Shown here: piece by piece, positions 1 to 64,000 of the stretch
Position numbering within the stretch: position 1 is the first letter of the stretch
How the letters are laid out: every line of letters begins with the position of its first letter
Program-made: the position numbers and the translations under genes
The notes under the pieces: model-generated
Seen by the model: the letters and a program-made list of their open reading frames with translations, nothing else
The model's database searches: none
Told to the model about the DNA's origin: nothing
Source of the DNA: an uncultured Bacillota bacterium
Lineage (GTDB): Bacteria; Bacillota; Dethiobacteria; DTU022; UBA8154
Assembly (NCBI GenBank): GCA_937973635.1
Contig: CALJJZ010000035.1
Coordinates: 103,947-167,946, forward strand
DNA length: 64,000 bases
Direction of reading: 5' to 3'

Positions 1-495
1 GATAGCGCAAACAGGACGGTAACCTTCCCCCAGCAGCTCCGGTTTCAGCTGCAGGATATGCCTTGTTATAAAAATTTCCTGCACCACACGCGGCCCCAGG
101 GCATCGGGGGTGACATTCCAGTTGCCCAGCCCGATAACCAACACCGTATGATTGTCCTTCAAAGCAAAAAATTTTTGCAGCTCCTGGTAGAGGACCCTCA
201 CAACCTTATCCTGCAGCCGGGTATCTTTTTTGCGCAGACCCGGCACCTCAAGGGTCAGGTAGTTACCCATGGCCTTTCCCATGCGGGCTGCCGCCTGCTC
301 CGTAGTTATGGCCACGCGGTTAATGGTAATATCCCCGTCCCCTTCTTTCTCCACATTTACACCTGGAACGTCCTCGGTTTTCGTGAGAAGCTCGTGGGCT
401 TCCAGGGCCAGATCCGTGCGCACGTTTGAGCCCGGCACGTACCCCGGCCTGCTGCTGTCGTCTGTTTCCATTATCCGCTGAGTGTACATGATCAT
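1..495 (-). CDS. gpr: Germination protease GPR, 5' part (runs off the window edge; missing from the ORF track)
   Basis: Manual minus-strand translation gives ...NVRTDLALEAHE... and LVIGLGNWNVTPDALGPRVV..ITRH, both hallmark GPR motifs; lies near rpsT as in other Bacillota. Start may be 495, 489 or 471. Confidence 0.9.
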   Translation of the reverse strand, partial: MIMYTQRIMETDDSSRPGYVPGSNVRTDLALEAHELLTKTEDVPGVNVEKEGDGDITINRVAITTEQAAARMGKAMGNYLTLEVPGLRKKDTRLQDKVVRVLYQELQKFFALKDNHTVLVIGLGNWNVTPDALGPRVVQEIFITRHILQLKPELLGEGYRPVCAI

Positions 496-590
496 CCCGG
501 CAGAAAAAAGCCGGTGCCTCCCTTAGCCTGTATTCTGGGTCTAAATTTTTCTGCAGTTAGGTTAACCTAAAAAAAAGCGGGTATACGGGG

Positions 591-1703
591 CTAATCTTTG
601 ACAATAGCGGTAATAAATGTGGTGCGTTCTTCCGAGAGGTCAAGCCTGATGTCGGGACGACCGTCAATTTGAATAATGGGGCGCAGCGGTGACGCAGCAT
701 GATGGGAGACCACACAGCCTGTTTCTCCCGTACTTAAAGCCACTTTGGTGCCTACAGGGTACAAGGACATCTGCCGGATAAAAACCTTTACCTTTTCATA
801 GTCCAGATGGTCCAGGACGCTGCCCATGACTACTTCCGCCCCTTCATGGGGCAGCAGCCCCTCCCGGTAAACCCTGTCCGTTGTCAGGGCGTCGTACACG
901 TCGGCAATGGCCAGGATCCTGGCCCAGTCATGGATCTGGACTCCGGCCAAATTCTGGAAATAGCCGCTCCCGTTTATTTTTTCATGGTGCTGGCTTACGG
1001 CGGCAAGAATATTGTTATTGATACTCTTCAGGTTTTTTAAGCGTTCATAGCTATAGTAAACGTGTTTCTTCATGGTCATAAACTCCTGGTGCGTCAAAGG
1101 GCCCGGTTTATCCACTATCTCCCTGGGGATGTCCATTTTGCCGATATCATGGAGTAAGCCCGCCAGGCAGATATCCTTCAGGGCCTGGTCTTTATACCCC
1201 AGGAACTTTGCCAGAGTCGCCGCATAGATAGCCACATTGACCGAATGGGAGTAGGTGTAGTTATCAATGGCCTTCAACACCGCTATCTGCGGAAAAACGT
1301 ACGGGTCGCGGATAATCTCCTCGGAGATGTTGACCGCCGCCTCCATAATTTCTTTTACGCCCTGCTCGTCGATATTCTGGTCCTTTCTAAACAGCTTCTT
1401 GATGGTTTCAAAAGTAGCGATATATATTTTCCTAGTTTGCTCATTAATGGTCGAAGGCAGGGGGCGGATCGTGGCTCCGGCTTCCGCACCGCCAGAGGCG
1501 TCCCTATTTAACACCAGATACTGGGGATCGTTAACCACACACCTGCCTTTTACGGCAAAGGCATGGAGACGTTTCAGGTGCTGCTGGTTAATCTGCGTGC
1601 CCGCAGGGATCAAAACGGCACCTGTCTTGTCATGGATGAGGTCTTTGGCCAGGACCAGGCCGGGCACCAGCTTGCTGATTTCAATCGTAAAAGTTTTAAT
1701 CAT
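591..1703 (-). CDS. HD-GYP domain metal-dependent phosphohydrolase (putative cyclic dinucleotide phosphodiesterase)
   Basis: YTYSHSVNV, LLHDIGK, HHEKINGSGYF, IADVYDALT motifs. Confidence 0.88.
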   Translation of the reverse strand: MIKTFTIEISKLVPGLVLAKDLIHDKTGAVLIPAGTQINQQHLKRLHAFAVKGRCVVNDPQYLVLNRDASGGAEAGATIRPLPSTINEQTRKIYIATFETIKKLFRKDQNIDEQGVKEIMEAAVNISEEIIRDPYVFPQIAVLKAIDNYTYSHSVNVAIYAATLAKFLGYKDQALKDICLAGLLHDIGKMDIPREIVDKPGPLTHQEFMTMKKHVYYSYERLKNLKSINNNILAAVSQHHEKINGSGYFQNLAGVQIHDWARILAIADVYDALTTDRVYREGLLPHEGAEVVMGSVLDHLDYEKVKVFIRQMSLYPVGTKVALSTGETGCVVSHHAASPLRPIIQIDGRPDIRLDLSEERTTFITAIVKD

Positions 1704-1751
1704 AAATGAGAGTACCTGCTATTTTTTTAAAATAAATATTTCCTGGGGAAT

Positions 1752-1779
1752 ATTCTCCGGGCAACCCGCTAAATCCTGC
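1752..1779 (-). promoter_or_regulatory. SigH-type promoter for the HD-GYP gene
   Basis: Minus strand GCAGGATTT-N12-GGAGAAT matches the SigH consensus RNAGGAWWW-N11/12-RNNGAAT. Confidence 0.6.
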
Positions 1780-1868
1780 TCAAGTTTTTAAAAAAGAGAA
1801 AAGGGAATATTTTAGGCAAAGGCCGCCGGTGGGCCGGGCCGGCCGCAAACAGACCGGCTGAAAATGAA

Positions 1869-1907
1869 GAAATTCGCGACGTAGCCATGCAGCTGTCGCG
1901 AATTTTC
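1869..1907 (-). terminator. Intrinsic terminator after the membrane protein gene
   Basis: GAAATTCGCGAC...GTCGCGAATTTT inverted repeat followed on the minus strand by a U-rich tract. Confidence 0.65.
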
Positions 1908-1955
1908 AGGCTAACCACATTTTAAAAGGAGACAGGGACTTAAGGCCCGCGGCTT

Positions 1956-2300
1956 TTAACGAAGCTCGGTGGGCACAAAAAGGTCGATTACGCCGATAAC
2001 CACCGCCGCCAGTAAAGCGCCGAGGATGCTGATGCTCATACCGGGGACAATATACTGTGAAAGATAAATAACAACTGCTGCCGTTAAAAAACCGACAATC
2101 CCGCGGTTCTGCGGCGAAATCCTGCGGCCGAACAAACTTTCCACAATGTAACCCAGCACAGAGATGACCACTGCGGCAATCAGGGCCTGACCAAAGGTTA
2201 AAGCAGCAAAACCGGGAAGCAGGAAACTGACCAGCATCAACACCAGGGCGGAAACAATAAAACGGACAATCAGCCCGACCAGGGCGGAAACGCGCATCAT
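1956..2300 (-). CDS. 4-TM membrane protein, YvlD/DUF360 (phage holin family 4-like)
   Basis: Four hydrophobic helices; AGGAGGTGA RBS before ATG at 2300. Confidence 0.75.
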   Translation of the reverse strand: MMRVSALVGLIVRFIVSALVLMLVSFLLPGFAALTFGQALIAAVVISVLGYIVESLFGRRISPQNRGIVGFLTAAVVIYLSQYIVPGMSISILGALLAAVVIGVIDLFVPTELR

Positions 2301-2507
2301 TTCACCTCCTTTGCCGCACAAACGCGTTGTGCGGGTCTGTCGATCCTAAATGGTGTGGTCACTATTATGATATCCATCCGCTGTGTAAATATACCAATAT
2401 CTTTTATCCCCGCCGCCACCATGGAGGCGGCACGTTTTTTTGCCGCCGGGAGTTGCTTTTTGCCAGCAGCCGTGATAGAATAATGCCTGTTATGAGGAGG
2501 TGAAAGC

Positions 2508-2774
2508 GTGCCTAACACTAAATCAGCAATAAAAAGGACGAAGCAGGCAGAAGTACGGCGTCAACGCAACCGCCAGGTCAAATCACGCCTGAAAACGGCA
2601 ATAAAACAGTTCCTTGCAGCCGTCCAGGGGGAAGAGAGCCAGGAAGCCCAGCGCAAGTTTATCCAGGCCACCAAAGTAATTGACAAGGCGGCAGCCAAGG
2701 GCGTCCTGCACAAAAGGACCGCTGCCCGCAAAAAATCCCGCCTTGCCAGAATACTGAACAAACAGGCGGGTTGA
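2508..2774 (+). CDS. rpsT: 30S ribosomal protein S20
   Basis: MPNTKSAIKR...IDKAAAKGVLHKRTAARKKSRLA; GGAGGTGA RBS. Confidence 0.98.
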   Translation: MPNTKSAIKRTKQAEVRRQRNRQVKSRLKTAIKQFLAAVQGEESQEAQRKFIQATKVIDKAAAKGVLHKRTAARKKSRLARILNKQAG

Positions 2775-2798
2775 GAGTAAAAACTTATCCAAGGCAAA

Positions 2799-2827
2799 AA
2801 AGCCCCCTTATTATTTAAGGAGGCTTT
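2799..2827. terminator. Bidirectional intrinsic terminator between rpsT and the feo operon
   Basis: AAAGCCCCCTTA-loop-TAAGGAGGCTTT flanked by A and T tracts. Confidence 0.75.
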
Positions 2828-2835
2828 ATTATTTT

Positions 2836-3012
2836 TTATTTGTTTTTTGTGCAGGCGTCGTCTTTCTTTTCCCAGGCATAAATACTGCAGCCGGCGCAAT
2901 CAAAGCACTTCTCCACCAGGCTCATATTGCAGCGGGGGCAGCGCAGGATCTCTCTTTGGGAGAGGATGTAACCACAGCGGGGACATTTAATTTTTTTGTT
3001 TGGAGCGGCCAT
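2836..3012 (-). CDS. Unannotated 58-aa Cys-rich small protein downstream of feoB (zinc ribbon / Fe-S candidate)
   Basis: MAAPNKKIKCPRCGYILSQREILRCPRCNMSLVEKCFDCAGCSIYAWEKKDDACTKNK; GGGGGTG RBS; ends just before the terminator; below the 60-aa ORF cutoff. Confidence 0.8.
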   Translation of the reverse strand: MAAPNKKIKCPRCGYILSQREILRCPRCNMSLVEKCFDCAGCSIYAWEKKDDACTKNK

Positions 3013-3087
3013 CTTTTGACACCCCCTGGTCGCTTCAGCTTTTCTCCTTATTCTCCGTCTTATTTACCCTCACCTGACAGGCTTAGC

Positions 3088-4953
3088 TTAGAGCATCACG
3101 CGGGCCAGCAGGCCGCCTACCAGAAAGGCGGTTACAAAGGAGCCTGTCCAGATCAGCAGGCCGTCTTTTGCCCCCCGCTCCTTCAGGATTACAAGGACAG
3201 AGGCAATACAGGGGACAAAGAGCGTAATCGCAACCAGCGCCACCAGGGTTTGCCCCGGCGCCAGCGGCAGCGCGTAAAGCCCCGCCGCGCCGAAATCGCG
3301 CCTGACGATGCCCATGATAAAAGCCGTAGCCGCCTCGGACGGCAGACCCAGCCAGTCCTGCACCAGGGGGCGGGCAAGGGCCTGAATCCGATACAATATG
3401 CCTGACAGTTCCATAAAGCTGATTAGCAACGCTCCCACCGCAAAAAGGGGCGCCGCTTCTTTAAGGAAATGGACGGTACGCATATACGTTTTGCGTAAAA
3501 TATTGCCCGGCCGGGGCAAACGCAAAAGAGGCAGGTCTATGAGCAGATCGGTGGACCGCCCGGGCAGCACCTTCTCCATAACCAGGCCAAGCCCCACAAA
3601 GACGGCGCCCACAGTGGCAAGGTAGATCACCAGGTAAAGCGGGCCAAGGGGAGCAACCATGCCAAAGATAACCCCCAGCTGGGCGGAACAGGGGATAGCA
3701 ATGCCCAGCAGGGCAGTGGCAATGATCCGTTCCCGCTGGGAGCCGAGCAAACGCGTTGTAATCGTAGCCATGGTAACACAGCCAAGGCCCAGGATAATGG
3801 GTATGACGGCCCTTCCGTTCAGCCCCATTTTAACCAGGAGCCTGTCCATTAAAGTAGCCACACGGGGCAGGTAACCCGAGTCCTCCATGAGGGAAAGGCT
3901 GAAGTAAAACCCGGCCACTAGGGGCATAAGCAATCCCAGCAGGTAGACCATAGTCATGGTCAGGAGGCCGTATTCGCCCGCCAGGATGTAGGCCATCAGC
4001 GACCCCGGAGTAAAGATGCGTTCTATCAGCCTTTCCACCAGGGGCACGTAGTATCCTTCCATGACTACTTCTTCAGTAAAATCCACCACTACCTGGGCAA
4101 TAAACACACCGATAAAGTAATACATGCCTATAAGGCTGAGGATTAAAAGGGGCAGACCCGTGCTTGTGCGCAGCATCATCTGTCCCAGGCGGACAGCAAA
4201 GCCGGTGCCGGCGCTGCTTTCTTTGACTACCGCCTTTACTATCTCATTAACACGGTTACGGCGGAGCAGGTAGATCTCCTCCTGCTTCCCTGCGGCCCCT
4301 TCGGGCATCTGCGGTGGTATTTCCACAGAAGGATCCTCTTCCAGGTAAAGGAGCGCTTCCCTCGCCGAGGGGAAATAAGCCAGGAGAGGTGCCAGCAGAG
4401 CATCGACCTGACTGACCCTTTTACCCCGGGAGGCCCCGGCCAGGGCTGCCTTTACTTCCTCCAGCCCCTCTCCCCTGACAGCTACAGTAGGAATGACAGG
4501 CACTCCCAGCTCCTCTGCCAAAACCCGATGGTCGATTTCTATCCCGTTTTGCTGCGCTTCATCCACCATGTTCAGGGCCACAACCAGGGGTATGCCCATA
4601 TCAATGAGCTGCTGCGTAAGGAAAAGATCCCTTTCCAGGTGCATGGCATTTACAATATTAATAATTATATCGGCCTGCAGGATGACATCCCGGGCCACCC
4701 TCTCCTCGTCATTAAACGAAGAAACGCCGTAAATCCCGGGCGTATCCAGCAACAGGTCCTCTCCCAGCGCGCTCTGGCTGATCTCCACAGTCGTGCCGGG
4801 AAAATTGGAGACCTCTACATAACGGTTGGTTAAAGCATTAAAAATAACAGACTTTCCTACATTGGGGTTGCCGGCAAGGACAATAACCCTCTTGCCGCTT
4901 TTGCCCCCAAACTCTCTGGCCAGCTTCTTATTGTTAATCCGCGTCAGCACCAC
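3088..4953 (-). CDS. feoB: Ferrous iron transporter FeoB
   Basis: GNPNVGKS, NFPGTTV, DTPGIY G-domain plus multi-TM gate region (EDSGYLPR, GLGC, IPCSAQ, FVPCIA). Confidence 0.95.
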   Translation of the reverse strand: MVLTRINNKKLAREFGGKSGKRVIVLAGNPNVGKSVIFNALTNRYVEVSNFPGTTVEISQSALGEDLLLDTPGIYGVSSFNDEERVARDVILQADIIINIVNAMHLERDLFLTQQLIDMGIPLVVALNMVDEAQQNGIEIDHRVLAEELGVPVIPTVAVRGEGLEEVKAALAGASRGKRVSQVDALLAPLLAYFPSAREALLYLEEDPSVEIPPQMPEGAAGKQEEIYLLRRNRVNEIVKAVVKESSAGTGFAVRLGQMMLRTSTGLPLLILSLIGMYYFIGVFIAQVVVDFTEEVVMEGYYVPLVERLIERIFTPGSLMAYILAGEYGLLTMTMVYLLGLLMPLVAGFYFSLSLMEDSGYLPRVATLMDRLLVKMGLNGRAVIPIILGLGCVTMATITTRLLGSQRERIIATALLGIAIPCSAQLGVIFGMVAPLGPLYLVIYLATVGAVFVGLGLVMEKVLPGRSTDLLIDLPLLRLPRPGNILRKTYMRTVHFLKEAAPLFAVGALLISFMELSGILYRIQALARPLVQDWLGLPSEAATAFIMGIVRRDFGAAGLYALPLAPGQTLVALVAITLFVPCIASVLVILKERGAKDGLLIWTGSFVTAFLVGGLLARVML

Positions 4954-5066
4954 GGCACGTTCCCGCCTTCCCCCGACCCATCACTATCATGTTTGGCTGT
5001 GCCTATTTTTATGCCGAAAATTAATAAGTTAGAAGCCCTGAAGCCCTAATGAAGCAATAATAATGA

Positions 5067-5285
5067 TCAGGCCGGTTCTACGGTAATACGCCGCGCCAGT
5101 CCCCTGCCGATGGCCAGTTCCTGGTGCCCCCGGCGAATAACCACCGGCCCGTAAGGCAGTTTCTCGGTGCAGGTTATCTCCGTTCCTTCCGTCACGCCAA
5201 AACGGATAGCCTTAACCCGCATCTGCGGGTCTTCAATATTTTTAATAATCAATTTTTCTCCTGTTTTTGCCTGCTCCAGCGTCAT
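5067..5285 (-). CDS. feoA: Ferrous iron transport protein FeoA
   Basis: MTLEQ...RFGVTEGTEI...GPVVI...LAIGRGLARRI; GGAGG RBS before ATG 5285. Confidence 0.9.
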   Translation of the reverse strand: MTLEQAKTGEKLIIKNIEDPQMRVKAIRFGVTEGTEITCTEKLPYGPVVIRRGHQELAIGRGLARRITVEPA

Positions 5286-5375
5286 CTGATTCAAACCTCC
5301 TTCAGCAGTATATGCACACCGGAGGGATTTGGGGAAGGCCCGCCGGTTTGGAAATTGGCTTAACATTTTTAATAT

Positions 5376-5390
5376 TGATAACTATTATCA
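5376..5390. promoter_or_regulatory. Fur box upstream of feoAB
   Basis: TGATAACTATTATCA, one mismatch to the 7-1-7 TGATAATnATTATCA consensus. Confidence 0.85.
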
Positions 5391-5487
5391 GTAGTTGCGA
5401 AAAAAATAATCCAAAACCCATGCAATAACCACATACAATGAGACCTATTCTCACTTAATTAAATCTTATCCCGAAAAAGCCCCCTTG

Positions 5488-6588
5488 TCAAGGTTTTTTT
5501 CGGGCAGAAATTTTTTCCTCCAGAGGCTCGAAGACCACGCTGTAAATCAGCTGTTCCAGGGCCTCCTCGCCGGGGAGACGGCCGGTTTTAATGCGCAGAT
5601 CCACTTCTTTTAGTTCAGCAAGCAGGTACGGTAAAGAGGCGGCAGGGAAATTGGTCAACTGTTCCTGCAGCCTGGCCGCCACGAACGGGGGCACCTGCAG
5701 AGCGGCGGCCATCTTTCCGGGCGCCAGCCCCTGTTCCTGCAGGAGCCGGGCACGGTATAACAGGCGGAAATGGCGTATAATTAAAGCGAGGATACGCAGC
5801 GGCGGTTCATTCCGCCGACGTATTTTATGGAAATGGTAGAGGGCAGCCACGGCATTTTTTTTCCCCAGCTCGTCCACCAAGCTAAAAACATCGCCCTGAA
5901 GATTCTCTGAAACCAGCATCTCCACATGGGAAGATTCGATTCTCCGGCCATGCTCAAGGAAAAGGAGCAGTTTGTCCAGCTCGCGGCGCAGCAGGTCAAG
6001 GTTCTCACCGCTTCTTTCCAGGAGCAGCGCCAGTGCAGCCGCGTCTATTTCCTTGTCCCCTTTTTTCAGTTCGTCGCGTGCCCAGCGGGCCAGGGCAGCA
6101 CCCTTGAGCGGGGGGAAATCCACTAGCACCCCCTGTGCCTCCAGGTATTTAATCAGTTTCCTGCGCCTGTCCACCTCCGGCACAGAAAAGATAAGCAGCG
6201 TCTCTTCCAGCCCGGCAGCAAGAACTGAGGCCAGCCATGCTTCCGTAGGAAGATCATCCCGGGAGCCGCTTTTTCCGGGAAGAGGCTCCCCTCCATCTCC
6301 GGCAGCGGCTTTCTTCTTAGTCTCAGAGCCAAAATAGGGCGCATCTTTGACCAGCAGGACACGGCCCCGGCCAAAGATAGTGAGCTGGGCCACCTCCTGC
6401 AGCAGCTCTCTCCAGGGCACCTTTTTGCCGTCAATCCTCAGCAAATCGGGCGCAGCCCCCTTTTGAGCCAGCAGCTCCAGCATGATGCCCAGCAGCTCCT
6501 CTTTCAGCGTCTCCTCGGCGCCGACAAAAAGATAAAGGGGGCGCAGTTTTCCCTTTTTCAATTCCAGCCTGGCCTGACGATAGTCCAT
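5488..6588 (-). CDS. holA: DNA polymerase III delta subunit
   Basis: PLYLFVGAE, ELDKLLLF, VFSLVD, EPPLRIL, DLRIKTG; synteny with rpsT. Confidence 0.93.
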   Translation of the reverse strand: MDYRQARLELKKGKLRPLYLFVGAEETLKEELLGIMLELLAQKGAAPDLLRIDGKKVPWRELLQEVAQLTIFGRGRVLLVKDAPYFGSETKKKAAAGDGGEPLPGKSGSRDDLPTEAWLASVLAAGLEETLLIFSVPEVDRRRKLIKYLEAQGVLVDFPPLKGAALARWARDELKKGDKEIDAAALALLLERSGENLDLLRRELDKLLLFLEHGRRIESSHVEMLVSENLQGDVFSLVDELGKKNAVAALYHFHKIRRRNEPPLRILALIIRHFRLLYRARLLQEQGLAPGKMAAALQVPPFVAARLQEQLTNFPAASLPYLLAELKEVDLRIKTGRLPGEEALEQLIYSVVFEPLEEKISARKKP

Positions 6589-6669
6589 CTTTACCTCCTG
6601 TGGCCAAAATGCCCCGTCCTGCTTTGAGGTTAGTATTCTCCCTGTATCGCCTTTATTCCTCCTTGCCGT

Positions 6670-8388
6670 TTAATCACCTTTCCAGGAGGGGACCATACAG
6701 ACAGGGAGCTCGGCGGCACAGTCATAGTGCCCTTCTTCACCCGGCTGAGGCTGCAGCAGGGGTTCTTGCAGGGAAGCAGGAATGGAGATGCCCATGGCCA
6801 AATAAGCGCCGGCCAGGTGCTGGCGGAAAAGGACTTCAAAGGGTGCCGCCAAGTGATAGGGCATGCTGTCCACCCACCAGGTGAAATCGCTGCCTTCAGC
6901 TTTATAGATGCTGCCCATGGCCTTTTGCAGAGCATGGGGCGCAGGGGACTTTGCCGCCCACTTTTGCACAGCCTGCCGCGTTTCCAGGAGGCGATTCCAG
7001 ATCCTGTTTTTATGCTCTGTGCCAATCCAGCGTGCCAGGTTATGGTCAACCCATGAACCGGTAGCCAGGTGGGTGATCCTTCTTTTGGGCGGGTTTTCGG
7101 CCAGGTAAGCGGCCACTGTAACCGTTTTAAGATAAGGGTCGGCAGCAAGCTTGCCATAGAGGGCGTGGAGAAACTCGTTTTTCTCGCCGGCATACCACTC
7201 CCACGCGTTCTCCCCGTCCAGGGCGATGGTCACAAGGTAATTCCCGCTGCTCCCCTGCAATTTTTCCCGGATTACCTGCAGGCGGTGCACCAGATCCCCT
7301 GCTGCAGCGTGGGCCGACATATGCTGATAAACAAAGCCAATCCGGTCGGAAAGGTGATGGTCCCGGAAAATTATGGGCAGCTCCACCCCTTCACCGCAGG
7401 CCAGATAGGGCTGGTAAAGGACTTCGGGGTTCAAGACATGTCCATATCCGTCCCGGTAGATCTCCAGATCCAGGGAACGGGCCAGAATCTGTTCATCGGT
7501 AATGGTCCACTTCAGACCCAGATCCGCCAGAAGAGGGAGGGTTTCCGGGCTGACTGCCATTTCCGGCGGCCAAAAACCGCACGCTTCCGCGTCAAAGAGC
7601 CGTCGGTACTGGCTTAAAGCCATCTCCACCTGTGCCCTGGCATCTTCGGGAAAAGCAAAACGCTGCGGCAAAGCCAGGCCGGGCGTGGCGCGCAGCGCCG
7701 TGTAGTTGTCCACCAAAAGAGGGATAATGGGATGATAATAAGCTGTGGTTATGATCTCTATCTGCCCTTTTTTTTGCAGGCGGCGGTGCACAGGGATAAC
7801 GTCTTCCATCAGGGAAAAATGGTACTTCAACAATTCTTCCTTTTCCTTTTCCGAAAAGTTGCGGCCTTTAAGCTCAAGGCCATGCAAAAAAGCATCCTGT
7901 CTGCGGATCTCCGGGTCAATCCAGACCAGGTTAAACCAGACCTGCAGATCAAGGTAATCCTGCACAGTGTACCGCTGCCGCGCCCTTTCTATCTCCTCCG
8001 GCCCCGGGGCATGGAGGCCGCGTCTTTCCAGGAGCTGCCGGTAATAGGGGTATCTGGCAATTACCCGGTCATGCTGAATATCAAAATAATGGCGCAGCAG
8101 GAAAGATTGCTCTCGGGCATCAAGTTCCCGCGCCTTTTTCATTACCGCCAGGTAAAGATCTGCAGCCCCCTCCTCCAGGTAACCCTCGAGCTGCGCCAAA
8201 AGAGAAGGGCTCAAGCTGAAAGTGGCCCTGATCTCCAGGTACTGCTCCAGGAGAGAGGCCATGCGCAGATAATCCTTGGCGGCATGGAGCCTTACCCAGG
8301 GCATAATAAAAAGGCCCCGTTGCTCGTCCCGATAATAGGGCTGGTGCTGGTTCCAGACAAAGGCAACATGGAGGATTTTTTCTGTCAC
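6670..8388 (-). CDS. GH57 family glycoside hydrolase (amylopullulanase/alpha-amylase-like)
   Basis: WNQHQP, PWVRLH, GFWPPEMAVS (Glu nucleophile), ALDGENAWE (Asp acid/base), AEGSD. Confidence 0.88.
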   Translation of the reverse strand: MTEKILHVAFVWNQHQPYYRDEQRGLFIMPWVRLHAAKDYLRMASLLEQYLEIRATFSLSPSLLAQLEGYLEEGAADLYLAVMKKARELDAREQSFLLRHYFDIQHDRVIARYPYYRQLLERRGLHAPGPEEIERARQRYTVQDYLDLQVWFNLVWIDPEIRRQDAFLHGLELKGRNFSEKEKEELLKYHFSLMEDVIPVHRRLQKKGQIEIITTAYYHPIIPLLVDNYTALRATPGLALPQRFAFPEDARAQVEMALSQYRRLFDAEACGFWPPEMAVSPETLPLLADLGLKWTITDEQILARSLDLEIYRDGYGHVLNPEVLYQPYLACGEGVELPIIFRDHHLSDRIGFVYQHMSAHAAAGDLVHRLQVIREKLQGSSGNYLVTIALDGENAWEWYAGEKNEFLHALYGKLAADPYLKTVTVAAYLAENPPKRRITHLATGSWVDHNLARWIGTEHKNRIWNRLLETRQAVQKWAAKSPAPHALQKAMGSIYKAEGSDFTWWVDSMPYHLAAPFEVLFRQHLAGAYLAMGISIPASLQEPLLQPQPGEEGHYDCAAELPVCMVPSWKGD

Positions 8389-8554
8389 CTGCTTACCCTC
8401 TTTCTTATTGCGGCCATCGTTTTTTCCCCTTTGCCGAGCATACTCTAAAAAACAAACTTAGCTTTCCCTTACGGTTTTTTTTTATACTGCTCTGTGCCGC
8501 GGCTATAAATATCCTTTTTAGGGGTTATAATAGCTGCAGGGAAAAGAAAAAGGG

Positions 8555-9106
8555 GTGATTTTAAAAGTGCGTGCAAGCGCCGTCGAAGGGCTGTCCCCGG
8601 CAGAAAAGCTCCCTTTATTTTATGGAAAAGATCGGCTGATTCTGCTTACGCGGGACCCGTACTGGCTTTATACTTACTGGGAGGTTACCCCTGCCGCAAG
8701 GCAGCGCCTGGAAAAGGAAGGGCAGCGCTGCTGGGAACACCTCAGTCTGGCCCTGAGGGTAAAACGTTATGCCGACTCCGCCATGCTCAAGGAGGAGAGC
8801 TGTTACCATCTTCCCATAAACCATACTGCCGACAACTGGTGTCTAGAAGTAGGCGTGCCGGACCGTTATTACCAGGTTGAACTGGGAGCACAGGTTCCGG
8901 GAAAAGGTTTTATCGCCCTGCTTTGTTCCAATATGGTCAAAACGCCCCGCGATGAGATGAGCAGCCTCATTGATGAAAACTGGCGTCTGCCGGACTGGCA
9001 GGCAAAGCGCCTTTACCGCCGCATCACCCGGGGCAGTATCAGCTCCCTGGAAATGTCCGCGTGGGGCGGGGGCAGTATCATTCCTGAGAGGAGAGAAAAA
9101 AATTGA
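8555..9106 (+). CDS. DUF4912 domain protein
   Basis: YGKDRLILLTRDPYWLYTYWEV...SNMVKTPR; typical partner upstream of GH57 branching enzymes. Confidence 0.8.
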   Translation: MILKVRASAVEGLSPAEKLPLFYGKDRLILLTRDPYWLYTYWEVTPAARQRLEKEGQRCWEHLSLALRVKRYADSAMLKEESCYHLPINHTADNWCLEVGVPDRYYQVELGAQVPGKGFIALLCSNMVKTPRDEMSSLIDENWRLPDWQAKRLYRRITRGSISSLEMSAWGGGSIIPERREKN

Positions 9107-10746
9107 CGCCGGGAGGCTATCTCGCTTTTATTTTCCATGCCCATCTTCCTTATGTGCGCCATCCCGAGTACCAGCAGTCGCTGGAGGAAAAATGGTTTTT
9201 TGAGGCCCTGACCGAGTGTTACATTCCCCTGCTGCGCGTTTTCCAGGGTCTTGCCGCCGACCATATAGATTATGCCGTTACTTTTTCCCTTTCTCCCACC
9301 TTGTTGTCCATGCTGGAAGATCCTTTCCTGCAGGAACGCTATGCCACTTACCTGGCCGGCCTGCAGGAGCTGGCCCGTAAAGAAGAAGCCAGGACAGCGG
9401 GAGACCCGCTGTTTTCGCCCTTGGCTGCCATGTACCGGGAGAGGCTCGATTATGCCGCCTATCTTTTCCATGAAAAATATGCCAAACGCCTGGTCAACGC
9501 CTTCCGCGAGCTGCAGGACCAGGGCAAAGTGGAAATTATTACTTCGGCAGCCACCCACGGTTACCTGCCCCTTCTGGCCGTACAGCGGGAAGCGGTTTAC
9601 GCCCAGCTGGTAACGGGCATTGATTGCTACCGCCAAATTTTCGGCACCCCCCCCCGCGGCATCTGGCTGCCGGAATGTGCCTATGACCCGGTACTGGAAG
9701 ATATACTGGGCGAGCTGGGGCTGCAATATTTCGTTACAGCTACCCACGGCGTCCTCTACGCCAGCCCCCGCCCCAAATACGGCGTTTACAGCCCTATCCT
9801 GACCCCAGGAGGCCTGGCCGCCTTCGGGCGGGATCCGGAAACATCACACCAGGTGTGGAGCGCCAAGGAAGGTTATCCCGGTGACTACTTCTACCGCGAG
9901 TTTTACCGCGACATCGGTTACGACCTGGAGATGGAGTATATCGGCGAGCACCTCCATCCCGCCTACCTGCGCGGCAATACCGGCTTTAAGTATTATCGCA
10001 TTACCGGGCCCGGCGAACACAAGGAGGTCTATAACCAACGGCTGGCCCTGCAAAAAGCATGGGATCATGCGGCCAACTTCAAATTTAACCGGGAAAAACA
10101 GCTTGAATACTACGGCGGAGTAATGGACCGCCCGCCGCTGGTAGTAGCCCCGTATGATGCGGAGCTGTTTGGCCACTGGTGGTTTGAAGGTCCCCAGTGG
10201 CTGGATTACCTCTGCCGTATGTTGCACGGTCAACAGTTCTTGCAGCTGATCACTCCCGGCCAGTACCTGGATCAGGGTTATACGCTGCAACTATCTACGC
10301 CCAATATCTCCAGCTGGGGCGATAAAGGATATCATGAAGTCTGGCTCAACGCCAGAAATGACTGGCTCTACCGGCACCTGCACCATGCCGCAGAAAGGAT
10401 GATCGAGATGGCTACCGGCCACCCCCGGGCCGAAGGGGCCGTCAAGGAAGCCCTCACCCAGGCTGCCCGGGAGCTGCTGCTGGCCCAAAGCAGTGACTGG
10501 CCTTTTATCATGACGGCCGGGACCATGGACCGTTACGCCGAGACCCGCGTCAGTAAGCACCTGCTCCGCTTCCTGGCTCTGGACCGCCAGATCCGGGAAG
10601 AAAAGATCGATCTGCCTTGGCTGCGCTCTATTGCCGCCGCCGACAACCTCTTTCCCGAACTCGATTACCGGGTTTTCCAGAGCCTGGAGTCTACGGTGCC
10701 GGTGGAAAAAGGGGAGCTGGAAAAAGCGGGCAGTAAAAGGGCGTAA
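9103..10746 (+). CDS. GH57 1,4-alpha-glucan branching enzyme (DUF1957)
   Basis: HAHLPYV, GIWLPECAY, PYDAELFGHWWFEGP, AQSSDWPFIM. Confidence 0.92.
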   Translation: MTPGGYLAFIFHAHLPYVRHPEYQQSLEEKWFFEALTECYIPLLRVFQGLAADHIDYAVTFSLSPTLLSMLEDPFLQERYATYLAGLQELARKEEARTAGDPLFSPLAAMYRERLDYAAYLFHEKYAKRLVNAFRELQDQGKVEIITSAATHGYLPLLAVQREAVYAQLVTGIDCYRQIFGTPPRGIWLPECAYDPVLEDILGELGLQYFVTATHGVLYASPRPKYGVYSPILTPGGLAAFGRDPETSHQVWSAKEGYPGDYFYREFYRDIGYDLEMEYIGEHLHPAYLRGNTGFKYYRITGPGEHKEVYNQRLALQKAWDHAANFKFNREKQLEYYGGVMDRPPLVVAPYDAELFGHWWFEGPQWLDYLCRMLHGQQFLQLITPGQYLDQGYTLQLSTPNISSWGDKGYHEVWLNARNDWLYRHLHHAAERMIEMATGHPRAEGAVKEALTQAARELLLAQSSDWPFIMTAGTMDRYAETRVSKHLLRFLALDRQIREEKIDLPWLRSIAAADNLFPELDYRVFQSLESTVPVEKGELEKAGSKRA

Positions 10747-10845
10747 ACCACAGGAGCGCGGCAGATCCACGGCGTCCGCAGTCTTGACTTTCCCACAAAT
10801 TTGGCATAAATTAAGCGGGAGGGGTTAAAAATTATGGATTAAAGA

Positions 10846-11538
10846 TTGCCGGAGAAGGATTGTGGGCTTATGTTTGGATACATGCTGGATAAAGAAGAGA
10901 TGGGGTCCTACATCGGCGCCTACAAGCACGCCCAGGCCGCCTTCTCCCGGAAAGACCCCCTAGAGATGGCAAAACTGAGCGGCACCGTGTTCGACTCTGA
11001 AAAATCCTCCTTTACCGTAACCAGCCTGGGACAAATACTGGAAGTAAAGTACCCTGAAGGCACCATCCGTTTTGGCGGCACAGCCCTTTCCCCCAGGTGG
11101 AACTGGCGCCTCATTGTCTTAAACTATCTGGCCAGAGCCGATGCCACTCCCCTTACAGGCGAGCTCATTACCTATAAAGAGCTGGAGGGAGGCGCTGTCT
11201 TTTTCCCCGCTTTCTACAAGATGAACAACGTCCGCCTGATGGAGGCCCTCTCCGGCAAATCCCTGCCAGAGATCAAAAAAGCCTGCCTAGCCTTAAAAGC
11301 CCTATTAAAAGAGGAAGCCGATCTCAGCGCCGTCTTCCTTTTCCTGCCCAGGTTTCCCATCATGCTGAAACTCTGGTTGCCCGATGAAGAGATGGCTGGA
11401 TCGGCCAATATATTATTTGATGCCAGTGCAAACCACTACCTGCATACCGAAGACATTGCCGTGGCCGTTTCCCTTATTGTGGACTTCCTTATTGACAGTA
11501 TGCAGGAAGGGAGGAAGGGACAGGACCTATCCCTTTAA
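10846..11538 (+). CDS. DUF3786 domain protein
   Basis: LNYLARA..PLTGELITYKELEGG..F, FLPRFPI..LW..DEE..GSANILFD..HYLHTEDI. Confidence 0.8.
   Translation: MPEKDCGLMFGYMLDKEEMGSYIGAYKHAQAAFSRKDPLEMAKLSGTVFDSEKSSFTVTSLGQILEVKYPEGTIRFGGTALSPRWNWRLIVLNYLARADATPLTGELITYKELEGGAVFFPAFYKMNNVRLMEALSGKSLPEIKKACLALKALLKEEADLSAVFLFLPRFPIMLKLWLPDEEMAGSANILFDASANHYLHTEDIAVAVSLIVDFLIDSMQEGRKGQDLSL
11515..11535 (-). promoter_or_regulatory. Putative bacterial SECIS hairpin
   Basis: mRNA AAGGGAUAG-GUC-CUGUCCCUU stem-loop starting 15 nt after the in-frame UGA, with G in the apical loop. Confidence 0.6.
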
Positions 11539-11925
11539 ATAAAAAAGCCCTCAGAGGCATTTGCCTTCCCGCAGCACCTCACCCTTCCGCGTATCCAGGC
11601 AGGGGCATACATTTTCCGGGATATTGTCAAAACGGCAGGGACAGTAAAAATCCCCGTACCGCCGGTACTTCTGCAGGAGCCCTTCCTTTACCAGCCCTTT
11701 ATCTTCGTTAAAGACATACCCTTTGAGCCTGGCGTACGTTTCTATGCGCTCACTAATTTCCGCTTCCGGTTCCATGGGAAAGCGTTCCGCCCTGATTTCC
11801 GGCTCCGTTTCCCGGATTTCAAGGCGGGCGGCACAGATAGGGCAGATCACCTGTTTGCCCACAAAGACCTCTTCGCCATACATAAAATTTATGCGGCAAA
11901 CAGGACAGTAGATTTTTAGTTTCAT
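11527..11925 (-). CDS. Ferredoxin:thioredoxin reductase catalytic-subunit-like protein with N-terminal zinc ribbon; probable selenoprotein (UGA at 11553-11551 read as Sec)
   Basis: CPVC..CPIC ribbon; YCPCR..CPC..GKCL-UGA-GLFYLKG-UAG restores the conserved FTR CxCGLF motif. Confidence 0.82.
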
Positions 11926-12164
11926 TAACGCAGGGCCTCCTCGATCTCCTCCGGTTTAAAGCCCTGGATCACCTTTCCGTTGATTACCAGCACAGGGAAA
12001 GAAGTCCTTCCCGTAAGCCTTTTTACTTCCTCCACAGCTTTTTTTTGCGTATCGCCGCTGATTAAGTCCACCTCAATACAGTCAAAGGCAACAGCATTTT
12101 TTTCCAGCAACTGCTTGGTCTTTTTGCACCACGGGCAGGTACTGAGGGAATAAAGCGTAATCAT
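11925..12164 (-). CDS. Glutaredoxin/NrdH-like protein
   Basis: YSLSTCPWC active site, TSFPVLVINGKVIQGF; TAATG overlap with the FTR-like gene. Confidence 0.9.
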   Translation of the reverse strand: MITLYSLSTCPWCKKTKQLLEKNAVAFDCIEVDLISGDTQKKAVEEVKRLTGRTSFPVLVINGKVIQGFKPEEIEEALR

Positions 12165-12286
12165 GACAGCCAACACTCCTTCGCAAATTAATTAAGGCCC
12201 GGCACAGGATCAAAACTAAATTTAAAGCATAACTTTATTGTTGATTATTATACAATAATAATTTGCCGCATGGCAAGGGTAACAGC

Positions 12287-12332
12287 AAAAAACAGGGCAG
12301 GGGCGGCGTTGCGGCAGAAGCGCCGCCCCTGC
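12287..12332 (-). terminator. Intrinsic terminator of the amino acid symporter gene
   Basis: GCAGGGGCGGCG / CGCCGCCCCTGC stem with a U tract on the minus strand. Confidence 0.75.
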
Positions 12333-12385
12333 TTGCGGCTTAACCGTAGACCCGGCCGATGGGGAAGAGGCGCTGAGACATTGCC

Positions 12386-13777
12386 TTACCTTTCTGCCGC
12401 AGATTTAACCTTTGCTGCAGGTTTAACTTCTTTATACGCCTCCGTACTAAAGAATTCCCTGGTCAGCTTGATGACCACGCCGCTTAAAGCAAAAAGGGCG
12501 ATGATATTGGGGATAGCCATCAGGGCATTGAGGGTGTCGGCCACGTTCCAGACCATCTTCAAACCGCCAAAGGCGCCGACAAAAAGGAAGGGAATCCAGA
12601 TGATCCTGTAGGGTATGATAATCCTGGTGCCAAAGAGGTACTCGGCGCACTTTTCCCCGTAGTAACACCAGACGATGGTGGTCGTATAAGCAAAGAGAAT
12701 TACGCCGATAGCCACAAGGGCGCTGCCCAGGCCGGGCAGACCCACGTCAAAGGCTGCCGCCGTCAGGGAAGCGCCGGTTAAGCCCGAGTACCAGCGTCCC
12801 GAGGTCAAGATGGCCAGGGCCGTCATGCTACAGATGACAATCGTATCGGTAAATACTTCAAACAAACCCCATACGCCCTGCCGCACAGGGTGGTCGACCT
12901 TGGCGGCGGAGTGGGCGATGGGGGTGCTGCCCAGGCCCGCCTCGTTGGAAAAAACGCCCCGGGCGATACCATAACGCAGCGTCATCATAATCGTGGCACC
13001 GGCAAAGCCCCCCACAGCGGCGGCAGGCCTGAAAGCATGGTAGAAAATCAGGCCAAAAGCCGCCGGCACATGTTTTATGTTAAGGATAATAACAATCATG
13101 GCGGCAACAATATAAAACACGGCCATAAAGGGAACGACTGTTTTGGTCACTTCGGCTATCCTTTTAATCCCGCCGATGGTAACGATGCCGGTAAAAAAGG
13201 CAAGGATAATTGCTGTCCAAATGAAGGGCACGCCAAAGGTGGAATGCAGCACATCGGCCATGGAGTTTGCCTGCACCATATTGCCGATGCCGAGGGCGGC
13301 CAGGGCGCCAAAAATACTGAAAATTACCGCCAGCCAGGGCATTTTCAGGCCGTTTTTAATATAATACATGGGGCCGCCGGCCACCACGCCGCCCTTAAAT
13401 TCACGGTAATGGACGCCCAGGGTAACCTCTGCATAGTTGGTGACCATGCCCAAGAAGCCGCAGACCCACATCCAGAAGATGGCCCCCGGGCCGCCGATGG
13501 CGATGGCCGTGCCCACCCCGGCGATATTGCCTACACCTACGGTAGAGGCAATAGCTGTGGTCAGGGCCTTGAAAGGAGAAATATCCCCTTTGTCCTTTTC
13601 ATCCACATAGCGGATTTTGTGCCAGATCTCCCGGCAAGCCCTGCCAAACTGGGTAAACTGCAGGAAACGCAAACGCAGCGTAAAATAAAGCCCCACGCCA
13701 ACGATGAGGATCAGCATCGGCGGTCCCCAAACAATACCGTTTAACCAGTCATTAAAAGCCAGCAACGCCGCACCCAT
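12386..13777 (-). CDS. Alanine/glycine:cation symporter (AGCS family)
   Basis: VGVGNIAGV, GGPGAIFWMW, GGPMYYI, RGVFSNEAGLGS, DTIVICSMT. Confidence 0.93.
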   Translation of the reverse strand: MGAALLAFNDWLNGIVWGPPMLILIVGVGLYFTLRLRFLQFTQFGRACREIWHKIRYVDEKDKGDISPFKALTTAIASTVGVGNIAGVGTAIAIGGPGAIFWMWVCGFLGMVTNYAEVTLGVHYREFKGGVVAGGPMYYIKNGLKMPWLAVIFSIFGALAALGIGNMVQANSMADVLHSTFGVPFIWTAIILAFFTGIVTIGGIKRIAEVTKTVVPFMAVFYIVAAMIVIILNIKHVPAAFGLIFYHAFRPAAAVGGFAGATIMMTLRYGIARGVFSNEAGLGSTPIAHSAAKVDHPVRQGVWGLFEVFTDTIVICSMTALAILTSGRWYSGLTGASLTAAAFDVGLPGLGSALVAIGVILFAYTTTIVWCYYGEKCAEYLFGTRIIIPYRIIWIPFLFVGAFGGLKMVWNVADTLNALMAIPNIIALFALSGVVIKLTREFFSTEAYKEVKPAAKVKSAAER

Positions 13778-14011
13778 AAAAAAATAAATCCCTCCTTTTG
13801 AAAATCGCTTCCCTAATATTTTTCAAGGGATGTTTCAAGAATCCTTTTTTTATTAATAATATTTCAAAAAAATAAATATTTATGCCGGAAGCCGCCTTAA
13901 CGGCAGTCGGTAAAAATGCGGGAGATTTGTGGCAGGATAATGGGAAAAAATAAAGAAGTTATACGTCTATGGGATAATTTGACGTTTAATTTTTAGCGGG
14001 GAGGCGGAGTT

Positions 14012-14935
14012 ATGGAGGAAACGCGCAGGCCCCCGGCTGTATCCACCACGGGCCTGTCCAAACATTTTAAGCATCATCCGGCCCTTACCAACCTGAATTT
14101 AACGGTCCCGCAGGGCATTATTTTCGCTTTGCTTGGTCCCAACGGCTCGGGGAAAACCACCTTTCTCAAGCTGCTGCTGGGCCAGCTTAGACCCAGCGCC
14201 GGGCGAGGCACCTGTTTGGGGTTGGATATTGTTACACAAAGTCATCTCATAAGGCAGCGGACCACTTACCTGGGGGAAGAGCTCAAGCTTTACAGTTATA
14301 TGAAAGTGGCAGATTTCATCTCTTTTTGTCAGGGGCTTTATCCGCGCTGGAATACTGAACTGGTAGAGCATTACCGCCGGGAGTTTGGTCTTCCTTTAAA
14401 AAGACGTATCCATGCCCTCTCCTTCGGCATGAAAACGCAGCTTGCGCTCCTTGTCTCCCTGGCGCCTGAACCAGACCTGTTATTGCTGGACGAACCCCTG
14501 GCCGGCCTTGACCCGCTCTTCAGGCAGCGTTTTTTTAATACGGTCCTGGCGGAAACCATAGCCAGGGGCAAAACAGTAATTATCGCTTCGCACCAGCTGA
14601 ATGAAGTAGAGCGTATCGCCGACCGGGCGGCCTTCCTCTACCAAGGGCGGCTGCTGCATGAAGCTTCCCTGGCAGAGCTCAAAGCCGCCAACCGCAGCAT
14701 CCGGGTCGTTTTCCTGGAAGAGCCGCCTCCTTCTTTCTGGCAGACGGAAGGGCTTAACAGCGTGGAACAGCGCAATCATACTTATCTTCTGCATGTAAAT
14801 GCCAATTTTGAACTGATTTACCGGAAATGCCAGGAGATCCCTCATTCCCGGCTGGAAACCCTGGACAACAGTCTGGAGGAGATTTTTTTATTGCTGCTGC
14901 AGAAGCAGGAAAGGCAGGAATCCCAAAGTGGCTAA
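14012..14935 (+). CDS. ABC transporter ATP-binding protein (YtrB-like exporter)
   Basis: GPNGSGKT, LSFGMK, LLLLDEP, ASH. Confidence 0.9.
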   Translation: MEETRRPPAVSTTGLSKHFKHHPALTNLNLTVPQGIIFALLGPNGSGKTTFLKLLLGQLRPSAGRGTCLGLDIVTQSHLIRQRTTYLGEELKLYSYMKVADFISFCQGLYPRWNTELVEHYRREFGLPLKRRIHALSFGMKTQLALLVSLAPEPDLLLLDEPLAGLDPLFRQRFFNTVLAETIARGKTVIIASHQLNEVERIADRAAFLYQGRLLHEASLAELKAANRSIRVVFLEEPPPSFWQTEGLNSVEQRNHTYLLHVNANFELIYRKCQEIPHSRLETLDNSLEEIFLLLLQKQERQESQSG

Positions 14936-15617
14936 GCAACAGATTAACCCCTTTCTCTTAAAAAAGGAAATGCAGGAGAACTGGAGCAAGTACCTGCTGT
15001 GCAGTCTCATGTTGGGGTTAACAGCAGGATGGGGCGCAAGTTTCTACGGTATGGACGGGGGGCGCTACTGGCTTACAGACATTTTGCCTTTTTTGGGCGC
15101 AGCAGCGGCCATCATCCTGGGTATGGGCTCCTTCTCCCTGGAACGGGCGCGGGGAACCCTCCTTTTCCTCCTGAATACTCCTCTGACCAGGGAGACAATT
15201 TACCGCACTAAAATATGGTGCGGGATCCTGCTGCTGACCGGGTCGCTGCTAGTGGCTTGGGCCAGCTTTTTTCTGGCAGCCCGCCTCTTCGGCCATCTCT
15301 CCTTCTCCGGAGCTTTTGCCGCCGCTTTTTTCCTTACCTTTTTGGGCCTGGTTTTTTGCCTGCAGCTGAGTATCTTTTTCTCTGTGCTCAGCGCAGACCC
15401 GGTCAAGGCCAGTATTGCCTCCGCTTTTTGTCTTTTTATCCTGTACAGTGCTGCTCTTTTGGAAAAGACGCGCTTTATTTCACCCTTTTACTATATGCGC
15501 GGCGGGACATTAATAGAAGGAGGGCCTTTCCCCTGGCCGGATCTCGCCGTCCTGCTGGCGGCAAACTTCGCCCTTTACCACCTAGGCCGGCACATCTGGC
15601 TGCGGCTGGAGGAATAG
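14928..15617 (+). CDS. ABC-2 type permease
   Basis: Multi-TM; ERARGTLLFLLNTPLTR motif; overlaps the ATPase gene. Confidence 0.85.
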   Translation: MAKQQINPFLLKKEMQENWSKYLLCSLMLGLTAGWGASFYGMDGGRYWLTDILPFLGAAAAIILGMGSFSLERARGTLLFLLNTPLTRETIYRTKIWCGILLLTGSLLVAWASFFLAARLFGHLSFSGAFAAAFFLTFLGLVFCLQLSIFFSVLSADPVKASIASAFCLFILYSAALLEKTRFISPFYYMRGGTLIEGGPFPWPDLAVLLAANFALYHLGRHIWLRLEE

Positions 15618-15685
15618 GACAGGCCAAAGCAAAAGAACAAGGCCAAAAAAAAAAGAGAACGAGAGTAAGATGGGGGGGCAAGGAG

Positions 15686-16948
15686 CTACTTGAGGGCTAT
15701 GGCCGGAAGGTAGAAGGTAACCCCTTCCCGGCCCTGCAGCAGCTCGCTGCCGGTAAAGCCGTAAGCAGGCAGGCGGGCCGTTTTCACACCCTCGCCGTCT
15801 TCCAGCAGAAAGTCATGGTAGGTAAACTTAACCTCACGGAAGGAAAAACGCAGTTGCTGGCCCTCCACGGAGCCCTGCAAACGTTGCAGCTGCTTTAAAG
15901 CGTCGGCCGGCGCCAGGAGGGCGTAGTACCCTGCCGGGGCCACAGCGCCGCTCTCCTGATAATAATAAGCGATTACGCCTTTACTCTCATGGACATGGAG
16001 AATCACCGCCGGAGAGAGATGATATACAATCTCTGCATAGAGGCCCTGTGTTGTTTCCTTGACGCTGACGCTGACCTTTTCCCCTGTTTTCAGCCGGAAA
16101 CCCTCCAGGGCAAGGAGCCGCTCCGCCCATTCCGGCGTGCCAAAAAGATCCACCTCCGGCGTCGCAGCAGGGGCGATCTTATTGGGTTCCCAGCTTACAT
16201 TAACCTTTTCCACAGGGTACAGCGCTTCAGCCAGGGGGCCGTAATGGAGGACGGGATTGCCGGTAAGGGCAAAGGTGCGGAGCTGTCTTAACAGCTCAAA
16301 TTCGGGCTCAGCCGGCAACACAGGCGGAGCCGCAGGCTCGTTTGCCGGTACAGCCGGCCTCTCCGCCGGCGGTGCAGGGTTGGTGCCGGGGCCGGAAGAA
16401 GACCCCGCAGCAGGGGGAGGAGCCGGCGCCTGGCTGCCCTGCTCCTGTTTTACCGCTGAAGATTCAGGTTTCTCTGTTGTTTCGTTCTGTTGGGGCAGAG
16501 ACGGTGAAAGTTCTGCTCCAGGGCTGGGCAAAGCGGCAGCTCCCGGAGAAAGCATGGAGGTTTCCCGCTGCTCCTGCCGTCTTTCCATGTTCAGGGCAAG
16601 GGGCTCCTGCGGCCGGGGTGCCGGATGGTTAAAAATGCTCAAAGCAAGGAAAAAGAGCAGCAACCCTGCCGTCACAAGGCCAAAGGAACGGCTGCTCCAC
16701 CGGGGCACCCTGTGTACAGCCAGTTTCTGCAAGCCGGAAAGCAGTCCCCACCGGCGCTGCGTTTTCCTTTGCGGCGCTATCTTTTCTGCGGCCTCCGCCA
16801 GCAGCTTATCCTTCAGCTCCTGGCGGAAAGACAGAGAAAAAGAGGGCTCCGGCAGCCGCTCAAACAGCGCGGCCGTTTCTTTTAAGTCCAGCTCCTCCGC
16901 AGGGGAGCCGCACATTTCTTCCAGGGTTTCTTCCCACCGGTCCCTCAT
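15686..16948 (-). CDS. Putative membrane-anchored anti-sigma factor
   Basis: Coupled to the ECF sigma gene (TAATG); N-terminal PSFSLSFRQELK domain, single TM helix, Pro/Ala-rich linker, extracytoplasmic domain. Confidence 0.65.
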   Translation of the reverse strand: MRDRWEETLEEMCGSPAEELDLKETAALFERLPEPSFSLSFRQELKDKLLAEAAEKIAPQRKTQRRWGLLSGLQKLAVHRVPRWSSRSFGLVTAGLLLFFLALSIFNHPAPRPQEPLALNMERRQEQRETSMLSPGAAALPSPGAELSPSLPQQNETTEKPESSAVKQEQGSQAPAPPPAAGSSSGPGTNPAPPAERPAVPANEPAAPPVLPAEPEFELLRQLRTFALTGNPVLHYGPLAEALYPVEKVNVSWEPNKIAPAATPEVDLFGTPEWAERLLALEGFRLKTGEKVSVSVKETTQGLYAEIVYHLSPAVILHVHESKGVIAYYYQESGAVAPAGYYALLAPADALKQLQRLQGSVEGQQLRFSFREVKFTYHDFLLEDGEGVKTARLPAYGFTGSELLQGREGVTFYLPAIALK

Positions 16949-17508
16949 TACTTCTTCTCTCCTTCTCTTTCCAGTTCCAGCCTGCGCCGCAGGCTTTTTA
17001 AGCCGCGAAACAGCAGGGCTTTCACCGCTCCTTCGTTTTTGTCCAGAATCTGGGCTATCTCCTTTAAACGTAAACCTTCGCGAAAACGGAGCAACAGGGC
17101 ATCCTGCTGGTCCGGGCTCAACGTGCTTATAGCCGCCATTAGCTCTTCCTGCGTGCAGTTCTTTATGGCCACGGCCTCCGGGTCTTCCTGCTCCGGGGCT
17201 ACCAGCTCGTTGACCATGGCATCATCGAGTAAAACCGGCTCCTGTTTGCGGTAGCTATCCACAAGCTGGTTGCGGGCTATGGTGTACAACCAGCAACCAA
17301 AGGACCGCTCCTGCCATTTAAATTTATCCAGGTTGGCCAGGGCTTTGTAAAATGTTTCCGCTACCAGGTCCTCTGCTAGTTGCGTATTCTGCACGCGATA
17401 AAAAATATAGCTGTATATCTTGGGAAAGTAATGGTCATACAAGGGGGCAAAGGAGACAGGGTCCCGCTGTGCCCTGACCACTATTTCCCACTCTTTATCT
17501 TTCAGCAT
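16948..17508 (-). CDS. ECF RNA polymerase sigma factor
   Basis: FAPLYDHY, AEDLVAETF, WLYTIARN, region 4 LKEIAQIL..AVKALLFRG; alternative start 17538. Confidence 0.92.
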   Translation of the reverse strand: MLKDKEWEIVVRAQRDPVSFAPLYDHYFPKIYSYIFYRVQNTQLAEDLVAETFYKALANLDKFKWQERSFGCWLYTIARNQLVDSYRKQEPVLLDDAMVNELVAPEQEDPEAVAIKNCTQEELMAAISTLSPDQQDALLLRFREGLRLKEIAQILDKNEGAVKALLFRGLKSLRRRLELEREGEKK

Positions 17509-17593
17509 TAACGCCGGCCCTCTCCTTTTCCCGGCCACAGGCGGCAGGCAACATCCTTAAAAGATCCAGTTTCCGGTTACTCCAGGGTTAATA

Positions 17594-17621
17594 ATTCTGC
17601 ACCGGCAGCTGTTTCTCCTGC
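17594..17621 (-). promoter_or_regulatory. SigH-type promoter for the ECF sigma operon
   Basis: GCAGGAGAA-N12-GCAGAAT. Confidence 0.6.
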
Positions 17622-17791
17622 CATGGGACAAGGATCCAGGTTTTCCCTCCACTGGCTGGTTGAGGACAGGAACCTTACGCTTTTCCCAGGACCGGCGTCC
17701 GGGGACGGCCTTAACCTTCGTCCGCCGTTCTCACCGCTCCTTATTTACTATAACGGCAAAAAAAGCAAAAAGTTACTCTCCGGGAATCAAT

Positions 17792-18781
17792 TTAAAGGCA
17801 GATTGCACCGCCGGGGAAACAGCTTTCCACGAGCAGGGCCAGCATGCCGTAGATCCCCGCATCGTTGCCCAGTTCCGCCAAACGGATCTCCAGGCCCTCG
17901 GCAATGGGAGGGGAGACAGCGGCAGCAAAGCTCCTGCGTATTGCCGCTAAAAACTGGTCTCCCTGGGCCGCCATGCCGCCGCCTAGAAGAATAATGCCGG
18001 GATTAAGGATATTGGCGGCAACGGCCAGGGCCCGTCCCAGGTAAAAGGAGGCCGTGTCAATGATCTGCCGGGCCGGGCCGTCGCCCAGGCTGGCGGCGGC
18101 AAAAACGTCCTCCGCGCGCAAAGCTGCCGCCTCGTCTTTTAGCTGCCGCAGGAGGGTGGGCGTGCCGGCAGCGTACAGCTCGCGCCCCTTTAAAGCAATG
18201 GCGGTACCGGAAGCCAGGGCTTCCAGGCAGCCGTGGCGCCCGCAACGGCACAGGGGACCGCCGGAGAGCATGGGGATATGGCCTATTTCCCCGGCAAAGC
18301 CCCTGCTGCCGCCAAACAATTTACCGTTTAGGACAAGGCCGCCTCCAATCCCCGTCCCCAGGGTAAGGAGCAGCAGGTTCTCCTGCCCGCGGCCGGCACC
18401 ATAACAGTACTCACCGTAAGCGGCGGCGCTGGCATCGTTTTCTACGGCCACAGGCAGCTTAAGAGACTCTTCCAGCTTAGCTTTTAAAGGGAGTCCGTCC
18501 CACCCCGGCAGGTTGGGGGAACAAACCATTATATCCTTCTCTTTGTTGTAGAAACCGGCAACACAGACGCCGACCCCGGCGACCTCAGACCACGGACAGC
18601 GGGCTTCCTCCAGCAGGGCGGCCAGGGCCTCCTTAAGTGTTAGGAGTACAGCCGCCGCGCCCCTTCCTGCCTGCGTAGGCAGAGTGCGAGCGGCCGTGAT
18701 CCGCCCCCCCGCTTCTGCTAGCGCTGCGCGTATCTTCGTCCCCCCTAGGTCCACGACAATAAGGTAAGACAAAGGGTCCAC
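17792..18781 (-). CDS. ROK family sugar kinase (glucokinase)
   Basis: DLGGTK, ENDA, LGTGIGGG, GEIGH, CRCGRHGCLE. Confidence 0.9.
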   Translation of the reverse strand: MDPLSYLIVVDLGGTKIRAALAEAGGRITAARTLPTQAGRGAAAVLLTLKEALAALLEEARCPWSEVAGVGVCVAGFYNKEKDIMVCSPNLPGWDGLPLKAKLEESLKLPVAVENDASAAAYGEYCYGAGRGQENLLLLTLGTGIGGGLVLNGKLFGGSRGFAGEIGHIPMLSGGPLCRCGRHGCLEALASGTAIALKGRELYAAGTPTLLRQLKDEAAALRAEDVFAAASLGDGPARQIIDTASFYLGRALAVAANILNPGIILLGGGMAAQGDQFLAAIRRSFAAAVSPPIAEGLEIRLAELGNDAGIYGMLALLVESCFPGGAICL

Positions 18782-18822
18782 CCCCTCCAGAAACGGGCAG
18801 CTTAACTTCAGCTTTGCCCGGT

Positions 18823-21800
18823 TCAGGCTTTCGTCGTTAAATTTTCGGTCCTCTCTTTGTTCCTGTGATATTTTTCGCTCAGGGCGCGCAGCTCCCGAGC
18901 CACAGCGGGGGTAAGCTCTCCGCCCTTTAAACGCCAGCCCCAGTTGCCTTCCACCATGCCGGGGGTATTCATACGCGCGCTGCTGTCCAGGGAAAGGACG
19001 TCCTGCAAAGGAAGGATTACCAGGGCGGCATCACTGGCCATGGCGGCATCGATAAAATAGCGGCAGATCTTTTCCTTCTCCGCCTCCGCCGGCTCCCCTT
19101 CCTGCTTCTCTTCCCGCTGTGCGGCCTCCTCAGCGGGTGGGATCTCCCTGCCCCCGGCCAGGTACCAGCCTAGCAGAGTATTATTATCGTGGGTCCCGGT
19201 GTACAGGACTGTCTCCCGCTCAAACAGGGGCAGCTCCAATACGGCATCGAGGCGCGGTTCCAGCATAAACTGCATGACCTGCATCCCCGGGATACCCAGG
19301 CGCAGCTTCAGCGCCTGCACCTCCGGCGTGACCAGGCCGAGATCCTCGGCAATAAGGGGCAGCTCCCCCAGCTCTTCGCGCAGGCTCTTGAAAAATTTTT
19401 CCCCCGGCCCTTTTACCCATCTTCCCTTTTCCGCCGTCTTCTCGCCGGCGGGGATCTCCCAGTAGCGCTCAAGGCCCAGGAAATGATCGATACGGACAAA
19501 ATCCACCAGCTCCAGCAGCACCTGCAGGCGCTCCTTCCACCAGCGAAAGCCCTCTTCTTCCATTTTGTCCCAACGATAGTGGGGGTTGCCCCAGAGCTGC
19601 CCCGTTTCGCTGAAGTAGTCAGGGGGCACGCCGGCCATGAAGAGGGGGTCTCCCTCCTCGTTAAGGGCAAAGAGGTGGGGCCTGCTCCATACGTCGCTGC
19701 TGTCATGGGCTACAAAAAGGGGCAGGTCGCCGATGATCCTGACCCCTTGTTTATGGGCGTAGTCTTTCAGTTCCAGCCACTGGCGGAAAAAGAGGTACTG
19801 GAGAAATTTCTGATAAGCGATCTCCGCGGCCAGCAACGCCCTGAAGCGCTCCAGGGCTTCCGCCTGGCGGAAAGCCGCCTCTCGTTCCCAGCGGTTCCAG
19901 GGCCTGCCTCCAAAATGTTTTTTTAAGGCCATAAACAGGGCAAAATCATCCAGCCACCGGGCATGGGCCGCGCAAAAAGCAAGGTAAGCCGCGTCATCGC
20001 CACCGTTGAAGCGGGAAAAGGCGCGGCGCAGCAGCTTTTCCTTTCCTTCCTGGACCGCGGCAAAATCTACAAAGCCCTCGGAGTGGCGCGGCACGTCCTT
20101 TAGCTCCTCCTGGTGCAGCAGACCCTCCTCCATCAGCCTGCGCAGGTCAATAAGCAGAGGATTGCCGGCAAAGGCGGAAAAACACTGATAGGGGGAGTTG
20201 CCATAAGCCGGCGGGTTTAAGGGCAGTATTTGCCAGTAAGACTGCCTGCTCTCCTTCAGAAAGTCAATAAAGGCATAGGCCTCCGCCCCCAGATCGCCGA
20301 TTCCTCCCGGAGAAGGCAAAGAAGTGGGGTGAAGCAAAATGCCGCTCTCCCGCCTAGCCAGCCGGTTTGCTCCCCAGCGGTCACGGAGCAGGAGGCGCCC
20401 CTCCAAGGGCCCCAGGGTAAGCCTGAGCCGGCCATCTTCAAGGGCGAGCTCGCGGTAATGATCCAGGGGATCGACGAGGACTCCCCCGCACCAGGGGCTC
20501 AGGTCCAGGTCAAAGGCGGCCTCTCTCTCCGGCTCCCGGTTGAGCAGGACAATGGCCATATTGTCCATTTTTTCCTGACCGAAAACATCCACGCCGCCTT
20601 TAATCTCCCGCACATACGCATAGGCCCCGCCGGCGGCGTAAACGTTTTTCCAGGAACCGCTGCGCAGGACGTCATAATGATTGCGCAGGGCGATCATCGT
20701 TTGAAAATATCTCCGGACCTCCTCGTTTTCCAGGCCCCAGGGGTAGGAGCTTCTATTCTCCGGGTCTTCGCCCCCCTCCATGACCCCTGTCTCGTCGCCA
20801 TAATAAATACAGGGAACCCCGGGGAAAGTCATCTGCCATAAAACAAAAAGCTTAAGGCGGGCCAGCTTGAGAGCTTCCTCCTTTTCCTGCGGGAGGTCGG
20901 CGGGAAGGCCGGCCCTAAGCTCCGTCAAAAGGCGGGCACAGTCATGGCTGCCGGTCATATTCACGGCGCTGTAAAAATGCTGCAGCGGGTAATTTTCGTA
21001 CAAATTCATAATTTCCTGCTGCACTTTTTCCGCCTCGGCACGGCCAAGGATAAAGTCCAGCATCAAGCGGCGCAGGGGATAGTTGGTGACGCTGTCAAGC
21101 TCCAGGCCCAAAAGGTAATCCCTTCTCTCTCCATAGCTGATCTTGTTGGAGGCATCTTCCCATACTTCCCCCAGGAGCACGGCTCCGGGATCCAGCTCCT
21201 TCAGCGTCCGGCGCAATTCCTGCAGGAAGGGGCCCGGAAGCTCATCGGCAACATCCAGGCGCCAGCCTTTAATCCCCATGCGGTGCCAGTGACGCAGCAC
21301 GCTGTTCTCGCCGGAGATGATAAATTTACGGTAAGAGGGTTCCATCTCGTTTACATTGGGAAGGGTATCAATGCCCCACCAGCATTCGTAATCGTCGGGG
21401 TGCCGGCGAAAGCGGTACCAGGCATAATAGGGCGATGCCGTGGACTGCCAGGCGCCCAAGGTGTTATAATTCCCTTCTTTATTGAAATATATACTGTCAC
21501 TGCCCGTATGGCTGAAGACGCCGTCCAGGATTATGCTTATGCCCATCCTGGCCGCTTCCGCGCATAACTCTTTAAAGCAGTCGTTGTCGCCGAACATGGG
21601 GTCGATAGTATGATAATCGGCTGTGTCGTACTTGTGGTTGCTGGGAGAAGCAAAAATGGGGTTGAGATAAAGGGCCCGTACACCTAGGTGTTTTAAGTAG
21701 GGGAGCTTGTCCCTGACCCCGGCAAGGTTGCCTCCGAAAAAGTCCCAGCGTGCCACCCTGTTTGTGCCCGGTTCGCGGATATAATAGGGGGTGTTATCCC

Positions 21801-22302
21801 AGCGCCCGTGCAGCATGCTGTTATGCCTGGGGTTAAGGACCCTGCCGTCGGGGTTGCCGTTATAGAAGCGGTCTACAAAAATCTGGTAAAGGACGCCGTC
21901 CCTGAACCAGGGGGGGGCGGCTTCGGCCCCCGGCTGATAGACAGTGAGCTGGTAAGAGGGGGGCTCCGTCTCCCGGAGCAGGCCCAGCCCGCCGCCCGCA
22001 TCGCTGCGGCCGTAATAATACTCTCCCCTCTGTGTCTGAAGGATAAAATAATACCAGAGCAGGCCAGGCTGCTGCGGGGTGGTAAAAACAACCCTGTAAG
22101 CCCCCTCCTTACCTGCCCGGTGCATCTCCATGATCTCTTCCTTTTCTTCCTTTTCTTTCCAGAGGCGCAAAAAAACCTGCCGCACCCCGGCAGCAGTCCC
22201 GGCTTTCAGGGCCAGGGTCACGGCGGTACCGCAGGGAACAGCCCCAAAGGGCCGACGGCAGAAAGGATCATGGGAATTGTGCAGGATACCGAGCTCCGTC
22301 AT
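18823..22302 (-). CDS. malQ: Fusion of GH13 pullulanase/neopullulanase-type domain and GH77 4-alpha-glucanotransferase
   Basis: YQIFVDRF, GWRLDVADE, GEVWED, GSHD (GH13); then SGILLHPTSLP, WQILPLNP, GQLWGNP, RIDHFLG, AEDLG, TGTHDN (GH77). Confidence 0.92.
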   Translation of the reverse strand: MTELGILHNSHDPFCRRPFGAVPCGTAVTLALKAGTAAGVRQVFLRLWKEKEEKEEIMEMHRAGKEGAYRVVFTTPQQPGLLWYYFILQTQRGEYYYGRSDAGGGLGLLRETEPPSYQLTVYQPGAEAAPPWFRDGVLYQIFVDRFYNGNPDGRVLNPRHNSMLHGRWDNTPYYIREPGTNRVARWDFFGGNLAGVRDKLPYLKHLGVRALYLNPIFASPSNHKYDTADYHTIDPMFGDNDCFKELCAEAARMGISIILDGVFSHTGSDSIYFNKEGNYNTLGAWQSTASPYYAWYRFRRHPDDYECWWGIDTLPNVNEMEPSYRKFIISGENSVLRHWHRMGIKGWRLDVADELPGPFLQELRRTLKELDPGAVLLGEVWEDASNKISYGERRDYLLGLELDSVTNYPLRRLMLDFILGRAEAEKVQQEIMNLYENYPLQHFYSAVNMTGSHDCARLLTELRAGLPADLPQEKEEALKLARLKLFVLWQMTFPGVPCIYYGDETGVMEGGEDPENRSSYPWGLENEEVRRYFQTMIALRNHYDVLRSGSWKNVYAAGGAYAYVREIKGGVDVFGQEKMDNMAIVLLNREPEREAAFDLDLSPWCGGVLVDPLDHYRELALEDGRLRLTLGPLEGRLLLRDRWGANRLARRESGILLHPTSLPSPGGIGDLGAEAYAFIDFLKESRQSYWQILPLNPPAYGNSPYQCFSAFAGNPLLIDLRRLMEEGLLHQEELKDVPRHSEGFVDFAAVQEGKEKLLRRAFSRFNGGDDAAYLAFCAAHARWLDDFALFMALKKHFGGRPWNRWEREAAFRQAEALERFRALLAAEIAYQKFLQYLFFRQWLELKDYAHKQGVRIIGDLPLFVAHDSSDVWSRPHLFALNEEGDPLFMAGVPPDYFSETGQLWGNPHYRWDKMEEEGFRWWKERLQVLLELVDFVRIDHFLGLERYWEIPAGEKTAEKGRWVKGPGEKFFKSLREELGELPLIAEDLGLVTPEVQALKLRLGIPGMQVMQFMLEPRLDAVLELPLFERETVLYTGTHDNNTLLGWYLAGGREIPPAEEAAQREEKQEGEPAEAEKEKICRYFIDAAMASDAALVILPLQDVLSLDSSARMNTPGMVEGNWGWRLKGGELTPAVARELRALSEKYHRNKERTENLTTKA

Positions 22303-22386
22303 TAGGACACCACACTGCCTGGGACTTTGTTTAGTTTAAAGTACAGTTTAAAGCGCTGTTTAAATACAAGGCTAAGATTAAAGCAA

Positions 22387-24861
22387 TCATCCGGCCACTT
22401 CCCGGTATAAAGTCAGCGGGGGGAAGGGGTGTTCGCGCAGGACTACGGGGTTGGTTTTCCAGATCTCCCGGGCATACTCGGAGATGGTGCGGTCGCTGGA
22501 AAATTTGCCGGAGTGGGCGATATTGACAATACACATCTTTAACCAGCTGTCACGGTTACGGTAGGCCTGCTCGATCTCCTCCTGCGTCCCCACATAAGAA
22601 GGGAAATCCTTGAGCACAAAAAATTCATCATTATGATAAAGGAGTGACTTGTAGATGGTATTGAATTCCTGGGTCCCGCCGGGGAGAAACCCGTCGATCA
22701 TCTGCCCCAGGACCCTTTTAATCCTGGGTTCGCTGTTATATTGCTCCAGGGCATTGTAGCCCCCGTAGCTGTAATACCCCAGCACTTCGCTGGGCGTCAG
22801 GCCAAAGATAAACATATTATCCCTGCCCACTTCCTCCAGGATCTCAATATTGGCGCCATCCAGGGTCCCGATGGTCACAGCCCCGTTCATCATAAACTTC
22901 ATATTTCCCGTACCCGAGGCCTCTTTGCTCGCCGTGGATATCTGCTCGCTCACATCAGCGGCGGGGATGATCTTCTCCGCCAGGGAGACACGGTAATTCT
23001 CCAGGAAAGCCACCTTGATCCTGTCCTTAACCAGGGGGTCGGCATTAATGCGGGCAGCCACGGTGGAGATCAGCTTAATCGTCCGTTTGGCCAGGTGGTA
23101 CCCGGGCGCCGCTTTGCCGCTCAGGATAAAGGTGCGGGGGTAAATATCCAGGTCGGGGTTGTCACGGAGACGGTTATAGAGGTCCATAATATGCAGGACG
23201 TTGAGGATCTGGCGCTTATAAGCGTGGATACGCTTGACCTGAACCTGGAAAATGGACGACACGTCCACCTCAAGCTGACAGCTTTCCCGGATGAGCCGGG
23301 CCAGTTTTTGTTTATTCTCCAGCTTTATGCGGCCGATCTCTTCCCGGAAAGCGGCATCGTCAGCATACTTTTCCAGGTTGACCAGCTGCCAGGGTTCACG
23401 GATCCAGTCCGGGCCGATGGTTTCGCTGATCAGCTCTGCTAGGGCGGGATTGGCGCGCAAAAGCCAGCGCCGGTGCGTTATACCGTTGGTCTTGTTGTTG
23501 AACTTATGGGGAAAGGCCTCGTAAAAATTCTTCATTTCCCGCTGCTTGAGGATCTCTGTATGCACCTTTGCCACGCCGTTGACGCTGTAGCTCCCCGCGA
23601 TGGCCAGGTGGGACATCTTGACGCGGCCGTGGGCGATAATGGCCATACTGGCAATGCGGTCCCACTGTCCCGGGTACTTTTGCCACAGCTCCTGGCAGAA
23701 ACGCTCGTTCAACTCCTCGATAATCATATAGATCCGCGGCAGCAGTTCGCGCATCATCTCCACAGGCCAGGTTTCCAGCGCTTCCACCATGGTGGTATGG
23801 TTGGTATAGGAGATGGTCTGGCTGGTAAGCTCAAAGGCCTCGTCCCAGCCCAGCCCCTCCTCGTCCATGAGCAGACGCATCAGTTCGGCCACGGCCAGCG
23901 CCGGATGGGTATCGTTGATATGCACAGCCACCCTGCGGGAAAGCTCGCTGATGGGCCGCCCCTTTTTCTTCAGGCGGCGGATAATGCTCTGCAACCCGGC
24001 GGAGACAAAGAAATACTCCTGCTTGAGGCGCAAGAGCCGTCCCTCTTGGTGCGTATCGTCGGGATAGAGGAACTGGGAGATAGACTCGATGGCGTATTTG
24101 TATTCCAACACGCTCTGCTGGTTAGTATAGCCCAGATTTAAGGGGTTAAAGCAATCGGGGGTCTGCTCCGCACTCCAGAGGCGCAGGGTGTTAATCGTAT
24201 TATTGCGGTAGCCGGTGATGGGAATATCGTAGGGGACTGCTAGCACAGCCTCGTAGTCTTCATGGTGAAAGAGCAGCCTTGTCCCCGCGTCCTCTACCCT
24301 CACCCGGCCGCCAAAACGCACCTCCACAGCCTTTTCAGACTTGCGGATTTCCCAGACATTCCCCTCTTTAAGCCAGTACTCGGGGAGCTCCACCTGGTAA
24401 CCGTCCACCACTTTCTGTTCAAAAAGGCCGTATTTGTAACGGATGCCGCAGCCATGGCCGGGCAGAGAAAGGGAGGCCATGGAATCTAGAAAACAAGCGG
24501 CCAGGCGGCCCAGGCCCCCGTTGCCCAGCCCCGCATCCGGTTCCTGGGCCTCCAGGTCCGCCAGGTCAATGCCCAGCTCTTTTAACCCTGCTGCGCAGAC
24601 TTCCTGCAGCCCCAGGTTCAAAAGGTTGTTCCCCAGCAGGCGTCCCAGCAAAAATTCCATGGAAAAATAGTAAACTTCCCGCTCCTCCATCTCTCTGTAG
24701 TGCCTGTTTGTCTCGATCCAGTTTTTGGTGAGATGTTCCCGGACCATCGTCCCCAAGGTCAGATACTTCTCCATATCCGTTGCTTCTTCCAGGCTAACGC
24801 CGTGCATAATTTGAATTTTTTCCACAAAGGCCTCTTTAAAGCTCTCTTTACTCCTAAACAA
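22387..24861 (-). CDS. glgP: Glycogen phosphorylase
   Basis: GLGNGGLGRLAACF, INDTHP, KRIHAYKRQ, EASGTGNMK. Confidence 0.96.
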   Translation of the reverse strand: MFRSKESFKEAFVEKIQIMHGVSLEEATDMEKYLTLGTMVREHLTKNWIETNRHYREMEEREVYYFSMEFLLGRLLGNNLLNLGLQEVCAAGLKELGIDLADLEAQEPDAGLGNGGLGRLAACFLDSMASLSLPGHGCGIRYKYGLFEQKVVDGYQVELPEYWLKEGNVWEIRKSEKAVEVRFGGRVRVEDAGTRLLFHHEDYEAVLAVPYDIPITGYRNNTINTLRLWSAEQTPDCFNPLNLGYTNQQSVLEYKYAIESISQFLYPDDTHQEGRLLRLKQEYFFVSAGLQSIIRRLKKKGRPISELSRRVAVHINDTHPALAVAELMRLLMDEEGLGWDEAFELTSQTISYTNHTTMVEALETWPVEMMRELLPRIYMIIEELNERFCQELWQKYPGQWDRIASMAIIAHGRVKMSHLAIAGSYSVNGVAKVHTEILKQREMKNFYEAFPHKFNNKTNGITHRRWLLRANPALAELISETIGPDWIREPWQLVNLEKYADDAAFREEIGRIKLENKQKLARLIRESCQLEVDVSSIFQVQVKRIHAYKRQILNVLHIMDLYNRLRDNPDLDIYPRTFILSGKAAPGYHLAKRTIKLISTVAARINADPLVKDRIKVAFLENYRVSLAEKIIPAADVSEQISTASKEASGTGNMKFMMNGAVTIGTLDGANIEILEEVGRDNMFIFGLTPSEVLGYYSYGGYNALEQYNSEPRIKRVLGQMIDGFLPGGTQEFNTIYKSLLYHNDEFFVLKDFPSYVGTQEEIEQAYRNRDSWLKMCIVNIAHSGKFSSDRTISEYAREIWKTNPVVLREHPFPPLTLYREVAG

Positions 24862-24879
24862 TTACCCCTCCACCCCCTG

Positions 24880-26304
24880 TTATCCTACCAGTTGCCGGTA
24901 AAGATCCAGATATTGCTGTGCCGAAGCCTCCCAGCCGTGGTCCTCCTGCATGGCACCACAAACCAGCGTTTTCCAGGCATCATGGTTCCGGTAGACAGCC
25001 AGGGCCCTTTTTACCGTATTTATCATATCATAAGTAGCATAATGCTTAAAGGTGAATCCATTTCCCGTCCCCGCCGCCTCGTCGTAGTTACGGATCGTAT
25101 CCTTAAGCCCGCCCGTCTCCCGCACCACCGGTATAGCGCCATAGCGCAGGGCAATAAGCTGGCCGGTGCCGCAGGGTTCAAAGAGGGAAGGCATCAGGAA
25201 GAAATCGGCTCCGGCATAAATCTTGCGCGCCAGGGACTCGTCAAAAAAGATATTGACAGAAAGCTGTCCGGGGAAGCGCCCGGCCTGCTCTGCAAGAAAG
25301 CGGGTATATCTCTCTTCCCCTGTTCCCAGGAAAACCAGCTGTATGCCTGTGCCCAGGAGCTCAGCCAGCCCTTCCACAATTAAATCCACCCCCTTTTGCT
25401 CTACCATGCGGTTGATAAAGGCGCACAAGGGGACCTCCCCGTCCTTTTTCAGGCCCAGCTGTTCTTGCAGCAACAGCTTGTTCTGCTGCTTTTTGGAGAG
25501 GGAGCTACGGTAATTGACAAAAATATCCGGGTCCGTGGCCGGATTGTAGGCAGTACGGTCAATGCCGTTGACAATACCGCGCAGTTGCGCGCTGCGCTGC
25601 TGCAATATCCCCTCCATGCCGTACCCGTAGCCGGGCTGCTGAATCTCCTGCGCATAGCTGGGAGAAACGGTCGTAAGGTAATCGGAAAAAACCAGTCCCC
25701 CTTTGAGGAAGCTAACCTGGCCGTAAAACTCCAGGGCCGACACGGTAAAGTAGCTTTCGTCCAGCTCCAGCAGGTCTTCAAGGATTTCCCGGGGGAAATT
25801 CCCCTGGTAGAGGATATTGTGGATGGAGAAAACGGTCTTAATCTTCCGGCACAGAGGGTCAGCGGCGTAGTGTGAACGGAGAAAAACGCTGACAGGGCCG
25901 GTATGCCAGTCATGGCAATGCAGAATATCGGGTATAAAGTCCAGGCTGGAAAGGGACTGAAGCACGGCCCGGCAGAAAAAGGCAAAGCGCTCCGCATCGT
26001 CATAAAAACCATAAAGGCCGCTGCGGTGAAAATAATAGGGGTTCTCGATAAAATAAAAGGGCACCGCCCGGTAATCCAGGCGCTTCAGTTCACAGTACTG
26101 GTAACGCCAGCTCAGCGTAACCATTACTTTTTGCAGGCGGGACATATTGGCATAAGCATGGGGATCCTGCCCGTAACAGGGCATAATTACCCGGGCGTCC
26201 ACGCCCAGCCGGCGCAACGCAGCCGGCAGGGAACCCACTACATCGGCAAGTCCTCCCGTCTTGGCAAAGGGAAAAGCCTCCGCGGCCACAAACAACACTT
26301 TCAT
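24880..26304 (-). CDS. glgA: Glycogen synthase
   Basis: KTGGLADV, HCHDWH, PSLFEPCG, TGGLKDT. Confidence 0.96.
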   Translation of the reverse strand: MKVLFVAAEAFPFAKTGGLADVVGSLPAALRRLGVDARVIMPCYGQDPHAYANMSRLQKVMVTLSWRYQYCELKRLDYRAVPFYFIENPYYFHRSGLYGFYDDAERFAFFCRAVLQSLSSLDFIPDILHCHDWHTGPVSVFLRSHYAADPLCRKIKTVFSIHNILYQGNFPREILEDLLELDESYFTVSALEFYGQVSFLKGGLVFSDYLTTVSPSYAQEIQQPGYGYGMEGILQQRSAQLRGIVNGIDRTAYNPATDPDIFVNYRSSLSKKQQNKLLLQEQLGLKKDGEVPLCAFINRMVEQKGVDLIVEGLAELLGTGIQLVFLGTGEERYTRFLAEQAGRFPGQLSVNIFFDESLARKIYAGADFFLMPSLFEPCGTGQLIALRYGAIPVVRETGGLKDTIRNYDEAAGTGNGFTFKHYATYDMINTVKRALAVYRNHDAWKTLVCGAMQEDHGWEASAQQYLDLYRQLVG

Positions 26305-26387
26305 TGTTGATCAGCCTCCCCCATTTTAAAAGCACGCTTAGCGCATACCGGCGCGCCTTCCAATTAAGATCCGGGATCAACCAGGGC

Positions 26388-27503
26388 CTAAATAATTTTC
26401 CTCTTCTCTGCCACCAGGGGCAGCTCCGCCGTCCCGCTGACCGTTTGGCCCGGCGACACGCACACGTCTTTGTCCAGAATTACCCGGTTAAGCACGGCGC
26501 CGGTGCCAATTTCACATTTTTGCATGACAATACTGTCCTTGATATACGCTCCGGGCTGGACTTTAACTCCCCGGAATAAAATGCTATTTTCCACAGTGCC
26601 GCCAACTATGCAGCCGTTGGCCAAAAGAGAGTTTGTAACGGAGGAGCCTTTCAGGTAACGGGTGGGCGGTTCGTCTTTGATTTTCGTATGGATAAGCCCG
26701 GGGAAAAAAAATAGCTCCTCCCAAATTTCCCGCTGCAGCAGCTCCATACTGTGGCGGTAATAAAGTTCTATGGTATCGATCACGGCAGTGTACCTTTCCA
26801 GCAAATAGGCGTAAACTTTAAATCTCCGCAGGTTCGGCATAATAACTCCTGTGAGCAGGTCTGTGCCTCCATTATGTAAGTTCTTTTCCGCCAGTTCCAG
26901 GAGCAGGTTTTTGGAAAGGATATAGATCTCCAAGAGTATGCTGCTATTCTCCGGCTGTTTTTCTTTCTCCGTAATGGCCAGGACCCTACCCCTTTCGTCC
27001 AACTCCAGGCAAAGCCGCGGCATCCCCCCGGCGGCGGCAACCCTTTCGCTGTAAAAAACCGTTATCTCCGCTCCCTTTTCCTGATGATAACGTACCGCCT
27101 CTTTAAAAGCGATATTACAGACGATATTGGCAGCGGCCACCACAACGGTTTTCTGGCTGCTCCGGTCAAAGTAGTCCCTGTGGGCAAAAAAACTGTTCAG
27201 GTCAAAATCAGGCAGGGAAGGGGCGTCCAGGGTATGGGGCGGCAGGATAATCAGGCCGTCCTGTTTGCGGCTCAGATCCCAGCTCCGGCCCGAGCCCAGG
27301 TGATCCATAAGGGAACGATATTTCTCCCGGGTAAAGACAGCCACATTTTGCATCCCTGAGTTGGCCATACTGGAAAGGACAAAATCCACGAGCCGGTACT
27401 TACTGCCAAAAGGGACGGAAGCAATACAGCGGGGGCCGGTAAGCGCCCCCAGGAGGTCGCCGCTTTTACTGCTGACATTGATTACGCCCATAACATCTTT
27501 CAT
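26388..27503 (-). CDS. glgD: Glucose-1-phosphate adenylyltransferase subunit GlgD
   Basis: ASVPFGSKYRLVDF, YRSLMDHLGSG, HTKIKDEPPT; follows glgC. Confidence 0.92.
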   Translation of the reverse strand: MKDVMGVINVSSKSGDLLGALTGPRCIASVPFGSKYRLVDFVLSSMANSGMQNVAVFTREKYRSLMDHLGSGRSWDLSRKQDGLIILPPHTLDAPSLPDFDLNSFFAHRDYFDRSSQKTVVVAAANIVCNIAFKEAVRYHQEKGAEITVFYSERVAAAGGMPRLCLELDERGRVLAITEKEKQPENSSILLEIYILSKNLLLELAEKNLHNGGTDLLTGVIMPNLRRFKVYAYLLERYTAVIDTIELYYRHSMELLQREIWEELFFFPGLIHTKIKDEPPTRYLKGSSVTNSLLANGCIVGGTVENSILFRGVKVQPGAYIKDSIVMQKCEIGTGAVLNRVILDKDVCVSPGQTVSGTAELPLVAEKRKII

Positions 27504-27570
27504 TACTCTTCCCCTTTCCCGGCAGGAATATGGCAGAGACAGCTTCCTAAATAGCGCTGCTGTCAGATCT

Positions 27571-28737
27571 TCAACTGTTGATAAAGGTGTTCTCCTGAAT
27601 AATCATGTTTTCTTCTACCAGGATAATTTGTGGCGCAGCCCCAGTCCTGTCGTCGTAGATGCGGCAGCCGTCTTTAATCACCGTGTTCTCATCGATAATC
27701 GCCCTTTTAACCTGCACATTACGGCCAATGCGCACGTACGGCATGATTACCGCGTCCTCAATCAACGATCCTTCCCCCACGCGCACGCCGGTAAAGAGGA
27801 CGGAATGGCGCACCGTCCCTGCGACGGTGCAGCCCTCGCTAACCAGCGATTGTTCCACACTGGCCGTAGCGGTAAGGAGCTGGGGCGGCTGACTGGGGTT
27901 AACGGTATAAATACGCCAGCTATGGTCGTCCAGCTTGAGGGCAGGTTCTGGCTCCAGCAGGTCCATATTGGCCTCCCAGAGAGACTCTACCGTTCCCACG
28001 TCTTTCCAGTAACCATAAAAGCGGTAGGCATACATCCGACAGCCTTCATGCAGCATTAAAGGGATCACATCGCCGCCAAAATCGTTCCGGGAAAGGGGGT
28101 TTTTATCGTCTTTTTTAAGATATTTTCCCAGGATCCTGCGGTTGAAGAGGTAGACCCCCATGGAAGCCAAGTTGCTGAGGGGCTGCTTCGGCTTTTCGGC
28201 AAACTGGATGATCCGGCCGTCTCCATCCGTGTTCAAGACGCCAAAACGGCTTGCTTCCTTCCAGGGGACCTCGATTACGGCGATGGTCACATCGGCTTCT
28301 TTTTCTTTGTGGTATTTAAGCATCAGGGAATAATCCATTTTATAAATATGGTCCCCGGAGAGGATGAGGACATAACGGGGCCTGTGCTGTTCAATAAAAT
28401 AAAGGTTTTGAAAAACGGCGTTGGCCGTACCGCGGTACCATTTTCCTCCTTTCTCCTGGACAAAAGGCGGCAAGATGGTTAGACCCCCTTCCTTGCGGTC
28501 AAGGTCCCAAGGGATGCCTATGCCCAGGTGCGAATTGAGAATCAGGGGCTTATACTGGGTCAGTACGCCTACGGTATAGATCCCCGAGTTGGTGCAGTTG
28601 CTCAGCGTAAAATCAATAATGCGGTACTTGCCGCCAAAAGGCACCGCCGGCTTCGCCAGCTCCTTGGTCAGAAAGCCCAGCCTGCGCCCTTCCCCGCCGG
28701 CCAGCAGCATGGCCACACATTCCTTTTCTTTAACCAC
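27571..28737 (-). CDS. glgC: Glucose-1-phosphate adenylyltransferase GlgC
   Basis: [52 protein letters not shown]. Confidence 0.96.
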
Positions 28738-28769
28738 CCTGGCAGCCCCCCTTGTATATATACTCTAAA

Positions 28770-30512
28770 TTAATATCCGGCAATCTTTTCCGCATAAGCG
28801 CTGCGCAGTTTTTCCATAAAAGCTGTGTCCATCGGACCCTGGAGTGTCTTCACCTCCTGAAAACGCAAAGGGATAGAGATGCGAGAGGGGTCATAGCCGC
28901 TTTCTTTTTTGATCTGCCAGCGTTCCCGCTGTAAAAGAGAGAAGCGCCCTTCCAGATCTTGGGCCAACCCGGCAAAACCGGCGGCGCTGAGGGCTGTGGC
29001 CACCGTCTCCTCATCATAGATGTTGCGGGCAAAAAGGCAGGCAACCAGGCAGGTAAGCATAAGCCTCTGCCTCTCTTCCTTTTCCAGATAGACCAGGGCC
29101 TGGGCCAGCTCCGGCTTTTTTTGCTGATCCAGCTGGTAGCCGGCACTGTCGAGGTGGGAATAACGAAAGCCCAGGGCCTGGGAAACAAAAAATACGGGGC
29201 CGGTGGCATAGCCGGCCATCTCCTGGCCCAGCACACAGGCAAATTCAGCGCCGCCGTAGCGGGCTGCGGCTGCTGCCGTCCCTTCACCCAGCAGGCGGTA
29301 AAATTCATTGGGCCGGGTGGCAATGGCAGCGATGGCCCGGCGGTAGAGCTCCACCTCCCCGAAAGCCAGGGGCACAAGGGTTTCGGCCTCCCCCACAAGG
29401 CCGGCGGCACGGGCTTCTGTGGCCCAGGCCAGGGCCACGCCGCAGCTGATCACGTCCAAGCCCCATTTTTCCGCTTCGTCCAAAAGCAACATCACCGCTT
29501 CTCCCGGCGCCAGGCCCAGCATGCTGCCCATGGCAAAAATCGGTTCGTGGTCATAGGAGACCTGCTTGTAGTAATATTCATGCTCGGGGCCAAATTTCTC
29601 CCGCAGCAGGCCGATATGGATGCAGCCTACGGGGCAGCCGCTGCAGGCGATCTGACGCAGCAGCAGCTTCTCGGCAAAGTATTCCCCGCTAATCTGCTCG
29701 GCCCCCTCAAAGGTCGTAGCGCTGAGGTTGCGGGTGGGCAGGGAATGCAGGCCGTTTAGGACCAGGACATTTACAGGCGTCCCCAGGTCATGGTACTTGG
29801 CCATGGCGCCGGAGCCAGTAATCCGCTGGTAGATCTGGCGGTAAACCTGTCGGTATTCCTTTCCGTCCCCGGGCAGAGGAAAAGAGCGGCTGCCGCTTAC
29901 CATCACCGCCTTCAGTTTTTTACTGCCCATGACCGCCCCGGCGCCCAGGCGCCCGAAATGGCGGAAAGTATCTACATTAATACAGGCGTATTTTACCAGG
30001 TTTTCCCCGGCGGGGCCGATGCGCAGGATACTGCGTTGCCCGCGGCCCTGCGGTTCGCTTGTGCGGATCGTGCGGGCCGTTATGCCTGCGTCCATGCCCC
30101 ACAGGTGGCCCGCCTCCTTGCAGGCAAAATGGTTGTCCCCCAGCACCAGGTAAACGGGCCGGGGCGACTGCCCCCGGATGATAAGGGCATCAAGGCCGGA
30201 GAAGCGCAGGGCCAGGGCCAGGCGCCCGCCGGCATGGGTCTCCACATAATCGCCGCTGTAGGGAGATTTAAAGCCCAGCACCACCTTGCTCATGAGGGGG
30301 TAGTAACCTGTAAGGGGGCCTATGGCAAAAATAAGGGGCTGCCCGGGGGCAAAGGCATCTTCGCCAGGTTGGCCATATTCACGGTAAAGGGCGGCGGCCA
30401 GGCTGCTGCCCCCCATCTTTTCCCTCAGGTCCTCCCTCTTTTGCAGGCGGCAGGCACCCCGTTCCAGATCGACGATCATAATTGTCAGAGGCGGATGATG
30501 ATTATTTTCCAT
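28770..30512 (-). CDS. Tungstopterin aldehyde:ferredoxin oxidoreductase family large subunit (GOR/GAPOR-like)
   Basis: GPLTG, KSPYSG, IGPAGENLV, GRLGAGAVMGSKKLKA, CSGCPVGC, YDHEP, GLDVISCG. Confidence 0.88.
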   Translation of the reverse strand: MENNHHPPLTIMIVDLERGACRLQKREDLREKMGGSSLAAALYREYGQPGEDAFAPGQPLIFAIGPLTGYYPLMSKVVLGFKSPYSGDYVETHAGGRLALALRFSGLDALIIRGQSPRPVYLVLGDNHFACKEAGHLWGMDAGITARTIRTSEPQGRGQRSILRIGPAGENLVKYACINVDTFRHFGRLGAGAVMGSKKLKAVMVSGSRSFPLPGDGKEYRQVYRQIYQRITGSGAMAKYHDLGTPVNVLVLNGLHSLPTRNLSATTFEGAEQISGEYFAEKLLLRQIACSGCPVGCIHIGLLREKFGPEHEYYYKQVSYDHEPIFAMGSMLGLAPGEAVMLLLDEAEKWGLDVISCGVALAWATEARAAGLVGEAETLVPLAFGEVELYRRAIAAIATRPNEFYRLLGEGTAAAAARYGGAEFACVLGQEMAGYATGPVFFVSQALGFRYSHLDSAGYQLDQQKKPELAQALVYLEKEERQRLMLTCLVACLFARNIYDEETVATALSAAGFAGLAQDLEGRFSLLQRERWQIKKESGYDPSRISIPLRFQEVKTLQGPMDTAFMEKLRSAYAEKIAGY

Positions 30513-30542
30513 CGCTTTTTCTCCTGTCTCCCCTATTCAGCT

Positions 30543-30953
30543 TCAGTCCATCGCCACCATGGCCAGACAGGCATGGGGGCAGAAAGGCACGCAACGCCCG
30601 CAATGCAGGCAAACAACCGGCTCAAGGGTTTCCCGGTCCTGACGTATGGCCTTTACAGGGCAGGCCCCGACACAGGCGGCGCAGCGCAGGCAGAGCTCCC
30701 GCTGGTAACGCACGCCCCTACCGCCCGGCCTTTCTGTCAGTGCCCCGGTAGGGCAGACGGCCACACAGGGAGGCCGGGGGCAGGCCAGGCAGTAGCTTGC
30801 CTCAAAGCCGGCTGTCAGCCCCCCCACGGAACGCACGTATATACCGGAACGGGACCAGGAGAGGGAACCATGGACCAGGCGTGCGCAGGCCATCATACAC
30901 GCATAACAACCGATACAGCGTTCCATCGCCACAGCTCTAAGCACTTTAGCCAA
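30543..30953 (-). CDS. Poly-[4Fe-4S] small subunit of the oxidoreductase
   Basis: CIGCYACMMAC, CLAC..PPCVAVCP, CLRCAACVGACP, CLHCGRCVPFCP. Confidence 0.9.
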   Translation of the reverse strand: MAKVLRAVAMERCIGCYACMMACARLVHGSLSWSRSGIYVRSVGGLTAGFEASYCLACPRPPCVAVCPTGALTERPGGRGVRYQRELCLRCAACVGACPVKAIRQDRETLEPVVCLHCGRCVPFCPHACLAMVAMD

Positions 30954-31028
30954 AAAGATCAGCTCCCAGCATCAAAGCATAAGTCAACAAAAAACGTAAA
31001 GGGAACCCCTGCCAGCAACGGCAGGCCG

Positions 31029-32924
31029 TCAGTCGAAGAATTCCCGTTTTAAATAAACGACGGCCAGCGGGGGCAGCGTAAGCTGCAAACTGCAGGGCTG
31101 GTTATGCCACCACAGGGAACCGGCCGGCAGGGGACCGCTGTTTACGCAGCCCGAACCCCCGTATTCCAGGCGGTCGCTGTTGAAAACCTCCCGGTACAAA
31201 CCGGGAAAAGGAACCCCAATACGGTAGTCTTCCCGCACAACCGGGGTAAAATTGCAGACGGCCACGAGGAAAGCCCCATCACCGGCACGGCGCATAAAAG
31301 TAATCACGCTCTGGTTGTGGTCGTTAAGGTCAATCCATTGGAAACCCGGCGGCGCATGATCCTGCTCCCAGAGAGCTTTTTCCCGGCGGTAAAACCAGTT
31401 CAGCTCCCGTACATACCGCTGCATCTTCCCGTGCAGCTCGTAGGAGAGGAGATGCCAGTCCAGGCTCATGCTTTCGTCCCATTCCTTAAACTGGCCCCAC
31501 TCACCCCCCATAAAGAGCAGCTTTTTCCCCGGGTGCGCCGCCATATAGCCGTAAAGCAGGCGCAGGTTGGCAAACTTCTGCCAGTAGTCCCCCGGCATTT
31601 TCTCCAGCAAAGACCCTTTGCTGTGCACCACCTCGTCGTGGGAAAGGGGCAGGATATAGTTTTCCGTATAGGCATACCAGAGGGAAAAAGTCAGCTGGTG
31701 GTGCCGGTACTTGCGGTAAAGGGGATCAGTCCGCATATAGGCAAGGATATCGTTCATCCAGCCCATATTCCACTTGTAGTTAAAACCCAGGCCCCCACAG
31801 TATACGGGAGCGCTTACCAGGGGCCACTGGGTAGAATCTTCGGCAATCATCAGCACCCCGGGGTAATAGTGGAAAACCTGTTTGTTGAGGCGCTGCAGAA
31901 AAGAGACGGCCTCGAGGTTTTCCTTCCCGCCGTAGCAGTTGGGCGTCCATTGTCCTTCCCGGCGCCCGTAATCCAGATAAAGGATGCTGGCCACGGCATC
32001 AACGCGCAGACCGTCGATATGATAATAATCAAACCAGAAAAGGGCGTTGGAGATAAGGAAACTTATGACTTCCGGACGCCCCAGGTCAAAATAAAGGGTG
32101 TCCCAGTCCGGGCTCTCCCGCCGCTGGGGATCACTGTATTCGTAAAGGGGCGTGCCGTCAAAATTGGCCAGGCCATAGGCATTTTTGCAGAAATGTCCCG
32201 GTACCCAATCCAGGATCACGCCAAGGCCCCTGCGGTGGCAGCAATCGACAAAGTACATAAAGTCCTGGGGTGTGCCATAGCGGCTGGTCACGGCATAATA
32301 GCCCGTAGCCTGGTAACCCCAGGAAGCATCAAGGGGATGCTCCGCCAAGGGTAAGAGCTCCAGGTGAGTATAGCCCATCTCCACGGCGTAATCAACCAGG
32401 TCTGCGGCCAGTTCACGGTAAGATAGAAAAGCGCCGTCTTCACCGCGCTTCCAGGAACCGGCATGGACTTCGTAGATGGCAAGGGGCCGCCCGTAGAGGG
32501 TATTTGCCTTACGCTGCTCCAGCCACTCCCCGTCCTGCCAGGGATAGCCCTCAAGGGAACAAAGGCGGGAAGCGTCCCCGGGGCGCCTGTCCGCTGTAAA
32601 GGCATAGGGGTCTGCTTTCAGCAAGAGCTCTCCTGCGGCGGTGAAGATCTCAAACTTGTAAAAATGCCCCTCCTCTGCGCCGGGCACAAAGGTCCACCAC
32701 AGGCCTCCCTCGCTGATGCGCCGCAGGGGGTGGAGCGCGCCCTGCCAGCCGTTAAAATCGCCGCAGACCCTTACCTGCGTGGCGTGGGGTGCCCAGGTAC
32801 AAAAGGACGCCCCTTTTACCCCTTCATACTCAAGGAGGTGAGCGCCCAGCATGGCGTAACTGTGATAGAGGCTGCCTTCATGAAAGAGGTATATCTGCTC
32901 CTTTGAGGGCACGCAGGGTGGCAA
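31029..32924 (-). CDS. glgB: GH13 1,4-alpha-glucan branching enzyme
   Basis: IYEVHAGSW, SWGYQ, DWVPGHF, DGLRVDAVAS, AEDST, LSHDEVVH. Confidence 0.96.
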   Translation of the reverse strand: MPPCVPSKEQIYLFHEGSLYHSYAMLGAHLLEYEGVKGASFCTWAPHATQVRVCGDFNGWQGALHPLRRISEGGLWWTFVPGAEEGHFYKFEIFTAAGELLLKADPYAFTADRRPGDASRLCSLEGYPWQDGEWLEQRKANTLYGRPLAIYEVHAGSWKRGEDGAFLSYRELAADLVDYAVEMGYTHLELLPLAEHPLDASWGYQATGYYAVTSRYGTPQDFMYFVDCCHRRGLGVILDWVPGHFCKNAYGLANFDGTPLYEYSDPQRRESPDWDTLYFDLGRPEVISFLISNALFWFDYYHIDGLRVDAVASILYLDYGRREGQWTPNCYGGKENLEAVSFLQRLNKQVFHYYPGVLMIAEDSTQWPLVSAPVYCGGLGFNYKWNMGWMNDILAYMRTDPLYRKYRHHQLTFSLWYAYTENYILPLSHDEVVHSKGSLLEKMPGDYWQKFANLRLLYGYMAAHPGKKLLFMGGEWGQFKEWDESMSLDWHLLSYELHGKMQRYVRELNWFYRREKALWEQDHAPPGFQWIDLNDHNQSVITFMRRAGDGAFLVAVCNFTPVVREDYRIGVPFPGLYREVFNSDRLEYGGSGCVNSGPLPAGSLWWHNQPCSLQLTLPPLAVVYLKREFFD

Positions 32925-32995
32925 GGCTTGTCCTCCTTTTCCTTTTTTAGAAACTTGGCCTTCAGAAATTAGCGGTCTGGAGGCGCAATTATTAT

Positions 32996-33023
32996 CTTCT
33001 CTAAACTATTATCCTTTTCCTGC
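32996..33023 (-). promoter_or_regulatory. SigH-like promoter upstream of glgB
   Basis: GCAGGAAAA-N12-AGAGAAG. Confidence 0.45.
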
Positions 33024-33041
33024 CCCGGCTAACAAAATTGC

Positions 33042-34172
33042 TCAGGAGTCGATTACGGTCTGGCTGAGCCGGGTATGGGGAGGCAGGGTGAGGCGGGGCC
33101 AGATCTTGACCTCCTCCAGGAGGCAGTGTTCAGCAAGGCAGCACTCCCCTCCCAGCACCACCATCTCTCCCAGGCGGCTGTATGCCCCAATCAGGTTGTT
33201 TGCTCCAAGCAAAGCACCCTCCAGCACCGCCCCGGCACCCAGGCGATTGCCCGGGCCCAAAATACTGCGGCCTACGCTGGAGCCCCGGCTTAAGTACGAA
33301 CCTGCCCCAATTACCGCCGCAGGACCGGCCACTGCCCCTTCTTCCAGGCAGGCCCCGGCCCCCAGGAAAAGGGGGGGGAGAAGCTGCACCCCCCCAGCAA
33401 TATTTACGTGCTGCTCCATCCAGATGCCGGGGCTTACTTCTTCCCCGGGGACGGTAATCCCCCCTTCTCCAGCAAAAGCCAGGTTATGGGCCTGCCGGTA
33501 TGCCGCAAACGTCCCCAGGTCACTCCAGAAGCCCTCGACCACATACCCGTACAGGGGCATCTTCCGTGCCAGCAGCAGAGGGAATAAATCCCTGCTAAAA
33601 TCAAAAAAAGTTCCGGGGGGAACCAGCTCAAGCACTTCCGGTTCCAGGAAATAGGTGCCGGTATTAACCAGGTTGCTGAAAATTTCATGGGGAACTGCGG
33701 GCTTTTCCATATAACGAGTTATACGCCCCTCCCGGTCCAGCGCCGCAATGCCAAAGCCCCGGGGGTCATGATGCCGGAGCAAAAGCAGCGTAGCCAGGGC
33801 GCCCTTTTGCCGGTGGAATTCAAAGGCAGGGATAAGCTCAAAGCCAAAGAGCACATCACCGCTGAGAACGAGCAGCGTCTCCGAGGCACCCGGCGCGGCA
33901 TGGCGAACGCTGCCAGCCGTGCCCAGCGGCTGCGGCTCTACGGCATAAGTAAGCTGCAGCCCCAGGGCAGCGCCGTCGCCGAGATACTGCTCAATGCTCT
34001 CCGGGCAGTAGTGGAGCGTCAACACCGCCCGGCTTACGCCGCTCAACTGCAGTTTTTGGAGGATATAGGAAATTAGGGGACGGTCAAAAAGGGGGAGCAT
34101 GGGTTTAGGCAGCAGGCAGGTAAGGGGATGCAGGCGCGTGCCCAGCCCTCCGGCCATCACCACAGCGTTCAT
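33042..34172 (-). CDS. NDP-sugar pyrophosphorylase (mannose-1-phosphate guanylyltransferase-like)
   Basis: MAGGLGTRL..PKPMLP, PLGTAG, LSGD, EKP, FWSDLG, C-terminal hexapeptide repeats. Confidence 0.88.
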   Translation of the reverse strand: MNAVVMAGGLGTRLHPLTCLLPKPMLPLFDRPLISYILQKLQLSGVSRAVLTLHYCPESIEQYLGDGAALGLQLTYAVEPQPLGTAGSVRHAAPGASETLLVLSGDVLFGFELIPAFEFHRQKGALATLLLLRHHDPRGFGIAALDREGRITRYMEKPAVPHEIFSNLVNTGTYFLEPEVLELVPPGTFFDFSRDLFPLLLARKMPLYGYVVEGFWSDLGTFAAYRQAHNLAFAGEGGITVPGEEVSPGIWMEQHVNIAGGVQLLPPLFLGAGACLEEGAVAGPAAVIGAGSYLSRGSSVGRSILGPGNRLGAGAVLEGALLGANNLIGAYSRLGEMVVLGGECCLAEHCLLEEVKIWPRLTLPPHTRLSQTVIDS

Positions 34173-34256
34173 CTTGATCCCTCCCTTTGAGTTTATTATA
34201 ATCGTTCAGCCATCTTCCGGCAATCTCCGCAAAAATTTCTTTAAAAATTTTTTTAT

Positions 34257-34313
34257 AATTTTAAAAAATTTTTGCAATTTGCCCTTGACAAAAGTTTCGC
34301 ACCATGAGATAAT
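34257..34313 (+). promoter_or_regulatory. Strong SigA promoter with AT-rich 17-mer, driving candidate ncRNA 1
   Basis: AATTTTAAAAAATTTTT (34257-34273), 11 bp, TTGACA (34285-34290), N17, TGn-GATAAT (34308-34313). Confidence 0.8.
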
Positions 34314-34319
34314 CATCAT

Positions 34320-34674
34320 GCAGGTTCCGAGAGGCAGCAAAAAAACCTGCCGGCTCAACAAGAGCAGGGCCACGATCCCGAAAAAGAGCGGCAAGCGTTG
34401 GAGCGTGTCGACTCAGGGAGTGGTGTCACTATAAAGGAGAGCCGGACGTAACGGGAAAGGCAGTGCCGTAAAAGCCAAGGAGGTCCCGAGGTAATCCAGA
34501 CCTCAGGGGCCGGCCAGGCGGTGCCGGACCGGGGCAGCTTCTCCCCATGAAAAAGGAGCCTTCTCCGGTGAGCGCGGGAAAGCCCGTGCAAAGAGGCCGT
34601 GTGGCCTAACGAGCCACAGGCTGGAGAAGCCCTGGGAGAAGGAAAGGGTTTTGGAGATGTCTGTTGGAGCCTGC
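34320..34674 (+). ncRNA. Candidate large structured ncRNA 1 (about 355 nt, possibly extending to about 34815); class unknown
   Basis: Begins 7 nt after the -10; 5' GCAGGUUCCGAGAGG pairs with 3' UCUGUUGGAGCCUGC; internal helices such as 34560-34569/34620-34629 enclose two hairpins; no credible ORF. Confidence 0.72.
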
Positions 34675-34787
34675 TTGCATTGTACAAAAAAAGACGCCTC
34701 AAGCTCCCTGAGAATCATGGGCAGCACAAACTCCGGTGTCTTAAAGCAAAGCATTTTAAATTTTTAAAGCCTTTTTTAAAACTGCTC

Positions 34788-34815
34788 CCCCGCCTCCGGG
34801 CCCGGGGTTTTTTTT
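34788..34815 (+). terminator. Intrinsic terminator downstream of ncRNA 1
   Basis: CCCCG...CGGGG stem followed by T8. Confidence 0.55.
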
Positions 34816-34853
34816 ATACTAAAACCCCCCGTTATCTGACCATTTACCCCGGG

Positions 34854-35088
34854 CTATTTCATCAACCCGGGCAAGAAAGTAGCGATCTGGGGGAAGAGGA
34901 TATTGATAAACATCGCCAGGATCAAGGCCAGCCAGTACGGGGTGACCCCTTTGAACACCGTCTCCACCCGGCGCATAGGTCTGGGCTGGGGCCGGCGCTG
35001 CAGGGGCCGGCACTTTGGGCTGGCAGCCTGCCAGGACAAAAGAACCCAATAAGATGAACACAAGCAAGCAGCTAAAAAGTTTTTTCAT
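34854..35088 (-). pseudogene. TRAP transporter operon remnant: lipoprotein N-terminus joined out of frame to a DctM C-terminus
   Basis: MKKLFSCLLVFILLGSFVLAGC (lipobox)-QPKVPAPAAPAPAQT, then in another frame VETVFKGVTPYWLALILAMFINILFPQIATFLPGLMK, typical of the last DctM helix. Confidence 0.72.
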
Positions 35089-35236
35089 TTTCTTGTAGTA
35101 AGCCTCCCTTTTTATTCTGTGCGTGCTGTCAATCTGTGAAACATTTTTTTACCATGAACCCCTCTTTTAGAGAGTTCTTCCCCGGCGGCAGGCAGCACCC
35201 CCTCTAAGAAAGAGATTTTCTTTCCAGCACTATATT

Positions 35237-35252
35237 TGCAATTTCCGTGCCA
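35237..35252 (-). promoter_or_regulatory. Sigma54 -24/-12 promoter
   Basis: Minus strand TGGCACGGAAATTGCA = TGGCAC-N5-TTGCA consensus; points at the TRAP remnant. Confidence 0.88.
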
Positions 35253-35294
35253 TTACCGCAATTTAATAGAGGGAGGGAATTACCTGTCCCGGGC

Positions 35295-35311
35295 TGTCTA
35301 AAAGAGAGACA
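35295..35311. promoter_or_regulatory. Putative upstream activator site for the sigma54 activator
   Basis: TGTCT-N7-AGACA palindrome between the sigma54 promoter and the divergent activator gene. Confidence 0.45.
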
Positions 35312-35475
35312 TGGCCCTTCACAGAAACGCCGTTATCAGTTAGAATAAGGAGAAAAGCCCGGGGCAAAAGACGCATTATCTCTTCACTCCGGCATGATCT
35401 TAGGAAAGAAAAGGGTTGTCTTTGCCAAATTTGTTGTGGTAAAATGACTAATTTTAAATAAAGGGGTCGGGTCTT

Positions 35476-36852
35476 TTGCAGCTTCAGGAGAGCAAATACT
35501 GGCAGAGCATCAGACAACACCTGGATATAATTTTGGATATGTTTAACGATCCGATTATTATCATCGACCGGGAAGGGACCATCATTTATATAAATGAAGG
35601 ATATGAGCTGCAGCTGGGCGTTAAGCGGGAAAAGGTGCTGGGACGCAATGTCAAAGACAAATATCCCCGGGACAAGCTTCTGGAAACGTTGCGCACGGGT
35701 GAACTGGTAAAAAACCTGGAACACTTTAACGAAACGCTGGGCTATAATATCGTCGCCAGCTTTGTACCCATTAAAGACGAAACAGGAGATATTATTGCCG
35801 TTGCCGGCATCGGCAATATCTCTCCCGTTTATAAGCTGAATTTAAGGCTCAGCCCCATCCATTCTTTTAAGGAAACAAAGTCCACCGACAGCCTGACCAG
35901 GAAAGATATTCCTCCCAGCTTCGACAGCATTATCGGCGAAGCGCCCAAGCTGCTCAAGTGCCTGAAATTATCGGCCCAGGTGGCCAAAGCAGAAGCGACG
36001 GTCATGCTCCGGGGAGAAACGGGCGTGGGCAAAGAGCTCTTTGCCCGGGCCATCCATGATTACAGCGACCGCTGTAAAAACCCCTTTATCGCTGTAAATT
36101 GCGCAGCTATCCCCGAAAATTTAATCGAATCCGAGCTCTTCGGTTATACTGCCGGGTCTTTTACAGGCGCCCGCACTTCCGGGAAAATGGGGAAAATAGA
36201 AATGGCCCATAAAGGCACATTGTTCCTGGATGAAATAGGGGATCTTTCTCCCAGCACGCAGATAAAGCTGCTCCGTTTCACCCAGGAAAAATACGTGGAA
36301 CGGATCGGCGGGGACAAACAGATACCCATCGACGTCAGGATCATCACGGCCACCAACAGGAACCTGGAGCAGATGGTGCAGCAGGGAGAATTCAGGTCCG
36401 ATCTCTATTACAGGTTGAATGTCATCCCCATCCACGTCCCCCCTCTAAGGGAAAGGCCGGAAGATATAGGGATACTGGCCCATTATTTTTTAAATTATTT
36501 TGCGCGGAAATATGGTAAAAAAGTCGGCTTTTCTATGAAAGCCATGGAATGCCTGCATGATTACCACTGGCCCGGCAATATCAGGCAACTAAAAAACGTC
36601 GTGGAACATGCAGTACTCATCTGCACAGGCGACACCATCCACGAAAGCCATTTCAACCTGGAGCAGAATACAAATGTACATGAACTGCCCTTTTTGGATT
36701 TAAATCGGGCAGTGGAATACACGGAAAAAGCAACCATCGAAAAAGCCCTAGAAAAAGCCTATTATAACAAGAGCAAAGCCATTAAATACCTGGGAATCAG
36801 CCGCGGCGCTTTCTATGCCAAATTAAAAAAGTATAAGCTGACCGTCCCTTGA
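35476..36852 (+). CDS. PAS-domain sigma54-dependent transcriptional activator (AAA+, Fis-type HTH)
   Basis: GETGVGKE, ESELFGY, GSFTGA, LFLDEIGD, WPGNIRQL, C-terminal HTH. Confidence 0.95.
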   Translation: MQLQESKYWQSIRQHLDIILDMFNDPIIIIDREGTIIYINEGYELQLGVKREKVLGRNVKDKYPRDKLLETLRTGELVKNLEHFNETLGYNIVASFVPIKDETGDIIAVAGIGNISPVYKLNLRLSPIHSFKETKSTDSLTRKDIPPSFDSIIGEAPKLLKCLKLSAQVAKAEATVMLRGETGVGKELFARAIHDYSDRCKNPFIAVNCAAIPENLIESELFGYTAGSFTGARTSGKMGKIEMAHKGTLFLDEIGDLSPSTQIKLLRFTQEKYVERIGGDKQIPIDVRIITATNRNLEQMVQQGEFRSDLYYRLNVIPIHVPPLRERPEDIGILAHYFLNYFARKYGKKVGFSMKAMECLHDYHWPGNIRQLKNVVEHAVLICTGDTIHESHFNLEQNTNVHELPFLDLNRAVEYTEKATIEKALEKAYYNKSKAIKYLGISRGAFYAKLKKYKLTVP

Positions 36853-36875
36853 AGATGCCAGGAGATGCCAGGTGA

Positions 36876-37418
36876 TCACGGCATCTCCTTCAAGGCCGCC
36901 ACCACTTCCAGGTTGCGGTAACGTTCCTGGTGGTCCAGCCCGTACCCTACCACGTAGAAGTCTGGCAAGCTGAAGCCGCAGTAATCCAGAGGGATATTGA
37001 CGATACGCCTGGCCGGCATGTCCAGAAAAGCGCAGACGCGCAGGCTGGCAGGGTTGCGCGTCCGCAAGTTCTGCATAAGATAGTTCAGGGTCAGGCCCGT
37101 ATCCACAATATCTTCAAGGAGCAGGACATGCCTTTGCACAATACTGCTTTCTAGGTCCTTAGTAATGCGCACGATGCCCCGGGAAGAAGCAGCTCCGGCA
37201 TAGCTGGAGATGCCAATAAAATCAAGGACAAAGGGTATTTCAAGACAGCGGCTCAAGTCCACGGCAAAATAAACGCTGCCGCGCAGCACCGCTACCAGGA
37301 CAAGATCCCCCTTACCGCTGTAATCGGCTGAGATCTTTTCGCCCAGCTCTTTGACCCTAGCTTTAATCTGTTCCCTCGTCAATAAGATCTCCAAATGGTG
37401 GCCTGCCTCCTGTCCCAT
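36876..37418 (-). CDS. hpt: Hypoxanthine phosphoribosyltransferase
   Basis: VLRGS, ISSY, LLEDIVDTGLTL, VVGYGLD..RYRNL. Confidence 0.92.
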   Translation of the reverse strand: MGQEAGHHLEILLTREQIKARVKELGEKISADYSGKGDLVLVAVLRGSVYFAVDLSRCLEIPFVLDFIGISSYAGAASSRGIVRITKDLESSIVQRHVLLLEDIVDTGLTLNYLMQNLRTRNPASLRVCAFLDMPARRIVNIPLDYCGFSLPDFYVVGYGLDHQERYRNLEVVAALKEMP

Positions 37419-37427
37419 TTTTTGGCT

Positions 37428-38435
37428 TTATTCCCCTTTCTCTTCAATCCCGTATTTCTTGAGCAAACCCCGGAAATCCCGCCCATAGATAATCTTAACC
37501 TGCACTTCCGGGTAGATCTCCTTGAGGCGGCGTATTTTTTTATTTTTTTTCCAGACCAGTTGTTGTTTCTGGGTAGTCAGCTCCAGGTACAGATCCTGCT
37601 CGGGCAAATAAAAATCGGGGGTAAAGGCCTCCGTTACCGTCCCTTCGCTGTCCCACTCCAGGGGAAATGTTTTGGGCTCATACAGCCATTTGATGCGGTA
37701 AAAATCAAGCATACGGGCAAACTCGGCCTCGCTGGGGTGGGCAAAATCAGGAGCGGTGCCGGACTGGCGGTTCCCCTCGCCTCTAAGGTCGAGGGGAGTT
37801 TCAGCTTTTTCCTGCTCCCAAAAACGCTGCTCCAGTTCCTGCGCCGTGATTTCACCGGCCTCCTCTTTCAAACGGGCGGCGGTAACAATTAGGCCCGCTG
37901 CCTCCTCCGGGCCCGTTACGCCTGTATTGATGAGCAGATGGTAGAAGGTGGGGTCAAGCCAGTCATAGCCAAAGACCTGGCGCAGGTATGCTTCCCGGTC
38001 CCGGTCCTGTTCCAGAATCAGGCGCGCTGCGGCGGCCTCGTCAAGGTTGTAGAGCCGGCAAACCCGTTCAATTCTGCTCTGCATAGAGGCAAAGATCTTC
38101 ACGTGCAGCGCAGGGGGAAAGTCATGGAAGAGGAACTGGGCACCCCGCCCCACGATTACTAGATTTTCCCTGATAGCCAGATCATAAAAATATTCATGCA
38201 GCCCTTCCAGATAACGGCGGCGCCTGCTTTCGAGCTCCCATCCCGCTGCCTGGTCCGCCGGGCTGATATTTTTTTCGTCAAAAAAAGAAAGCTCCGGTTC
38301 CAGGATGCCGATGGAACGCATCCTGTCGGCGATTTTTGCTTTGTTAATCAGCAGGTAGCCCGTCTTCTCGGCAACCAAGCGCGCCACAAGTTCTCCTGCG
38401 CTGCCGAAATGACGGGAAATGGTGATGACGGCCAT
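37428..38435 (-). CDS. Cytidylate-kinase-like family protein fused to a PD-(D/E)XK-like domain
   Basis: VITISRHFGSAG, VIVGRGAQF, YHLLINT (Cytidylate_kin2-like); C-terminal FAHPSEAEFA..WLYEP..FTPDFYLPEQDLYLELTT. Confidence 0.75.
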   Translation of the reverse strand: MAVITISRHFGSAGELVARLVAEKTGYLLINKAKIADRMRSIGILEPELSFFDEKNISPADQAAGWELESRRRRYLEGLHEYFYDLAIRENLVIVGRGAQFLFHDFPPALHVKIFASMQSRIERVCRLYNLDEAAAARLILEQDRDREAYLRQVFGYDWLDPTFYHLLINTGVTGPEEAAGLIVTAARLKEEAGEITAQELEQRFWEQEKAETPLDLRGEGNRQSGTAPDFAHPSEAEFARMLDFYRIKWLYEPKTFPLEWDSEGTVTEAFTPDFYLPEQDLYLELTTQKQQLVWKKNKKIRRLKEIYPEVQVKIIYGRDFRGLLKKYGIEEKGE

Positions 38436-38517
38436 CCTCAGCCTCCAGACTTTCCTCTTCTATTCCAGGAAATTATATCATAAAAGAGGCAAAAGATTAT
38501 TAGATTATGATTAAATA

Positions 38518-38574
38518 AATTTTAAAAAATTTTTTAAAAATATTGTTGACAAACGAAGACTTTGCTTATATAAT
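38518..38574 (+). promoter_or_regulatory. Consensus SigA promoter with the same AT-rich 17-mer, driving candidate ncRNA 2
   Basis: AATTTTAAAAAATTTTT (38518-38534), 11 bp, TTGACA (38546-38551), N17, TATAAT (38569-38574). Confidence 0.88.
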
Positions 38575-38580
38575 AAGGAT

Positions 38581-38859
38581 AGACAGGTTCCGAGAGGTCC
38601 AAAGGTTAATCCTGAAACCGGTTGTCTTGAGCGGTCGGGCCAGGAGCCAGGTGAAAGCTATGAGCAGCGGGGAAGGGCGCGCCAGCGGCCATCCCGGTTC
38701 GAGCGGAAACCCGGCTGAGATGGAAGGCTGCAGGTCTGGTGCTGAAAGAAAGGGGCAAAAGGGGAAGGTGCAAGGTGCTTCCGCTAGTGCCCGTGAAAGT
38801 AGGCTCCAGGCAAAAAGAAACCGGGGGAAAAACCGATACAGGTCTGTTGGAACCTGTCT
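38581..38859 (+). ncRNA. Candidate large structured ncRNA 2 (about 279 nt), paralogous to ncRNA 1; class unknown
   Basis: Begins 7 nt after the -10; 5' AGACAGGUUCCGAGAGG pairs with 3' UCUGUUGGAACCUGUCU, followed by a U-rich tract; nested helices CCGGUU/AACCGG, CGGGC/GCCCG, GCGCCAG/CUGGUGC. Confidence 0.75.
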
Positions 38860-38922
38860 TTTATTTTTTGTCACTTTTTTTATATAGCGGTTTTATCTTT
38901 GCTCTTTATCTTTGTCGGCACA

Positions 38923-39660
38923 TTAATACCTTTCCCAGAGCGGCCGGCTTAGCTCCGCCACCTCCGCGAAAAACAGCTCCAGATCAGGGGTGACGATCTC
39001 CCTGCTCCGTTCAATAATATCTGTAAACTGGCCGAGGTCAACGGCAGTAACCTGCCGGCGCAGAAACATCTGGTCACGGTAGCCAAGGGCCAGTGAACGG
39101 GCGTCCATTTCACCCCGCTCAATAAATTCCCTGAAAAGGCGATACCCTTGCTCAAGCAGGTCTGCCCGGCCGGGGAAGATGATCTCCATGTTTTTACAAA
39201 TCCGGGCAATCGTACCCGTTGCAGCCAGGGCTTGATGCAAGCGCGTTAAAAGATCCGGCCTTCTGGCATAAAGATAAAGCTCGGCGCCCATCTCGATGAA
39301 ATTATGGGCTTTCCACCAGCCTTCTGCAGGGGACAGGTCGCAGGCTTCGAGCACAGCCTTTATCAGCGGCCTTGCTTTTTCATAACAATAGCCCTTTTCA
39401 TAATCGCGGTACTGCTGGTCACTGTAATAATCAAGGCCGCGGGGGTCAATCCCGTGGCTGATTACCCCCCGGCAGAACAGGCCCATGGTCCTGCCGTGCC
39501 CGTTAAGACTTTCCCAGAACCTGACGCCGAGGGAGTGGCTGTAATGCCAGTCATAACCGCTGAAAAACAAAACATCGGGGAAGATACTTCCCAGCACCGT
39601 TTCCAGATCCCTTTGGGCGAGGGCTTTTTCCGCAAAATATAAATGGGCCAACGGGTACAT
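38923..39660 (-). CDS. Conserved hypothetical protein, zinc-dependent phospholipase C/P1-nuclease-like motifs
   Basis: MYPLAH, LGSIFPD, SH, SHGID..LDYYSD, AHNFIE pattern. Confidence 0.55.
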   Translation of the reverse strand: MYPLAHLYFAEKALAQRDLETVLGSIFPDVLFFSGYDWHYSHSLGVRFWESLNGHGRTMGLFCRGVISHGIDPRGLDYYSDQQYRDYEKGYCYEKARPLIKAVLEACDLSPAEGWWKAHNFIEMGAELYLYARRPDLLTRLHQALAATGTIARICKNMEIIFPGRADLLEQGYRLFREFIERGEMDARSLALGYRDQMFLRRQVTAVDLGQFTDIIERSREIVTPDLELFFAEVAELSRPLWERY

Positions 39661-39813
39661 GTTTCTTCCCCCATGAAAGATAAAAATAAAAGGCGGATGT
39701 ATAAAAGGCAGAAGAAGGGGCTAGAATATAACTGCAACCGGGGAGGTAAATCTCCTGCGTAAGGCAGGATACAGCCTAGAACATAGGTTAGCATTTACAG
39801 GTATCCCCGGTTG

Positions 39814-41355
39814 TTATTTTTTTAGATGCGCACCGGCGGCAGGATCTTCACTGCCGTTTTCGTCCTCGGCGTGGCTGCTTTTTACCTGCGCCTCCATTTC
39901 CCGGGGGCGCAGCGTGGGAAAGAGGATAACATCGCGGATAGAGAGGGAATCGGTGAGGATCATCACCAGCCTGTCAATGCCTATGCCCAGCCCGCCTGTA
40001 GGCGGCATACCATACTCCAGGGCGTGGAGGAAATCCTCGTCCATCATATGTGCTTCTTCATCTCCGGCGGAACGTTTCTGAGCCTGCCGCAGGAAACGCT
40101 CCCGCTGGTCCAAGGGATCGGTCAGCTCGGTAAAAGCATTGGCAATTTCTTTGCCGGCCATAAAAGCTTCAAAACGGTAAGCAAAAGCAGGATTATCGGC
40201 GCAGCGCCGGGCAAGGGGGGAGACGTCAACGGGGTAATCCAGCACAAAGATAGGGCCCCATAGTCTTTCCTCACAGTATTCTTCAAAGAAAGCAAAGAGC
40301 ACTTCTCCCCAGGTAGCCCCTTCTTCCACCGCCAGGCCGCGTTCTCCGGCGAGCTGCCGCGCTGCGGCATCGCCCTCTACCTCCCGAAAATCTACGCCTG
40401 TAAGCTCCGCTACCACGTCAATAAGTTTTTGGCGCGGCCAGGGCACACTGAGGTCCAGTTCCCGGCCCTGATAGGTAATGCGCCTGGTCCCCAGCACTTT
40501 TTCAGCTACATAAAGGACCATGTTTTCCATAAGCTCCATCATATCTTCATAATCGGCATGGGCCTGATAGATCTCGATCATGGTAAATTCCGGGTTATGC
40601 CTGGTAGAGATACCTTCATTGCGAAAAATCCGGCCCAGTTCAAAGACCCTTTCCATGCCCCCCACGATCAGCCGCTTGAGATGCAGTTCCAGGGCAATGC
40701 GCAAATACAGATCCAGATCCAGGCTGTTGTGGTGGGTGATAAAAGGGCGCGCCGCCGCCCCGCCGGCCACGCTATGCATAACAGGGGTTTCTACTTCGAG
40801 AAAATGGCGGTCCGTGAGAAACTGCCTGATGGACTGGATTATTTTGCTGCGTAAAACAAAAACACGCTTCACCTCAGGGTTTGCCAGCAGATCGGCATAA
40901 CGCTGCCGGTAGCGCGTTTCCACATCTTTAAGACCATGCCATTTTTCCGGCAGGGGGCGCAAAGCCTTGGCCAGGAGGCTGAAGGAAAGGATATTAACCG
41001 TTATTTCTCCCGTCCTGGTCTTAAAGACCCTGCCGCGAACGCCGATGATATCACCAATATCCAGGTTTTGGAAAAGAGCATACTGCTCTTCGCCCACCTC
41101 ATCCTGGCGGATATATACCTGTAAACGGCCGCTGCCGTCCTGGATATGGGCAAAGCAGGCCTTGCCATGGCCGCGGCGGGTCATGATGCGGCCCGCCATG
41201 CTTACCTCCTGCCCTTCCAGCTCCACAAAACGATCCCGTACCTGCTCAGTAGTATGGGTAACAGGATACTTCAGGCCGTAAGGCTCTACTCCCTGCGCTC
41301 TTAGTTCATTAACTTTGTTGCGTCTAAGCAGCAACTGTTCACCCAGATGTTCCAT
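39814..41355 (-). CDS. lysS: Lysine--tRNA ligase (class II)
   Basis: RYRQRY, GGAAARPF, FRNEG..HNPEFT, YGMPPTGGLGIGIDRL. Confidence 0.98.
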   Translation of the reverse strand: MEHLGEQLLLRRNKVNELRAQGVEPYGLKYPVTHTTEQVRDRFVELEGQEVSMAGRIMTRRGHGKACFAHIQDGSGRLQVYIRQDEVGEEQYALFQNLDIGDIIGVRGRVFKTRTGEITVNILSFSLLAKALRPLPEKWHGLKDVETRYRQRYADLLANPEVKRVFVLRSKIIQSIRQFLTDRHFLEVETPVMHSVAGGAAARPFITHHNSLDLDLYLRIALELHLKRLIVGGMERVFELGRIFRNEGISTRHNPEFTMIEIYQAHADYEDMMELMENMVLYVAEKVLGTRRITYQGRELDLSVPWPRQKLIDVVAELTGVDFREVEGDAAARQLAGERGLAVEEGATWGEVLFAFFEEYCEERLWGPIFVLDYPVDVSPLARRCADNPAFAYRFEAFMAGKEIANAFTELTDPLDQRERFLRQAQKRSAGDEEAHMMDEDFLHALEYGMPPTGGLGIGIDRLVMILTDSLSIRDVILFPTLRPREMEAQVKSSHAEDENGSEDPAAGAHLKK

Positions 41356-41404
41356 GGAGATACCAACCTCTGTATTTTTTATTTCTGTGCCGGCTGTTTT
41401 GCCC

Positions 41405-41878
41405 CTATTTTATTTCCAGTATTTTATATTTAATGGTCCCTGCCGGAACCTTGACTTCAACTACAGCTCCCACGGGCAGGCCCAGGATCGCCTGGCCCAC
41501 GGGCGATTCGTTGGAAATACGGTTGTTTGCCGGATCTGATTCTGCCGTCCCTACAATAGTAAACTCCATGACCTCGTCTCCGTCCAGGTCCTGGAGCTTC
41601 ACCGTACAGCCCACCCCCACAACATCCCGGTTTACCTCGTCGTCTTCAATCAACCGGGCATTACGCAGCATCTTCTCCAGGGTAATGATCTTGCCCTCAA
41701 TAAAGGCCTGCTCATTTTTGGCGTTGTCATACTCAGCGTTTTCGCTCAGGTCGCCGAAAGAAATCGCCGTTTTAATCCGGTTTGCCACTTCTCTCCTTTT
41801 TACTGACTTAAGGTAAGCGAGCTCTTCTTCCAGCTTCTTCAAGCCGCTCTGAGTGAGGATCACCTCTTTGGATGACAT
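41405..41878 (-). CDS. greA: Transcription elongation factor GreA
   Basis: [19 protein letters not shown]. Confidence 0.97.
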
Positions 41879-42080
41879 CCAGCTCTCTCCTTTTTATCAC
41901 AAATGGTGAATAACAGAATACCTGCTACCTACGGAAGAAAGTATATGTCTCCCCTTGCACAAATATTCCGTTCCAACCCTGCACCCATTTCCCCGGGAAG
42001 TAAGAATTAAGTGTCAAGACAACCTTTGCCTGACACTTGGGGGGAAGAATATTTACCTGGAAGCAATTGCATGTTAAGAT

Positions 42081-42109
42081 ATTATAGAAAAATATAGGAG
42101 AAAAGTCAA
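42081..42109 (-). promoter_or_regulatory. SigA promoter of greA-lysS with a leader of about 195 nt
   Basis: TTGACT-N17-TATAAT on the minus strand. Confidence 0.8.
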
Positions 42110-42182
42110 TACAATTTGTAGTGTCCGTGCCAGCCCGAATCCGCACTTGCACTGTTCCGCTTTGCGCCGCTGCCTTCCGGCA

Positions 42183-43319
42183 TCAGGCCAGGCCCATGCC
42201 CAGAGCAACCCGTTTCTTGCGCGCCCGCTCCTTAATCCCGGCAATCATCTCTCCGGTCACCGCCCTTTCAAAACTGCGAAAACCGGCCAGCTTAAATCCG
42301 TGTTTAGCCGCCAGGGCAGAGATCTCGTCTATTTTTTCCACGCTCATCTCCCTGCCCAGGGAGAAATTTTCATAACGTCCTTCCAGGGCCAGGATCATGG
42401 TCTCGGCCATGCAGGCATACGCCAGCCCGGGAGGAAAACCAAAATCAAAGTTAAAATTCACGTCGCCCGGCACCTCCACCGCACCGCCCTCGATTACCAG
42501 GACATCGTCGCGCTTCTGGGCCACTTTGACAGAAACGTCCCGGGGACGGGCCACATCACATACCACCGCTCCCGGCTTTAAATCCTCCGCCTCAATGAGA
42601 GAATCGGCGGCGCTGGAGACAGCCACAATTATATCCGCCCGCCTGACGGCGTCTTTTACGTTTGCCGTAACCTTGACCGCTAGGCCGCAGTCTTCTTTGA
42701 TCCGGCCAGCCAGCTTTTCCAGGGGCGGCAAGTTGCGGGCAATCAAGGTCAGGTAATTAACACGGCGGGCCAGGATACGGGCACAGGCGCTGCCGATAGA
42801 GCCGCTGGCACCCAGCACAGCAACCTCGGCCTTATCCAGCGCCATGCCCATCATCTCCGCCGCCTTCTCTGTCCCCTGCAAAGCCGTGGCCACGGTATAA
42901 CTGTTACCGGTAGTTACAGCAATATCCAAGTTGCGAGCCACAGTGATCCCTGCGTCTCCCACCACGGCAGTCATCGCCCCTAGGCCGATAATCTTGGCTC
43001 CCAGTTTTGCCGCTTTGCGGCCTGCCGCAATGATCTTGCCCGTGGTGATCTCAGGGGGGAGCTCCAGCATCTGCGCGGAAGTAAGGGGTACGCCGATGAA
43101 GCACCCCTCCACGCTGCCATATGCCGACCTGACCCCCGTAATATTGGAAGCAAAGATGGGCGGCACCCTGCGCATCACCGCCCTAACAAGGTTTTTGGGC
43201 CAGCTGCGCATGAATTTATACTTGCGGAAAATATCTTCAATATCCAGAGGATGGATAATAAAGGAAAAATCTACAGCTCTATTAATTTTATGCCCCATTT
43301 TTTGCGGTTTAACCGGCAA
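42183..43319 (-). CDS. Acyl-ACP reductase-like NAD(P)-dependent oxidoreductase (COG5322; often mislabelled shikimate dehydrogenase)
   Basis: TTGNSYT, VAVLGASGSIG Rossmann motif, YACMAETMILALEG..NFSLGR, KHGF; colinear with cyanobacterial AAR motifs. Confidence 0.72.
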   Translation of the reverse strand: MPVKPQKMGHKINRAVDFSFIIHPLDIEDIFRKYKFMRSWPKNLVRAVMRRVPPIFASNITGVRSAYGSVEGCFIGVPLTSAQMLELPPEITTGKIIAAGRKAAKLGAKIIGLGAMTAVVGDAGITVARNLDIAVTTGNSYTVATALQGTEKAAEMMGMALDKAEVAVLGASGSIGSACARILARRVNYLTLIARNLPPLEKLAGRIKEDCGLAVKVTANVKDAVRRADIIVAVSSAADSLIEAEDLKPGAVVCDVARPRDVSVKVAQKRDDVLVIEGGAVEVPGDVNFNFDFGFPPGLAYACMAETMILALEGRYENFSLGREMSVEKIDEISALAAKHGFKLAGFRSFERAVTGEMIAGIKERARKKRVALGMGLA

Positions 43320-43339
43320 CCTCCTTTTGTTTTATAAAT

Positions 43340-44236
43340 TTATAAATGTACGATACGGGGCCGGAAATCCAGCTCCTCCAGCAGGCGGTCATACTCCTCC
43401 TGCCCGAGCTCCTTAGTGCTCCCCTTATAGGCCACCAGCAGGGCTTCCATGACATTGGTGCCAAAAGAGCGGCCTTCGATCTCCGGCGTAGTCGTCACCA
43501 GCGTTTTTACGCCCTTCTGCCGCAAGAGCTCCACATCTGAACCTGTTACCGTATTTGTAATAATGGTCTTCCCCGGCAGTTCCGCCGGCATATAGCGCTT
43601 GATAAAATGGAAATCGCCGGCAATAACGTCCGCTTCCTGGAAAAAGCGGGGGTAGCGGGGCCGGTTCTGTTCCTGCTTTTCGCCGGTGGGGTAGATTAGC
43701 TGGAAAGGCAGTAAACGGATTACGGGTACAAGGAGACGCGCCAGGAAAGCAAGGGTGTTAAGGGAGGTCAGGGGCAGCGGCAAGTTGAGGATAAAGATAA
43801 GGTCCCCGTAGCGCATGGTACAGCCGGCCTGCTCCAGCGCCTGGGAGAGTCCAAAACGGTCCATGGCGCTCACCACCAGGACTTTTTCCCTTCCGCTGAG
43901 GATCGCCTCCTTGAGCAGATAATTTACCACCCGGCGTTCCAGCGTATTTTTAAGCCCCGAACCGTCAACGATGGGCGTAAGCCTGGCTGCCGCAGCCACT
44001 TTCCCGGCATCCCTGATCGTGTAACGGCGGTCCACAGCCTGAATGTAAAGGTCCATCCCCCCCAGGCCAAAGGCGTCCACTTTCCCGTCAAGCTCGCGGA
44101 TAAGCCGGATCATTTTTCCCATGTCTCCGTCCGTCCCCATCCGCTGGAGCAAAAAACTCTGGCCCATTAACGACAGGGTAGCTTCATGATCCCGCTTGGA
44201 CGACCCCAAACTAACACTGACTACCTTTTTCATCAA
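43340..44236 (-). CDS. Conserved protein (so-called quinate 5-dehydrogenase family; function unverified)
   Basis: VVSVSLGSSKRDH, GTDGD, DAFGLGG, VDGSGLKNTLER, GRSFGTNVMEA. Confidence 0.65.
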   Translation of the reverse strand: MMKKVVSVSLGSSKRDHEATLSLMGQSFLLQRMGTDGDMGKMIRLIRELDGKVDAFGLGGMDLYIQAVDRRYTIRDAGKVAAAARLTPIVDGSGLKNTLERRVVNYLLKEAILSGREKVLVVSAMDRFGLSQALEQAGCTMRYGDLIFILNLPLPLTSLNTLAFLARLLVPVIRLLPFQLIYPTGEKQEQNRPRYPRFFQEADVIAGDFHFIKRYMPAELPGKTIITNTVTGSDVELLRQKGVKTLVTTTPEIEGRSFGTNVMEALLVAYKGSTKELGQEEYDRLLEELDFRPRIVHL

Positions 44237-44802
44237 CCGGCATCTCCTTTACCCTCTTGTTCCGCTTTGCTCTTCACAAGCACTTCGTCCAGGACCCCTG
44301 CCAAAAGCCCGGGGTCAAGAGTGCAATCTGCGGTAATAGGCGATCTCCCCAATTCCAGGAACAATACCTGGCAATCCAACATGGCCTCGGCAATCTTCAA
44401 CCACTTCCGGGAACCAATTAATATTACCAAGTCATAGCGCTGTAACTCGGTGATGATCTCGATTACAAGGTTGAAGAACTCAAGGGCGCTCTGTCCCCGT
44501 ACCAGCTCCCAGCGCTCTTTTTCGTCCATTAGCCAGATATATTCCACGCCCTTTTCCCTGGCTACAGCTTCAACCTCTTCCTTGTTGCGCAGGGGGAAAC
44601 CCAGCACTGCCAGCCGCTTTCCTTTACGAACTTCGCCCAGCGTCTCCAGGCGGGAGATAAAAGAGCGGTCCAGACCCAGCCGGTTTGCCACCTCCAGTTG
44701 CGAAAACCCGGCGGCCCGCAGCTCCAGGACCTGCAGGATTGTATCCTCAATCTTCCCCCGGCTAATTACTTTTTCCCCGATACGCAGAAGCTCTCCAGGC
44801 AT
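44233..44802 (-). CDS. HTH transcriptional regulator
   Basis: LRAAGFSQLEVANRLGLDRSFISRLE HTH; overlaps the next gene. Confidence 0.75.
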   Translation of the reverse strand: MPGELLRIGEKVISRGKIEDTILQVLELRAAGFSQLEVANRLGLDRSFISRLETLGEVRKGKRLAVLGFPLRNKEEVEAVAREKGVEYIWLMDEKERWELVRGQSALEFFNLVIEIITELQRYDLVILIGSRKWLKIAEAMLDCQVLFLELGRSPITADCTLDPGLLAGVLDEVLVKSKAEQEGKGDAG

Positions 44803-44996
44803 CGTTTTCACTCTCCGTCGCCGACAATGCTGCCAGATAATGTGCACAATTTTGTGTACACGCCTTATTATAACAGGGCAGGAGCTAAAAGACAACAAAA
44901 AGGAAAGATAATTAGAACAGAGGAAAAAAATAATGACCGGACCTTAAAAAGAATGGCCCGGTCTCACCGCTTTCCTGCATACTGCCAGAGGCTGTT

Positions 44997-45227
44997 TTAG
45001 CCGGAGTAATGGCTTTTTTGGGCGGGGAGAAAGAAAAATTCTTCCAGGGCAACATCCAGGGTTTCGGCGATCTTTTCCAGCAGCTCAGGCCGGGCTTTCC
45101 TCAGGCCCCTTTCGATATTGCTAAGCTGGCTGGCAGATAAATTCAGCTGCCCGGCCAGCTGCTGCTGGGTAAGTCTTTTCAGGCGGCGCAGTCCCCTGAT
45201 GCGGCGGCCAACTTCGTTAGTCTGCAA
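44997..45227 (-). CDS. XRE-family HTH regulator (SinR/YazB-like)
   Basis: VGRRIRGLRRLKRLTQQQLA..LSNIERG; TTG start at 45227 after GGGGGTAGG. Confidence 0.85.
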   Translation of the reverse strand: MQTNEVGRRIRGLRRLKRLTQQQLAGQLNLSASQLSNIERGLRKARPELLEKIAETLDVALEEFFFLPAQKSHYSG

Positions 45228-45416
45228 GATCCTACCCCCAAACTTTGGCAATTTTATCGACAAAGATGTACATATCTTCGACAGGGTTCGGGATAACTCC
45301 TGCAAACAGAGATAATATGTTTTTTAGTGAAAACAGGAAATTTTTGTGTTATAATGGCCTGGCAAAAAGGGGAAAACATAATTACCCCCAAAATTACCCC
45401 AAACAGGAGGCCAACC

Positions 45417-46856
45417 GTGCATTTGGAAATTCCCGCCGCCGCCCGCCTGGTAATGGAGACCATCTCCCGGGACGGCTTTTGCTGTTACCTGGTAGGCGGC
45501 TGCGTACGCGACCTGCTTCTCGGCCGCCAGCCCGCCGACTACGACTTCGTTACAGACAGGAGCCCCGCTGAAATTATCGCCGCGGCAGCAAAAGCCGGCT
45601 GGAAGGCCCGGCAACAGGGCATCTCTTTTGGTGTGGTAAAGGTGCTGGCCTGGGGCAAAGAGTATGAAATCGCCACCATGCGCAGCGAAGCTTACGGCCC
45701 AGACCCACACCGGCCGGAGACGATACAGTTTATCGCCGAGATTGAAAAAGATCTGGCCCGGCGCGACTTTACCATTAACGCCATGGCCCTGGACTCCCAG
45801 GGCAGAGTTATCGACCCCTTTGGTGGGCAGGAAGACCTCAGGAAGCAGATCATCCGCTGCGTGGGCAACCCTAAGGAACGTTTTTTGGAGGATCCGCTGC
45901 GTATCTTGCGTGCAGCACGTTTCATCTCCCGGACAGGCTTCGCCCCGGATCCCGGCCTCGCTGCCGCTGCGGCGCTGGTAGAGGTGCGTCAACGTTTCAT
46001 GCTGCTTTCCGTGGAAAGGGTGCGGGACGAGCTGGAAAAGGTCCTCCTCTCTCCCTTGCCCTCCCGGGGGCTGCGCTACTTGGCAGAAACGAAGGTACTG
46101 GGTCTCTCCTGCCAAAGCAAGACGGCCAGCGGCAAAAAGCCTGTCCCTATCCTGCCGGAGGTGGCAGCACTGGAAGGGGTAGAACAAAACCCCCGCTTTC
46201 ATGCCTACGACGTGCTGGAACACACGCTCCAGACTGTTGACGGCACCAAAGCCCTGCCAGAACTGCGCTGGGCGGCACTGCTCCACGACGTGGCCAAGGG
46301 CAGAGCAGGGACGAGGTGCTTGAATAAAAAGGGAGAACCGGCCGATTACGGCCATGCCGCTGCCGGCGCAAAGCTGGCCTGGGAGATTCTAGAACGATTA
46401 AAGCTCCCTATAAAGACAAAGAAGCTAGTTGTTTGGCTAGTCCGCTACCACATGATCTTGCCCGGCATGGACGACGAGCAGATGAAACGCTGGGTGCTCA
46501 AGCGTTCCCGGGATTTTAGCAGGCGAGAGGCTTTTGTGGAGGCCGTGCACCTCCTTTTACAGCTGGCAGAGGCAGATAACCAAGCACGGGGTAAAGGCGT
46601 AGATCCCGCCTATATCAAAAGAGTCTCCGACAGCTTCCAGAGGACCATGGCCAAGACAGTTTTATACCCATCCGAGCTCGCCCTCGACGGCGCATACATC
46701 GCCCAGAAGCTAGGCCCGGGCCCACAGGTAGGCAAGACCCTCGGCGACCTCCTTGTAGACGTCCAACAGGAGCGCCTGGCCAATACCCGGGAAACATTGC
46801 AGCAGGCCGTGGAAAAAAAATCCCGCCGCCTAACCCGGAAACAGCCGGCGCCTTAG
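45417..46856 (+). CDS. cca: CCA tRNA nucleotidyltransferase with HD domain
   Basis: LVGGCVRD, DYD, DLARRDFTINA, EDPLRILRAARF, ERVRDE, LLHDVAK; AGGAGG RBS before GTG 45417. Confidence 0.88.
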   Translation: MHLEIPAAARLVMETISRDGFCCYLVGGCVRDLLLGRQPADYDFVTDRSPAEIIAAAAKAGWKARQQGISFGVVKVLAWGKEYEIATMRSEAYGPDPHRPETIQFIAEIEKDLARRDFTINAMALDSQGRVIDPFGGQEDLRKQIIRCVGNPKERFLEDPLRILRAARFISRTGFAPDPGLAAAAALVEVRQRFMLLSVERVRDELEKVLLSPLPSRGLRYLAETKVLGLSCQSKTASGKKPVPILPEVAALEGVEQNPRFHAYDVLEHTLQTVDGTKALPELRWAALLHDVAKGRAGTRCLNKKGEPADYGHAAAGAKLAWEILERLKLPIKTKKLVVWLVRYHMILPGMDDEQMKRWVLKRSRDFSRREAFVEAVHLLLQLAEADNQARGKGVDPAYIKRVSDSFQRTMAKTVLYPSELALDGAYIAQKLGPGPQVGKTLGDLLVDVQQERLANTRETLQQAVEKKSRRLTRKQPAP

Positions 46857-46867
46857 ATTAGCTCCTT

Positions 46868-47389
46868 TTACAATTTCACCATAAACTCAACCCTGTTTCC
46901 CCTGTTGTTATAGCAGAGCTGCGCGCAGCAGAGGCGCGTGATGGCGATACCCCGGCCCCGTTCTTCTTCCCCCTCCAGCTCCAGGGGCCTTTCTACTTTT
47001 TCCTGCCAGTTAAAACCTTCCCCCTCGTCCTCCACAGCCCCCAGGAGGTACGCCTCCGTCCTGACAACCTCTACCTTGACCCTGCGGCCTGGGTCAAACC
47101 TGTTGCCGTGCTCAATGGCATTGGCCACTAGCTCACTCAGGCAGAGTATAAACATCTCCGCTTCAGGTGAAGCACCCAAGAGGGGGGAAAGTTCCAGGCG
47201 CAGGAGCGTTAACGCAGCAAAATCGCTCTCCAGCAAAAAACTATGGGTGCTACGGCCAGCTGGATCCAATGACCGCGGCAGAAAAACAAGGCCTTCTCCG
47301 TCCTGCAGGGGGCTGCCGTCATTCCTTGCGCCGTCCAGCAACCAGCCGCAAACTTCCTCTCCAAAATACCCGTTTTCCCGTGAGGCCAT
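46868..47389 (-). CDS. RsbW-like anti-sigma/serine kinase (HATPase_c_2)
   Basis: ELVANAIEHGN, VEDEGEGF, RGRGI; paralog of the 49853-51964 C-terminus. Confidence 0.8.
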   Translation of the reverse strand: MASRENGYFGEEVCGWLLDGARNDGSPLQDGEGLVFLPRSLDPAGRSTHSFLLESDFAALTLLRLELSPLLGASPEAEMFILCLSELVANAIEHGNRFDPGRRVKVEVVRTEAYLLGAVEDEGEGFNWQEKVERPLELEGEEERGRGIAITRLCCAQLCYNNRGNRVEFMVKL

Positions 47390-47449
47390 GCGTTTCCCTC
47401 CCCCACGCGCCATTCTCAAGCAAGGACAGAGTTATAGGCAAACTGCGTT

Positions 47450-49270
47450 TTAAAATAAGGTCAGCTCCCCCTCTTCGCTGCCCGCGTCAACGTCTATGTC
47501 GGCAAAAACCTCTTTGGCCGTAAGCCTTTCCAGGTAAACAGTCAGCTTCTGCACGAGCAGCTCCAGCTCCGCAGAGACTTCCTGCCGGTATTCTGTTTCC
47601 GCACCGGTTTCTGGTAAAAAATGATTTTTAAATTCTTCCGCCTCTTCCGCCAGTTTCTTCAAGGAGACTTTAATCTCTGCAAGCATGCCCGGCAGGCGTC
47701 TGCCGGCCCGCAACCACGCCTCGGCGCTGCGCAGGGTTTCCATCAGGTTGTGGCAGCTCTGCCCTAAGGCCTGGATCGCTCGGCTGATTAAGACTTCGAT
47801 CTGATCCAGCTCTGCCCTGGTCTCCAGCAGCGCCGCCTGCATGGCTTCGGCTTTTTTCCGGTCCAGGGCGAGCATTTCTTCAAATTCTTTTAAATTTTGC
47901 AATAATTTTGCCTTTAGCCTGCTCGCCGTCTCTTCGTTGGCACTTACTTCCTTTACAACATTTTCGGTAATCCTGCCCATCTCCCGGGCGAAGGCATGGT
48001 CCCGGTAACCGATGCAGGCCAGCTCTATGCGCGCCAGCAGGTTAAGCTTCTGTAAGAGGCCGACGCTTTTTTTAATGCTGAGGATCCTGTTTTCCAGGGC
48101 AAAGGCATACTCATAGAAAGAAATGCTCGTCCCTGAGAAGCCGTCCATCTTCCTCTGCAGCTCCTGGAGGTTTTGCTCCAGCTGTAGCATGAACTCCCTT
48201 ACTTTCTGGAAAATACGCTGCACAGTGCTTTCTTCCCCTGTAGCGGGGCTTCCGCCCAAAAAAGCGGCGAGGAGGCTCCCTTCTTCCCCCAGCTGCTGCA
48301 GACGCAGCTCCATAGACTTAAGCCGCCCCTCCATTTCGTCTAAAGAACGGGCTAACTCCTCCCCGATATTGCGCACCAACTTTATGCAAAGCTCAAGGAC
48401 GGCAGAGATAAAGTAAAACAGTTGCGGCGCTGCCGCCTCTCCATTGTGACGGGCCTCCATAGCCGCAACAATGCTTTGCAAACACCTGTTCAAGTTTTCC
48501 ATACCCTGGCGCAGAATATCCTGGGCCTGGATAGAAACCATGATCTCCTGCACGGGCTGCAGGCTGGCCCTGACATGTTCCATTAAATCCTGGAGCAGCT
48601 TATGGATCTCTTCCAAAGATTCAAGGGTAAGGCTGAAGAGCCGGTCAAATTCCCGTTGTTGCCCGCTGCTGAGGCCAGCATGGCAATTTAACATTATTTC
48701 CAGATCCTGGGCAAAACGGTCGTTCCAGGCGTTGAGGCTTTCCACCGTCTCCTGCAGGCTGCTGTAATAGCCGGCAACCTGACCGGAAAAGAGGTGGACA
48801 TGGTCGGAGATAACACGGAAGGGGCGGCCTCTGTCGCCCAGGCGGGCAGCAAAGATAATGGCATTCAAGGAGACGATCTCTATCTCCATTAACCTTTCCT
48901 TGATCCGCCCGATCATGGCTGTGAGGATGCTTAGGGCTGAAGCCTCGTTATTGACGCCGAGGAAATGGTTGACGCTGTTGTACATCTGCCTTTCATCCGC
49001 CATCTGGTAGAGCGTTTTATCCATTTTGGCAGCAACTTTTTGCAGGATCTGTAAAAGCCTGGGCATATCTCGGCCAGAGGCAGGGCTGGCGGTTTGGGGA
49101 ATAAAATATTCCAGCAAGATAGCCGTCTCCTCCAAGGTCAGCTCTATCTCCCGCTCAAGGCGCGGAAGCTGTTGGTACACAGCTTCGTAGACCTCTTCTG
49201 TAGCCGCGCTGAGCTCCAGGATCTCCCTGGTAGCAGCTTGAATACGGTCTTTGAACTTATCCAGCTTCAC
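47450..49270 (-). CDS. Soluble MCP-like coiled-coil signalling protein
   Basis: SLNAIIFAARLGDRGRPFRVIS MCP-tip-like motif, IQAQDILRQ, acidic tail GELTLF; GGGAGG RBS before GTG 49270. Confidence 0.65.
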   Translation of the reverse strand: MKLDKFKDRIQAATREILELSAATEEVYEAVYQQLPRLEREIELTLEETAILLEYFIPQTASPASGRDMPRLLQILQKVAAKMDKTLYQMADERQMYNSVNHFLGVNNEASALSILTAMIGRIKERLMEIEIVSLNAIIFAARLGDRGRPFRVISDHVHLFSGQVAGYYSSLQETVESLNAWNDRFAQDLEIMLNCHAGLSSGQQREFDRLFSLTLESLEEIHKLLQDLMEHVRASLQPVQEIMVSIQAQDILRQGMENLNRCLQSIVAAMEARHNGEAAAPQLFYFISAVLELCIKLVRNIGEELARSLDEMEGRLKSMELRLQQLGEEGSLLAAFLGGSPATGEESTVQRIFQKVREFMLQLEQNLQELQRKMDGFSGTSISFYEYAFALENRILSIKKSVGLLQKLNLLARIELACIGYRDHAFAREMGRITENVVKEVSANEETASRLKAKLLQNLKEFEEMLALDRKKAEAMQAALLETRAELDQIEVLISRAIQALGQSCHNLMETLRSAEAWLRAGRRLPGMLAEIKVSLKKLAEEAEEFKNHFLPETGAETEYRQEVSAELELLVQKLTVYLERLTAKEVFADIDVDAGSEEGELTLF

Positions 49271-49298
49271 AGAAAAGCCCTCCCAGAACTTTTCTTTA

Positions 49299-49646
49299 TT
49301 AAAGGATAAAAGACAGGATCTGCTCTGCAAAGCATTCTTTGGAGATAAAGCCATCAAAGATCTCTTCATCGTTTAGGCTGTAGCCGTTAAGATCGTCGTT
49401 AAACAGGGCCATACCAATGATTTTTGCCCCTGGAAGCTCTTTTCTGATTAAAGCAGCCCGCCGGGAAGAGCCCTGCTCCATCTGGAGCAAAACCAGGTCC
49501 GGTTTTAATTCGCGCCAGGCAGCCTGGGCTTCCAGCATAGATTTGGCGGCAAAAACAAGGGCCTGCTGGCTCCGGTCTGACAACAACCGCCGTACTGCTT
49601 CGTTAAAAGCGTCGTTATCGTTGATGATTAAAACCTTGGTGGACAT
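49299..49646 (-). CDS. Single-domain pseudo-receiver protein
   Basis: KVLIINDND, KPDLVLLQ (Gln at the phospho-Asp position), GFISK. Confidence 0.7.
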   Translation of the reverse strand: MSTKVLIINDNDAFNEAVRRLLSDRSQQALVFAAKSMLEAQAAWRELKPDLVLLQMEQGSSRRAALIRKELPGAKIIGMALFNDDLNGYSLNDEEIFDGFISKECFAEQILSFIL

Positions 49647-49852
49647 GGCCTCTAACCGCCCTTATGGTTTTAATCAAGTATGATACAACTGCCCTTTGCC
49701 AATTCCAGTATAAACCTTTTTCTGTGCAGGCCCCATCGGAAAACTCCCTATTTTCGAAGGAAAAGTGCCCAATAAAAAAGAAAAACATCCCTATTTTCAG
49801 GGATATGGACGCAAAGCAAGCTGCCTTTAAATTTGGGGTGCAAGGAGCTGCC

Positions 49853-51964
49853 TTATTTATTTATCACCACAAATTCGACCCGGTTTCCTTTCTCATGGTA
49901 GTACAGCTTCGCGCAGCAGAGGCGTGTCATGGCGATGCCCCGCCCCCTTTCGGCGCCCCCTTCCAGCTCCAGAGGCCTTTCCTCCCGTTCCCGCCAGTTA
50001 AAACCTTCTCCTTCGTCCTCCACGGCGCCCAGGAGGTACGTCTCCGTCCTGACAATCTCCACCTTGACCCTGCGGCCGGGATCAAACCCGTTGCCGTGTT
50101 CGATGGCATTGGCCGCCAGCTCGTAGAGGCAGGTCAAGAAGAGCTCACTTTCGGCCAATCCTTCTAAGAAAGGCAAGGCCTCCTGGCGCAAGCGCTTTAG
50201 CTCGTTAAAATCGCTCGCCAGGGTAAAGCAATGCGTCCTTTTTTCCGCCGGGTCAAGCTGCAGCACCAGGAAAGTAAGGTCGTCCCTGGTCTGCAGGGAA
50301 CCGCCGTTAAATTCCCGGAAATCGTCGAGGACCTCCCGCACAATAAAGTGGGGTGGCAGGTAGGCGTTGGCATAAAAAACCACAGGCAGCCTCTCCCAGT
50401 AATAGGCGCCGCAGGCGCCCTGTTCCGTCAGGCCGTCGGTATTAAAAAAAACGGTGCTGCCAGGGGTGAGAACGATTTTCTCTTCTTGCAGCGTCTGGAT
50501 ATGCTCGGGGAGAAAGTTCGTAAGGAAAAAACCTCTGCCCATGAGCTTCACCGCCGACCCGTCCCCCAGCCTGACCAAGGGCGTCTCCTGGAAGCCGGCG
50601 CCACAGTAGCAGAGCTCCTTCTTTTCCAGATCCATTACGGTCAGAAAGATGCTGATATACAGCTCTTCGGGGTAGTTCTCGCGGCAGAACTGCCGCTGCA
50701 GGTGCTGCAGGATGCTGTAAGGCCGGAGCGCCTCGGGCTTAAGGCTGACATAGCTGGCAATGGCTTCTTTGATAAAGACACTAAGCATGGCGCCGTCTAA
50801 GCCGTGGCCCGAGACGTCGCAGAGGTAGAGGACCAGTTTATCCCCTGCCTGGATGACGTCATACATATCGCCGCCCATTTTTTGCGCGGGCCGGTAATAA
50901 GCGGCAAAGGAAAGGCCCGGCACAGGGGGAAAGGAACGGAGAAACAGCCGTTCGTGGACGGCGCGGGCCTTGTCCATCTCTTCGTCCAGCTGCCGGTAGA
51001 GCCGCTGCAGCTCCCGAGCACCCTCCGCCAGCTTTTTTTCCGCTTCCCGGCGTGCCGTGATATCGCTTAAAACAAGCAGGCTGGCCCTTTCCCCCTCCCA
51101 CGGGACGACCACAACCTTGGCCTCTATCCACCTGGTCTCCCCCGCCCCCGTAATCAGGCGAAAGGGGTAACGCTCCTCAATGACCTCCCCGGCCATCCTC
51201 CTTGCATGTCTGAAAAGCACTTCCTCTCTATCTTCGGGATGGATGAACTCTATAAAAGGGGTCGCCAGCAGTTCCAGCTGGGGGCGGCCGAAAAGTCTGG
51301 CTGCCGCGGGGTTGCAAAAGATATTGCGGCCTTCCCGGGCCACGACGATGGCTTCGTTCACGTTCTCTACCAGGAAACGGTAGCGCTCCTCGGCGGCGCG
51401 CAGGGCCTCCTCCCGCTTCCGCGCTGTAACGTCCCTGATCAAGCTCTGCACCGCCCCTTCCCCTTCCCGGGAAACCACCTTGGAGCCGATCTCCAGGATA
51501 GCTCGAGAACCATCTGCGCGCAGGTACTCCGTTTCAAAAGCAATAAAGCCGTCCTTAAGGAGCCGAGCCAGGCTGTAAGAGGGGTTATGGGCTGCATTAA
51601 AGAGCGAAGCAACGGCCTCAAATAAGGTTTCACCTTCGCCGCTCAGCAGCCGGGCCACATTTTGGTTGAGCTCCAGGACTCTGCCCTGAAAGTCGTGGAT
51701 GAGCAAGGCATCAGGCATATTTTCCAAGACGGAACGGTATTTTGCTTCGCTCTGCTCCAGCAACTCCTCCGCAAGCTCCAGCCGGTTGGTCTCCCTCAGC
51801 AGCAGGTAAACGGCCAACAACAAGAGCAGGACAAATACGCCTCCCAGCGAAAAGACTGCAGGGGGGAGATCTCCCTTCTCTAAGTAAAAAAAAATGGCCG
51901 GGAGCATAAAAAAAGCCAGCAGCGCTGCCAACATCGCCTTATTTTTCCCCTTAGTCAGCTTCAC
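49853..51964 (-). CDS. Membrane PAS-PAS-PP2C (SpoIIE/RsbU) phosphatase fused to an RsbW-like kinase domain
   Basis: 2 TM, two PAS domains, MGGDMYD, CDVSGHG, TDGLTE, DDLT, then ANAIEHGN..DEGEGF..GRGI. Confidence 0.9.
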   Translation of the reverse strand: MKLTKGKNKAMLAALLAFFMLPAIFFYLEKGDLPPAVFSLGGVFVLLLLLAVYLLLRETNRLELAEELLEQSEAKYRSVLENMPDALLIHDFQGRVLELNQNVARLLSGEGETLFEAVASLFNAAHNPSYSLARLLKDGFIAFETEYLRADGSRAILEIGSKVVSREGEGAVQSLIRDVTARKREEALRAAEERYRFLVENVNEAIVVAREGRNIFCNPAAARLFGRPQLELLATPFIEFIHPEDREEVLFRHARRMAGEVIEERYPFRLITGAGETRWIEAKVVVVPWEGERASLLVLSDITARREAEKKLAEGARELQRLYRQLDEEMDKARAVHERLFLRSFPPVPGLSFAAYYRPAQKMGGDMYDVIQAGDKLVLYLCDVSGHGLDGAMLSVFIKEAIASYVSLKPEALRPYSILQHLQRQFCRENYPEELYISIFLTVMDLEKKELCYCGAGFQETPLVRLGDGSAVKLMGRGFFLTNFLPEHIQTLQEEKIVLTPGSTVFFNTDGLTEQGACGAYYWERLPVVFYANAYLPPHFIVREVLDDFREFNGGSLQTRDDLTFLVLQLDPAEKRTHCFTLASDFNELKRLRQEALPFLEGLAESELFLTCLYELAANAIEHGNGFDPGRRVKVEIVRTETYLLGAVEDEGEGFNWREREERPLELEGGAERGRGIAMTRLCCAKLYYHEKGNRVEFVVINK

Positions 51965-51991
51965 CGCACACGCTCCTTAACTTAATCTCGC

Positions 51992-52648
51992 TTAGGCTTC
52001 GAGCAGCCCCATGAGCCTAGCAAACTGCAAGAGGGTGGCCTCGTCCACAGTATTTAACTTCGCCTTAATATTTTCCTGGTGTTTGTCGATGGTTTTAGGG
52101 CTGACAGAAAGGATCCTGGCCATCTCTTTGCGGCTGTGTTTTTCCAGCATCAACTGCAACACTTCCCTTTCCCTTTGCGTCAGCTTCTCATAGGCCGTAA
52201 AGGACTGCATCAGCCGGGGAGAAGCCGTTATCTGCTCCACCAGCACCCTGGAAACAGCCGGGCTGAAGTAGTACTCATCTCGCTGTACCGCCTCCAGGGC
52301 TAGGATCAGCTCCTGGAAGACCCCTTTTTTATGGACGTAGGCGCGGGCACCGGCCAAGCACGCCTGGAGCACATAAATATCTTCGGCGTGCATAGAAAGG
52401 ATTAAGACTTTCACCGCAGGGAAACGCTTCCGGATTTGGCGGGTCGCTTCCAGCCCGTTTAGGCCGGGCATAGCAATATCCATGATCACAACATCGGGCT
52501 TGAGCTCTTCCACCAGCTGGAGCGCTTCCCTGCCGTCATCGGCCTCGCCGACGATCTCCACGTACCCATACCCTGCAAGCAGAGAGCGTAACCCCTGGCG
52601 CAAGATGGCATGGTCGTCCGCTAGGATAACCTTTAGCCCTTTTTTCAT
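51992..52648 (-). CDS. NarL/LuxR family response regulator
   Basis: LADDH, MDIAMP, LSMH, LTQREREVL, SPKTI. Confidence 0.93.
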   Translation of the reverse strand: MKKGLKVILADDHAILRQGLRSLLAGYGYVEIVGEADDGREALQLVEELKPDVVIMDIAMPGLNGLEATRQIRKRFPAVKVLILSMHAEDIYVLQACLAGARAYVHKKGVFQELILALEAVQRDEYYFSPAVSRVLVEQITASPRLMQSFTAYEKLTQREREVLQLMLEKHSRKEMARILSVSPKTIDKHQENIKAKLNTVDEATLLQFARLMGLLEA

Positions 52649-54894
52649 GCCTTTCCCGGACCCCTTTTCTGTAGCGGCACGGCGATCTCTATGGTTGTGC
52701 CGCCCCCTGGGCGGGACAATATTTTTAACCTGCCGTTAACAAGCTCCACTCGCTCCTGCATACCGATCAGCCCTAAGGACTTTTCACTGTTAAGCACCGC
52801 TTCGGGCATAAAACCAATCCCGTTATCGGAGATCTGGACAGATATTTCGCCGTTGCTCTGATCAAAGAGGACGGTAGCCTCCTTGGCCGCGGCATGGCGG
52901 GCAATATTGGTCAACGCTTCCTGCACGCAGCGGAAGAGGGCCGTTTCCACTTCGCTCCCCAGCCTTTTATGTTCCCAGGATTTTGTCTTGACCTGGATAT
53001 TTATACCGGCACGCTTGCTAAAGCTCTCCGCCATGTGGCGCACGGCGGGCACCAGCCCCATGTCATCTAAGACCGGGGGGCGGAGTGATACAGCCTGCAA
53101 GTGGACAAAATCCATGGTGGCATCGATCACACCAATGCTCTGGCCGACCCTTTCCGCAAAGTCAGGGGCTAGACCGGCCAGCTCCCTAGCAAGGATCTGC
53201 AGCTCGATTTTCAGGGTCGTAAGGGCCTGGCCCACATTGTCGTGTAGCTCCCGGGAAAGGCGGCGGCGTTCCTCTTCCTGGGCTTTTAACACCCTGGCAG
53301 AGAGGGCGCGGAGTTTTTTATGGCTGGACTTGAGCTTTTCTTCCGCTTCCGCACGTTCGGTAACGTCCCGGGCAATTCCCTCTATGGCCAGCAGCCGGCC
53401 TTCCCCATCAAAAACAGGGACGGCGTACTGTTCAAGCCAGATCGTCCTGCCGTCTTTACAGGGCCACGGCATAGTTACAGGTTTTTTGTCGCCCTGCCTG
53501 GCCTCTGTCTCCTTCTTTTCACTAAAATAAGAGCAGGCCGGCCCCACTATTTTCCTGGCAAGCTCTGCCTCCCTGTAAAATTCTTCGGGCCGGTAGCCGG
53601 TCAGCCGGTAAGCGGCCGGGCTGATATACTCCATCTGCAGCAGGGGGTTCAGCCTAGCCCGGTAGATAATGTCCCGGGAATTATCGGCAAGGAGGCGGAA
53701 CAAAGACTCGCTCTTGATAAGGGCATCCCTGTCCTGCAGGTTTGTCAGGGCGCTGCCCACAAAGGGGGAGATACCCTCCAGGAAAAAGAGGCCGTCACAA
53801 AGGGGTAAGATATCCTCTTCCCTCCGGTCGTACAGGTGGAAATACCCTATCGTCCCTCGGGGCGCCTTTAGAGGCACAAACAAAATCCGCTTCAAGTTAG
53901 ACCGGACACAGTCCCCGGCGCACAGGCTGCCTGTGGCACCCTCTTCCCCGCTGCCGGTGCGCCGGCAGTAGAGGCTGCCAAAAGAAGTAAAGACAAGGTC
54001 CCTGTCCTTGTTTTCGTTCCCACTATTTGCAAGGCATCCTTGGCCCTTGCCAAGGGAGAAAAAATCTTCTGCATCATAGCAACAGGGTGCAGACAACATC
54101 TCGTAAACACCGGAAAGGCTGCTGTGGGCAACGGTAGAAAAGCTTTCCCCAGTAAAAAGCCTGAGCGCACCGGCCTCAAACCCAGTAAACTCCAGGACTT
54201 TCAGCAGCACCATCTGGATACCCCAGTCTACGCTGTCCGTTTCTGCCAGCAGGGAGAGGACTTCCGCTAGAGCCCGTTGAAAGGACCAGGCTTTTTTGGC
54301 AGCTGAGCTTTCAAAAGGCTCCCAGCCATAGGGCGTTTTATAGATAGCCTGGTGGTAACGTAGAAGCTCCATGGTCTCTCTTCCCCTTTGTGACGGCAGA
54401 CTATAAGCGCAGAGGGAAAGCATTTTTTGATAAGGGATATAGCTCTCTATCACCCTTTCATAGGCAGCCATTGCCCCTGCGCCGTTATGGCCCGGCCGGC
54501 ATAAATTGCCGCCCACACGCAGTCCTTCGTATCCACGCTCAAAGACAGCTGCCAGCTGCCTGTGCAAGAATTCCACGGCCCTGCCAGCATGGAAAATTCC
54601 TCCAGAGTAAAACGTATCTTCAAAGGGCAAAAGCAAGAGCAGGCCTTGTTCAAGATAAAGACCTGTCTCTGGAATCGTCTTCTCCATGGCCGCCCGTGCC
54701 TCTTTTTCCTCTACAAGGTCGCACAAAAACCAGATACACTTTTCCTCACGGCGCAAGCCTGCAGCAAAATAGAGGGGCAGGGCCTCCAGGAGGTCGTCCT
54801 TGCTTTCATAAAAGAGGCACAGGTGCGTCCCCCAGGGCGCTTCCGGGAAACAGACAAAACCTGTCTCACGCAAAATATCACCCTGCACCCGCAT
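52645..54894 (-). CDS. Cytoplasmic MEDS-GAF-PAS HisKA_3 histidine kinase
   Basis: PWGTHLCLFYE (MEDS), PAS, EEERRRLSRELHD, QEALTNIARHA, DNGIGF, LGLIGMQER. Confidence 0.9.
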   Translation of the reverse strand: MRVQGDILRETGFVCFPEAPWGTHLCLFYESKDDLLEALPLYFAAGLRREEKCIWFLCDLVEEKEARAAMEKTIPETGLYLEQGLLLLLPFEDTFYSGGIFHAGRAVEFLHRQLAAVFERGYEGLRVGGNLCRPGHNGAGAMAAYERVIESYIPYQKMLSLCAYSLPSQRGRETMELLRYHQAIYKTPYGWEPFESSAAKKAWSFQRALAEVLSLLAETDSVDWGIQMVLLKVLEFTGFEAGALRLFTGESFSTVAHSSLSGVYEMLSAPCCYDAEDFFSLGKGQGCLANSGNENKDRDLVFTSFGSLYCRRTGSGEEGATGSLCAGDCVRSNLKRILFVPLKAPRGTIGYFHLYDRREEDILPLCDGLFFLEGISPFVGSALTNLQDRDALIKSESLFRLLADNSRDIIYRARLNPLLQMEYISPAAYRLTGYRPEEFYREAELARKIVGPACSYFSEKKETEARQGDKKPVTMPWPCKDGRTIWLEQYAVPVFDGEGRLLAIEGIARDVTERAEAEEKLKSSHKKLRALSARVLKAQEEERRRLSRELHDNVGQALTTLKIELQILARELAGLAPDFAERVGQSIGVIDATMDFVHLQAVSLRPPVLDDMGLVPAVRHMAESFSKRAGINIQVKTKSWEHKRLGSEVETALFRCVQEALTNIARHAAAKEATVLFDQSNGEISVQISDNGIGFMPEAVLNSEKSLGLIGMQERVELVNGRLKILSRPGGGTTIEIAVPLQKRGPGKA

Positions 54895-55071
54895 AAAAAA
54901 ACACCCTTTCTTCAGCAACAATACTATATCTTCATCATTTCCCGGGAAATTTTCTCATAAAATAATATTTCGACATCTTTTTTAGAGTTCCTTTCAATTA
55001 TCTCCCTAGCTACCTAAAAAATCTCAGCCCGGCCAATCCGTACCATTGACGTCCTTACAAACCGGTTAAGC

Positions 55072-55100
55072 TTTACAGGAGCACCCTGTTCAGTTATAAT
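55072..55100 (+). promoter_or_regulatory. SigA promoter of tRNA-Pro
   Basis: TTTACA-N17-TATAAT. Confidence 0.75.
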
Positions 55101-55113
55101 AGGATCCAGACAG

Positions 55114-55190
55114 CGGGGCGTAGCGCAGCTTGGCAGCGCGCTTGGTTCGGGACCAAGAGGTCGCGAGTTCAAATCTCGCCGCTCCGACCA
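55114..55190 (+). tRNA. tRNA-Pro (anticodon CGG)
   Basis: CGGGGCG/CGCTCCG acceptor stem, CTTGG-TTCGGGA-CCAAG anticodon arm, GTTCAAATC T-loop, encoded CCA. Confidence 0.97.
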
Positions 55191-55281
55191 CGATAAACAC
55201 GGGGTTCTGTGAAGTCCCTGTTAACATAATAAGCCACTAAAAAAGGCTCAGTACAAATTTTTGATACACATTTTTAAAAAG

Positions 55282-55315
55282 AAAAAACCGGGAAGCCTGT
55301 AGCTCCCCGGTTTTC
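55282..55315. terminator. Bidirectional terminator after tRNA-Pro
   Basis: AAAACCGGG...CCCGGTTTT inverted repeat. Confidence 0.65.
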
Positions 55316-55476
55316 TGTAGCCGGCTAGCAACCGGTTATTTTCCCAAGAGGGGAGCCAGCAGGTTGCCCACTTTATCTGCTGCTTCCCGCCTCATTTTGG
55401 CCGGAAGCCTAGCTTCTTTATTTCTACTCCTCCCAGCCAAAGGAAAAGAGCACCGAGTTATCAGTGCTCCTTATGA

Positions 55477-56280
55477 TTATGTTTCCTGCCATATTTCATT
55501 GGGCCTGTCTTCTGCTATTATTTCTTCTGGGTACCATATTCTCCAGTGAGAGTTTTCTGCTACATAGCTGTTTATTTCTTCGATGTCTTCCGGTTTAACA
55601 TACTGTTCCGCCGGGACAATAAAAACTCTGCCGTCTGCATCGCCTAAAAACCAAATACCGGTTTCGGCATGGACAAACCGTTTGTTTTCTTCAGCAAAAT
55701 CAAAACCGGGCATCATTCTTACCGTCCGTGTTTCAGACCCCGCCAGCATTTCTTCTTTTATTTCATTAAGGGCTGCCCGGATGTGTTCTGGAGTTATTTC
55801 TTTTAAAACTGCTTCCGTTGTGGTAACGCCGTATGGCGGAGGGCTGCTTGGGCCTCCGACGCTCCACATTTCTCCCAGGTCATAGACGATGCTGTATGCG
55901 TTTATTAGGTGTTTTCGCCGGAGGGTTGGCGAAGCTTTCCTTAATTCCTCAAAGGCCTTATTAACATCAGCAATAACCGCCTGGACAACAGGTATCGCCA
56001 TGAACTCTCCTGCTGCGGAAATCTCCTGTAATGCGTTTTGCCATTCCTGTTCTATTTGAGCGACCTCTTCCTTTAACTCAGCAAATTTAATGATAGAATG
56101 CTCGTTTTTAGGCCAAAAATAACGGGTAAGCAGCTCACGGAGAGAAGAAGGCACTCCTTGGGCATAAAAGGCTGTTTCTTTTTCTAGCATAATATCGTTT
56201 AACCTATCGACTTCTTCATAATCCATCTTCTCGAGCGTTTCAGGCACAAGCCCGAGGGATTCTTCCAGCCCCTTAATCAC
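55477..56280 (-). CDS. Hypothetical acidic protein, possibly 5'-truncated
   Basis: 267-aa ORF in lower-GC DNA with no clear RBS and no recognisable motif. Confidence 0.5.
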   Translation of the reverse strand: MIKGLEESLGLVPETLEKMDYEEVDRLNDIMLEKETAFYAQGVPSSLRELLTRYFWPKNEHSIIKFAELKEEVAQIEQEWQNALQEISAAGEFMAIPVVQAVIADVNKAFEELRKASPTLRRKHLINAYSIVYDLGEMWSVGGPSSPPPYGVTTTEAVLKEITPEHIRAALNEIKEEMLAGSETRTVRMMPGFDFAEENKRFVHAETGIWFLGDADGRVFIVPAEQYVKPEDIEEINSYVAENSHWRIWYPEEIIAEDRPNEIWQET

Positions 56281-56303
56281 CGAGCATCACCGCTATATGG
56301 GCT

Positions 56304-57317
56304 TTATGGGGACTTTGGAAAAAAGAGTTCATGCAGTGCAGCGGTATTTAACCTTTGTCCGATCACACAGAGCTTTCCCGTAGCAGCGGGAGCTGCGCGG
56401 CGTATATTTTTCTCTCCCGGTACATAATCAAAATTTATCCAGTGCCCGTCTTCGCCCTGCAAAACCCCCTTGGCCCTGATGATCTGACCGTAGCGGGGGG
56501 AATTCCCAAGCTCGTCCAGAATGCTGTGCAGTAGGTCTTCCTCGTAAAACATTGTTGTTTCTCTACCCCAGGACTGGAAAGTTGCCTTAAGCAGATCTCT
56601 TTCTCCATGTTCGTAAGCATGGAGGCACCTTAAGCAACCAGCTTGCTCCTCCTGTGCATTATGAGAACATAAAGGCAAGGATGCTTTTTCCCATAAGCTT
56701 TCCCAACCCTTTTTATCCCTCTTTTCGCTTAATTCTATAATCTGACGCCCTGAGAGCTGCTCCCAGGGCGTGGCAATGATCTTTGCCCCGGTGTTTAGTT
56801 TCCTGATGTTATCTATAATTAAATCTAGGAAACCTTTATCTGCTAGCTGAGTACGGCTAAGGATAACTGTACCGGCCGCGGCGATCTGGTCCTTATAAAA
56901 ATCGCCGAAGTTATCAAGGTAAGCCTGATAATTTAAACTATCAACCACGACAATCTTCATGTTTAGCGCGCCCTTCCCTGAGCGGTGTACAAAGTCTTGG
57001 ACTGCGCTTATGACCTCCGATAGTTTTCCCAGGCCAGAGGGTTCAATTACGACCCGCTCAGGTTTAAAATTCTTTGTTAGCTCTTCCAGGGCCTCGCGCA
57101 AACTCCCCTGCAAACTGCAACAAATACAGCCGGAAGTGATCTCCTTGATCTCCAAAACAGTTTCTTTAAGCGTCTCCCCGTCTATGCCAATTTCTCCAAA
57201 TTCATTTTCGATAAGTGCTACCTTTTCTTTATGTAGCTCTTCTGCCAGCAATTTTTTAATCAGCGTGGTCTTCCCAGCCCCTAAGAAGCCAGAGACGATG
57301 TCTATTTTAAGCTCCAA
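56304..57317 (-). CDS. COG0523/CobW-family metallochaperone GTPase
   Basis: GFLGAGKTT, ENEFGE, GCICCS, IEPSG, CobW_C IIRAKG. Confidence 0.92.
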   Translation of the reverse strand: MELKIDIVSGFLGAGKTTLIKKLLAEELHKEKVALIENEFGEIGIDGETLKETVLEIKEITSGCICCSLQGSLREALEELTKNFKPERVVIEPSGLGKLSEVISAVQDFVHRSGKGALNMKIVVVDSLNYQAYLDNFGDFYKDQIAAAGTVILSRTQLADKGFLDLIIDNIRKLNTGAKIIATPWEQLSGRQIIELSEKRDKKGWESLWEKASLPLCSHNAQEEQAGCLRCLHAYEHGERDLLKATFQSWGRETTMFYEEDLLHSILDELGNSPRYGQIIRAKGVLQGEDGHWINFDYVPGEKNIRRAAPAATGKLCVIGQRLNTAALHELFFPKSP

Positions 57318-58081
57318 GGATATTCACTTCCTTTTTTTTTGCTCTTAATCATCCACCAGGAAAACAAAAGTAGCGGGGGCGTAATTAATTGGGTTAGGGT
57401 AAAAAAACCGTAGCCCCAGAATTCATGCACATAACCTAGAAGATAAAGGGGGTTTTCCCGAAAGGTTTCCTCAATGCCGCCACGCAAGAGCGAATAATAA
57501 AAGATAAAAGACCAGAAAAGCACTCCTGGCTCATTATTCGCCCGGCGGGCCAGGTAATTGTGGATCAAAAGGACGGAAAGGCCGATTAGAGAGCCGTAAA
57601 TCTGGGTGGGGTGGCGTTGCATAGACAGCAGCAATGCGGGCCGGCCAAGGATTTCCTGGTTGAAGATATTAGCGATCCGGACCAGGGCATAGCCTATGGC
57701 AATACCCGGCACTGCCAGATCGAGGAGCATATTGAGATTAAGCTTGTGGCGGCGAGCCCACAGCCAGGCCCCAAATAATCCGCCCAAGAGCCCTCCGTGG
57801 AAAGCAAGGCCGCCATGGTCAATGCGGATTATATTTTGAGGAGCAGCGGTAAAATAGCCCAGATTTGTCAGGACGTAAAGGGCACGAGCTCCTATTACAC
57901 CCAAGGCAAGGGCAAAAAAGACTACTCCTAAAAGGTCATCTTCTTTAAAGCCTTTCCCCTTTCCTTTTGCTATCAACAAAGAGGCCCCTAGAGCAAAGGA
58001 TATGGCCATCATGAAACCGTACCAGCGGACAGCCAGAGGCCCCACGGCAAAAATAATAGGGCTAATATTTTCCCTTAGCAT
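57302..58081 (-). CDS. lgt: Prolipoprotein diacylglyceryl transferase
   Basis: VRWYG, GARALYV, GGLAFHGG, RIANIFNQE..G, HPTQIY. Confidence 0.88.
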   Translation of the reverse strand: MLRENISPIIFAVGPLAVRWYGFMMAISFALGASLLIAKGKGKGFKEDDLLGVVFFALALGVIGARALYVLTNLGYFTAAPQNIIRIDHGGLAFHGGLLGGLFGAWLWARRHKLNLNMLLDLAVPGIAIGYALVRIANIFNQEILGRPALLLSMQRHPTQIYGSLIGLSVLLIHNYLARRANNEPGVLFWSFIFYYSLLRGGIEETFRENPLYLLGYVHEFWGYGFFTLTQLITPPLLLFSWWMIKSKKKGSEYPWSLK

Positions 58082-58126
58082 TATGCCACCAGCTTATTAA
58101 AGGGATTAGCGGCGCGCTTTTAAATT

Positions 58127-58147
58127 AAATGCAATTTAATTGCATAT
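58127..58147. promoter_or_regulatory. Zur-like (Fur-family) operator between divergent metal operons
   Basis: ATGCAATT-T-AATTGCAT perfect inverted repeat; flanking genes are COG0523 and YcgR/YcgQ-like. Confidence 0.6.
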
Positions 58148-58346
58148 GTATATATTATATATCTCTCTAGCCTAAGATGCAAGGAGGTTTTGGGAAAAGG
58201 CGGCAAGCTCTCAGCTGTTGGGTTTTGTAAAAAAAGAGGAAGGCAAAGAGCAGGATTATATTCTCCCTTGTTGAAGATATGGAGACAGAGATCGTGTAAA
58301 CGTTTAATCGCCATATGAAAATAAATATAGAAAGGGCTTTGCGCTA

Positions 58347-59981
58347 ATGGGCGTTGCGCTGGAAATTGTGGCCGGTTTTTTGGGCGCAGGCAAAACAACC
58401 GTAATCAACCAGATGTTGAAATCATACCTTGCAAACGGCCATAAAGTGTTGGTCATCCAGGGTGAAAGGGGAGAAAAAAACATAGACCAACAGGCCTACC
58501 AAAATACAGGCAGGCTTGTTGTTAAAACGGCAAAGGTTAAAGATCTAGATCCTTTGCAGCTGGTTCGCTGGCTAGAGGAGCATAAACCTGACAATTTGAT
58601 TATTGAAAACAACGGCATGGAAGAGCTGGAACCCCTTTTAAAAAAATTAGAGCAACGTCCACTGCGAAAATATTGCCGCCTGCAAAGGATAATTTCCCTT
58701 GTAAAAGCCGGGACATTTAATCTTTATGCGGCAAACATAGGCAGGCTTTTTGGGGAACCGCTGTCAAAAGCAGATATGGTTATCCTCACAGCAACAGAAG
58801 GCCTGCCAGCAAAGGACTTGCGCCAAATTCAAAAGGAGATCTTAAAATTTAACGGTGACGCTGCTTTTTTACTCCTCCCTTCTGCCGCAAAAGCAGAAAA
58901 ACAGTTTCCTGAAGAGAGTTTTTCTGCTGGAGGGAAAAGGGGGCTCTTTAGCACAGCTGACCCCCTAGTTTCTTTTGCTTTGCTTTACGCCATATTGTTG
59001 GTATTTGGTTTTATAGTCACTTTGAGGGTTTTTGATTATGCCCGGGGTGAACTTTACCTGGCCCGGGCCCAAATATTTATCACTATATTTGTCAGCATAT
59101 TGCTCCAGGCTTTCCCTTTCATCATGATAGGGGTCTTGGTATCGGCGGCGATCCAGGTTTTTGTTCCCCAGCAATTTTTTAGCCGCCTCTTTTCGCGAAA
59201 CGTTGTTTTTTCTACGGCGATAGCCGTAATGGCCGGCATTTTTTTCCCTGTCTGTGACTGTGCCATTATCCCAGTTATGCGCCGGCTAGTTCAAAAAGGA
59301 GTCCCCCTTTCTGCAGCGCTTACATTTATGCTCGCTGCTCCCATAGTTGATCCGGTGGTAGTTGCTTCTACGGCCTACGCTTTCCCCGATAAGCCTTTTA
59401 TAGCCCTCTACCGCCTTTCTTTAGGAGTGTTTATTGCCATCATTGCCGGCCTGATAATGCGTATTATACCCTACAAGGGAGAAATTTTAAAAGGAGGCGC
59501 AGTGTTTAGCGCTTGTTCCTGTGGTTACTGCAGTCAAGCAGACTCGACAAGGGCAGACCCCCATCCCTTCACAGCCCGTATAAAGGGGATGATAAACCAC
59601 GCCACAGCCGAATTCTTCCAGGTTGGGCAGTTCCTTGTCCTGGCTGCCGTGTTTTCTACTTATATTCAGACCAGCATCTCGCCGGCTACTGTGGCTTTTT
59701 TCGCTGGCAGCCCTGTCGGAGCGTTGCTGACGATGATGGGTTTTGCTTTCATTTTGTCTATCTGCTCCACTTCCGATGCTTTTATCGCCAGAAATTTTAT
59801 CCACCAGTTTCCCCTGACGTCTATTCTGGGTTTTATGGTCTTTGGTGCGTTTTTGGACATCAAGAATTTACTTTTGCTCTCTGGAAATTTTGCAGGCAGG
59901 TTTGTCGTTCACTTGGTCTTATTAATTGTAACGGTTTCCTTTATTGTACTCTCTTTATCAGGTAAAATGTTGTTTTTTTAA
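58347..59981 (+). CDS. Degenerate CobW-like GTPase domain fused to a DUF318/YcgR-type permease
   Basis: N-terminal GFLGAGKTT without CxCC; C-terminal QAFPF..G, FPVCDCAIIP, LSICSTSDAF. Confidence 0.82.
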   Translation: MGVALEIVAGFLGAGKTTVINQMLKSYLANGHKVLVIQGERGEKNIDQQAYQNTGRLVVKTAKVKDLDPLQLVRWLEEHKPDNLIIENNGMEELEPLLKKLEQRPLRKYCRLQRIISLVKAGTFNLYAANIGRLFGEPLSKADMVILTATEGLPAKDLRQIQKEILKFNGDAAFLLLPSAAKAEKQFPEESFSAGGKRGLFSTADPLVSFALLYAILLVFGFIVTLRVFDYARGELYLARAQIFITIFVSILLQAFPFIMIGVLVSAAIQVFVPQQFFSRLFSRNVVFSTAIAVMAGIFFPVCDCAIIPVMRRLVQKGVPLSAALTFMLAAPIVDPVVVASTAYAFPDKPFIALYRLSLGVFIAIIAGLIMRIIPYKGEILKGGAVFSACSCGYCSQADSTRADPHPFTARIKGMINHATAEFFQVGQFLVLAAVFSTYIQTSISPATVAFFAGSPVGALLTMMGFAFILSICSTSDAFIARNFIHQFPLTSILGFMVFGAFLDIKNLLLLSGNFAGRFVVHLVLLIVTVSFIVLSLSGKMLFF

Positions 59982-60013
59982 TATAAGTTAATATAAGTTA
60001 TTGGGGAGAGGGT

Positions 60014-60823
60014 ATGATGAAGCTTTTTGGCGCTCGTTTCCTAAACCTGGATGCTTTGTTTAAAACGGCCATACTCCTGGGCTTTACTATATTTTTTACC
60101 CAGACCATAATTACTGGTGAAGCGCTGGCCTATGTATCCCCCAAAATATTCCCCTTCATTAAATTCAGCGCTGCCATTATGGCCCTAATGGCCGTATTTT
60201 CTGCCGTAGATATAGTTAGAATTCCCCGTAAGCGACCCCGCATGACCACCTATACCCTTTTTGCCCTGTCTCTGGCCTTGGCTTTGCTTTTCCCTCCGGC
60301 CTTCCTCGGCGGCAGCGATCTTAAGGGGAGACAGGTAGATCTAGGCCTATACCGGACAGAAAACGGAGCAACCCGAGCTTCCGGCAACCTAGAACTAGGG
60401 CGGGCGGCGGAACAGCAAAGGCCGACAGGTCCAGGAGAGCCGCCGCCTGCTTTACAGGGGAACAAAATTGTCTTTACAGAAGAAAATTTTTATTACTCGT
60501 TGTACTTGCTCTATCGAGAGGTGGAATATTACCAAGGAATAGAGGTGGAGATAAGCGGTTTTGTTTTTAAAGACGCATCTTTTGCAGCAGACGAGTTTGT
60601 CGTTTCACGTTTTGTCATGGTCTGCTGCACCGCCGATATGCAGCTGGCAGGCATAATGTGCCATTTCCCCGGATCGCAAGGGCTGGAAGAAAACACATGG
60701 GTCCGTGTTAAAGGAGTTTTGCAGCAAGGGACGTTTAGGGGAGAAACCATACCGGTCATAATCCCTGTGGAAATATCTCCCATTAATATGCCTGATCCGC
60801 CGTATGTGTATCCCAAATTCTAA
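60014..60823 (+). CDS. TIGR03943/YcgQ (DUF1980) putative permease subunit
   Basis: 3 TM, GFVF, RFVMVCCTAD, WVRVKG, PYVYP. Confidence 0.85.
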   Translation: MMKLFGARFLNLDALFKTAILLGFTIFFTQTIITGEALAYVSPKIFPFIKFSAAIMALMAVFSAVDIVRIPRKRPRMTTYTLFALSLALALLFPPAFLGGSDLKGRQVDLGLYRTENGATRASGNLELGRAAEQQRPTGPGEPPPALQGNKIVFTEENFYYSLYLLYREVEYYQGIEVEISGFVFKDASFAADEFVVSRFVMVCCTADMQLAGIMCHFPGSQGLEENTWVRVKGVLQQGTFRGETIPVIIPVEISPINMPDPPYVYPKF

Positions 60824-60900
60824 ACGGGGAGCAAGTTATAAATTTTTTTGGCAGCAAGCAGGAAAATGAAAACAACAGGGAGAATAGTAATAAACAGTTG

Positions 60901-60927
60901 GTGTTACTAATTTAATAATAATAACAC
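60901..60927. promoter_or_regulatory. NikR-like operator
   Basis: GTGTTAC-N13-ATAACAC inverted repeat; further half-sites GTAACAC (60982) and GTAATAC (61002), also 13 bp apart. Confidence 0.6.
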
Positions 60928-61043
60928 TGAGACAAAAAGGAGCAGAAAACAGGAAATTAGTTATTTTTTTTTGGTCCTTTAGTAACACAAAAACAAATTT
61001 AGTAATACCAGCACATAATTCCTTAGCAAAGGAGGATGCTTTT

Positions 61044-62030
61044 GTGTATGGTGGGGATATTTTTGCCAAATGGAGAGATAGAGAAATTACCTTCATTGGA
61101 GAAGGGGTAAAAGCGCAGTTTGACAATACCCAGCAGACTCCCCTGGGCTTTCAGTGGCGCGGGAGGCATTATGAAGTATTGAAGATGTTGCACAGCGCTA
61201 AAAACCCAGAAGGCCACTTGCAATATCTCTTGCTCACAGATGGGGGGATCTTTTCCCTCGCTTTGAAACGTGAAGAGAGCAAAGCTGACCTGTGTCGCAG
61301 CAGGTGGTTTTTAAATTTTCGTGTAAAGGACGAAAGGGAGGCGAACAGCAATGGCCCTAACTTTTCAAGTAGCAGTATCGAAATGAAAGGGTTGCTTCAG
61401 GGCAAAGAGCTAAGCCCTATCTCCCTGGTGCCTTTACTGCTGGCTAATGTGGCGTACTACCACGGCCATCTTTGCCCTGAGCTGGCTGTTGGGTACCGGG
61501 CCGCGCTAGTAGCTCAGGAAGAATTAGGCTTCTCCCGGCATAACGCCCACAATTTTTTTATAGTGGCCGAAAACATGACTTCGGCCATTGAAGCGCTGCA
61601 GCTCATCACAGGCTGCACCATCGGCAACCAGAACTTTTTTGCCTACGACCTAGGGAAACATGTCTATTATTTCGGCAGTTATGCCACAGCACAAGAGCCA
61701 GGGAAAGCCTTGCGCCTGGCTTTGACAAACCTTGTTGTTGATCTTAGCCCCAAGGGCGAATTGGGAAGAAGGCTCTTCTCCGGAGAAGCGAACAGGGAGG
61801 AACAAAAGGAATACCAGCAGGCTATCAATGATGCGGTACAAAAGATTTTGCATCTTGCTCCACAGGATCTATTTACAAAAACCAGGATCTCTTTACAACC
61901 ACCTAGGGCTGGTGGACATTTGGATTATACCTGCTGTTCCCACTGCGGGGAGGTGACGGTAAGGGGAAAATGCCATCTCCTTGAAAATGGTTTTGTTTGC
62001 CCGGTCTGTTTCGCCAAAGCTAAAATGTAA
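61044..62030 (+). CDS. FmdE-family protein with N-terminal extra domain and C-terminal zinc finger
   Basis: YHGHLCPELAVGYR, ITGCTIGN, CSHCGE..CPVC. Confidence 0.82.
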   Translation: MYGGDIFAKWRDREITFIGEGVKAQFDNTQQTPLGFQWRGRHYEVLKMLHSAKNPEGHLQYLLLTDGGIFSLALKREESKADLCRSRWFLNFRVKDEREANSNGPNFSSSSIEMKGLLQGKELSPISLVPLLLANVAYYHGHLCPELAVGYRAALVAQEELGFSRHNAHNFFIVAENMTSAIEALQLITGCTIGNQNFFAYDLGKHVYYFGSYATAQEPGKALRLALTNLVVDLSPKGELGRRLFSGEANREEQKEYQQAINDAVQKILHLAPQDLFTKTRISLQPPRAGGHLDYTCCSHCGEVTVRGKCHLLENGFVCPVCFAKAKM

Positions 62031-62198
62031 ACTAAAATGTCGCCGCTGTCTTTTACAAAACACAGGTCCCGTAGCAGGGCAACAATCGCTTTCTCTGCAG
62101 CGCCTTAACACAGCGCTAAAAAAAGCCATAATTTGTTGCTTCCCTGTCTTAGGTAATAAGGCATAAAAGCAAAAAAATTAGAGAAGGAAGGTACAAAA

Positions 62199-63410
62199 AT
62201 GAGCAGGAAAACAACAATAATGATAGCACTGTTAGTTGTAGTTGTTTTTCTAGGGGGGCTACTCCTTACAGGTTGTTCTAACATGGACAATAAGGGACAA
62301 AAAGACAATCAAGAAACGGTCCAGCAGAAGGATTCCACAAAGGGGCAGGAAAAACAGCCTACGGTTGGAGAAAAGCCTACAGTCGAAGAAAAGCTTACAA
62401 TTAAAGATATGTTTGGCAGGGACGTAACTGTCCCCCAAAAAGTTGAAAGAGTAGTGGTTGTGGGTGGAGTATTAAACCATATGAATTGGTTACAAGTGGA
62501 AGACAGAGTAGTTGGCGTTGAGGAAATTGAAACCCGCCCTGATGAAAAATCTGGAGGAAGGGTCTATCGCTGGGCTTTCCCTTCTTATGCCAGCCTCCCA
62601 AGTATAGGCCCTGCTGCCCGGCCCGATGCTGAAATGATATTAAGCGCCGCGCCAGAGGTCGTTTTCTTCGCCTCTTTAACACAGGATGCTGTTGAAAATT
62701 TACAAAGCCAGCTCACGCTGCCTGTTGTCGGCCTTCTCTATCCAGAGTTTAGCGAGGAAAGGGATAATTTCTATAAACAGTTGCGGTTAGTAGCAAAAAT
62801 TATGGACAGGGAAGAGCGAGGAGAAGAGCTTATAGGTTGGATTAACAAATCTTTAACCGATTTAAGCCAAAGAGCTAGCTTGCCAGATACTTTTGAAAAA
62901 CCCAGCTGTTATGTGGGAGGGATTCTACAAGGGCCCGAGGGGACGGGGTTGACCTCCACCATGCCTTACTACCCGCCGTTTGTGATGTTGGAGGTGAAAA
63001 ACGTAATATCTCCTGCTGATTTAGGGCTGCTAACTCCCGGGACATTAGGAAGATATACCGTTGATATTGAATTTCTAGTGTCCAAAAATCCTGATTATAT
63101 CTTTATTGACCGGGCAGGAACCGGGCCAACAAAGATGCAGTACGAGAACAACAAAGATGTTTTGAGGCACGTTAATGCTATAGCAAAAGAAAATGTTTAC
63201 GGGCTACTGCCGTGGCATGCCTATAACAATAATGTGGAAACAATGTTTATCAATGCTTACTTCATTGGCAAGGTTATCTACCCCCATAAATTTACGGATA
63301 TTGACCCCATTAAAAAAGCAGAGGAAGTCTATCAATTTTGGTATGGAAATTCAGTCTACAACAACTTGTCCAATGCTTTAGGCGGCGGGCTTAATAAATT
63401 TGACTTTTAA
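62199..63410 (+). CDS. Fe/B12-type (class III) ABC substrate-binding lipoprotein
   Basis: LTGC lipobox, IKDMFGRDVTVP..VERVV, NPDYIFID, AYFIGKVIYP. Confidence 0.87.
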   Translation: MSRKTTIMIALLVVVVFLGGLLLTGCSNMDNKGQKDNQETVQQKDSTKGQEKQPTVGEKPTVEEKLTIKDMFGRDVTVPQKVERVVVVGGVLNHMNWLQVEDRVVGVEEIETRPDEKSGGRVYRWAFPSYASLPSIGPAARPDAEMILSAAPEVVFFASLTQDAVENLQSQLTLPVVGLLYPEFSEERDNFYKQLRLVAKIMDREERGEELIGWINKSLTDLSQRASLPDTFEKPSCYVGGILQGPEGTGLTSTMPYYPPFVMLEVKNVISPADLGLLTPGTLGRYTVDIEFLVSKNPDYIFIDRAGTGPTKMQYENNKDVLRHVNAIAKENVYGLLPWHAYNNNVETMFINAYFIGKVIYPHKFTDIDPIKKAEEVYQFWYGNSVYNNLSNALGGGLNKFDF

Positions 63411-63422
63411 GGGGGCGTCAAA

Positions 63423-64000
63423 GTGGTTGTAAAAGTGAATGAGGCCTTGGGCATAAACTATGAGTTAGAAAAATCTCCTCCTGCCCCTTATATTACCAGA
63501 TACATGGATATGCTTAACTCTTGCCAGGAGCTGGCCATATTTTCTTTGGGCATAAAAAGCGGCTTATTTGCCCAGTTAAAAGAAGGACATACAATAAAGG
63601 AACTTTTGAGTAAAACTAACTGGCATGAAGCAATTGCCCATCGTTTACTGCAGTGCATGTATGCCTATGGTTTTATAAATAAACACGGGAAATATTATAA
63701 AAACAGTGTTTTTACAAACAATTTTGCCACATCGTCCTCACCTTTTGCCCAGCTAAGGACATTATCTGCTGTGCACTTTAACCAAGATATGCATACTAGA
63801 ATTATTAATGCCTTAAACGGCCCTCCTAAAGAAAAAGTGCCCATTACTGAAGTTTTTAATGCCCCTGTTCTTTTAAGTATGGCGGAGCATTGCATTAGGG
63901 GAGGACTCCAGCAAACTGTTTCCTTTTTATGTAGGCATAAAAAGGTTAGAGAAGCCAAGAAGATGCTTGATCTAGGGGGTGGCCACTCTCTGTACACTAT
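63423..64000 (+). CDS. SAM-dependent O-methyltransferase with dimerisation domain, 5' part (missing from the ORF track)
   Basis: Open frame from GTG 63423 to the window edge, ending KMLDLGGGHSLYT (SAM motif I). Confidence 0.82.
   Translation, partial: MVVKVNEALGINYELEKSPPAPYITRYMDMLNSCQELAIFSLGIKSGLFAQLKEGHTIKELLSKTNWHEAIAHRLLQCMYAYGFINKHGKYYKNSVFTNNFATSSSPFAQLRTLSAVHFNQDMHTRIINALNGPPKEKVPITEVFNAPVLLSMAEHCIRGGLQQTVSFLCRHKKVREAKKMLDLGGGHSLYT

Follow-up and report, generated by a model that had tools for sequence, protein, structure and literature searches.

The window, that is, the whole stretch of 64,000 nucleotides from an uncultured Bacillota bacterium that was analyzed here, carries on its minus strand two adjacent genes whose products point to a disulfide reductase and a small thiol partner. 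The upstream gene (11925..12164, minus strand, with its ATG at 12164) encodes a glutaredoxin-like protein of 79 aa with the active site CPWC (Pfam Glutaredoxin, E = 7.3e-18), and its TAA stop codon shares 1 nt with the ATG of the second gene (TAATG). The second gene appears as an ORF of 124 aa (11925..11551, minus strand) that ends in REGKCL-TGA, with the TGA at 11553..11551. The initial annotation of this DNA had held that the frame goes on beyond this codon, and translation confirmed it, as the frame past the UGA reads GLFYLKG and then reaches TAG at 11529..11527.

Translated with TGA as selenocysteine (Sec, U), the full selenoprotein gene occupies 11527..11925 (minus strand) and comprises 132 codons and the TAG stop, encoding a putative zinc ribbon and, after it, a domain of the catalytic type of ferredoxin:thioredoxin reductase (FTR) that resembles ferredoxin:disulfide reductase (FDR). 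The N-terminal four-Cys domain corresponds to residues 1–48 (11782..11925, minus strand) and contains C7, C10, C28 and C31. The FTR-catalytic-type domain, delimited by a Pfam match spanning residues 58–129 (11539..11754, minus strand), contains C95-P-C97, C107-P-C109 and C123-L-U125, and the UGA codon 125 (11551..11553, minus strand), read as Sec, is the second position of this last C-x-C. A SECIS-type hairpin (11515..11535, minus strand) with a 9-bp stem and the loop GUC starts 15 nt after the UGA, and the UAG stop codon of the reductase gene sits inside its 5' arm.

On the other strand lies a convergent DUF3786 gene (10846..11538, plus strand; Pfam PF12654, E = 4.9e-48), a neighbor outside the two-gene system. 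The overlap of this gene with the recoded tail and the hairpin, to which the initial annotation had drawn attention, is real, with the last 12 nt of the DUF3786 ORF covering part of the tail and the ORF also spanning the hairpin, but it was seen in no other genome compared and has no apparent significance. A functional tie to DUF3786 was rejected, since of 81 distinct loci just 1 has DUF3786 beside the two genes.

Domain architecture and active site of the reductase

Pfam PF02943 matched the reductase with E = 2e-10 and 41.1 bits, above its cut-off of 22, and a six-frame search of the genome (35.5 bits) recovered it as the only PF02943 gene. The catalytic motif is complete, CPC-x9-CPC-x13-CxU, with Sec in place of the second Cys of CxC, and C95, P96, C97, C107, P108, C109 and C123 were invariant in an alignment of 22 sequences. 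Searches against the sequences of the PDB matched the reductase to 7pwe_A, 4tpu_A and 7bzk_A, and in these solved FTR and FDR chains the residue aligned with U125 was the second Cys of CxC, in agreement with the earlier suggestion that Sec occupies a catalytic FTR position. In Arabidopsis FTRC, Cys117 is described as pairing with the nucleophilic Cys87; Cys117 is the aligned equivalent of U125, and therefore U125 corresponds to the disulfide-partner position of the nucleophilic Cys. Judged by these alignments, the reductase is very probably an FDR-type iron–sulfur disulfide reductase. The AlphaFold2 model built on the 22-row alignment had pLDDT values of 87–94 over residues 1–50 and was good over residues 1–90, and the values fell below 50 over residues 94–132, the catalytic part, so the geometry of the active site cannot be read from it.

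The N-terminal CxxC..CxxC pattern recognized in the initial annotation was also found to be a constant feature of the protein, with C7, C10, C28 and C31 invariant in the 22-sequence alignment. It may be asked whether this domain, instead of being a structural zinc ribbon, is a rubredoxin-like iron center supplying the cluster with electrons, a role that has been proposed for the rubredoxin domain in the FDR of Methanosarcina acetivorans. The invariance of the four Cys would fit such a role, as would the second knuckle, which is CP[VI]CGA in most homologues and resembles the CPxCG knuckle of rubredoxins, and the solved archaeal FDR (4tpu_A) does have a rubredoxin domain. However, both the structural and the profile comparisons gave LysW zinc ribbons and not rubredoxins as the best matches, with target-normalized TM-scores (TMt) of 0.70–0.86 at weak E values of 4e-3 to 8e-2 in Foldseek and 18.4 bits, below the cut-off of 27, for Pfam Zn_ribbon_LysW. 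Only 17 residues separate the two Cys pairs, and rubredoxins have a longer spacing. Foldseek against the PDB returned nothing at E <= 0.001, and its weaker LysW, 7PWE and 4TPU rows are taken as supporting only. A rubredoxin-like center is thus unlikely, though of the alternatives weighed here it survives best, and a structural zinc ribbon is the reading we prefer for residues 1–48.

Linkage to the glutaredoxin-like protein

The coupling of the reductase to a glutaredoxin, first proposed from this single locus, extends to its relatives, as in 79 of 81 distinct loci, carrying several phylum labels, the gene immediately upstream has the same orientation and is glutaredoxin-like. In the PDB sequence search, the glutaredoxin of the window matched residues 6–81 of 7pwe_A (E = 1.2e-12), and the two window proteins correspond to both halves of this glutaredoxin/FDR fusion. 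Adjacent genes alone are no proof that the reductase acts on the glutaredoxin. Taken together with the fusion, the adjacency makes the co-encoded glutaredoxin-like protein a probable substrate of the reductase.

A real Sec enzyme could also act on another substrate, be it a protein of the thioredoxin type, a disulfide of low molecular weight, a polysulfide or a compound of selenium, or it could receive its electrons from the glutaredoxin-like protein instead of from ferredoxin. For the FDR of M. acetivorans, the reported substrate is a thioredoxin-type protein whose active-site motif is atypical, the zinc ribbon is without an assigned role, and no ferredoxin gene was linked to the pair among the neighbors of 15 loci. 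Across these 15 loci (63 ORFs) the glutaredoxin was the only neighbor to recur, except for an ECF-type sigma factor found downstream in 3 of 15. Against this, the nearly constant upstream position of the glutaredoxin-like gene under several phylum labels, its 1-nt overlap with the reductase gene here and the existence of a natural fusion of both domains, solved as 7PWE, speak for the glutaredoxin-like protein as substrate, and we consider a different substrate or donor improbable.

Decoding of UGA codon 125

Among 94 related loci, which are not independent of one another and come in many cases from one group of sediment MAGs, codon 125 was TGA in 70 and TGC or TGT in 23, with one locus cut by a contig end; TAA or TAG was found at this position in none. 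Counted as distinct proteins, the clade holds 61 Sec forms and 22 Cys forms, so that Sec is the majority state. The pairing of UGA with Cys in full-length homologues, which the initial annotation had named as a check, was observed in the 22-sequence alignment, where UGA-125 was aligned with Cys in six longer homologues (P0017, P0018, P0026, P0032, P0040 and P0104) in which a GLF/Y tail follows the Cys, and 15 other sequences stop at this point. The seven codons that follow, (G/N)L(F/Y).., are conserved in Sec forms and Cys forms alike. As the Cys forms continue past codon 125 and this codon is never TAA or TAG, the homologues do not truly end there. Within the taxonomic family, a tblastn-type search gave a single in-frame TGA in 8 of 8 matches, with the alignment reaching residues 130–132.

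The hairpin expected from the initial annotation 15 nt past the UGA was found as AAGGGAUAG-GUC-CUGUCCCUU (11535..11515) and proved to be both conserved and covarying in relatives. Folding of the 81-nt stretch from the window sequence alone was unremarkable (z = -1.3), and the support for the hairpin therefore comes from the comparison with relatives. A hairpin was present at the equivalent place in all 59 distinct TGA-bearing relatives, starting 12–18 nt after the UGA, although the 5' arm is coding and the protein thus accounts for part of this conservation. The loops of these 59 sequences included GTT (32), AGTT (7), GGTC (5), GTC (3) and GGT (3); G/U in the apical loop is expected of a bacterial SECIS.

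All seven stem pairs showed changes on both sides, in 53 cells against 22.3 ± 3.3 in shuffled alignments, none of 500 shuffles being as high, and the covariation score was 0.382 compared with 0.258 in shuffles, none of the 500 reaching it, and 0.13–0.28 in slid controls. The gapless MAFFT alignment mis-registers stems with loops of 4–6 nt and the model-fitted alignment keeps 46 columns, so that 'not paired' covariation cells are overcounted relative to folds of each sequence. A covariance model, whose alignment was fitted to the structure and whose own seed makes up 59 of the 62 rows, gave 62 matches in 486,190 bases, 61 of them behind a TGA and one in a Cys form that is sister to the Sec forms, and no match in the other 21 Cys loci. 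Rfam returned no SECIS family, either for the whole window at gathering thresholds or in a permissive search over 11400–11650, which gave only miRNA and snoRNA rows at chance level. No U run follows the hairpin in the window.

The genome to which the window belongs also encodes the Sec machinery, the absence of which would have spoken for a nonsense mutant in the initial annotation. Profile matches were obtained for selB (380 bits), selA (601 bits) and selD (363 bits), and a tRNA-Sec was found with 75.2 bits, called by ARAGORN as SeC with the anticodon tca, each of the four lying above its curated cut-off. The selD gene of this genome carries an in-frame TGA itself. Matches to selB above the cut-off were present in all 6 of the other Sec-form genomes tested and also in 4 of 4 Cys-form genomes tested; therefore, having the machinery does not set Sec forms apart from Cys forms, and the idea that the Cys forms are tied to loss of the Sec machinery was rejected.

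From the comparison of these sequences, UGA-125 is almost certainly decoded as Sec. That the UGA instead ends translation, as a genuine stop codon or through a nonsense mutation, leaving a functional 124-residue protein without the last active-site residue, is highly improbable: public records do give the homologues as proteins of 123–125 aa and the hairpin could pass for a terminator-like structure closing the gene, but truncation would take away one of two redox-active residues, codon 125 is only ever TGA or a Cys codon, the tail after the TGA is conserved and matches that of the Cys forms, the covarying hairpin keeps a fixed distance from the UGA with no U run behind it, and the Sec machinery is in the genome.

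Comparison with known FTR and FDR systems

Sec versions of the FTR family have been known since 2008, and the gene in the window is a further member. Sec-containing homologues of the FTR catalytic subunit with a CxU motif were described in PLoS Genet (Zhang and Gladyshev, 2008; PMC2398784), and the CxU motif of such homologues is listed in reviews of 2022 and 2026. NCBI curates the Sec-FTR homologues as NCBIfam NF041072, 'FtrB family double-selenoprotein'. The window protein is similar to these proteins in having an FTR-catalytic-type domain, Sec at the position of a redox-active Cys and a bacterial SECIS after the UGA. In contrast to NF041072, for which it scored 26.3 bits against a cut-off of 160, it contains one Sec (one UGA) instead of two, with Cys retained in the CPC motif, it has an N-terminal zinc ribbon, and its clade is mostly labelled Bacillota and not marine plankton.

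The best PDB sequence match of the reductase domain was to residues 90–169 of 7PWE, the fusion from Desulfotalea psychrophila (E = 5.4e-6), which has the same order of glutaredoxin followed by reductase. The two domains form one chain in 7PWE, whereas in the window they are two ORFs overlapping by 1 nt; the motif is CYC in 7PWE and CLU in the window, and the match leaves out the zinc ribbon of the window protein. A literature search on 7PWE and the Desulfotalea fusion, and on FTR-like disulfide reductases, found no paper.

The FDR of M. acetivorans (4TPU), described as an Fe–S enzyme related to FTRc, is similar to the window protein as a single-subunit, FTR-like protein with CPC..CPC..CxC and an extra four-Cys metal domain. 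According to its description, it differs in that it is archaeal and all-Cys, its rubredoxin domain is C-terminal and its substrate is of the thioredoxin type. The catalytic motif and the alignment of active-site residues are also shared with the classical FTR of cyanobacteria and chloroplasts (7BZK). In classical FTR the catalytic chain forms a heterodimer with a variable subunit, whereas PF02941, the family of that subunit, was not found in the genome of the window, which is 96% complete, and the motif spacing of x9 and x13 in the window differs from x16 and x8 in 7bzk_A. The zinc-ribbon architecture or the glutaredoxin linkage may already have been described in the earlier FTR/FDR literature.

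A model for the two-gene system

Considering the results above, we propose that the two genes (12164..11527, minus strand) form an operon for a ferredoxin-type disulfide relay, and we assign to the proposal as a whole a probability of about 0.8. SelB with Sec-tRNA(Sec), drawn by the hairpin 15 nt downstream, would insert Sec at UGA-125, and seven further codons would be translated up to the UAG within the 5' arm of the hairpin, giving a product of 132 residues. By homology, we infer that a [4Fe–4S] cluster would be held by C95, C107, C109 and C123, and that C97 and U125 would form a redox-active selenenylsulfide next to it. The selenenylsulfide would be opened, via a cluster-bound intermediate, by two electrons arriving one at a time, with ferredoxin as the most likely donor. 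In this intermediate the selenolate at position 125 would stay at the cluster, and C97 would attack the disulfide in the CPWC motif of the glutaredoxin-like protein. The reduced glutaredoxin-like protein would then pass the reduction on to cellular targets. The conserved pair of glutaredoxin and reductase suggests that strict anaerobes possess a thiol relay driven by ferredoxin.

Sec enzymes usually place Sec at an exposed attacking position. Here, the buried and cluster-facing position suggested for Sec might allow a direct Fe–Se(Sec) bond on the [4Fe–4S] cluster in the intermediate, with a resting selenenylsulfide beside the cluster, as part of a ferredoxin-to-glutaredoxin relay in syntrophic and sulfate-reducing Bacillota. 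We regard this extension of the model as tentative, with somewhat less than even chances. Sec at the cluster-facing position opens a question of iron–sulfur and selenium chemistry that is addressable in cultured carriers. If the Fe–Se bond is real, the enzyme would be the first tractable natural system for selenolate-ligated iron–sulfur catalysis, and cultured anaerobes carry the Sec form, among them Pelotomaculum propionicicum, Desulfotomaculum copahuensis and Ca. Formimonas warabiya; the relay would then be typical of syntrophic and sulfate-reducing Bacillota and masked by current annotation.

The main gain of this analysis is a corrected annotation, in which the Sec form is the rule in the clade and is hidden in public records. 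The RefSeq entries for Pelotomaculum propionicicum and Ca. Formimonas warabiya give a protein of 123–124 residues, with one of two catalytic residues missing. No NCBIfam model covers the zinc-ribbon FDR clade, and a clade-specific model would mend dozens of genomes. Three of the TGA loci (L027, L104 and L108) have EDF or GNF in place of GDF before CPC.

Decoding of the in-frame UGA

The reductase gene lies on the minus strand and, when TGA is taken as a stop, runs from ATG 11925 to TGA 11553..11551, giving 124 codons and the C-terminus ...REGKCL. With this TGA translated as selenocysteine (Sec, U), the frame continues, as the initial annotation had read it, through GLFYLKG to TAG; this stop lies at 11529..11527, and the product has 132 residues. 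The hairpin described there was also recovered, at 11535..11515 on the minus strand, starting 15 nt past the UGA and comprising a 9-bp stem with a GUC loop (AAGGGAUAG-GUC-CUGUCCCUU). This fold is unremarkable by itself (z = -1.3 over an 81-nt stretch); the evidence for recoding comes from comparison with relatives.

At E <= 0.001 the protein search gave 230 relatives, and most of the 120 matches listed have 124 residues. Of the relatives in an alignment of 22 rows, six (P0017, P0018, P0026, P0032, P0040 and P0104) are longer and have Cys where the UGA stands, with GLF/Y after it; the remaining 15 end immediately ahead of this position. Matches occurred in 8 of 33 genomes of the taxonomic family, all eight with one in-frame TGA and an alignment extending to residues 130-132, and a phylum-wide sample of 401 genomes gave eight close orthologues, four with TGA and four with Cys. 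A scan of genome contigs yielded 137 relatives, and the 80 best loci were retained. The codon survey covered 94 loci, including some genomes reached twice by different routes; 90 passed the motif filter (67 TGA, 13 TGC and 10 TGT), and L027, L104 and L108 are TGA forms too, though missed by the filter. Neither TAA nor TAG occurs at codon 125 among the 94 loci surveyed, one of which (L131) loses the codon at the contig end. The possibility that homologues normally end at this position is therefore contradicted by the tails of the six longer Cys relatives and by the lack of other stops, and the expected pairing of Cys with UGA was found in these six homologues and in the 23 TGC/TGT loci set against the TGA loci. 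The public records, in which the Sec forms are named 'ferredoxin-thioredoxin reductase catalytic domain-containing protein' and have 123-124 residues, are truncated.

A hairpin starting 12-18 nt past the UGA was present in 59 of 59 distinct TGA sequences, with the loops GTT (32), AGTT (7), GGTC (5), GTC (3), GGT (3) and a few others, and the real stop codon lies mostly inside its 5' arm. A covariance model seeded from these sequences was run on 486,190 bases from 83 sources and gave 62 matches, 61 of them past TGA, including the non-seed loci L027 and L108. The remaining match fell in L028, a Cys form whose sisters L073 and L074 are Sec forms; none of the other 21 Cys-form sources matched the model. 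In the model-fitted alignment, whose rows are mutually related and whose 5' arm is coding, changes on both sides were seen in all seven stem pairs (53 cells vs 22.3 +/- 3.3 shuffled, with 0 of 500 shuffles as high), and, with the same limits, the covariation score was 0.382 vs 0.258 shuffled and 0.13-0.28 with slid partners.

The other alternative, a nonsense mutant in a genome lacking the Sec machinery, is dismissed by the window's own genome, which holds selA (601 bits), selB (380 bits), selD (363 bits) and a tRNA-Sec (75.2 bits; called SeC by ARAGORN, anticodon tca). Moreover, selB exceeded the cut-off in six of six other Sec-form genomes tested and in four of four Cys-form genomes tested. 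We therefore concluded, with a probability of about 0.95, that UGA-125 is decoded as Sec; the gene is a real, unannotated selenoprotein gene, the initial observation is confirmed, and its interpretation is supported.

Three side observations concern this recoding system. The selD match of the same genome (contig C86:21265-22194) contains one in-frame TGA, so SelD is apparently a selenoprotein itself. The TGT Cys form L028 (identical in sequence to L078) retains a SECIS-like hairpin at 1873-1918 and shares the longer tail GLFYLPGQVLS with L073 and L074, and appears to have changed from Sec to Cys recently, leaving its SECIS as a fossil. The Sec forms L061 and L099 (3373-3440) have 14-residue tails after U, GLYYLKEQDAPNNN and GLFYLKEQVAPDNK; translation must therefore traverse the whole hairpin rather than stop in the 5' arm.

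Domain architecture and active site

Residues 58-129 match the ferredoxin:thioredoxin reductase (FTR) catalytic chain, Pfam PF02943 (E = 2e-10; 41.1 bits vs a cut-off of 22). Among solved structures, the best relatives by sequence are 7pwe_A, whose entry bears the title 'glutaredoxin/ferredoxin disulfide reductase fusion protein from Desulfotalea psychrophila'; the Methanosarcina acetivorans chain 4tpu_A, a ferredoxin-dependent disulfide reductase (FDR); and 7bzk_A, the catalytic chain of Arabidopsis FTR. U125 aligns with the second Cys of C-x-C in all three, which places Sec in the CxC motif as first suggested; in 7bzk_A, this Cys sits 30 residues past the second Cys of the first CPC. An account of Arabidopsis FTRC describes nucleophilic Cys87 as forming the mixed disulfide with thioredoxin and Cys117 as its resting partner, and by this pairing and the 7bzk_A alignment, U125 is the counterpart of the nucleophile's partner. 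The full motif reads C95-P-C97, x9, C107-P-C109, x13, C123-L-U125, with every Cys invariant in the 22-row alignment. The nucleophile's partner is reportedly, in work by Dai et al. of 2000 and 2007, the residue binding cluster iron in the one-electron intermediate. A passage of PMC2754724 mentions a five-coordinate cluster in alkylated FTR.

The predicted N-terminal CxxC..CxxC ribbon also held, as a four-Cys zinc ribbon at residues 1-48 with C7, C10, C28 and C31 invariant in the same alignment. AlphaFold2 gave this region a pLDDT of 87-94, and the catalytic region (residues 94-132) fell below 50. For the ribbon, the best Foldseek rows, at weak E-values (4e-3 to 8e-2), were zinc ribbons of the LysW type (TM-score 0.70-0.86, normalised to the target). 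The ribbon might have a structural role, serve in docking or hold iron in a rubredoxin-like site. Neither the FTR variable subunit (PF02941) nor a second PF02943 gene was found in the window's own genome; the reductase is therefore of the FDR type, not a classical FTR.

The signals for recoding, the homology of the domains and the linkage of the genes are shown; the most likely mechanism goes beyond them. A [4Fe-4S] cluster would be held by C95, C107, C109 and C123, beside a C97-U125 selenenylsulfide, and reduced ferredoxin would deliver two single electrons. After the first, the U125 selenolate would remain on the cluster and C97 would attack the disulfide at the glutaredoxin-like protein's CPWC site; with the second, the reduced partner would be released, and it may then serve cellular targets. 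Sec would thus occupy the cluster-facing rather than the attacking position.

Glutaredoxin partner and gene neighborhood

Upstream of the reductase on the minus strand, the product of the gene at 12164..11925 is glutaredoxin-like (Pfam Glutaredoxin, E = 7.3e-18) and has CPWC as its active site; among NCBIfam models, the YruB family scores best (69 bits vs a cut-off of 88.6). The TAA of this gene and the reductase ATG share one base (TAATG). ATG 12164, 11 nt downstream of GAAGGAG, is the likelier start than GTG 12176, which was picked by the ORF lister and abuts GAAGGAG; the ATG also agrees better with homologue alignments.

In 79 of 81 distinct loci, a glutaredoxin homologue immediately precedes the reductase gene in the same orientation, bearing out the proposed coupling at the level of gene linkage. 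Of the two exceptions, L125 has just 17 nt of sequence on its upstream side and L120 is a 5'-truncated copy. The L120 copy (Pelotomaculum propionicicum strain MGP record, about 640-1060) lacks the first ~25 reductase codons and an upstream glutaredoxin gene, retains the TGA, tail and hairpin, and may be rearranged or decaying. Since the glutaredoxin matches 7pwe_A residues 6-81 (E = 1.2e-12) and the reductase domain residues 90-169, the operon is a split form of the natural fusion.

No other conserved neighbor was found among the 81 loci, DUF3786 adjoining the pair in one and an alanine symporter in two. Among 63 flanking ORFs of 15 loci, no family recurred save an ECF-type sigma-70 factor ~1-1.6 kb downstream of the pair in three (L059 4988-5485, L090 4532-5023 and L105 3965-4591). 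In the window, a GH57-type 1,4-alpha-glucan branching enzyme gene (9103-10746) and a preceding 183-aa ORF overlapping its start (region 8555-10746) have no relation to the selenoprotein.

Relation to known selenoproteins and distribution

Zhang and Gladyshev (2008; PMC2398784) described a new selenoprotein family from ocean metagenomes that consisted of two FTR catalytic-subunit homologues, one carrying Sec at both redox-active Cys positions. Entries in the 2022 and 2026 reviews give 'Ferredoxin-thioredoxin reductase' with the motif CxU, tied in the latter to NF041072 (NCBIfam 'FtrB family double-selenoprotein') with two Sec; searched by term, the 2026 review returned no second row for PF02943 or a zinc-ribbon form. 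The window protein, in contrast, has one Sec and falls outside NF041072 (26.3 bits vs a cut-off of 160). It is a new member of the known Sec-FTR kind, from a distinct clade that has a zinc ribbon, although the zinc-ribbon architecture and glutaredoxin linkage may already be covered in the literature. Of moderate interest are the predominance of Sec in the clade, the existence of cultured carriers, the apparent cluster-facing position of Sec and the strictly conserved glutaredoxin partnership, which matches a solved fusion.

A quick tree, unrooted and built from 83 distinct proteins (61 Sec and 22 Cys), placed the Atribacterota sequences in a Cys-only group of 13 rows with a support of 99, one row being labelled actinobacterium and one unlabelled; eight Cys forms were dispersed among 60 Sec forms. 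Parsimony on this tree gave seven changes between Sec and Cys, at least two of them forced by well-supported branches. Clade labels are mostly Syntrophomonadaceae, Desulfotomaculaceae and Peptococcaceae. Members also occur in MAGs labelled Desulfohalobiaceae, Deltaproteobacteria, Limnocylindrales, actinobacterium and Spirochaetia (L058, L062, L118, L126 and L130), a pattern due either to lateral transfer of the gene pair or to errors of binning or labelling.

Follow-up and report, generated by a model that had tools for sequence, protein, structure and literature searches.

A previously undescribed family of structured non-coding RNAs with a conserved closing helix and promoter in Dethiobacteria

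The window analysed here is a 64,000-nucleotide stretch of contig CALJJZ010000035.1 from an uncultured Bacillota bacterium of the class Dethiobacteria. Within it, two intergenic blocks lie on either side of a pair of genes. One of these, hpt2 (36876–37418, − strand), is a second copy of hypoxanthine-guanine phosphoribosyltransferase (HGPRT; TIGR01203, 192 bits, cut-off 150). The other (37428–38435, − strand), divergent from the second block, encodes a 335-aa protein with a cytidylate-kinase-like N domain (PF13189) and a conserved C domain that appears to be endonuclease-I-like from weak hits, the best profile match to T7 endonuclease I chains having an E-value of 0.0031. The two blocks represent two types, A and B, of a family of non-coding structured RNAs of ~148–380 nt that had not been described before, and the order lysS – unk245 – B – kinase-nuclease – hpt2 – A is kept across genera.

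In the first block, an UP-element-like A/T tract, the 17-mer AATTTTAAAAAATTTTT (34257–34273, + strand), is followed after 11 bp by a promoter (34285–34313, +) that consists of TTGACA (34285–34290), a 17-bp spacer and TG-n-GATAAT, with GATAAT at 34308–34313. G34320, the seventh base past the −10 element, is the first helix base and pairs with C34674, giving a type A RNA of 355 nt (34320–34674, +). Its closing-helix strands (34320–34336 and 34658–34674) contain the end motifs CAGGTTCCGAGAGG (34321–34334) and GTCTGTTGGAGCCTG (34659–34673). A U-run is absent after the closing helix of type A; TGTAC lies 8 nt downstream, and a terminator-like hairpin at 34792–34808 is followed by T8. The stretch 34675–34815 (+) is a candidate 3´ extension of this RNA. 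In the second block, the identical 17-mer (38518–38534, +) is again separated by 11 bp from TTGACA (38546–38551), which is joined by a 17-bp spacer to TATAAT (38569–38574; promoter 38546–38574, +). Here, the first helix base, also seventh past the −10 element, is A38581, and the pairing of AGA with UCU extends the helix to give a type B RNA of 279 nt (38581–38859, +). The closing-helix strands are 38581–38597 and 38841–38859, with CAGGTTCCGAGAGG at 38584–38597 and GTCTGTTGGAACCTG at 38842–38856, and a U-run directly after the helix (38860–38869, +) is the likely termination site. These readings, made anew from the sequence, agree with the initial annotation on the 17-mer, the 11-bp gap, the TTGACA-N17-(G/T)ATAAT promoter and the closing helix of both blocks. 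The region 33900–39300 holds 15 promoter-like sites against 4.5 ± 2.1 in shuffles, and the two RNA promoters rank at the top, that of type B first (12/12) and that of type A second (11/12 plus TG). Judging from these promoters, both RNAs may be strongly transcribed.

Both RNAs are predicted to fold stably. The minimum free energy (MFE) fold of type A (−170.1 kcal/mol, z −6.69) was equalled by 0 of 100 shuffles and that of type B (−129.7 kcal/mol, z −5.72) by 0 of 200, and in each case the predicted helix closes the molecule, including an unpaired G opposite G. Type A has orthologues in all four other genomes of the genus, and compensatory changes occur at 26 of 94 predicted pairs, a number reached by 0 of 500 shuffles, in an alignment of five sequences from which the structure was itself derived. 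Of the 24 other genomes of the family, 14 have a type B homologue by blastn; compensatory changes were seen at 18 of the 45 pairs tested (0 of 500 shuffles reach 18), and internal loops in which AGUA faces GAA are conserved. Covariation among homologues, which was anticipated for the blocks, is thus present in both interiors as well as in the flanks of the closing helix.

The blocks had been described as free of open reading frames. Mechanically this does not hold, as four frames are listed over them (34099–34434+, 34355–34702−, 38543–38887+ and 38566–38874−), but the one that overlaps the second copy is not conserved: the 114-aa frame carries 3–10 same-frame stops in all 17 other type B homologues, in keeping with the view that no conserved peptide is encoded.

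With up to one mismatch allowed, the source genome (2.56 Mb) contains exactly two occurrences of each end motif (reversed control, 0). A strict end-to-end pattern, with both helix strands 100–400 nt apart, matched 139 sites distributed over 86 of the 149 class genomes, against a single match of the reversed pattern. A second pattern, anchored on the promoter and without the outer helix, matched in 87 of the 149 genomes (four control matches). Outside the class, only two genomes in a sample of 401 from the phylum matched. The two blocks are thus paralogous members of one family with a common promoter architecture and a conserved closing helix, as first proposed. The idea that the interiors are variable cargo did not survive: at least four conserved subtypes can be told apart (A, B, C and D), and each of them has conserved helices and a genomic position of its own.

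Among 94 distinct members, 92 have a consensus promoter with a predicted start at the helix. In these 92, TTGACA is exact in 91, the spacer is 17–18 bp and the −10 element ends 7–12 nt before the start of the pattern; both promoterless members follow another unit at a distance of 7 nt, as the second of a tandem pair. Over the 22 nt that precede the −35 element, A+T averages 85% (91 members), and the first 12 nt past the helix contain a mean of 7.3 T (94 members). In the closing helix, the 5´ strand YCCGAGAGR faces YYUGUUGGR. The core C-G, C-G, G.U, A-U, G.G, A-U is invariant in the 94 members, and the flanks covary. Positions 0 and −1, which the pattern leaves unconstrained, are paired in 99% and 87% of the members with five pair types; positions 3–6, constrained to R or Y, are never A-C or C-A; and position 14 is G.U in 46, A.C in 31, A-U in 16 and G-C in one. 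Unpaired bases are 85% purine. The shortest members, at 148–150 nt, are plain rods. The next downstream gene is convergent in 70 of 94 members, including both window copies, and co-directional in 21, where it lies 25–479 nt downstream. Downstream of type D, the genes vary, with a NuoF-like protein in some genomes and proC-proB in others.

No known RNA class accounts for the family. Against Rfam 15, the only match at threshold in the whole window was a tRNA, and the two blocks, without a full-length match above threshold as the initial annotation had expected, reached at best 19.8 bits at E ≤ 10 against a threshold of 80. Twenty loci with types A–D gave only tRNAs, c-di-GMP and TPP elements, all elsewhere in the loci, and no described RNA family matching these RNAs was found in the literature. 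The housekeeping RNAs are located elsewhere in the source genome: the sole 6S RNA match (RF00013) is on contig C27 (98.8 bits), with none in the window, and RNase P (RF00010), SRP RNA (RF01854/RF00169) and tmRNA (RF00023) are on C62 (308 bits), C42 (184 bits) and C56 (186 bits), respectively. The strong promoter and the long stem that closes the molecule recall 6S RNA as a stable RNA, but the interior is branched where 6S RNA has a central bubble. OLE, raiA, ROOL, GOLLD and HEARO are long, highly structured, lineage-restricted RNAs with purine-rich loops that were found through comparative sequence features. The present family resembles them in all of these respects, comparative features being all that defines it, and none of the five reaches its gathering threshold at the blocks; it differs in comprising several subtypes joined only by a common closing helix and promoter, and in its constant gene neighbourhood. 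A retron msr-msd RNA, which has a reverse transcriptase gene directly downstream, was rejected, as no neighbouring gene annotated in the window or at type C and D loci carries a reverse-transcriptase domain.

In six families of the class, and in two genomes that do not belong to it, an RNA is the neighbour of hpt2 and the kinase-nuclease gene. Across the 149 genomes, RNA and protein occur together in 77, the RNA only in 10, the protein only in 6 and neither in 56; a Fisher test on these counts ignores physical linkage and shared descent, which could be the source of much of the co-occurrence. Unlinked type D RNA is also absent from genera without the protein (e.g. 0/9, 0/3 and 0/5). The RNAs are present without the protein pair in at least four good genomes (G053, 100% complete; G059, 96%; G089, 97%; G086, 93%). 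Conversely, no RNA is detectable in ~25 further genomes from the phylum sample that have the protein pair, or in records of Atribacterota, Dictyoglomus and Acidobacteria that have it. Most genomes with a second hpt match carry the kinase-nuclease gene as well. The hpt2 product has retained the HGPRT motifs and is not a basic protein: its median pI is 5.8, and that of the housekeeping copy 5.1 (n = 20 each).

Relatives of ~147 nt are found in 4/4 genomes of one family outside the class, f38. Each has a promoter of its own and a U-run, shares the 5´ strand with the class members, points in the same direction as the next gene and gave no Rfam match. An A.A mismatch replaces G.G and the 3´ strand differs, such that of the terminal stem thought to be invariant the 5´ strand YCCGAGAGR stands and the 3´ strand does not. 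These elements are directly upstream of hpt, of MTHFR and formate-THF ligase, or of the kinase-nuclease–hpt pair, and the one before hpt places its U-run ~20 nt ahead of the ribosome-binding site. They look like cis-acting leaders, an option absent from the initial annotation.

We tentatively favour, at somewhat less than an even chance, the reading that these are a new class of trans-acting, protein-bound RNAs in which the helix is a docking site and the operon products are the likeliest partners; expression level, action in trans, protein binding and the identity of the partners are the parts that we infer. Each gene is self-contained: a tract rich in A/T precedes a near-consensus sigma-A promoter, and the predicted start is the first helix base. 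The 5´ and 3´ ends form a helix of ~18 bp, followed directly by a U-run in most members. The RNAs would be abundant and act in trans, with the irregular closing helix, possibly a protein-binding or processing site, serving as a sequence-specific docking site for a protein and the subtype-specific interiors folding into compact, purine-rich tertiary structures. The likeliest partners would be the products of the co-inherited flanked operon, i.e. the second HGPRT and the kinase fused to an endonuclease-I-like domain, and the RNA may tune or scaffold a purine-salvage or nucleic-acid-processing module in the manner of Y RNA and Ro or of PyrR and its RNA site.

Both precedents are partial. In Y RNAs, including bacterial YrlA, paired ends form a long stem with a short conserved motif that is read chiefly from the 5´ strand (GNCGAAN0-1G or GGUCCGA, located in the terminal stem; PMC4201824), the rest of the RNA is variable with several paralogues, and the gene adjoins that of a partner linked to a nuclease (PMC4201824, 10.1101/312249), all of which recall the present family. 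Y RNAs are 80–130 nt, in contrast to 148–380 nt here, and the family has the motif YCCGAGAGR, no tRNA-like domain and no Y_RNA or YrlA match at E ≤ 10; its neighbours are hpt2 and the kinase-nuclease, and TROVE (PF05731), the Ro domain, is absent from the source genome and found in one of the 149 class genomes. As with PyrR loops, the RNA elements flank a phosphoribosyltransferase gene, and f38 has one element just upstream and another just downstream of it, as in a pyr operon. By eye, RRUYCCGAGAGGY resembles the PyrR site consensus ARUCCAGAGAGGYU (PMC7430163, section 16). However, the PyrR site model (RF00515) does not match at the loci (best in the source genome 22.4 bits against a cut-off of 54), PyrR (NF003545) was not found in that genome, the transferase, an HGPRT paralogue, gives no indication of a basic RNA-binding surface, and the motif belongs to a long-range closing helix and not to a local hairpin, in RNAs that in most class members are not leaders. 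One speculative and unlikely elaboration is that the RNA is a subunit of a new RNP around a moonlighting HGPRT: hpt2 would read YCCGAGAGR in a PyrR-like way depending on purine nucleotides, the small ancestral form in f38 would attenuate hpt and folate genes in cis, and the Dethiobacter forms would be free and abundant, and recruit or restrain the kinase-endonuclease. If true, this would be a purine counterpart of pyr attenuation that evolved into a trans-acting RNP.

The main rival, unlikely but with a real chance of being correct, is that the element is a sensor acting in cis for purine or one-carbon metabolism, be it a riboswitch or an attenuator that depends on a protein. The closing helix and U-run would be a regulated terminator, acting in the Dethiobacter class on the downstream sense gene (type D) or, through controlled run-through, as antisense to the convergent hpt2 operon or unk245-lysS. 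The f38 elements with their leader-like position argue for it, as do the co-directional genes downstream of 21/94 class members; the 70/94 that converge on a gene, often within 3–60 nt, would yield antisense run-through. Those same members, both window copies among them, have no sense gene to control and do not have the leader position, 5´ of a gene on the same strand, that the f38 relatives have. The variation of the genes behind type D and the missing U-run of type A also count against it, and the sizes of 250–380 nt, the several paralogues per genome and a near-invariant, very strong promoter are unusual for leaders. Alternatively, the RNA may act alone as a ribozyme or a self-assembling "ornate" RNA, as recently reported for OLE, ROOL and GOLLD, with the helix used for RNA–RNA contacts or catalysis. 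The strong folds of both copies, the many GNRA-type loops (GAAA, GUAA, GCAA, GUGA, GAGA), the purine bias at unpaired positions, the AGUA/GAA loops of type B and the persistence of RNAs in genomes without the neighbouring proteins are consistent with this, and tandem units with their 7-nt spacer would need cleavage or act as dimers. We nevertheless consider it rather improbable, as the interiors evolve fast and differ by subtype, unlike a conserved catalytic core, and the shortest members are simple rods.

That the RNA is a Y RNA, or otherwise a decoy for one of the known global RNA-binding proteins, be it Ro/Rsr, CsrA or PyrR, is very improbable. An end-formed helix with a conserved motif does recall the Y RNA motifs (PMC4201824), and the source genome has three CsrA genes; against this stand the near-absence of TROVE and the missing PyrR with its sub-threshold best site, and a CsrB/Rsm-type sponge is contradicted by GGA being barely enriched (3.9 against 3.3 expected per 100 nt) and placed in hairpin loops in 36 of 1046 cases, below the 5.9% share of bases that loops make up. 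Hardly any weight is left for a feature of the DNA, i.e. a miniature inverted-repeat element, or for a divergent copy of a housekeeping RNA. The terminal 13–16 nt are indeed inverted repeats, and several copies occur per genome in the family, but the source genome has only two, their orthologous positions are kept across genera, the promoter is outside the repeats, and the G.U and G.G positions together with the compensatory changes point to selection on RNA. Synteny and covariation thus refute the DNA-level reading, and the housekeeping RNAs, all elsewhere, score well above their cut-offs.

To our knowledge, it is rare for a new class of large, well-folded bacterial RNAs to come to light, and every one so far has revealed unexpected biology. 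With leader-like and free-standing members in one family, the present RNAs could show a cis-regulatory RNA turning into a trans-acting one. The RNA family also draws attention to the kinase-endonuclease and HGPRT gene pair, which is conserved across several phyla. Experimentally, it offers a self-contained gene whose start and end can be predicted, an irregular helix with an invariant 8-nt strand ideally suited to pull-downs and mutagenesis, several subtypes that occur in nature, minimal forms of 150 nt and two candidate partners next door. Records of relatives carry the name Dethiobacter, and one named Dethiobacter alkaliphilus has two copies of the RNA, which makes a cultured relative a further handle.

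The two intergenic blocks carry RNA genes of the same build, copy 1 of 355 nt (type A, 34320-34674, forward strand) and copy 2 of 279 nt (type B, 38581-38859, forward strand), and direct reading of the sequence bore out, position by position in both copies, all elements named in the initial annotation. The 17-mer AATTTTAAAAAATTTTT lies at 34257-34273 and 38518-38534 and is followed after exactly 11 bp by TTGACA, a 17-bp spacer and a -10 element that reads GATAAT with TG upstream in copy 1 and TATAAT in copy 2. The helix begins at the seventh base past the -10 (G34320 and A38581) and joins CAGGUUCCGAGAGG at one end to GUCUGUUGGARCCUG at the other, leaving a G unpaired opposite G. The outer pairing differs, with G-C extending the helix in copy 1 and AGA/UCU in copy 2. 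Among the 15 promoter-like sites scored over 5.4 kb, these two promoters rank highest (shuffled sequences give 4.5 +/- 2.1 sites), and both RNAs fold better than their shuffles (z -6.69 with 0/100 as good for copy 1, z -5.72 with 0/200 as good for copy 2). The blocks had been described as free of ORFs, which is not literally so, as ORFs overlap both. Still, each of the 17 other type-B homologues breaks the 114-aa frame over copy 2 with 3-10 stops, which speaks against a coding reading of this copy; a conserved encoded peptide, named at the outset as grounds against a structured RNA, is not what this frame represents. The 3´ strand of the copy 2 helix can also fold locally just before the U-run (ACAGGU...ACCUGU at 38838-38857, forward strand, 6 pairs and an 8-nt loop), and this hairpin is a possible kinetic terminator that would rival the long-range helix.

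Rfam 15 was searched at the gathering threshold and at E <= 10 with the window, the loci of 20 relatives and the elements of f38, a family outside the class of 149 Dethiobacter-like genomes compared here, in which relatives of about 147 nt occur. A tRNA was the sole match in the window. The two blocks match no known family, in line with the earlier failure to recognise hallmark motifs in them, and gave only chance matches at E <= 10, the best scoring 19.8 bits (threshold 80). Family RNAs in the 20 loci, which hold relatives of four subtypes, and the f38 elements were likewise without an Rfam match. The 6S RNA (98.8 bits), RNase P RNA (308 bits), SRP RNA (184 bits) and tmRNA (186 bits) are all located on other contigs of the genome, so that a housekeeping RNA is excluded. 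Excerpts from the literature on Dethiobacter noncoding RNA (including PMC6704655) carry nothing on such an RNA, which supplementary motif lists may hold under another name. Because the family appears to have no known relative by sequence and structure, we rate it as new at the level of an RNA class.

Of the 24 other genomes in the same family, 14 have a type B homologue that blastn finds with copy 2 as query; identity within the genus is 70-74%. Copy 1 recovered type A in all four other genomes of the genus; beyond its own genome it was recognised by its ends only, apart from two short matches in other families that were taken as chance. Because interiors cannot be aligned across subtypes, homologues were counted with IUPAC patterns and controls, a procedure that may miss divergent members. 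Each end motif has two sites in the whole genome (2.56 Mb, 96% complete; up to one mismatch), giving two copies, and the family surmised from this pair extends across 86 of the 149 class genomes. In these, a strict pattern of both helix strands, 100-400 nt apart, matched 139 sites against one in the reversed control: one site in 39 genomes, two in 42, three in 4 and four in 1. A second pattern, with the -35 hexamer in place of the outer helix, matched 87/149 genomes (4 control matches) and left the same genera negative. Outside the class, the strict pattern occurred in only two genomes of a 401-genome sample across the phylum. At least four subtypes can be told apart, each with its own conserved interior sequence and genomic position: type B between the kinase-nuclease gene and a 245-aa gene adjoining lysS, types A, A-like and C after hpt2, and type D unlinked, elsewhere in the genome, after an aminotransferase gene.

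The anatomy of the family was read from 94 distinct RNAs of 148-380 nt from the fetched loci, selected by pattern and hence partly constrained at strand positions 1-14. Helix positions 7-12 are invariant (C-G, C-G, G.U, A-U, G.G, A-U), and positions 3-6 vary, yet A-C or C-A is never seen there. The unconstrained positions 0 and -1 are paired in 99% and 87% of members, with five pair types. At position 14, G.U (46 members) alternates with A.C (31), next to A-U (16) and G-C (1), which suggests that wobble geometry is maintained. The host organisms presumably come from alkaline habitats, where protonation of an A.C pair should be unfavourable, and the occurrence of A.C at this position is odd in that setting. 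The folded interiors proposed in the initial annotation are supported by compensatory changes, in 18 of 45 pairs for type B (17 sequences) and 26 of 94 pairs for type A (5 sequences), with 0/500 shuffles reaching that in either case; both figures are flattering, as the structures were derived from the very sequences tested. With the same reservation, pairing cells in the 17 type B sequences amount to 90.3%, compared with 84.4% in shuffles and 35-54% with slid partners. The smallest type B RNAs (150-200 nt) each form one irregular rod. Purines make up 85% of the unpaired bases, and loops of the GNRA type are frequent.

At the promoter, TTGACA is present in 92/94 members (91 exact) together with a -10, at a spacing of 17 bp in 86 and 18 bp in 6, with TG in 56, and the 22 nt upstream of the -35 are on average 85% A+T. 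In promoter-bearing members the -10 ends 7-12 nt before pattern position 1 (mode 8), which should put the transcription start on the first helix base or the one after it. Past the helix, the first 12 nt contain a mean of 7.3 T. TGTAC follows within 40 nt downstream in 31/94 RNAs, 28 of them at offsets 7-10 (about 3 expected by chance), often as TTATGTAC and then TTTT; in the window it lies at 34682-34686. The two members without a promoter are second units of tandem pairs with a 7-nt gap, and the missing promoter implies a dimeric transcript or processing. Such pairs of two differing members, with a promoterless second unit, were seen at loci L059 and L068 (reverse strand) and also in genomes G125, G126 and G180. 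In L059 and L060, tRNA genes immediately precede the RNA promoter.

Between the two copies lie hpt2 (36876-37418, reverse strand) and the gene of a 335-aa kinase-nuclease (37428-38435, reverse strand). The hpt2 product matches the HGPRT equivalog model at 192 bits (cut-off 150) and is a second copy: most genomes with the module have two hpt matches, and those without it have one. Its charge gives no support to a basic RNA binder. The N domain of the kinase-nuclease is cytidylate-kinase-like (PDB 3hdt and 3fdi at E 1e-22), and Foldseek agrees. The C domain, about 110 aa long, is conserved between phyla, with a motif P-D-F-Y-L-P...E-L-T read by eye, and is covered by no Pfam family; profiles match four T7 endonuclease I chains weakly (best E 0.0031), and Atlas leads point to Phage_endo_I and DUF1064 (0.87-0.89). 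AlphaFold modelled the C domain at pLDDT < 50 with 10 sequences, and the model from 37 sequences had a mean pLDDT of 83; Foldseek with the whole model returned nucleotide-kinase folds only and did not place the C domain. A defence system was rejected, the PADLOC matches of the kinase-nuclease being weak (candidate PDC-S69 at E 1.3e-4 and a viperin-kinase model at E 0.0049), and hpt2 and the 245-aa neighbour had no PADLOC match. The kinase-nuclease and HGPRT genes stay side by side in several families of Bacillota as well as in records from Atribacterota, Dictyoglomus and Acidobacteria (including L033-L096 and L155-L171). The 245-aa gene (38923-39660, reverse strand) keeps its place between lysS and type B in different genera; its product has no Pfam family and a weak zinc phospholipase C match (E 0.025). 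Type A and hpt2 are separated by the gene of a sigma-54 activator with PAS, AAA+ and HTH_8 domains (35476-36852, forward strand). A tblastn search of 18 relatives' loci detected no counterpart, so the activator may have been inserted in this genome. Its AAA-HTH part matches the PADLOC model RtcR_PspF2, and its N-terminal domain is PAS, not CARF.

Across the 149 class genomes, RNA and protein occur together in 77, the RNA only in 10, the protein only in 6 and neither in 56, an association that linkage and shared descent inflate. Whole genera are without RNA or protein (0/5, 0/9, 0/3 and 0/5), and the unlinked type D is missing there, too. Counter-evidence comes from four genomes of 93-100% completeness (G053, G059, G089 and G086) that keep RNAs without the proteins, and from about 25 genomes of the phylum sample, as well as the Atribacterota, Dictyoglomus and Acidobacteria records, that have the protein pair without the RNA. 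No RNA was seen near the kinase-nuclease gene in those and other records or in 12/16 further Bacillota loci; the f38 loci L156, L158 and L170 hold relatives, detected only with the 5´-strand motif.

These relatives occur as elements of about 147 nt in 4/4 f38 genomes (L156 5088-5235 and 5853-5995; L158 3708-3857; also L170, L218 and L221). They have the 5´ strand AGCCCCGAGAGGUCGGAAAGG in common with the class RNAs, and their 3´ strand GAUCACUCGGGGCU replaces the G.U, G.G and A-U of the class with G-C, A-U and G-C pairs and an A.A mismatch. Given a common 5´ strand and a differing 3´ strand, the conserved item is, as read from these sequences, the 5´ strand within a helix bearing one purine-purine mismatch. 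Each f38 element comes with a promoter and a U-run of its own and points the same way as the gene that follows it immediately downstream, whether hpt, MTHFR with formate-THF ligase, or the kinase-nuclease-hpt pair. The element looks like an undescribed purine or one-carbon leader, cis-regulatory in the f38 lineage.

A terminator switch acting in cis on purine and one-carbon genes is the main rival explanation. It fits the f38 elements and type D, but does not fit the convergent majority, as both window RNAs and 70/94 family members in all converge on the next genes, and we regard it as unlikely. The reading we prefer, although we hold it with less than even confidence, is that the window RNAs are free-standing and abundant and offer a protein an irregular helix for sequence-specific contact, because they converge on their neighbours, carry promoters of rRNA grade and stop at their own helix. 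A protein would dock on the closing helix of the free RNA, and the hpt2/kinase-nuclease pair is the best candidate partner on the basis of synteny and co-occurrence. The transferase is attractive as a reader of the RNA strand because the family sequence RRUYCCGAGAGGY resembles, by eye, the PyrR-site consensus ARUCCAGAGAGGYU in the part of the PyrR literature consulted (PMC7430163); the hpt2 protein differs from PyrR in not being basic. The mode of action of these RNAs may well be akin to Y RNA-Ro or PyrR-type recognition. A function of the RNA only is the next rival and seems quite improbable.

Several more specific readings were discarded. A Y RNA is out, as the Ro protein (TROVE) is missing in this genome and occurs in only 1/149 class genomes, and so is a PyrR decoy, as searches of the genome yielded no PyrR and no PyrR site. 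Conserved synteny rules out a transposon, and a CsrA sponge is excluded by just 36 of 1046 GGA motifs lying in hairpin loops. Three CsrA-family genes are located within 7 kb on contig C47 of the same genome, beyond the window.

Follow-up and report, generated by a model that had tools for sequence, protein, structure and literature searches.

The locus

The RNA examined here lies on the plus strand of the window, by which we mean the whole 64,000-nt stretch of DNA that was analyzed. The same strand carries a second RNA gene of the same kind, and between the two lies a pair of protein-coding genes on the minus strand. We call these RNAs handle RNAs, the handle being the paired 5′ and 3′ ends (helix P1). 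The features are as follows.

34230–34284, plus strand: AT-rich tract resembling an UP element (putative role), also found before the −35 in four relatives
34285–34313, plus strand: sigma-70-type promoter with extended −10, TTGACA-17-TG-GATAAT (11/12 matches, with TG)
34320–34674, plus strand: structured RNA of 355 nt, “type A” handle RNA (z −6.77, homology limits, covariation)
34320–34348, plus strand: P1 5′ strand (handle), core CCGAGAGG at 34327–34334, G34331 in a G.G mismatch
34350–34445, plus strand: arm I, P2 plus an inner hairpin with conserved GAGCGGCAAGCG / GUCGACUC
34448–34535, plus strand: arm II, long irregular hairpin with tip GAGGU-AAUCCAG-ACCUC
34538–34641, plus strand: arm III, CUUCUCC/GGAGAAG helix around GCGCGGG...CCCGUGC and a second hairpin
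34646–34674, plus strand: P1 3′ strand, core UCUGUUGG at 34660–34667, G34663 facing G34331
34681–34686, plus strand: TGTACA, recurrent downstream motif directly after the RNA
34794–34815, plus strand: terminator-like hairpin and U run, possible end of the primary transcript, not kept in relatives
36876–37418, minus strand: hpt2, second hypoxanthine phosphoribosyltransferase, paired with CMK2nuc (TIGR01203, 192 bits)
37428–38435, minus strand: CMK2nuc, 335 aa, N-terminal kinase-like domain (PF13189) and C-terminal PD-(D/E)XK-nuclease-like domain, candidate partner
38546–38574, plus strand: promoter of the second handle RNA, TTGACA, 17 nt, TATAAT, matching the promoter-plus-handle pattern
38581–38859, plus strand: second handle RNA, “type B”, about 279 nt, then a U-rich tail (z −5.91)

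The near-consensus promoter stops 6 nt before the RNA at 34320–34674, and both TTGAC and the −10 of this type A promoter are invariant in all five genus sequences. Homology to the relatives starts and stops at exactly bases 34320 and 34674. The hairpin at 34794–34815 is absent from relatives, so 34674 is taken as the mature 3′ end; the RNA itself lacks a U tail. These ends, like the abundance of the RNA, are predictions from sequence. Mechanical ORFs of 111–152 aa lie across the RNA. The initial annotation had seen no gene downstream on this strand, and this holds: the next plus-strand ORF begins 800 nt on, past the terminator-like site and a convergent ORF.

Fold and covariation within the genus

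The plus strand of 34320–34674 has a minimum free energy of −168.9 kcal/mol, as compared to −130.9 ± 5.6 kcal/mol for 100 dinucleotide shuffles (z −6.77; 0/100 shuffles equally good), and the opposite strand reaches only z −2.81. The impression of an ornate fold in the initial annotation thus survives comparison with shuffled sequence, and its coordinates and helices are correct as well, including the pairing of CUUCUCCGGU (34560–34569) with GCUGGAGAAG (34620–34629). The minimum-free-energy structure holds the closing stem, the CUUCUCC/GGAGAAG helix, and the hairpins GCGCGGG-AAAG-CCCGUGC, UGUGGC...GCCACA, and GAGGU...ACCUC.

Homologues are present in all four other genomes of the genus, and folding each of the five sequences independently gives the same architecture every time: P1, closing at about positions 29/327, and a four-way junction with three arms. 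In a MAFFT alignment of the five, 90.6% of cells pair, and 26 of 93 pairs have changed on both sides, as compared to 11.8 ± 2.5 in column shuffles (500 shuffles, none as high as 26); only 3–8 pairs are changed on both sides when partners are slid by 1–3 columns. A structure-aware alignment made by our own procedure gives 86% canonical cells, versus 37–47% when slid.

P1 (helices 1 and 2 of the genus alignment) is 97.5% paired. Changes on both sides are found at 11 of 27 pairs in arm I, which is the sole arm retained in the 184-nt form of another genome (G025), and at 5 of 10 pairs in helix 10 of arm II. Arm III aligns poorly with MAFFT, and RNAalifold draws the CUUCUCC/GGAGAAG region differently; the helix, already proposed in the initial annotation, is backed by the five folds as read and by our structure-aware alignment, and it covaries when the relatives are read by eye (UUCUCA/UGAGAG, CUCUCAU/AUGAGGG). 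Other proposed helices fare less evenly. The UGUGGC hairpin forms in the minimum-free-energy structure, but it is an insertion present in only two of the five genus sequences. GCUC-AACAA-GAGC is the weaker contender for bases also claimed by the better supported long-range helix P2. UGCCG/CGGCA is invariant across the genus, and so without covariation.

Strand asymmetry, covariation, and kept architecture together indicate that 34320–34674 acts as RNA. These features and its own promoter agree with the earlier reading of a stand-alone, dense RNA instead of a UTR: as judged from sequence, 34320–34674 is a real RNA gene, densely folded and transcribed separately.

A family of handle RNAs

The RNA at 34320–34674 is one member of a larger, previously undescribed family, in which one handle closes RNAs with very different bodies in many related genomes. 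We define the family by an RNA's own promoter, P1 ends with the CCGAGAGG / UCUGUUGG core and a purine–purine mismatch, and a structured body, all of which are found at 34320–34674. Lengths range from 129 to 411 nt. The source genome has exactly two handle RNAs, 4 kb apart; neither this second copy nor a family with a common terminal helix was within view of the initial annotation.

The handle consists of 10–11 bp, the G.G mismatch, 4–5 pairs that include conserved G-U wobbles, and a purine-rich internal loop, with nearly invariant cores on its two strands. Among 77 distinct family sequences, 72 have the G.G mismatch and likewise 72 have G-U next to it, part of this invariance arising by construction, as the family was gathered with handle-derived motifs. 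The outer handle pairs covary (e.g. GC 48, AU 19, GU 5, UA 3, CG 2 in the 77 sequences). Since each G-U wobble would read as a C-A mismatch on the opposite strand, the helix belongs to the plus-strand RNA. One family retains the 5′ strand CCGAGAGG with a different 3′ strand, so conservation of the 5′ sequence may have a cause other than P1.

Transcription signals recur with the handle. A −35-like hexamer lies within 50 nt upstream in 69 of the 77 sequences and a U-rich tail follows in 59; UGUAC or UUGUA occurs within 25 nt downstream in 30, versus 2% of randomly drawn 25-mers of those loci. Bodies vary in architecture, from a 143-nt rod to three-arm junctions, between genera as well as between families, and little of the interior is shared, the commonest 8-mer being found in 9 of 36 representatives. 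We also observe that the bodies are rich in GNRA.

The promoter-plus-handle pattern retrieves 34 of 149 genomes of the class, the reversed control retrieves none, and one genome of another class (G278) also matches. Diverged handles are present in further families; overall, handle RNAs are spread over several families within the class and reach other classes of the same phylum, with 1–3 per genome. At three loci of other genomes (L140, L154, and L173), handle units are arranged in tandem and have no promoter of their own, which implies processing. For homology search we used a covariance model of arm I in place of one for the whole RNA; with it we retrieved the 184-nt form from a different genus (E 1.6e-7), and two weak matches turned out to be genuine, sharing both ends and promoter. 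Four other weak model matches (L055, L056, L058, and L059) resembled coding sequence and were excluded.

Wider scans added little. A genus-specific pattern gave no match in a first metagenome scan; of the four loci from a second scan, three nearly duplicated genomes already included. Only four of 37 loci from a genome-contig scan were real, and 11 Bacteroidales matches from that scan were one conserved coding sequence. A 28-mer of the RNA, allowing up to 3 mismatches in 400 genomes of the phylum, found its own genome alone, this query being too specific. Viral contigs gave six pattern matches, none a family member. Our literature search, made on titles and abstract openings, turned up neither such an RNA nor the protein pair.

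The adjoining genes

The hpt2 gene is additional to a housekeeping hpt, located in spoIIE-tilS-hpt-ftsH on contig C17. The kinase-like fold of CMK2nuc has a degenerate P-loop; its nuclease-like fold is suggested by weak matches (best Foldseek E 6.5e-3, phmmer E 0.011). Fold search with the full-length protein finds the kinase-like domain alone, and search with the separate domain yields weak nuclease-fold rows. Thermomicrobium roseum has the nuclease-like domain fused to Hpt, with no handle motif seen upstream of that fusion. The “cytidylate kinase family protein” is widespread, with more than 1000 database members.

At 36 of 42 loci, found independently of both genes, hpt and/or CMK2nuc lies within the flanks of about 1.5 kb. 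End-profile matches adjoin CMK2nuc at 18 of 20 further loci of the class, and 12 of 16 CMK2nuc loci in other families and classes have an adjoining handle RNA; three of the 16, lying outside the class, have none (L144, L150, and L151). At least four handle copies lie apart from the gene pair (L052/L066, L111, L118, and L089). The adjacency persists despite a change of orientation, from the same strand in one family to opposite strands here; type B copies face away from the pair, and the RNA at 34320–34674 is convergent with hpt2, with 2.2 kb of inserted genes, including a convergent ORF and terminators, between them.

Genomes tend to have both handle RNAs and the gene pair, or neither. CMK2nuc is found in 33 of the 34 pattern-positive genomes, and handle RNA in none of five good genomes that lack CMK2nuc, although one deletion or missing contig removes neighbors jointly and the genomes are related, making the co-occurrence weaker than these counts imply. 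G010, a genome 79% complete, has a 152-nt handle RNA and no detectable CMK2nuc. The module is patchy and accessory in distribution, yet holds one chromosomal neighborhood (lysS, hpt2) that is syntenic across families, and it looks vertically inherited across them.

Alternative explanations

The handle RNA could be a type III-like antitoxin or inhibitor that binds CMK2nuc, keeps it inactive, and may be processed by it. As with ToxI, a noncoding RNA gene adjoins a gene of nuclease fold (with a terminator between the two in one family), and some units are in tandem and would need processing. The patchy, accessory distribution would suit such a system, as would a weak PADLOC match to a candidate defense protein (E 1.3e-4). 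Handle units are nonetheless large (130–410 nt) and ornate, unlike the short tandem repeats of ToxI (∼36 nt), which the adjacent endoribonuclease processes, and CMK2nuc, with a PD-(D/E)XK-like fold and a kinase-like domain, differs from ToxN. Its nuclease activity is only predicted. The handle locus also departs from type III systems in being syntenic, in including hpt, and in its apparent vertical inheritance. None of the viral-contig matches belongs to the family, and plasmid records contain no full-length CMK2nuc, only kinase-domain relatives, bar the Thermomicrobium fusion. We consider this explanation unlikely.

A riboswitch-like element acting in cis is another idea that we rate as improbable. 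P1 would be a ligand-controlled terminator that ties a purine-related signal to the neighboring nucleotide-metabolism genes; read-through would produce antisense RNA across hpt2-CMK2nuc here, where the RNA is convergent with hpt2, and sense mRNA where it lies upstream on the same strand. The constant neighbors, hpt and the kinase-like gene, and the U run that follows P1 in 59 of 77 sequences do recall terminator-embedded riboswitches, and one family has a 141–147-nt form directly upstream of hpt/CMK2nuc on the same strand. Yet it is the sequence of P1 that is conserved and not a ligand-binding core, the bodies being as diverse as they are and sharing no common interior motif. Most copies have no same-strand gene downstream to regulate: in the window the next plus-strand ORF is 800 nt off, and a single distant family has such a gene. 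Type B copies face away from the pair, and other copies are in tandem or sited elsewhere in the genome. The RNA at 34320–34674 lacks the U run and is separated from hpt2 by the genes and terminators mentioned above. Unlike in riboswitches, moreover, every copy has a promoter of its own, set at the first base of P1.

Membership in a known family, as a diverged Y RNA, a second 6S RNA, or an OLE-, raiA-, or ROOL-like RNA, is very improbable. We took membership in an Rfam 15 family to mean a cmscan score at or above the gathering score of the family. At that threshold the whole window has only a tRNA (55114–55187). At E ≤10, the region 34150–34900 gives 11 chance-level rows, the best within the RNA being RMST_8 (E 0.43; 19.8 versus 80 bits); the type B RNA at 38581–38859 has no match, and the relatives and other handle RNAs, searched at limits of E 0.05–1, gave no Rfam 15 family, none reaching even E 0.05. 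RNase P, SRP, and tmRNA identities were rejected, as these genes, normally one per genome, sit elsewhere (RF00010 on contig C62, 308 bits; RF01854 on C42, 184 bits; and RF00023 on C56, 186 bits).

The Y RNAs, bound by Ro60 or Rsr and including the bacterial YrlA, are alike in several respects: each is a separate small transcription unit, there are several paralogues per genome, and a terminal stem of conserved sequence, which is the site of protein (Ro) binding and has a bulged nucleotide (C), closes variable bodies. The handle 5′ strand GGUUCCGA may also resemble the Y RNA sequence GGUCCGA. The handle, however, has a G.G mismatch as its irregularity, no bulged C, and no tRNA-like domain, and handle RNAs, at up to 411 nt, are bigger and have ornate folds. 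TROVE/Ro (PF05731), in Y RNA systems usually encoded near the RNA, is absent from the source genome (96% complete) and from all 33 family genomes searched, with matches in the Deinococcus and Bacteroides control genomes, so any partner would be a different protein.

A stable RNA with paired ends and a strong promoter also describes 6S RNA, but 6S RNA has a closing stem, a central bubble, and a terminal stem, whereas here there is a four-way junction and no central bubble; RF00013 does not match in the window, and the canonical 6S RNA is found elsewhere (contig C27, 98.8 bits). In size, promoter strength, and ornate GNRA-rich fold the RNA recalls the large orphan RNAs of Bacillota. OLE, ROOL, GOLLD, and the raiA motif are likewise stand-alone genes of anaerobic or extremophilic Bacillota encoding long, GNRA-rich, multidomain folds with covariation. 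Handle RNAs match none of their Rfam models; they also differ in having 2–3 paralogues per genome and a tie to CMK2nuc-hpt2, and show the reverse pattern of conservation, keeping the terminal helix and not the body across genera.

The initial annotation offered a CsrA sponge, in which many GGA motifs titrate CsrA, as an alternative reading, and this we find scarcely credible. RNAs of the CsrB/RsmZ kind, which sequester CsrA/RsmA, are enriched in GGA and present it in hairpin loops. CsrA is encoded in the source genome (PF02599, three matches over cut-off, contig C47) and the RNA has 14 GGA motifs, but this is within chance (10.6 ± 2.4 in dinucleotide shuffles), as are the 9–13 motifs in the four relatives (8–11.5 expected); none of the five homologues exceeds expectation. 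Only one GGA of this RNA, and none in the four relatives, falls inside a hairpin loop, their positions are unconserved, and the handle loops with GGA vary in the genus alignment.

Finally, it is exceedingly improbable that the family is a DNA element, a miniature transposon or a site of recombination, with terminal inverted repeats that mimic an RNA helix, although conserved ends, variable interiors, and 1–3 copies per genome would fit. Read as DNA, the repeats are imperfect, owing to the conserved G-U wobbles and the G.G mismatch, which also tie them to one strand; the fold is far better on one strand, interior helices covary, correctly spaced promoters (−35-like hexamer in 69/77) and U tails (59/77) accompany the family, and the element has just two copies in the source genome and a fixed syntenic position across families.

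Proposed role

The reading that we favor, as reasonably likely, is of a stable RNA that acts in trans, offers its handle as a platform for protein binding, and probably works with CMK2nuc-hpt2. Transcription would start about 6 nt past the near-consensus promoter and yield a 355-nt RNA, in which three arms would be closed by P1, built from the RNA's own ends. The handle may then protect both ends, double as the terminator stem in most members, and dock a dedicated protein, with the variable GNRA-rich body carrying a lineage-specific function. The RNA gene, its fold, the family, the synteny, and the co-occurrence are observed, and protein binding, partner, and function are inferred; the best candidate partner would be the adjacent CMK2nuc with the second Hpt, on which the RNA might act as scaffold, regulator, or inhibitor.

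A more specific version is tentative. Handle RNAs may be the RNA subunits of a new ribonucleoprotein module in anaerobic Bacillota-type lineages, in which the terminal helix docks a CMK2nuc-like protein that works with the second Hpt, and interchangeable bodies (1–3 paralogues, sometimes in tandem) tune or gate the enzyme pair.

Significance

Large bacterial RNAs with covariation and no assigned family are, to our knowledge, rare. Earlier cases (RNase P, riboswitches, OLE, and omega RNAs) each opened new biochemistry. The logic of this family is unusual: across the families of the class, and outside it too, the ends stay the same nearly to the base whereas the bodies are exchanged. The family is also tied to the uncharacterized CMK2nuc and a duplicated purine-salvage enzyme. 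A single testable hypothesis thereby covers the RNA, the “cytidylate kinase family protein”, and the reason for a second hpt. The family sequences can also seed a covariance model, which would put an end to spurious ORF calls over these RNA genes. The handle RNA probably marks an unfamiliar RNA–protein machine; if the proposed module is real, it would be an RNA-controlled system for nucleic-acid cleavage and purine salvage, or a defense-like system.

A structured RNA gene with its own promoter

Sequence comparison shows that candidate ncRNA 1 (355 nt), hereafter the type A RNA, is a predicted promoter-driven, strand-specific RNA gene backed by covariation. Its sequence agrees with the transcription in the initial annotation, which had proposed a densely helical RNA folding better than dinucleotide shuffles. 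This expectation was borne out: the minimum free energy of the + strand is −168.9 kcal/mol, as compared to −130.9 ± 5.6 for 100 dinucleotide-preserving shuffles, none of which reaches that energy (0/100; z −6.77). The reverse complement gives z −2.81. Features of the locus are as follows:

34285-34313 (+): promoter-like site, TTGACA, 17 nt, TG-extended GATAAT (11/12 matches)
34320-34674 (+): type A RNA
34794-34815 (+): terminator-like site, the nearest after the RNA
34819-35088 (−): 89-aa ORF, no Pfam or NCBIfam family

An AT-rich stretch lies directly 5' of the promoter-like site, whose position predicts a transcription start at ∼34320, where the closing helix begins. Mechanical ORFs of 111-152 aa coincide with the structured region and are not counted as genes.

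One rival reading is a diverged member of a known RNA family. At gathering thresholds, Rfam finds nothing but one tRNA in the whole window, and a permissive scan of 34150-34900 returned 11 rows, all at chance level. The universal RNAs were rejected as identities: RNase P RNA (contig C62), 6S RNA (C27), SRP RNA (C42) and tmRNA (C56) all lie elsewhere in the source genome, which is 96% complete.

Conservation and covariation within the genus

BLAST against 61 related genomes found the type A RNA in 4/4 other genomes of the genus and in 0/28 of the remaining genomes of the family, each match consisting of a 5' block and a 3' block with a spacing of 355-382 nt. In the genus alignment, homology runs from the promoter through to 34674 and then ends; TTGAC, the −10 element and the first 18 bases of the RNA are invariant. 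Folded separately, all five genus RNAs adopt the same plan, in which P1 (the helix between the RNA's own 5' and 3' ends, termed the handle), closing at ∼29/327, leads to a four-way junction with arms of 96-113, 82-96 and 92-116 nt.

Covariation was measured on a MAFFT alignment (A2) with its RNAalifold structure, which has 93 predicted pairs and 90.6% paired cells. Both sides have changed in 26 of these pairs, as compared to 11.8 ± 2.5 in 500 column shuffles (26 being reached in 0/500) and 3-8 when partners were slid by 1-3 columns. MAFFT misaligned arm III. A custom structure-aware star alignment, biased towards structure because each sequence's own fold guided it, gave 509/590 canonical cells (86%) versus 37-47% slid, and compensatory change in 32/124 pairs versus 10-17 slid. 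The CUUCUCC/GGAGAAG helix of the initial annotation is maintained by double changes in the relatives, as read from the genus folds.

A family of RNAs sharing a terminal handle

A covariance model built from arm I and the 5' strand recovered all five genus members and, in a single genome from a different genus, an RNA of 184 nt (E 1.6e-7) with the same promoter and end strands and arm I alone between them. With laxer filters, matches at E 0.49 and 0.97 proved to be RNAs of 332 and 328 nt with the same promoter, 5' start CAGGNCCCGAGAGGCA and 3' end GUCUGUUGGGGCCUG. In many genomes, and in the window too, a scan with the 3' strand found another exact copy of it at a distance of 2-4 kb. These results show that the type A RNA belongs to an undescribed family, the handle RNAs, whose defining feature is the terminal handle, and that the window holds a second copy, type B; the source genome has exactly these two.

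38546-38574 (+): type B promoter, TTGACA-17-TATAAT
38581-38859 (+): type B RNA, ∼279 nt, same end strands, differing body, U-rich tail, fold z −5.91

Type B has no Rfam match and carries no annotation; mechanical ORFs lie over it at 38543-38887 (+) and 38566-38874 (−). Rfam likewise has no match for the other family members, diverged forms included, and the part of the literature available to us yielded no report of such an RNA or of the gene pair described below.

A strict family pattern (TTGACA, 26-37 nt, CARRNNCCGAGAGG) matches 34/149 genomes of the class, and its reversed control matches 0 in the same 149. By family, matches occur in 19/32 genomes of f1 (plus the source genome), 4/73 of f3, 8/23 of f6 and 2/6 of f8. 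In the phylum sample, 6/401 genomes match, four of them from the class, the source genome included; of the other two, G278 has a convincing 277-nt member and G527 is known as a pattern match alone. Relaxed searches added members with GAGAGA, GAGAAG and similar variants. Other families have diverged forms, among them 141-147-nt rods (5' start AGCCCCGAGAGGUC, 3' end GAUCACUCGGGGCU) and ∼335-nt RNAs (5' start CAAGCUCCAAGGAAUUCC, 3' end GGUUCGUUGGAGCUUG) that, on reading the sequences, retain the G.G mismatch of the handle with altered flanking pairs. The 5' pattern is also present by chance in a single conserved Bacteroidales coding sequence (L017, L019, L023, L025-L027, L029, L034, L039, L041, L044 and L045), a caution for searches by pattern alone.

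We gathered 77 distinct handle sequences by a pairing rule that makes the CC/GG pairs invariant by construction; some false members are possible, because 20 raw matches turned up in 1.5 Mb with the reversed or complemented control. The six outer pairs covary, of which o3 and o1 are examples.

Handle features across 77 sequences
Mismatch is G.G: 72/77
Pair adjoining the mismatch is G-U: 72/77
Outer pair o3 (n = 77): GC 48, AU 19, GU 5, UA 3, CG 2
Outer pair o1 (n = 77): UA 36, UG 20, CG 16
−35-like hexamer within 50 nt upstream: 69/77
U-rich tract directly 3' of P1: 59/77
UGUAC or UUGUA within 25 nt downstream of the RNA 3' end: 30/77 (background 2%); in the window, TGTACA at 34681-34686 (+)

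A DNA repeat, one of the least likely rivals, would place the handle's conservation at the DNA level, against which the G-U wobbles and G.G mismatch argue, since they fix the strand and leave the two handle strands imperfect as DNA repeats. We found no body motif common to the family; the commonest interior 8-mer occurs in 9/36 representatives.

Association with a CMK2nuc-hpt2 gene pair

The handle RNAs are shown to steadily adjoin, and co-occur with, an accessory pair of genes.

36876-37418 (−): hpt2, hypoxanthine phosphoribosyltransferase, NCBIfam TIGR01203, 192 bits (cut-off 150)
37428-38435 (−): CMK2nuc, 335-aa kinase-like/nuclease-like protein
38923-39660 (−): 245-aa ORF, no Pfam or NCBIfam family; in relatives kept beside type B RNAs and lysS

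By NCBIfam, the hpt next to CMK2nuc encodes a genuine Hpt, but it is the genome's extra copy: the housekeeping gene, 54% identical, lies in spoIIE-tilS-hpt-ftsH (C17:13882-14385). CMK2nuc belongs to the widespread 'cytidylate kinase family protein' group, with >1000 database relatives. PF13189 makes up its N-terminal half, with matches to two uncharacterised structures labelled 'putative kinase' (profile E 3e-21; Foldseek E 4e-13); as read from the sequence, its P-loop, SREFGSGGE, is degenerate, without the usual Lys-Ser/Thr. Conservation is highest in the C-terminal 110 residues. They weakly match T7 endonuclease I (E 0.011 and 0.033), and their nearest Atlas clusters, phage endonuclease I and DUF1064 (0.89), give a lead only. 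With a model of this domain (pLDDT 84), Foldseek found nothing at E ≤0.001 (best E 6.5e-3); nearly all of the weak rows are nucleases of the PD-(D/E)XK fold (R2 RLE domain, NucS, Bax1, PvuRts1I, T7 Endo I, Can2, Vsr). On the Thermomicrobium roseum megaplasmid (NC_011961.1, 368419-369420; L185), the same domain (57% identity, E 3e-34) stands at the N-terminus of an annotated 333-aa 'hpt', and thus independently ties it to Hpt. PADLOC gave only a weak match, to a candidate system (E 1.3e-4). Elsewhere in the source genome, a single contig has three matches to the CsrA domain inside 7 kb (C47:1356-8264).

Of 42 loci located independently of the proteins, several of which overlap and show the same place, hpt and/or CMK2nuc falls inside the ∼1.5-kb flanks in 36. 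The usual order in this lineage is lysS, 245-aa ORF, type B RNA (opposite strand), CMK2nuc, hpt and type A RNA (opposite strand, convergent); hpt and the type A RNA of the source genome stand 2.2 kb apart, with other genes (a sigma-54 activator, small ORFs) in between. The order RNA, hpt, CMK2nuc is unchanged in G278, from another class, and in a different family the RNAs and the gene pair share one strand, with RNAs ahead of CMK2nuc, between the two genes and following hpt.

CMK2nuc occurs in 84/149 class genomes and 21/251 sampled phylum genomes, with hpt within 2.5 kb in 15/15 retrieved loci and directly adjacent in 14. It is present in 33/34 pattern-positive genomes, the RNA of the remaining one lying at a contig end. 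Beside CMK2nuc, RNA-end profiles match in the correct order at 18/20 further class loci missed by the strict pattern; at 16 CMK2nuc loci from other families or classes, an RNA is found in 12, none in 3, and one is ambiguous. Within f1, 11/13 pattern-negative genomes are without CMK2nuc, and the other two have variant RNAs (L153, L174). The relaxed 5' pattern found no handle RNA in five good genomes (90-96% complete) without CMK2nuc (3 matches versus 21 for the control; 0 members). Against the link, a genome 79% complete in which CMK2nuc was not found (G010) has a 152-nt member, and several handle RNA copies lie elsewhere in their genomes. The link is also weakened because a loss or a missed detection affects adjacent genes jointly, and because related genomes are not independent.

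Two families have tandem handle RNAs, 4-5 nt apart (L140:1608-2020; L154:1-207; L173, minus strand); the second is without a promoter of its own, which implies co-transcription and cleavage between units. At L128 and L140, two tRNA genes lie just upstream. In one distant family (L141, L142 and L143), a palindrome, GTATAC-CGG-GTATAC or a near variant, lies ∼35 nt upstream of each short RNA's promoter and looks like the operator of a dimeric regulator. In a distant genome, a ZMP/ZTP riboswitch (RF01750, 59.8 bits; L145:4203-4287, −) lies ∼1.4 kb from the CMK2nuc-hpt pair.

A proposed role for the handle RNAs

Three further rivals are a riboswitch-like element acting in cis, an antitoxin-like inhibitor and a CsrA sponge, the last already raised in the initial annotation. 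We favor a reading in which the handle would be a protein-binding platform that protects the RNA ends, and the bodies would be the variable working parts. The partner of these RNAs may be CMK2nuc, or the CMK2nuc-hpt2 pair.
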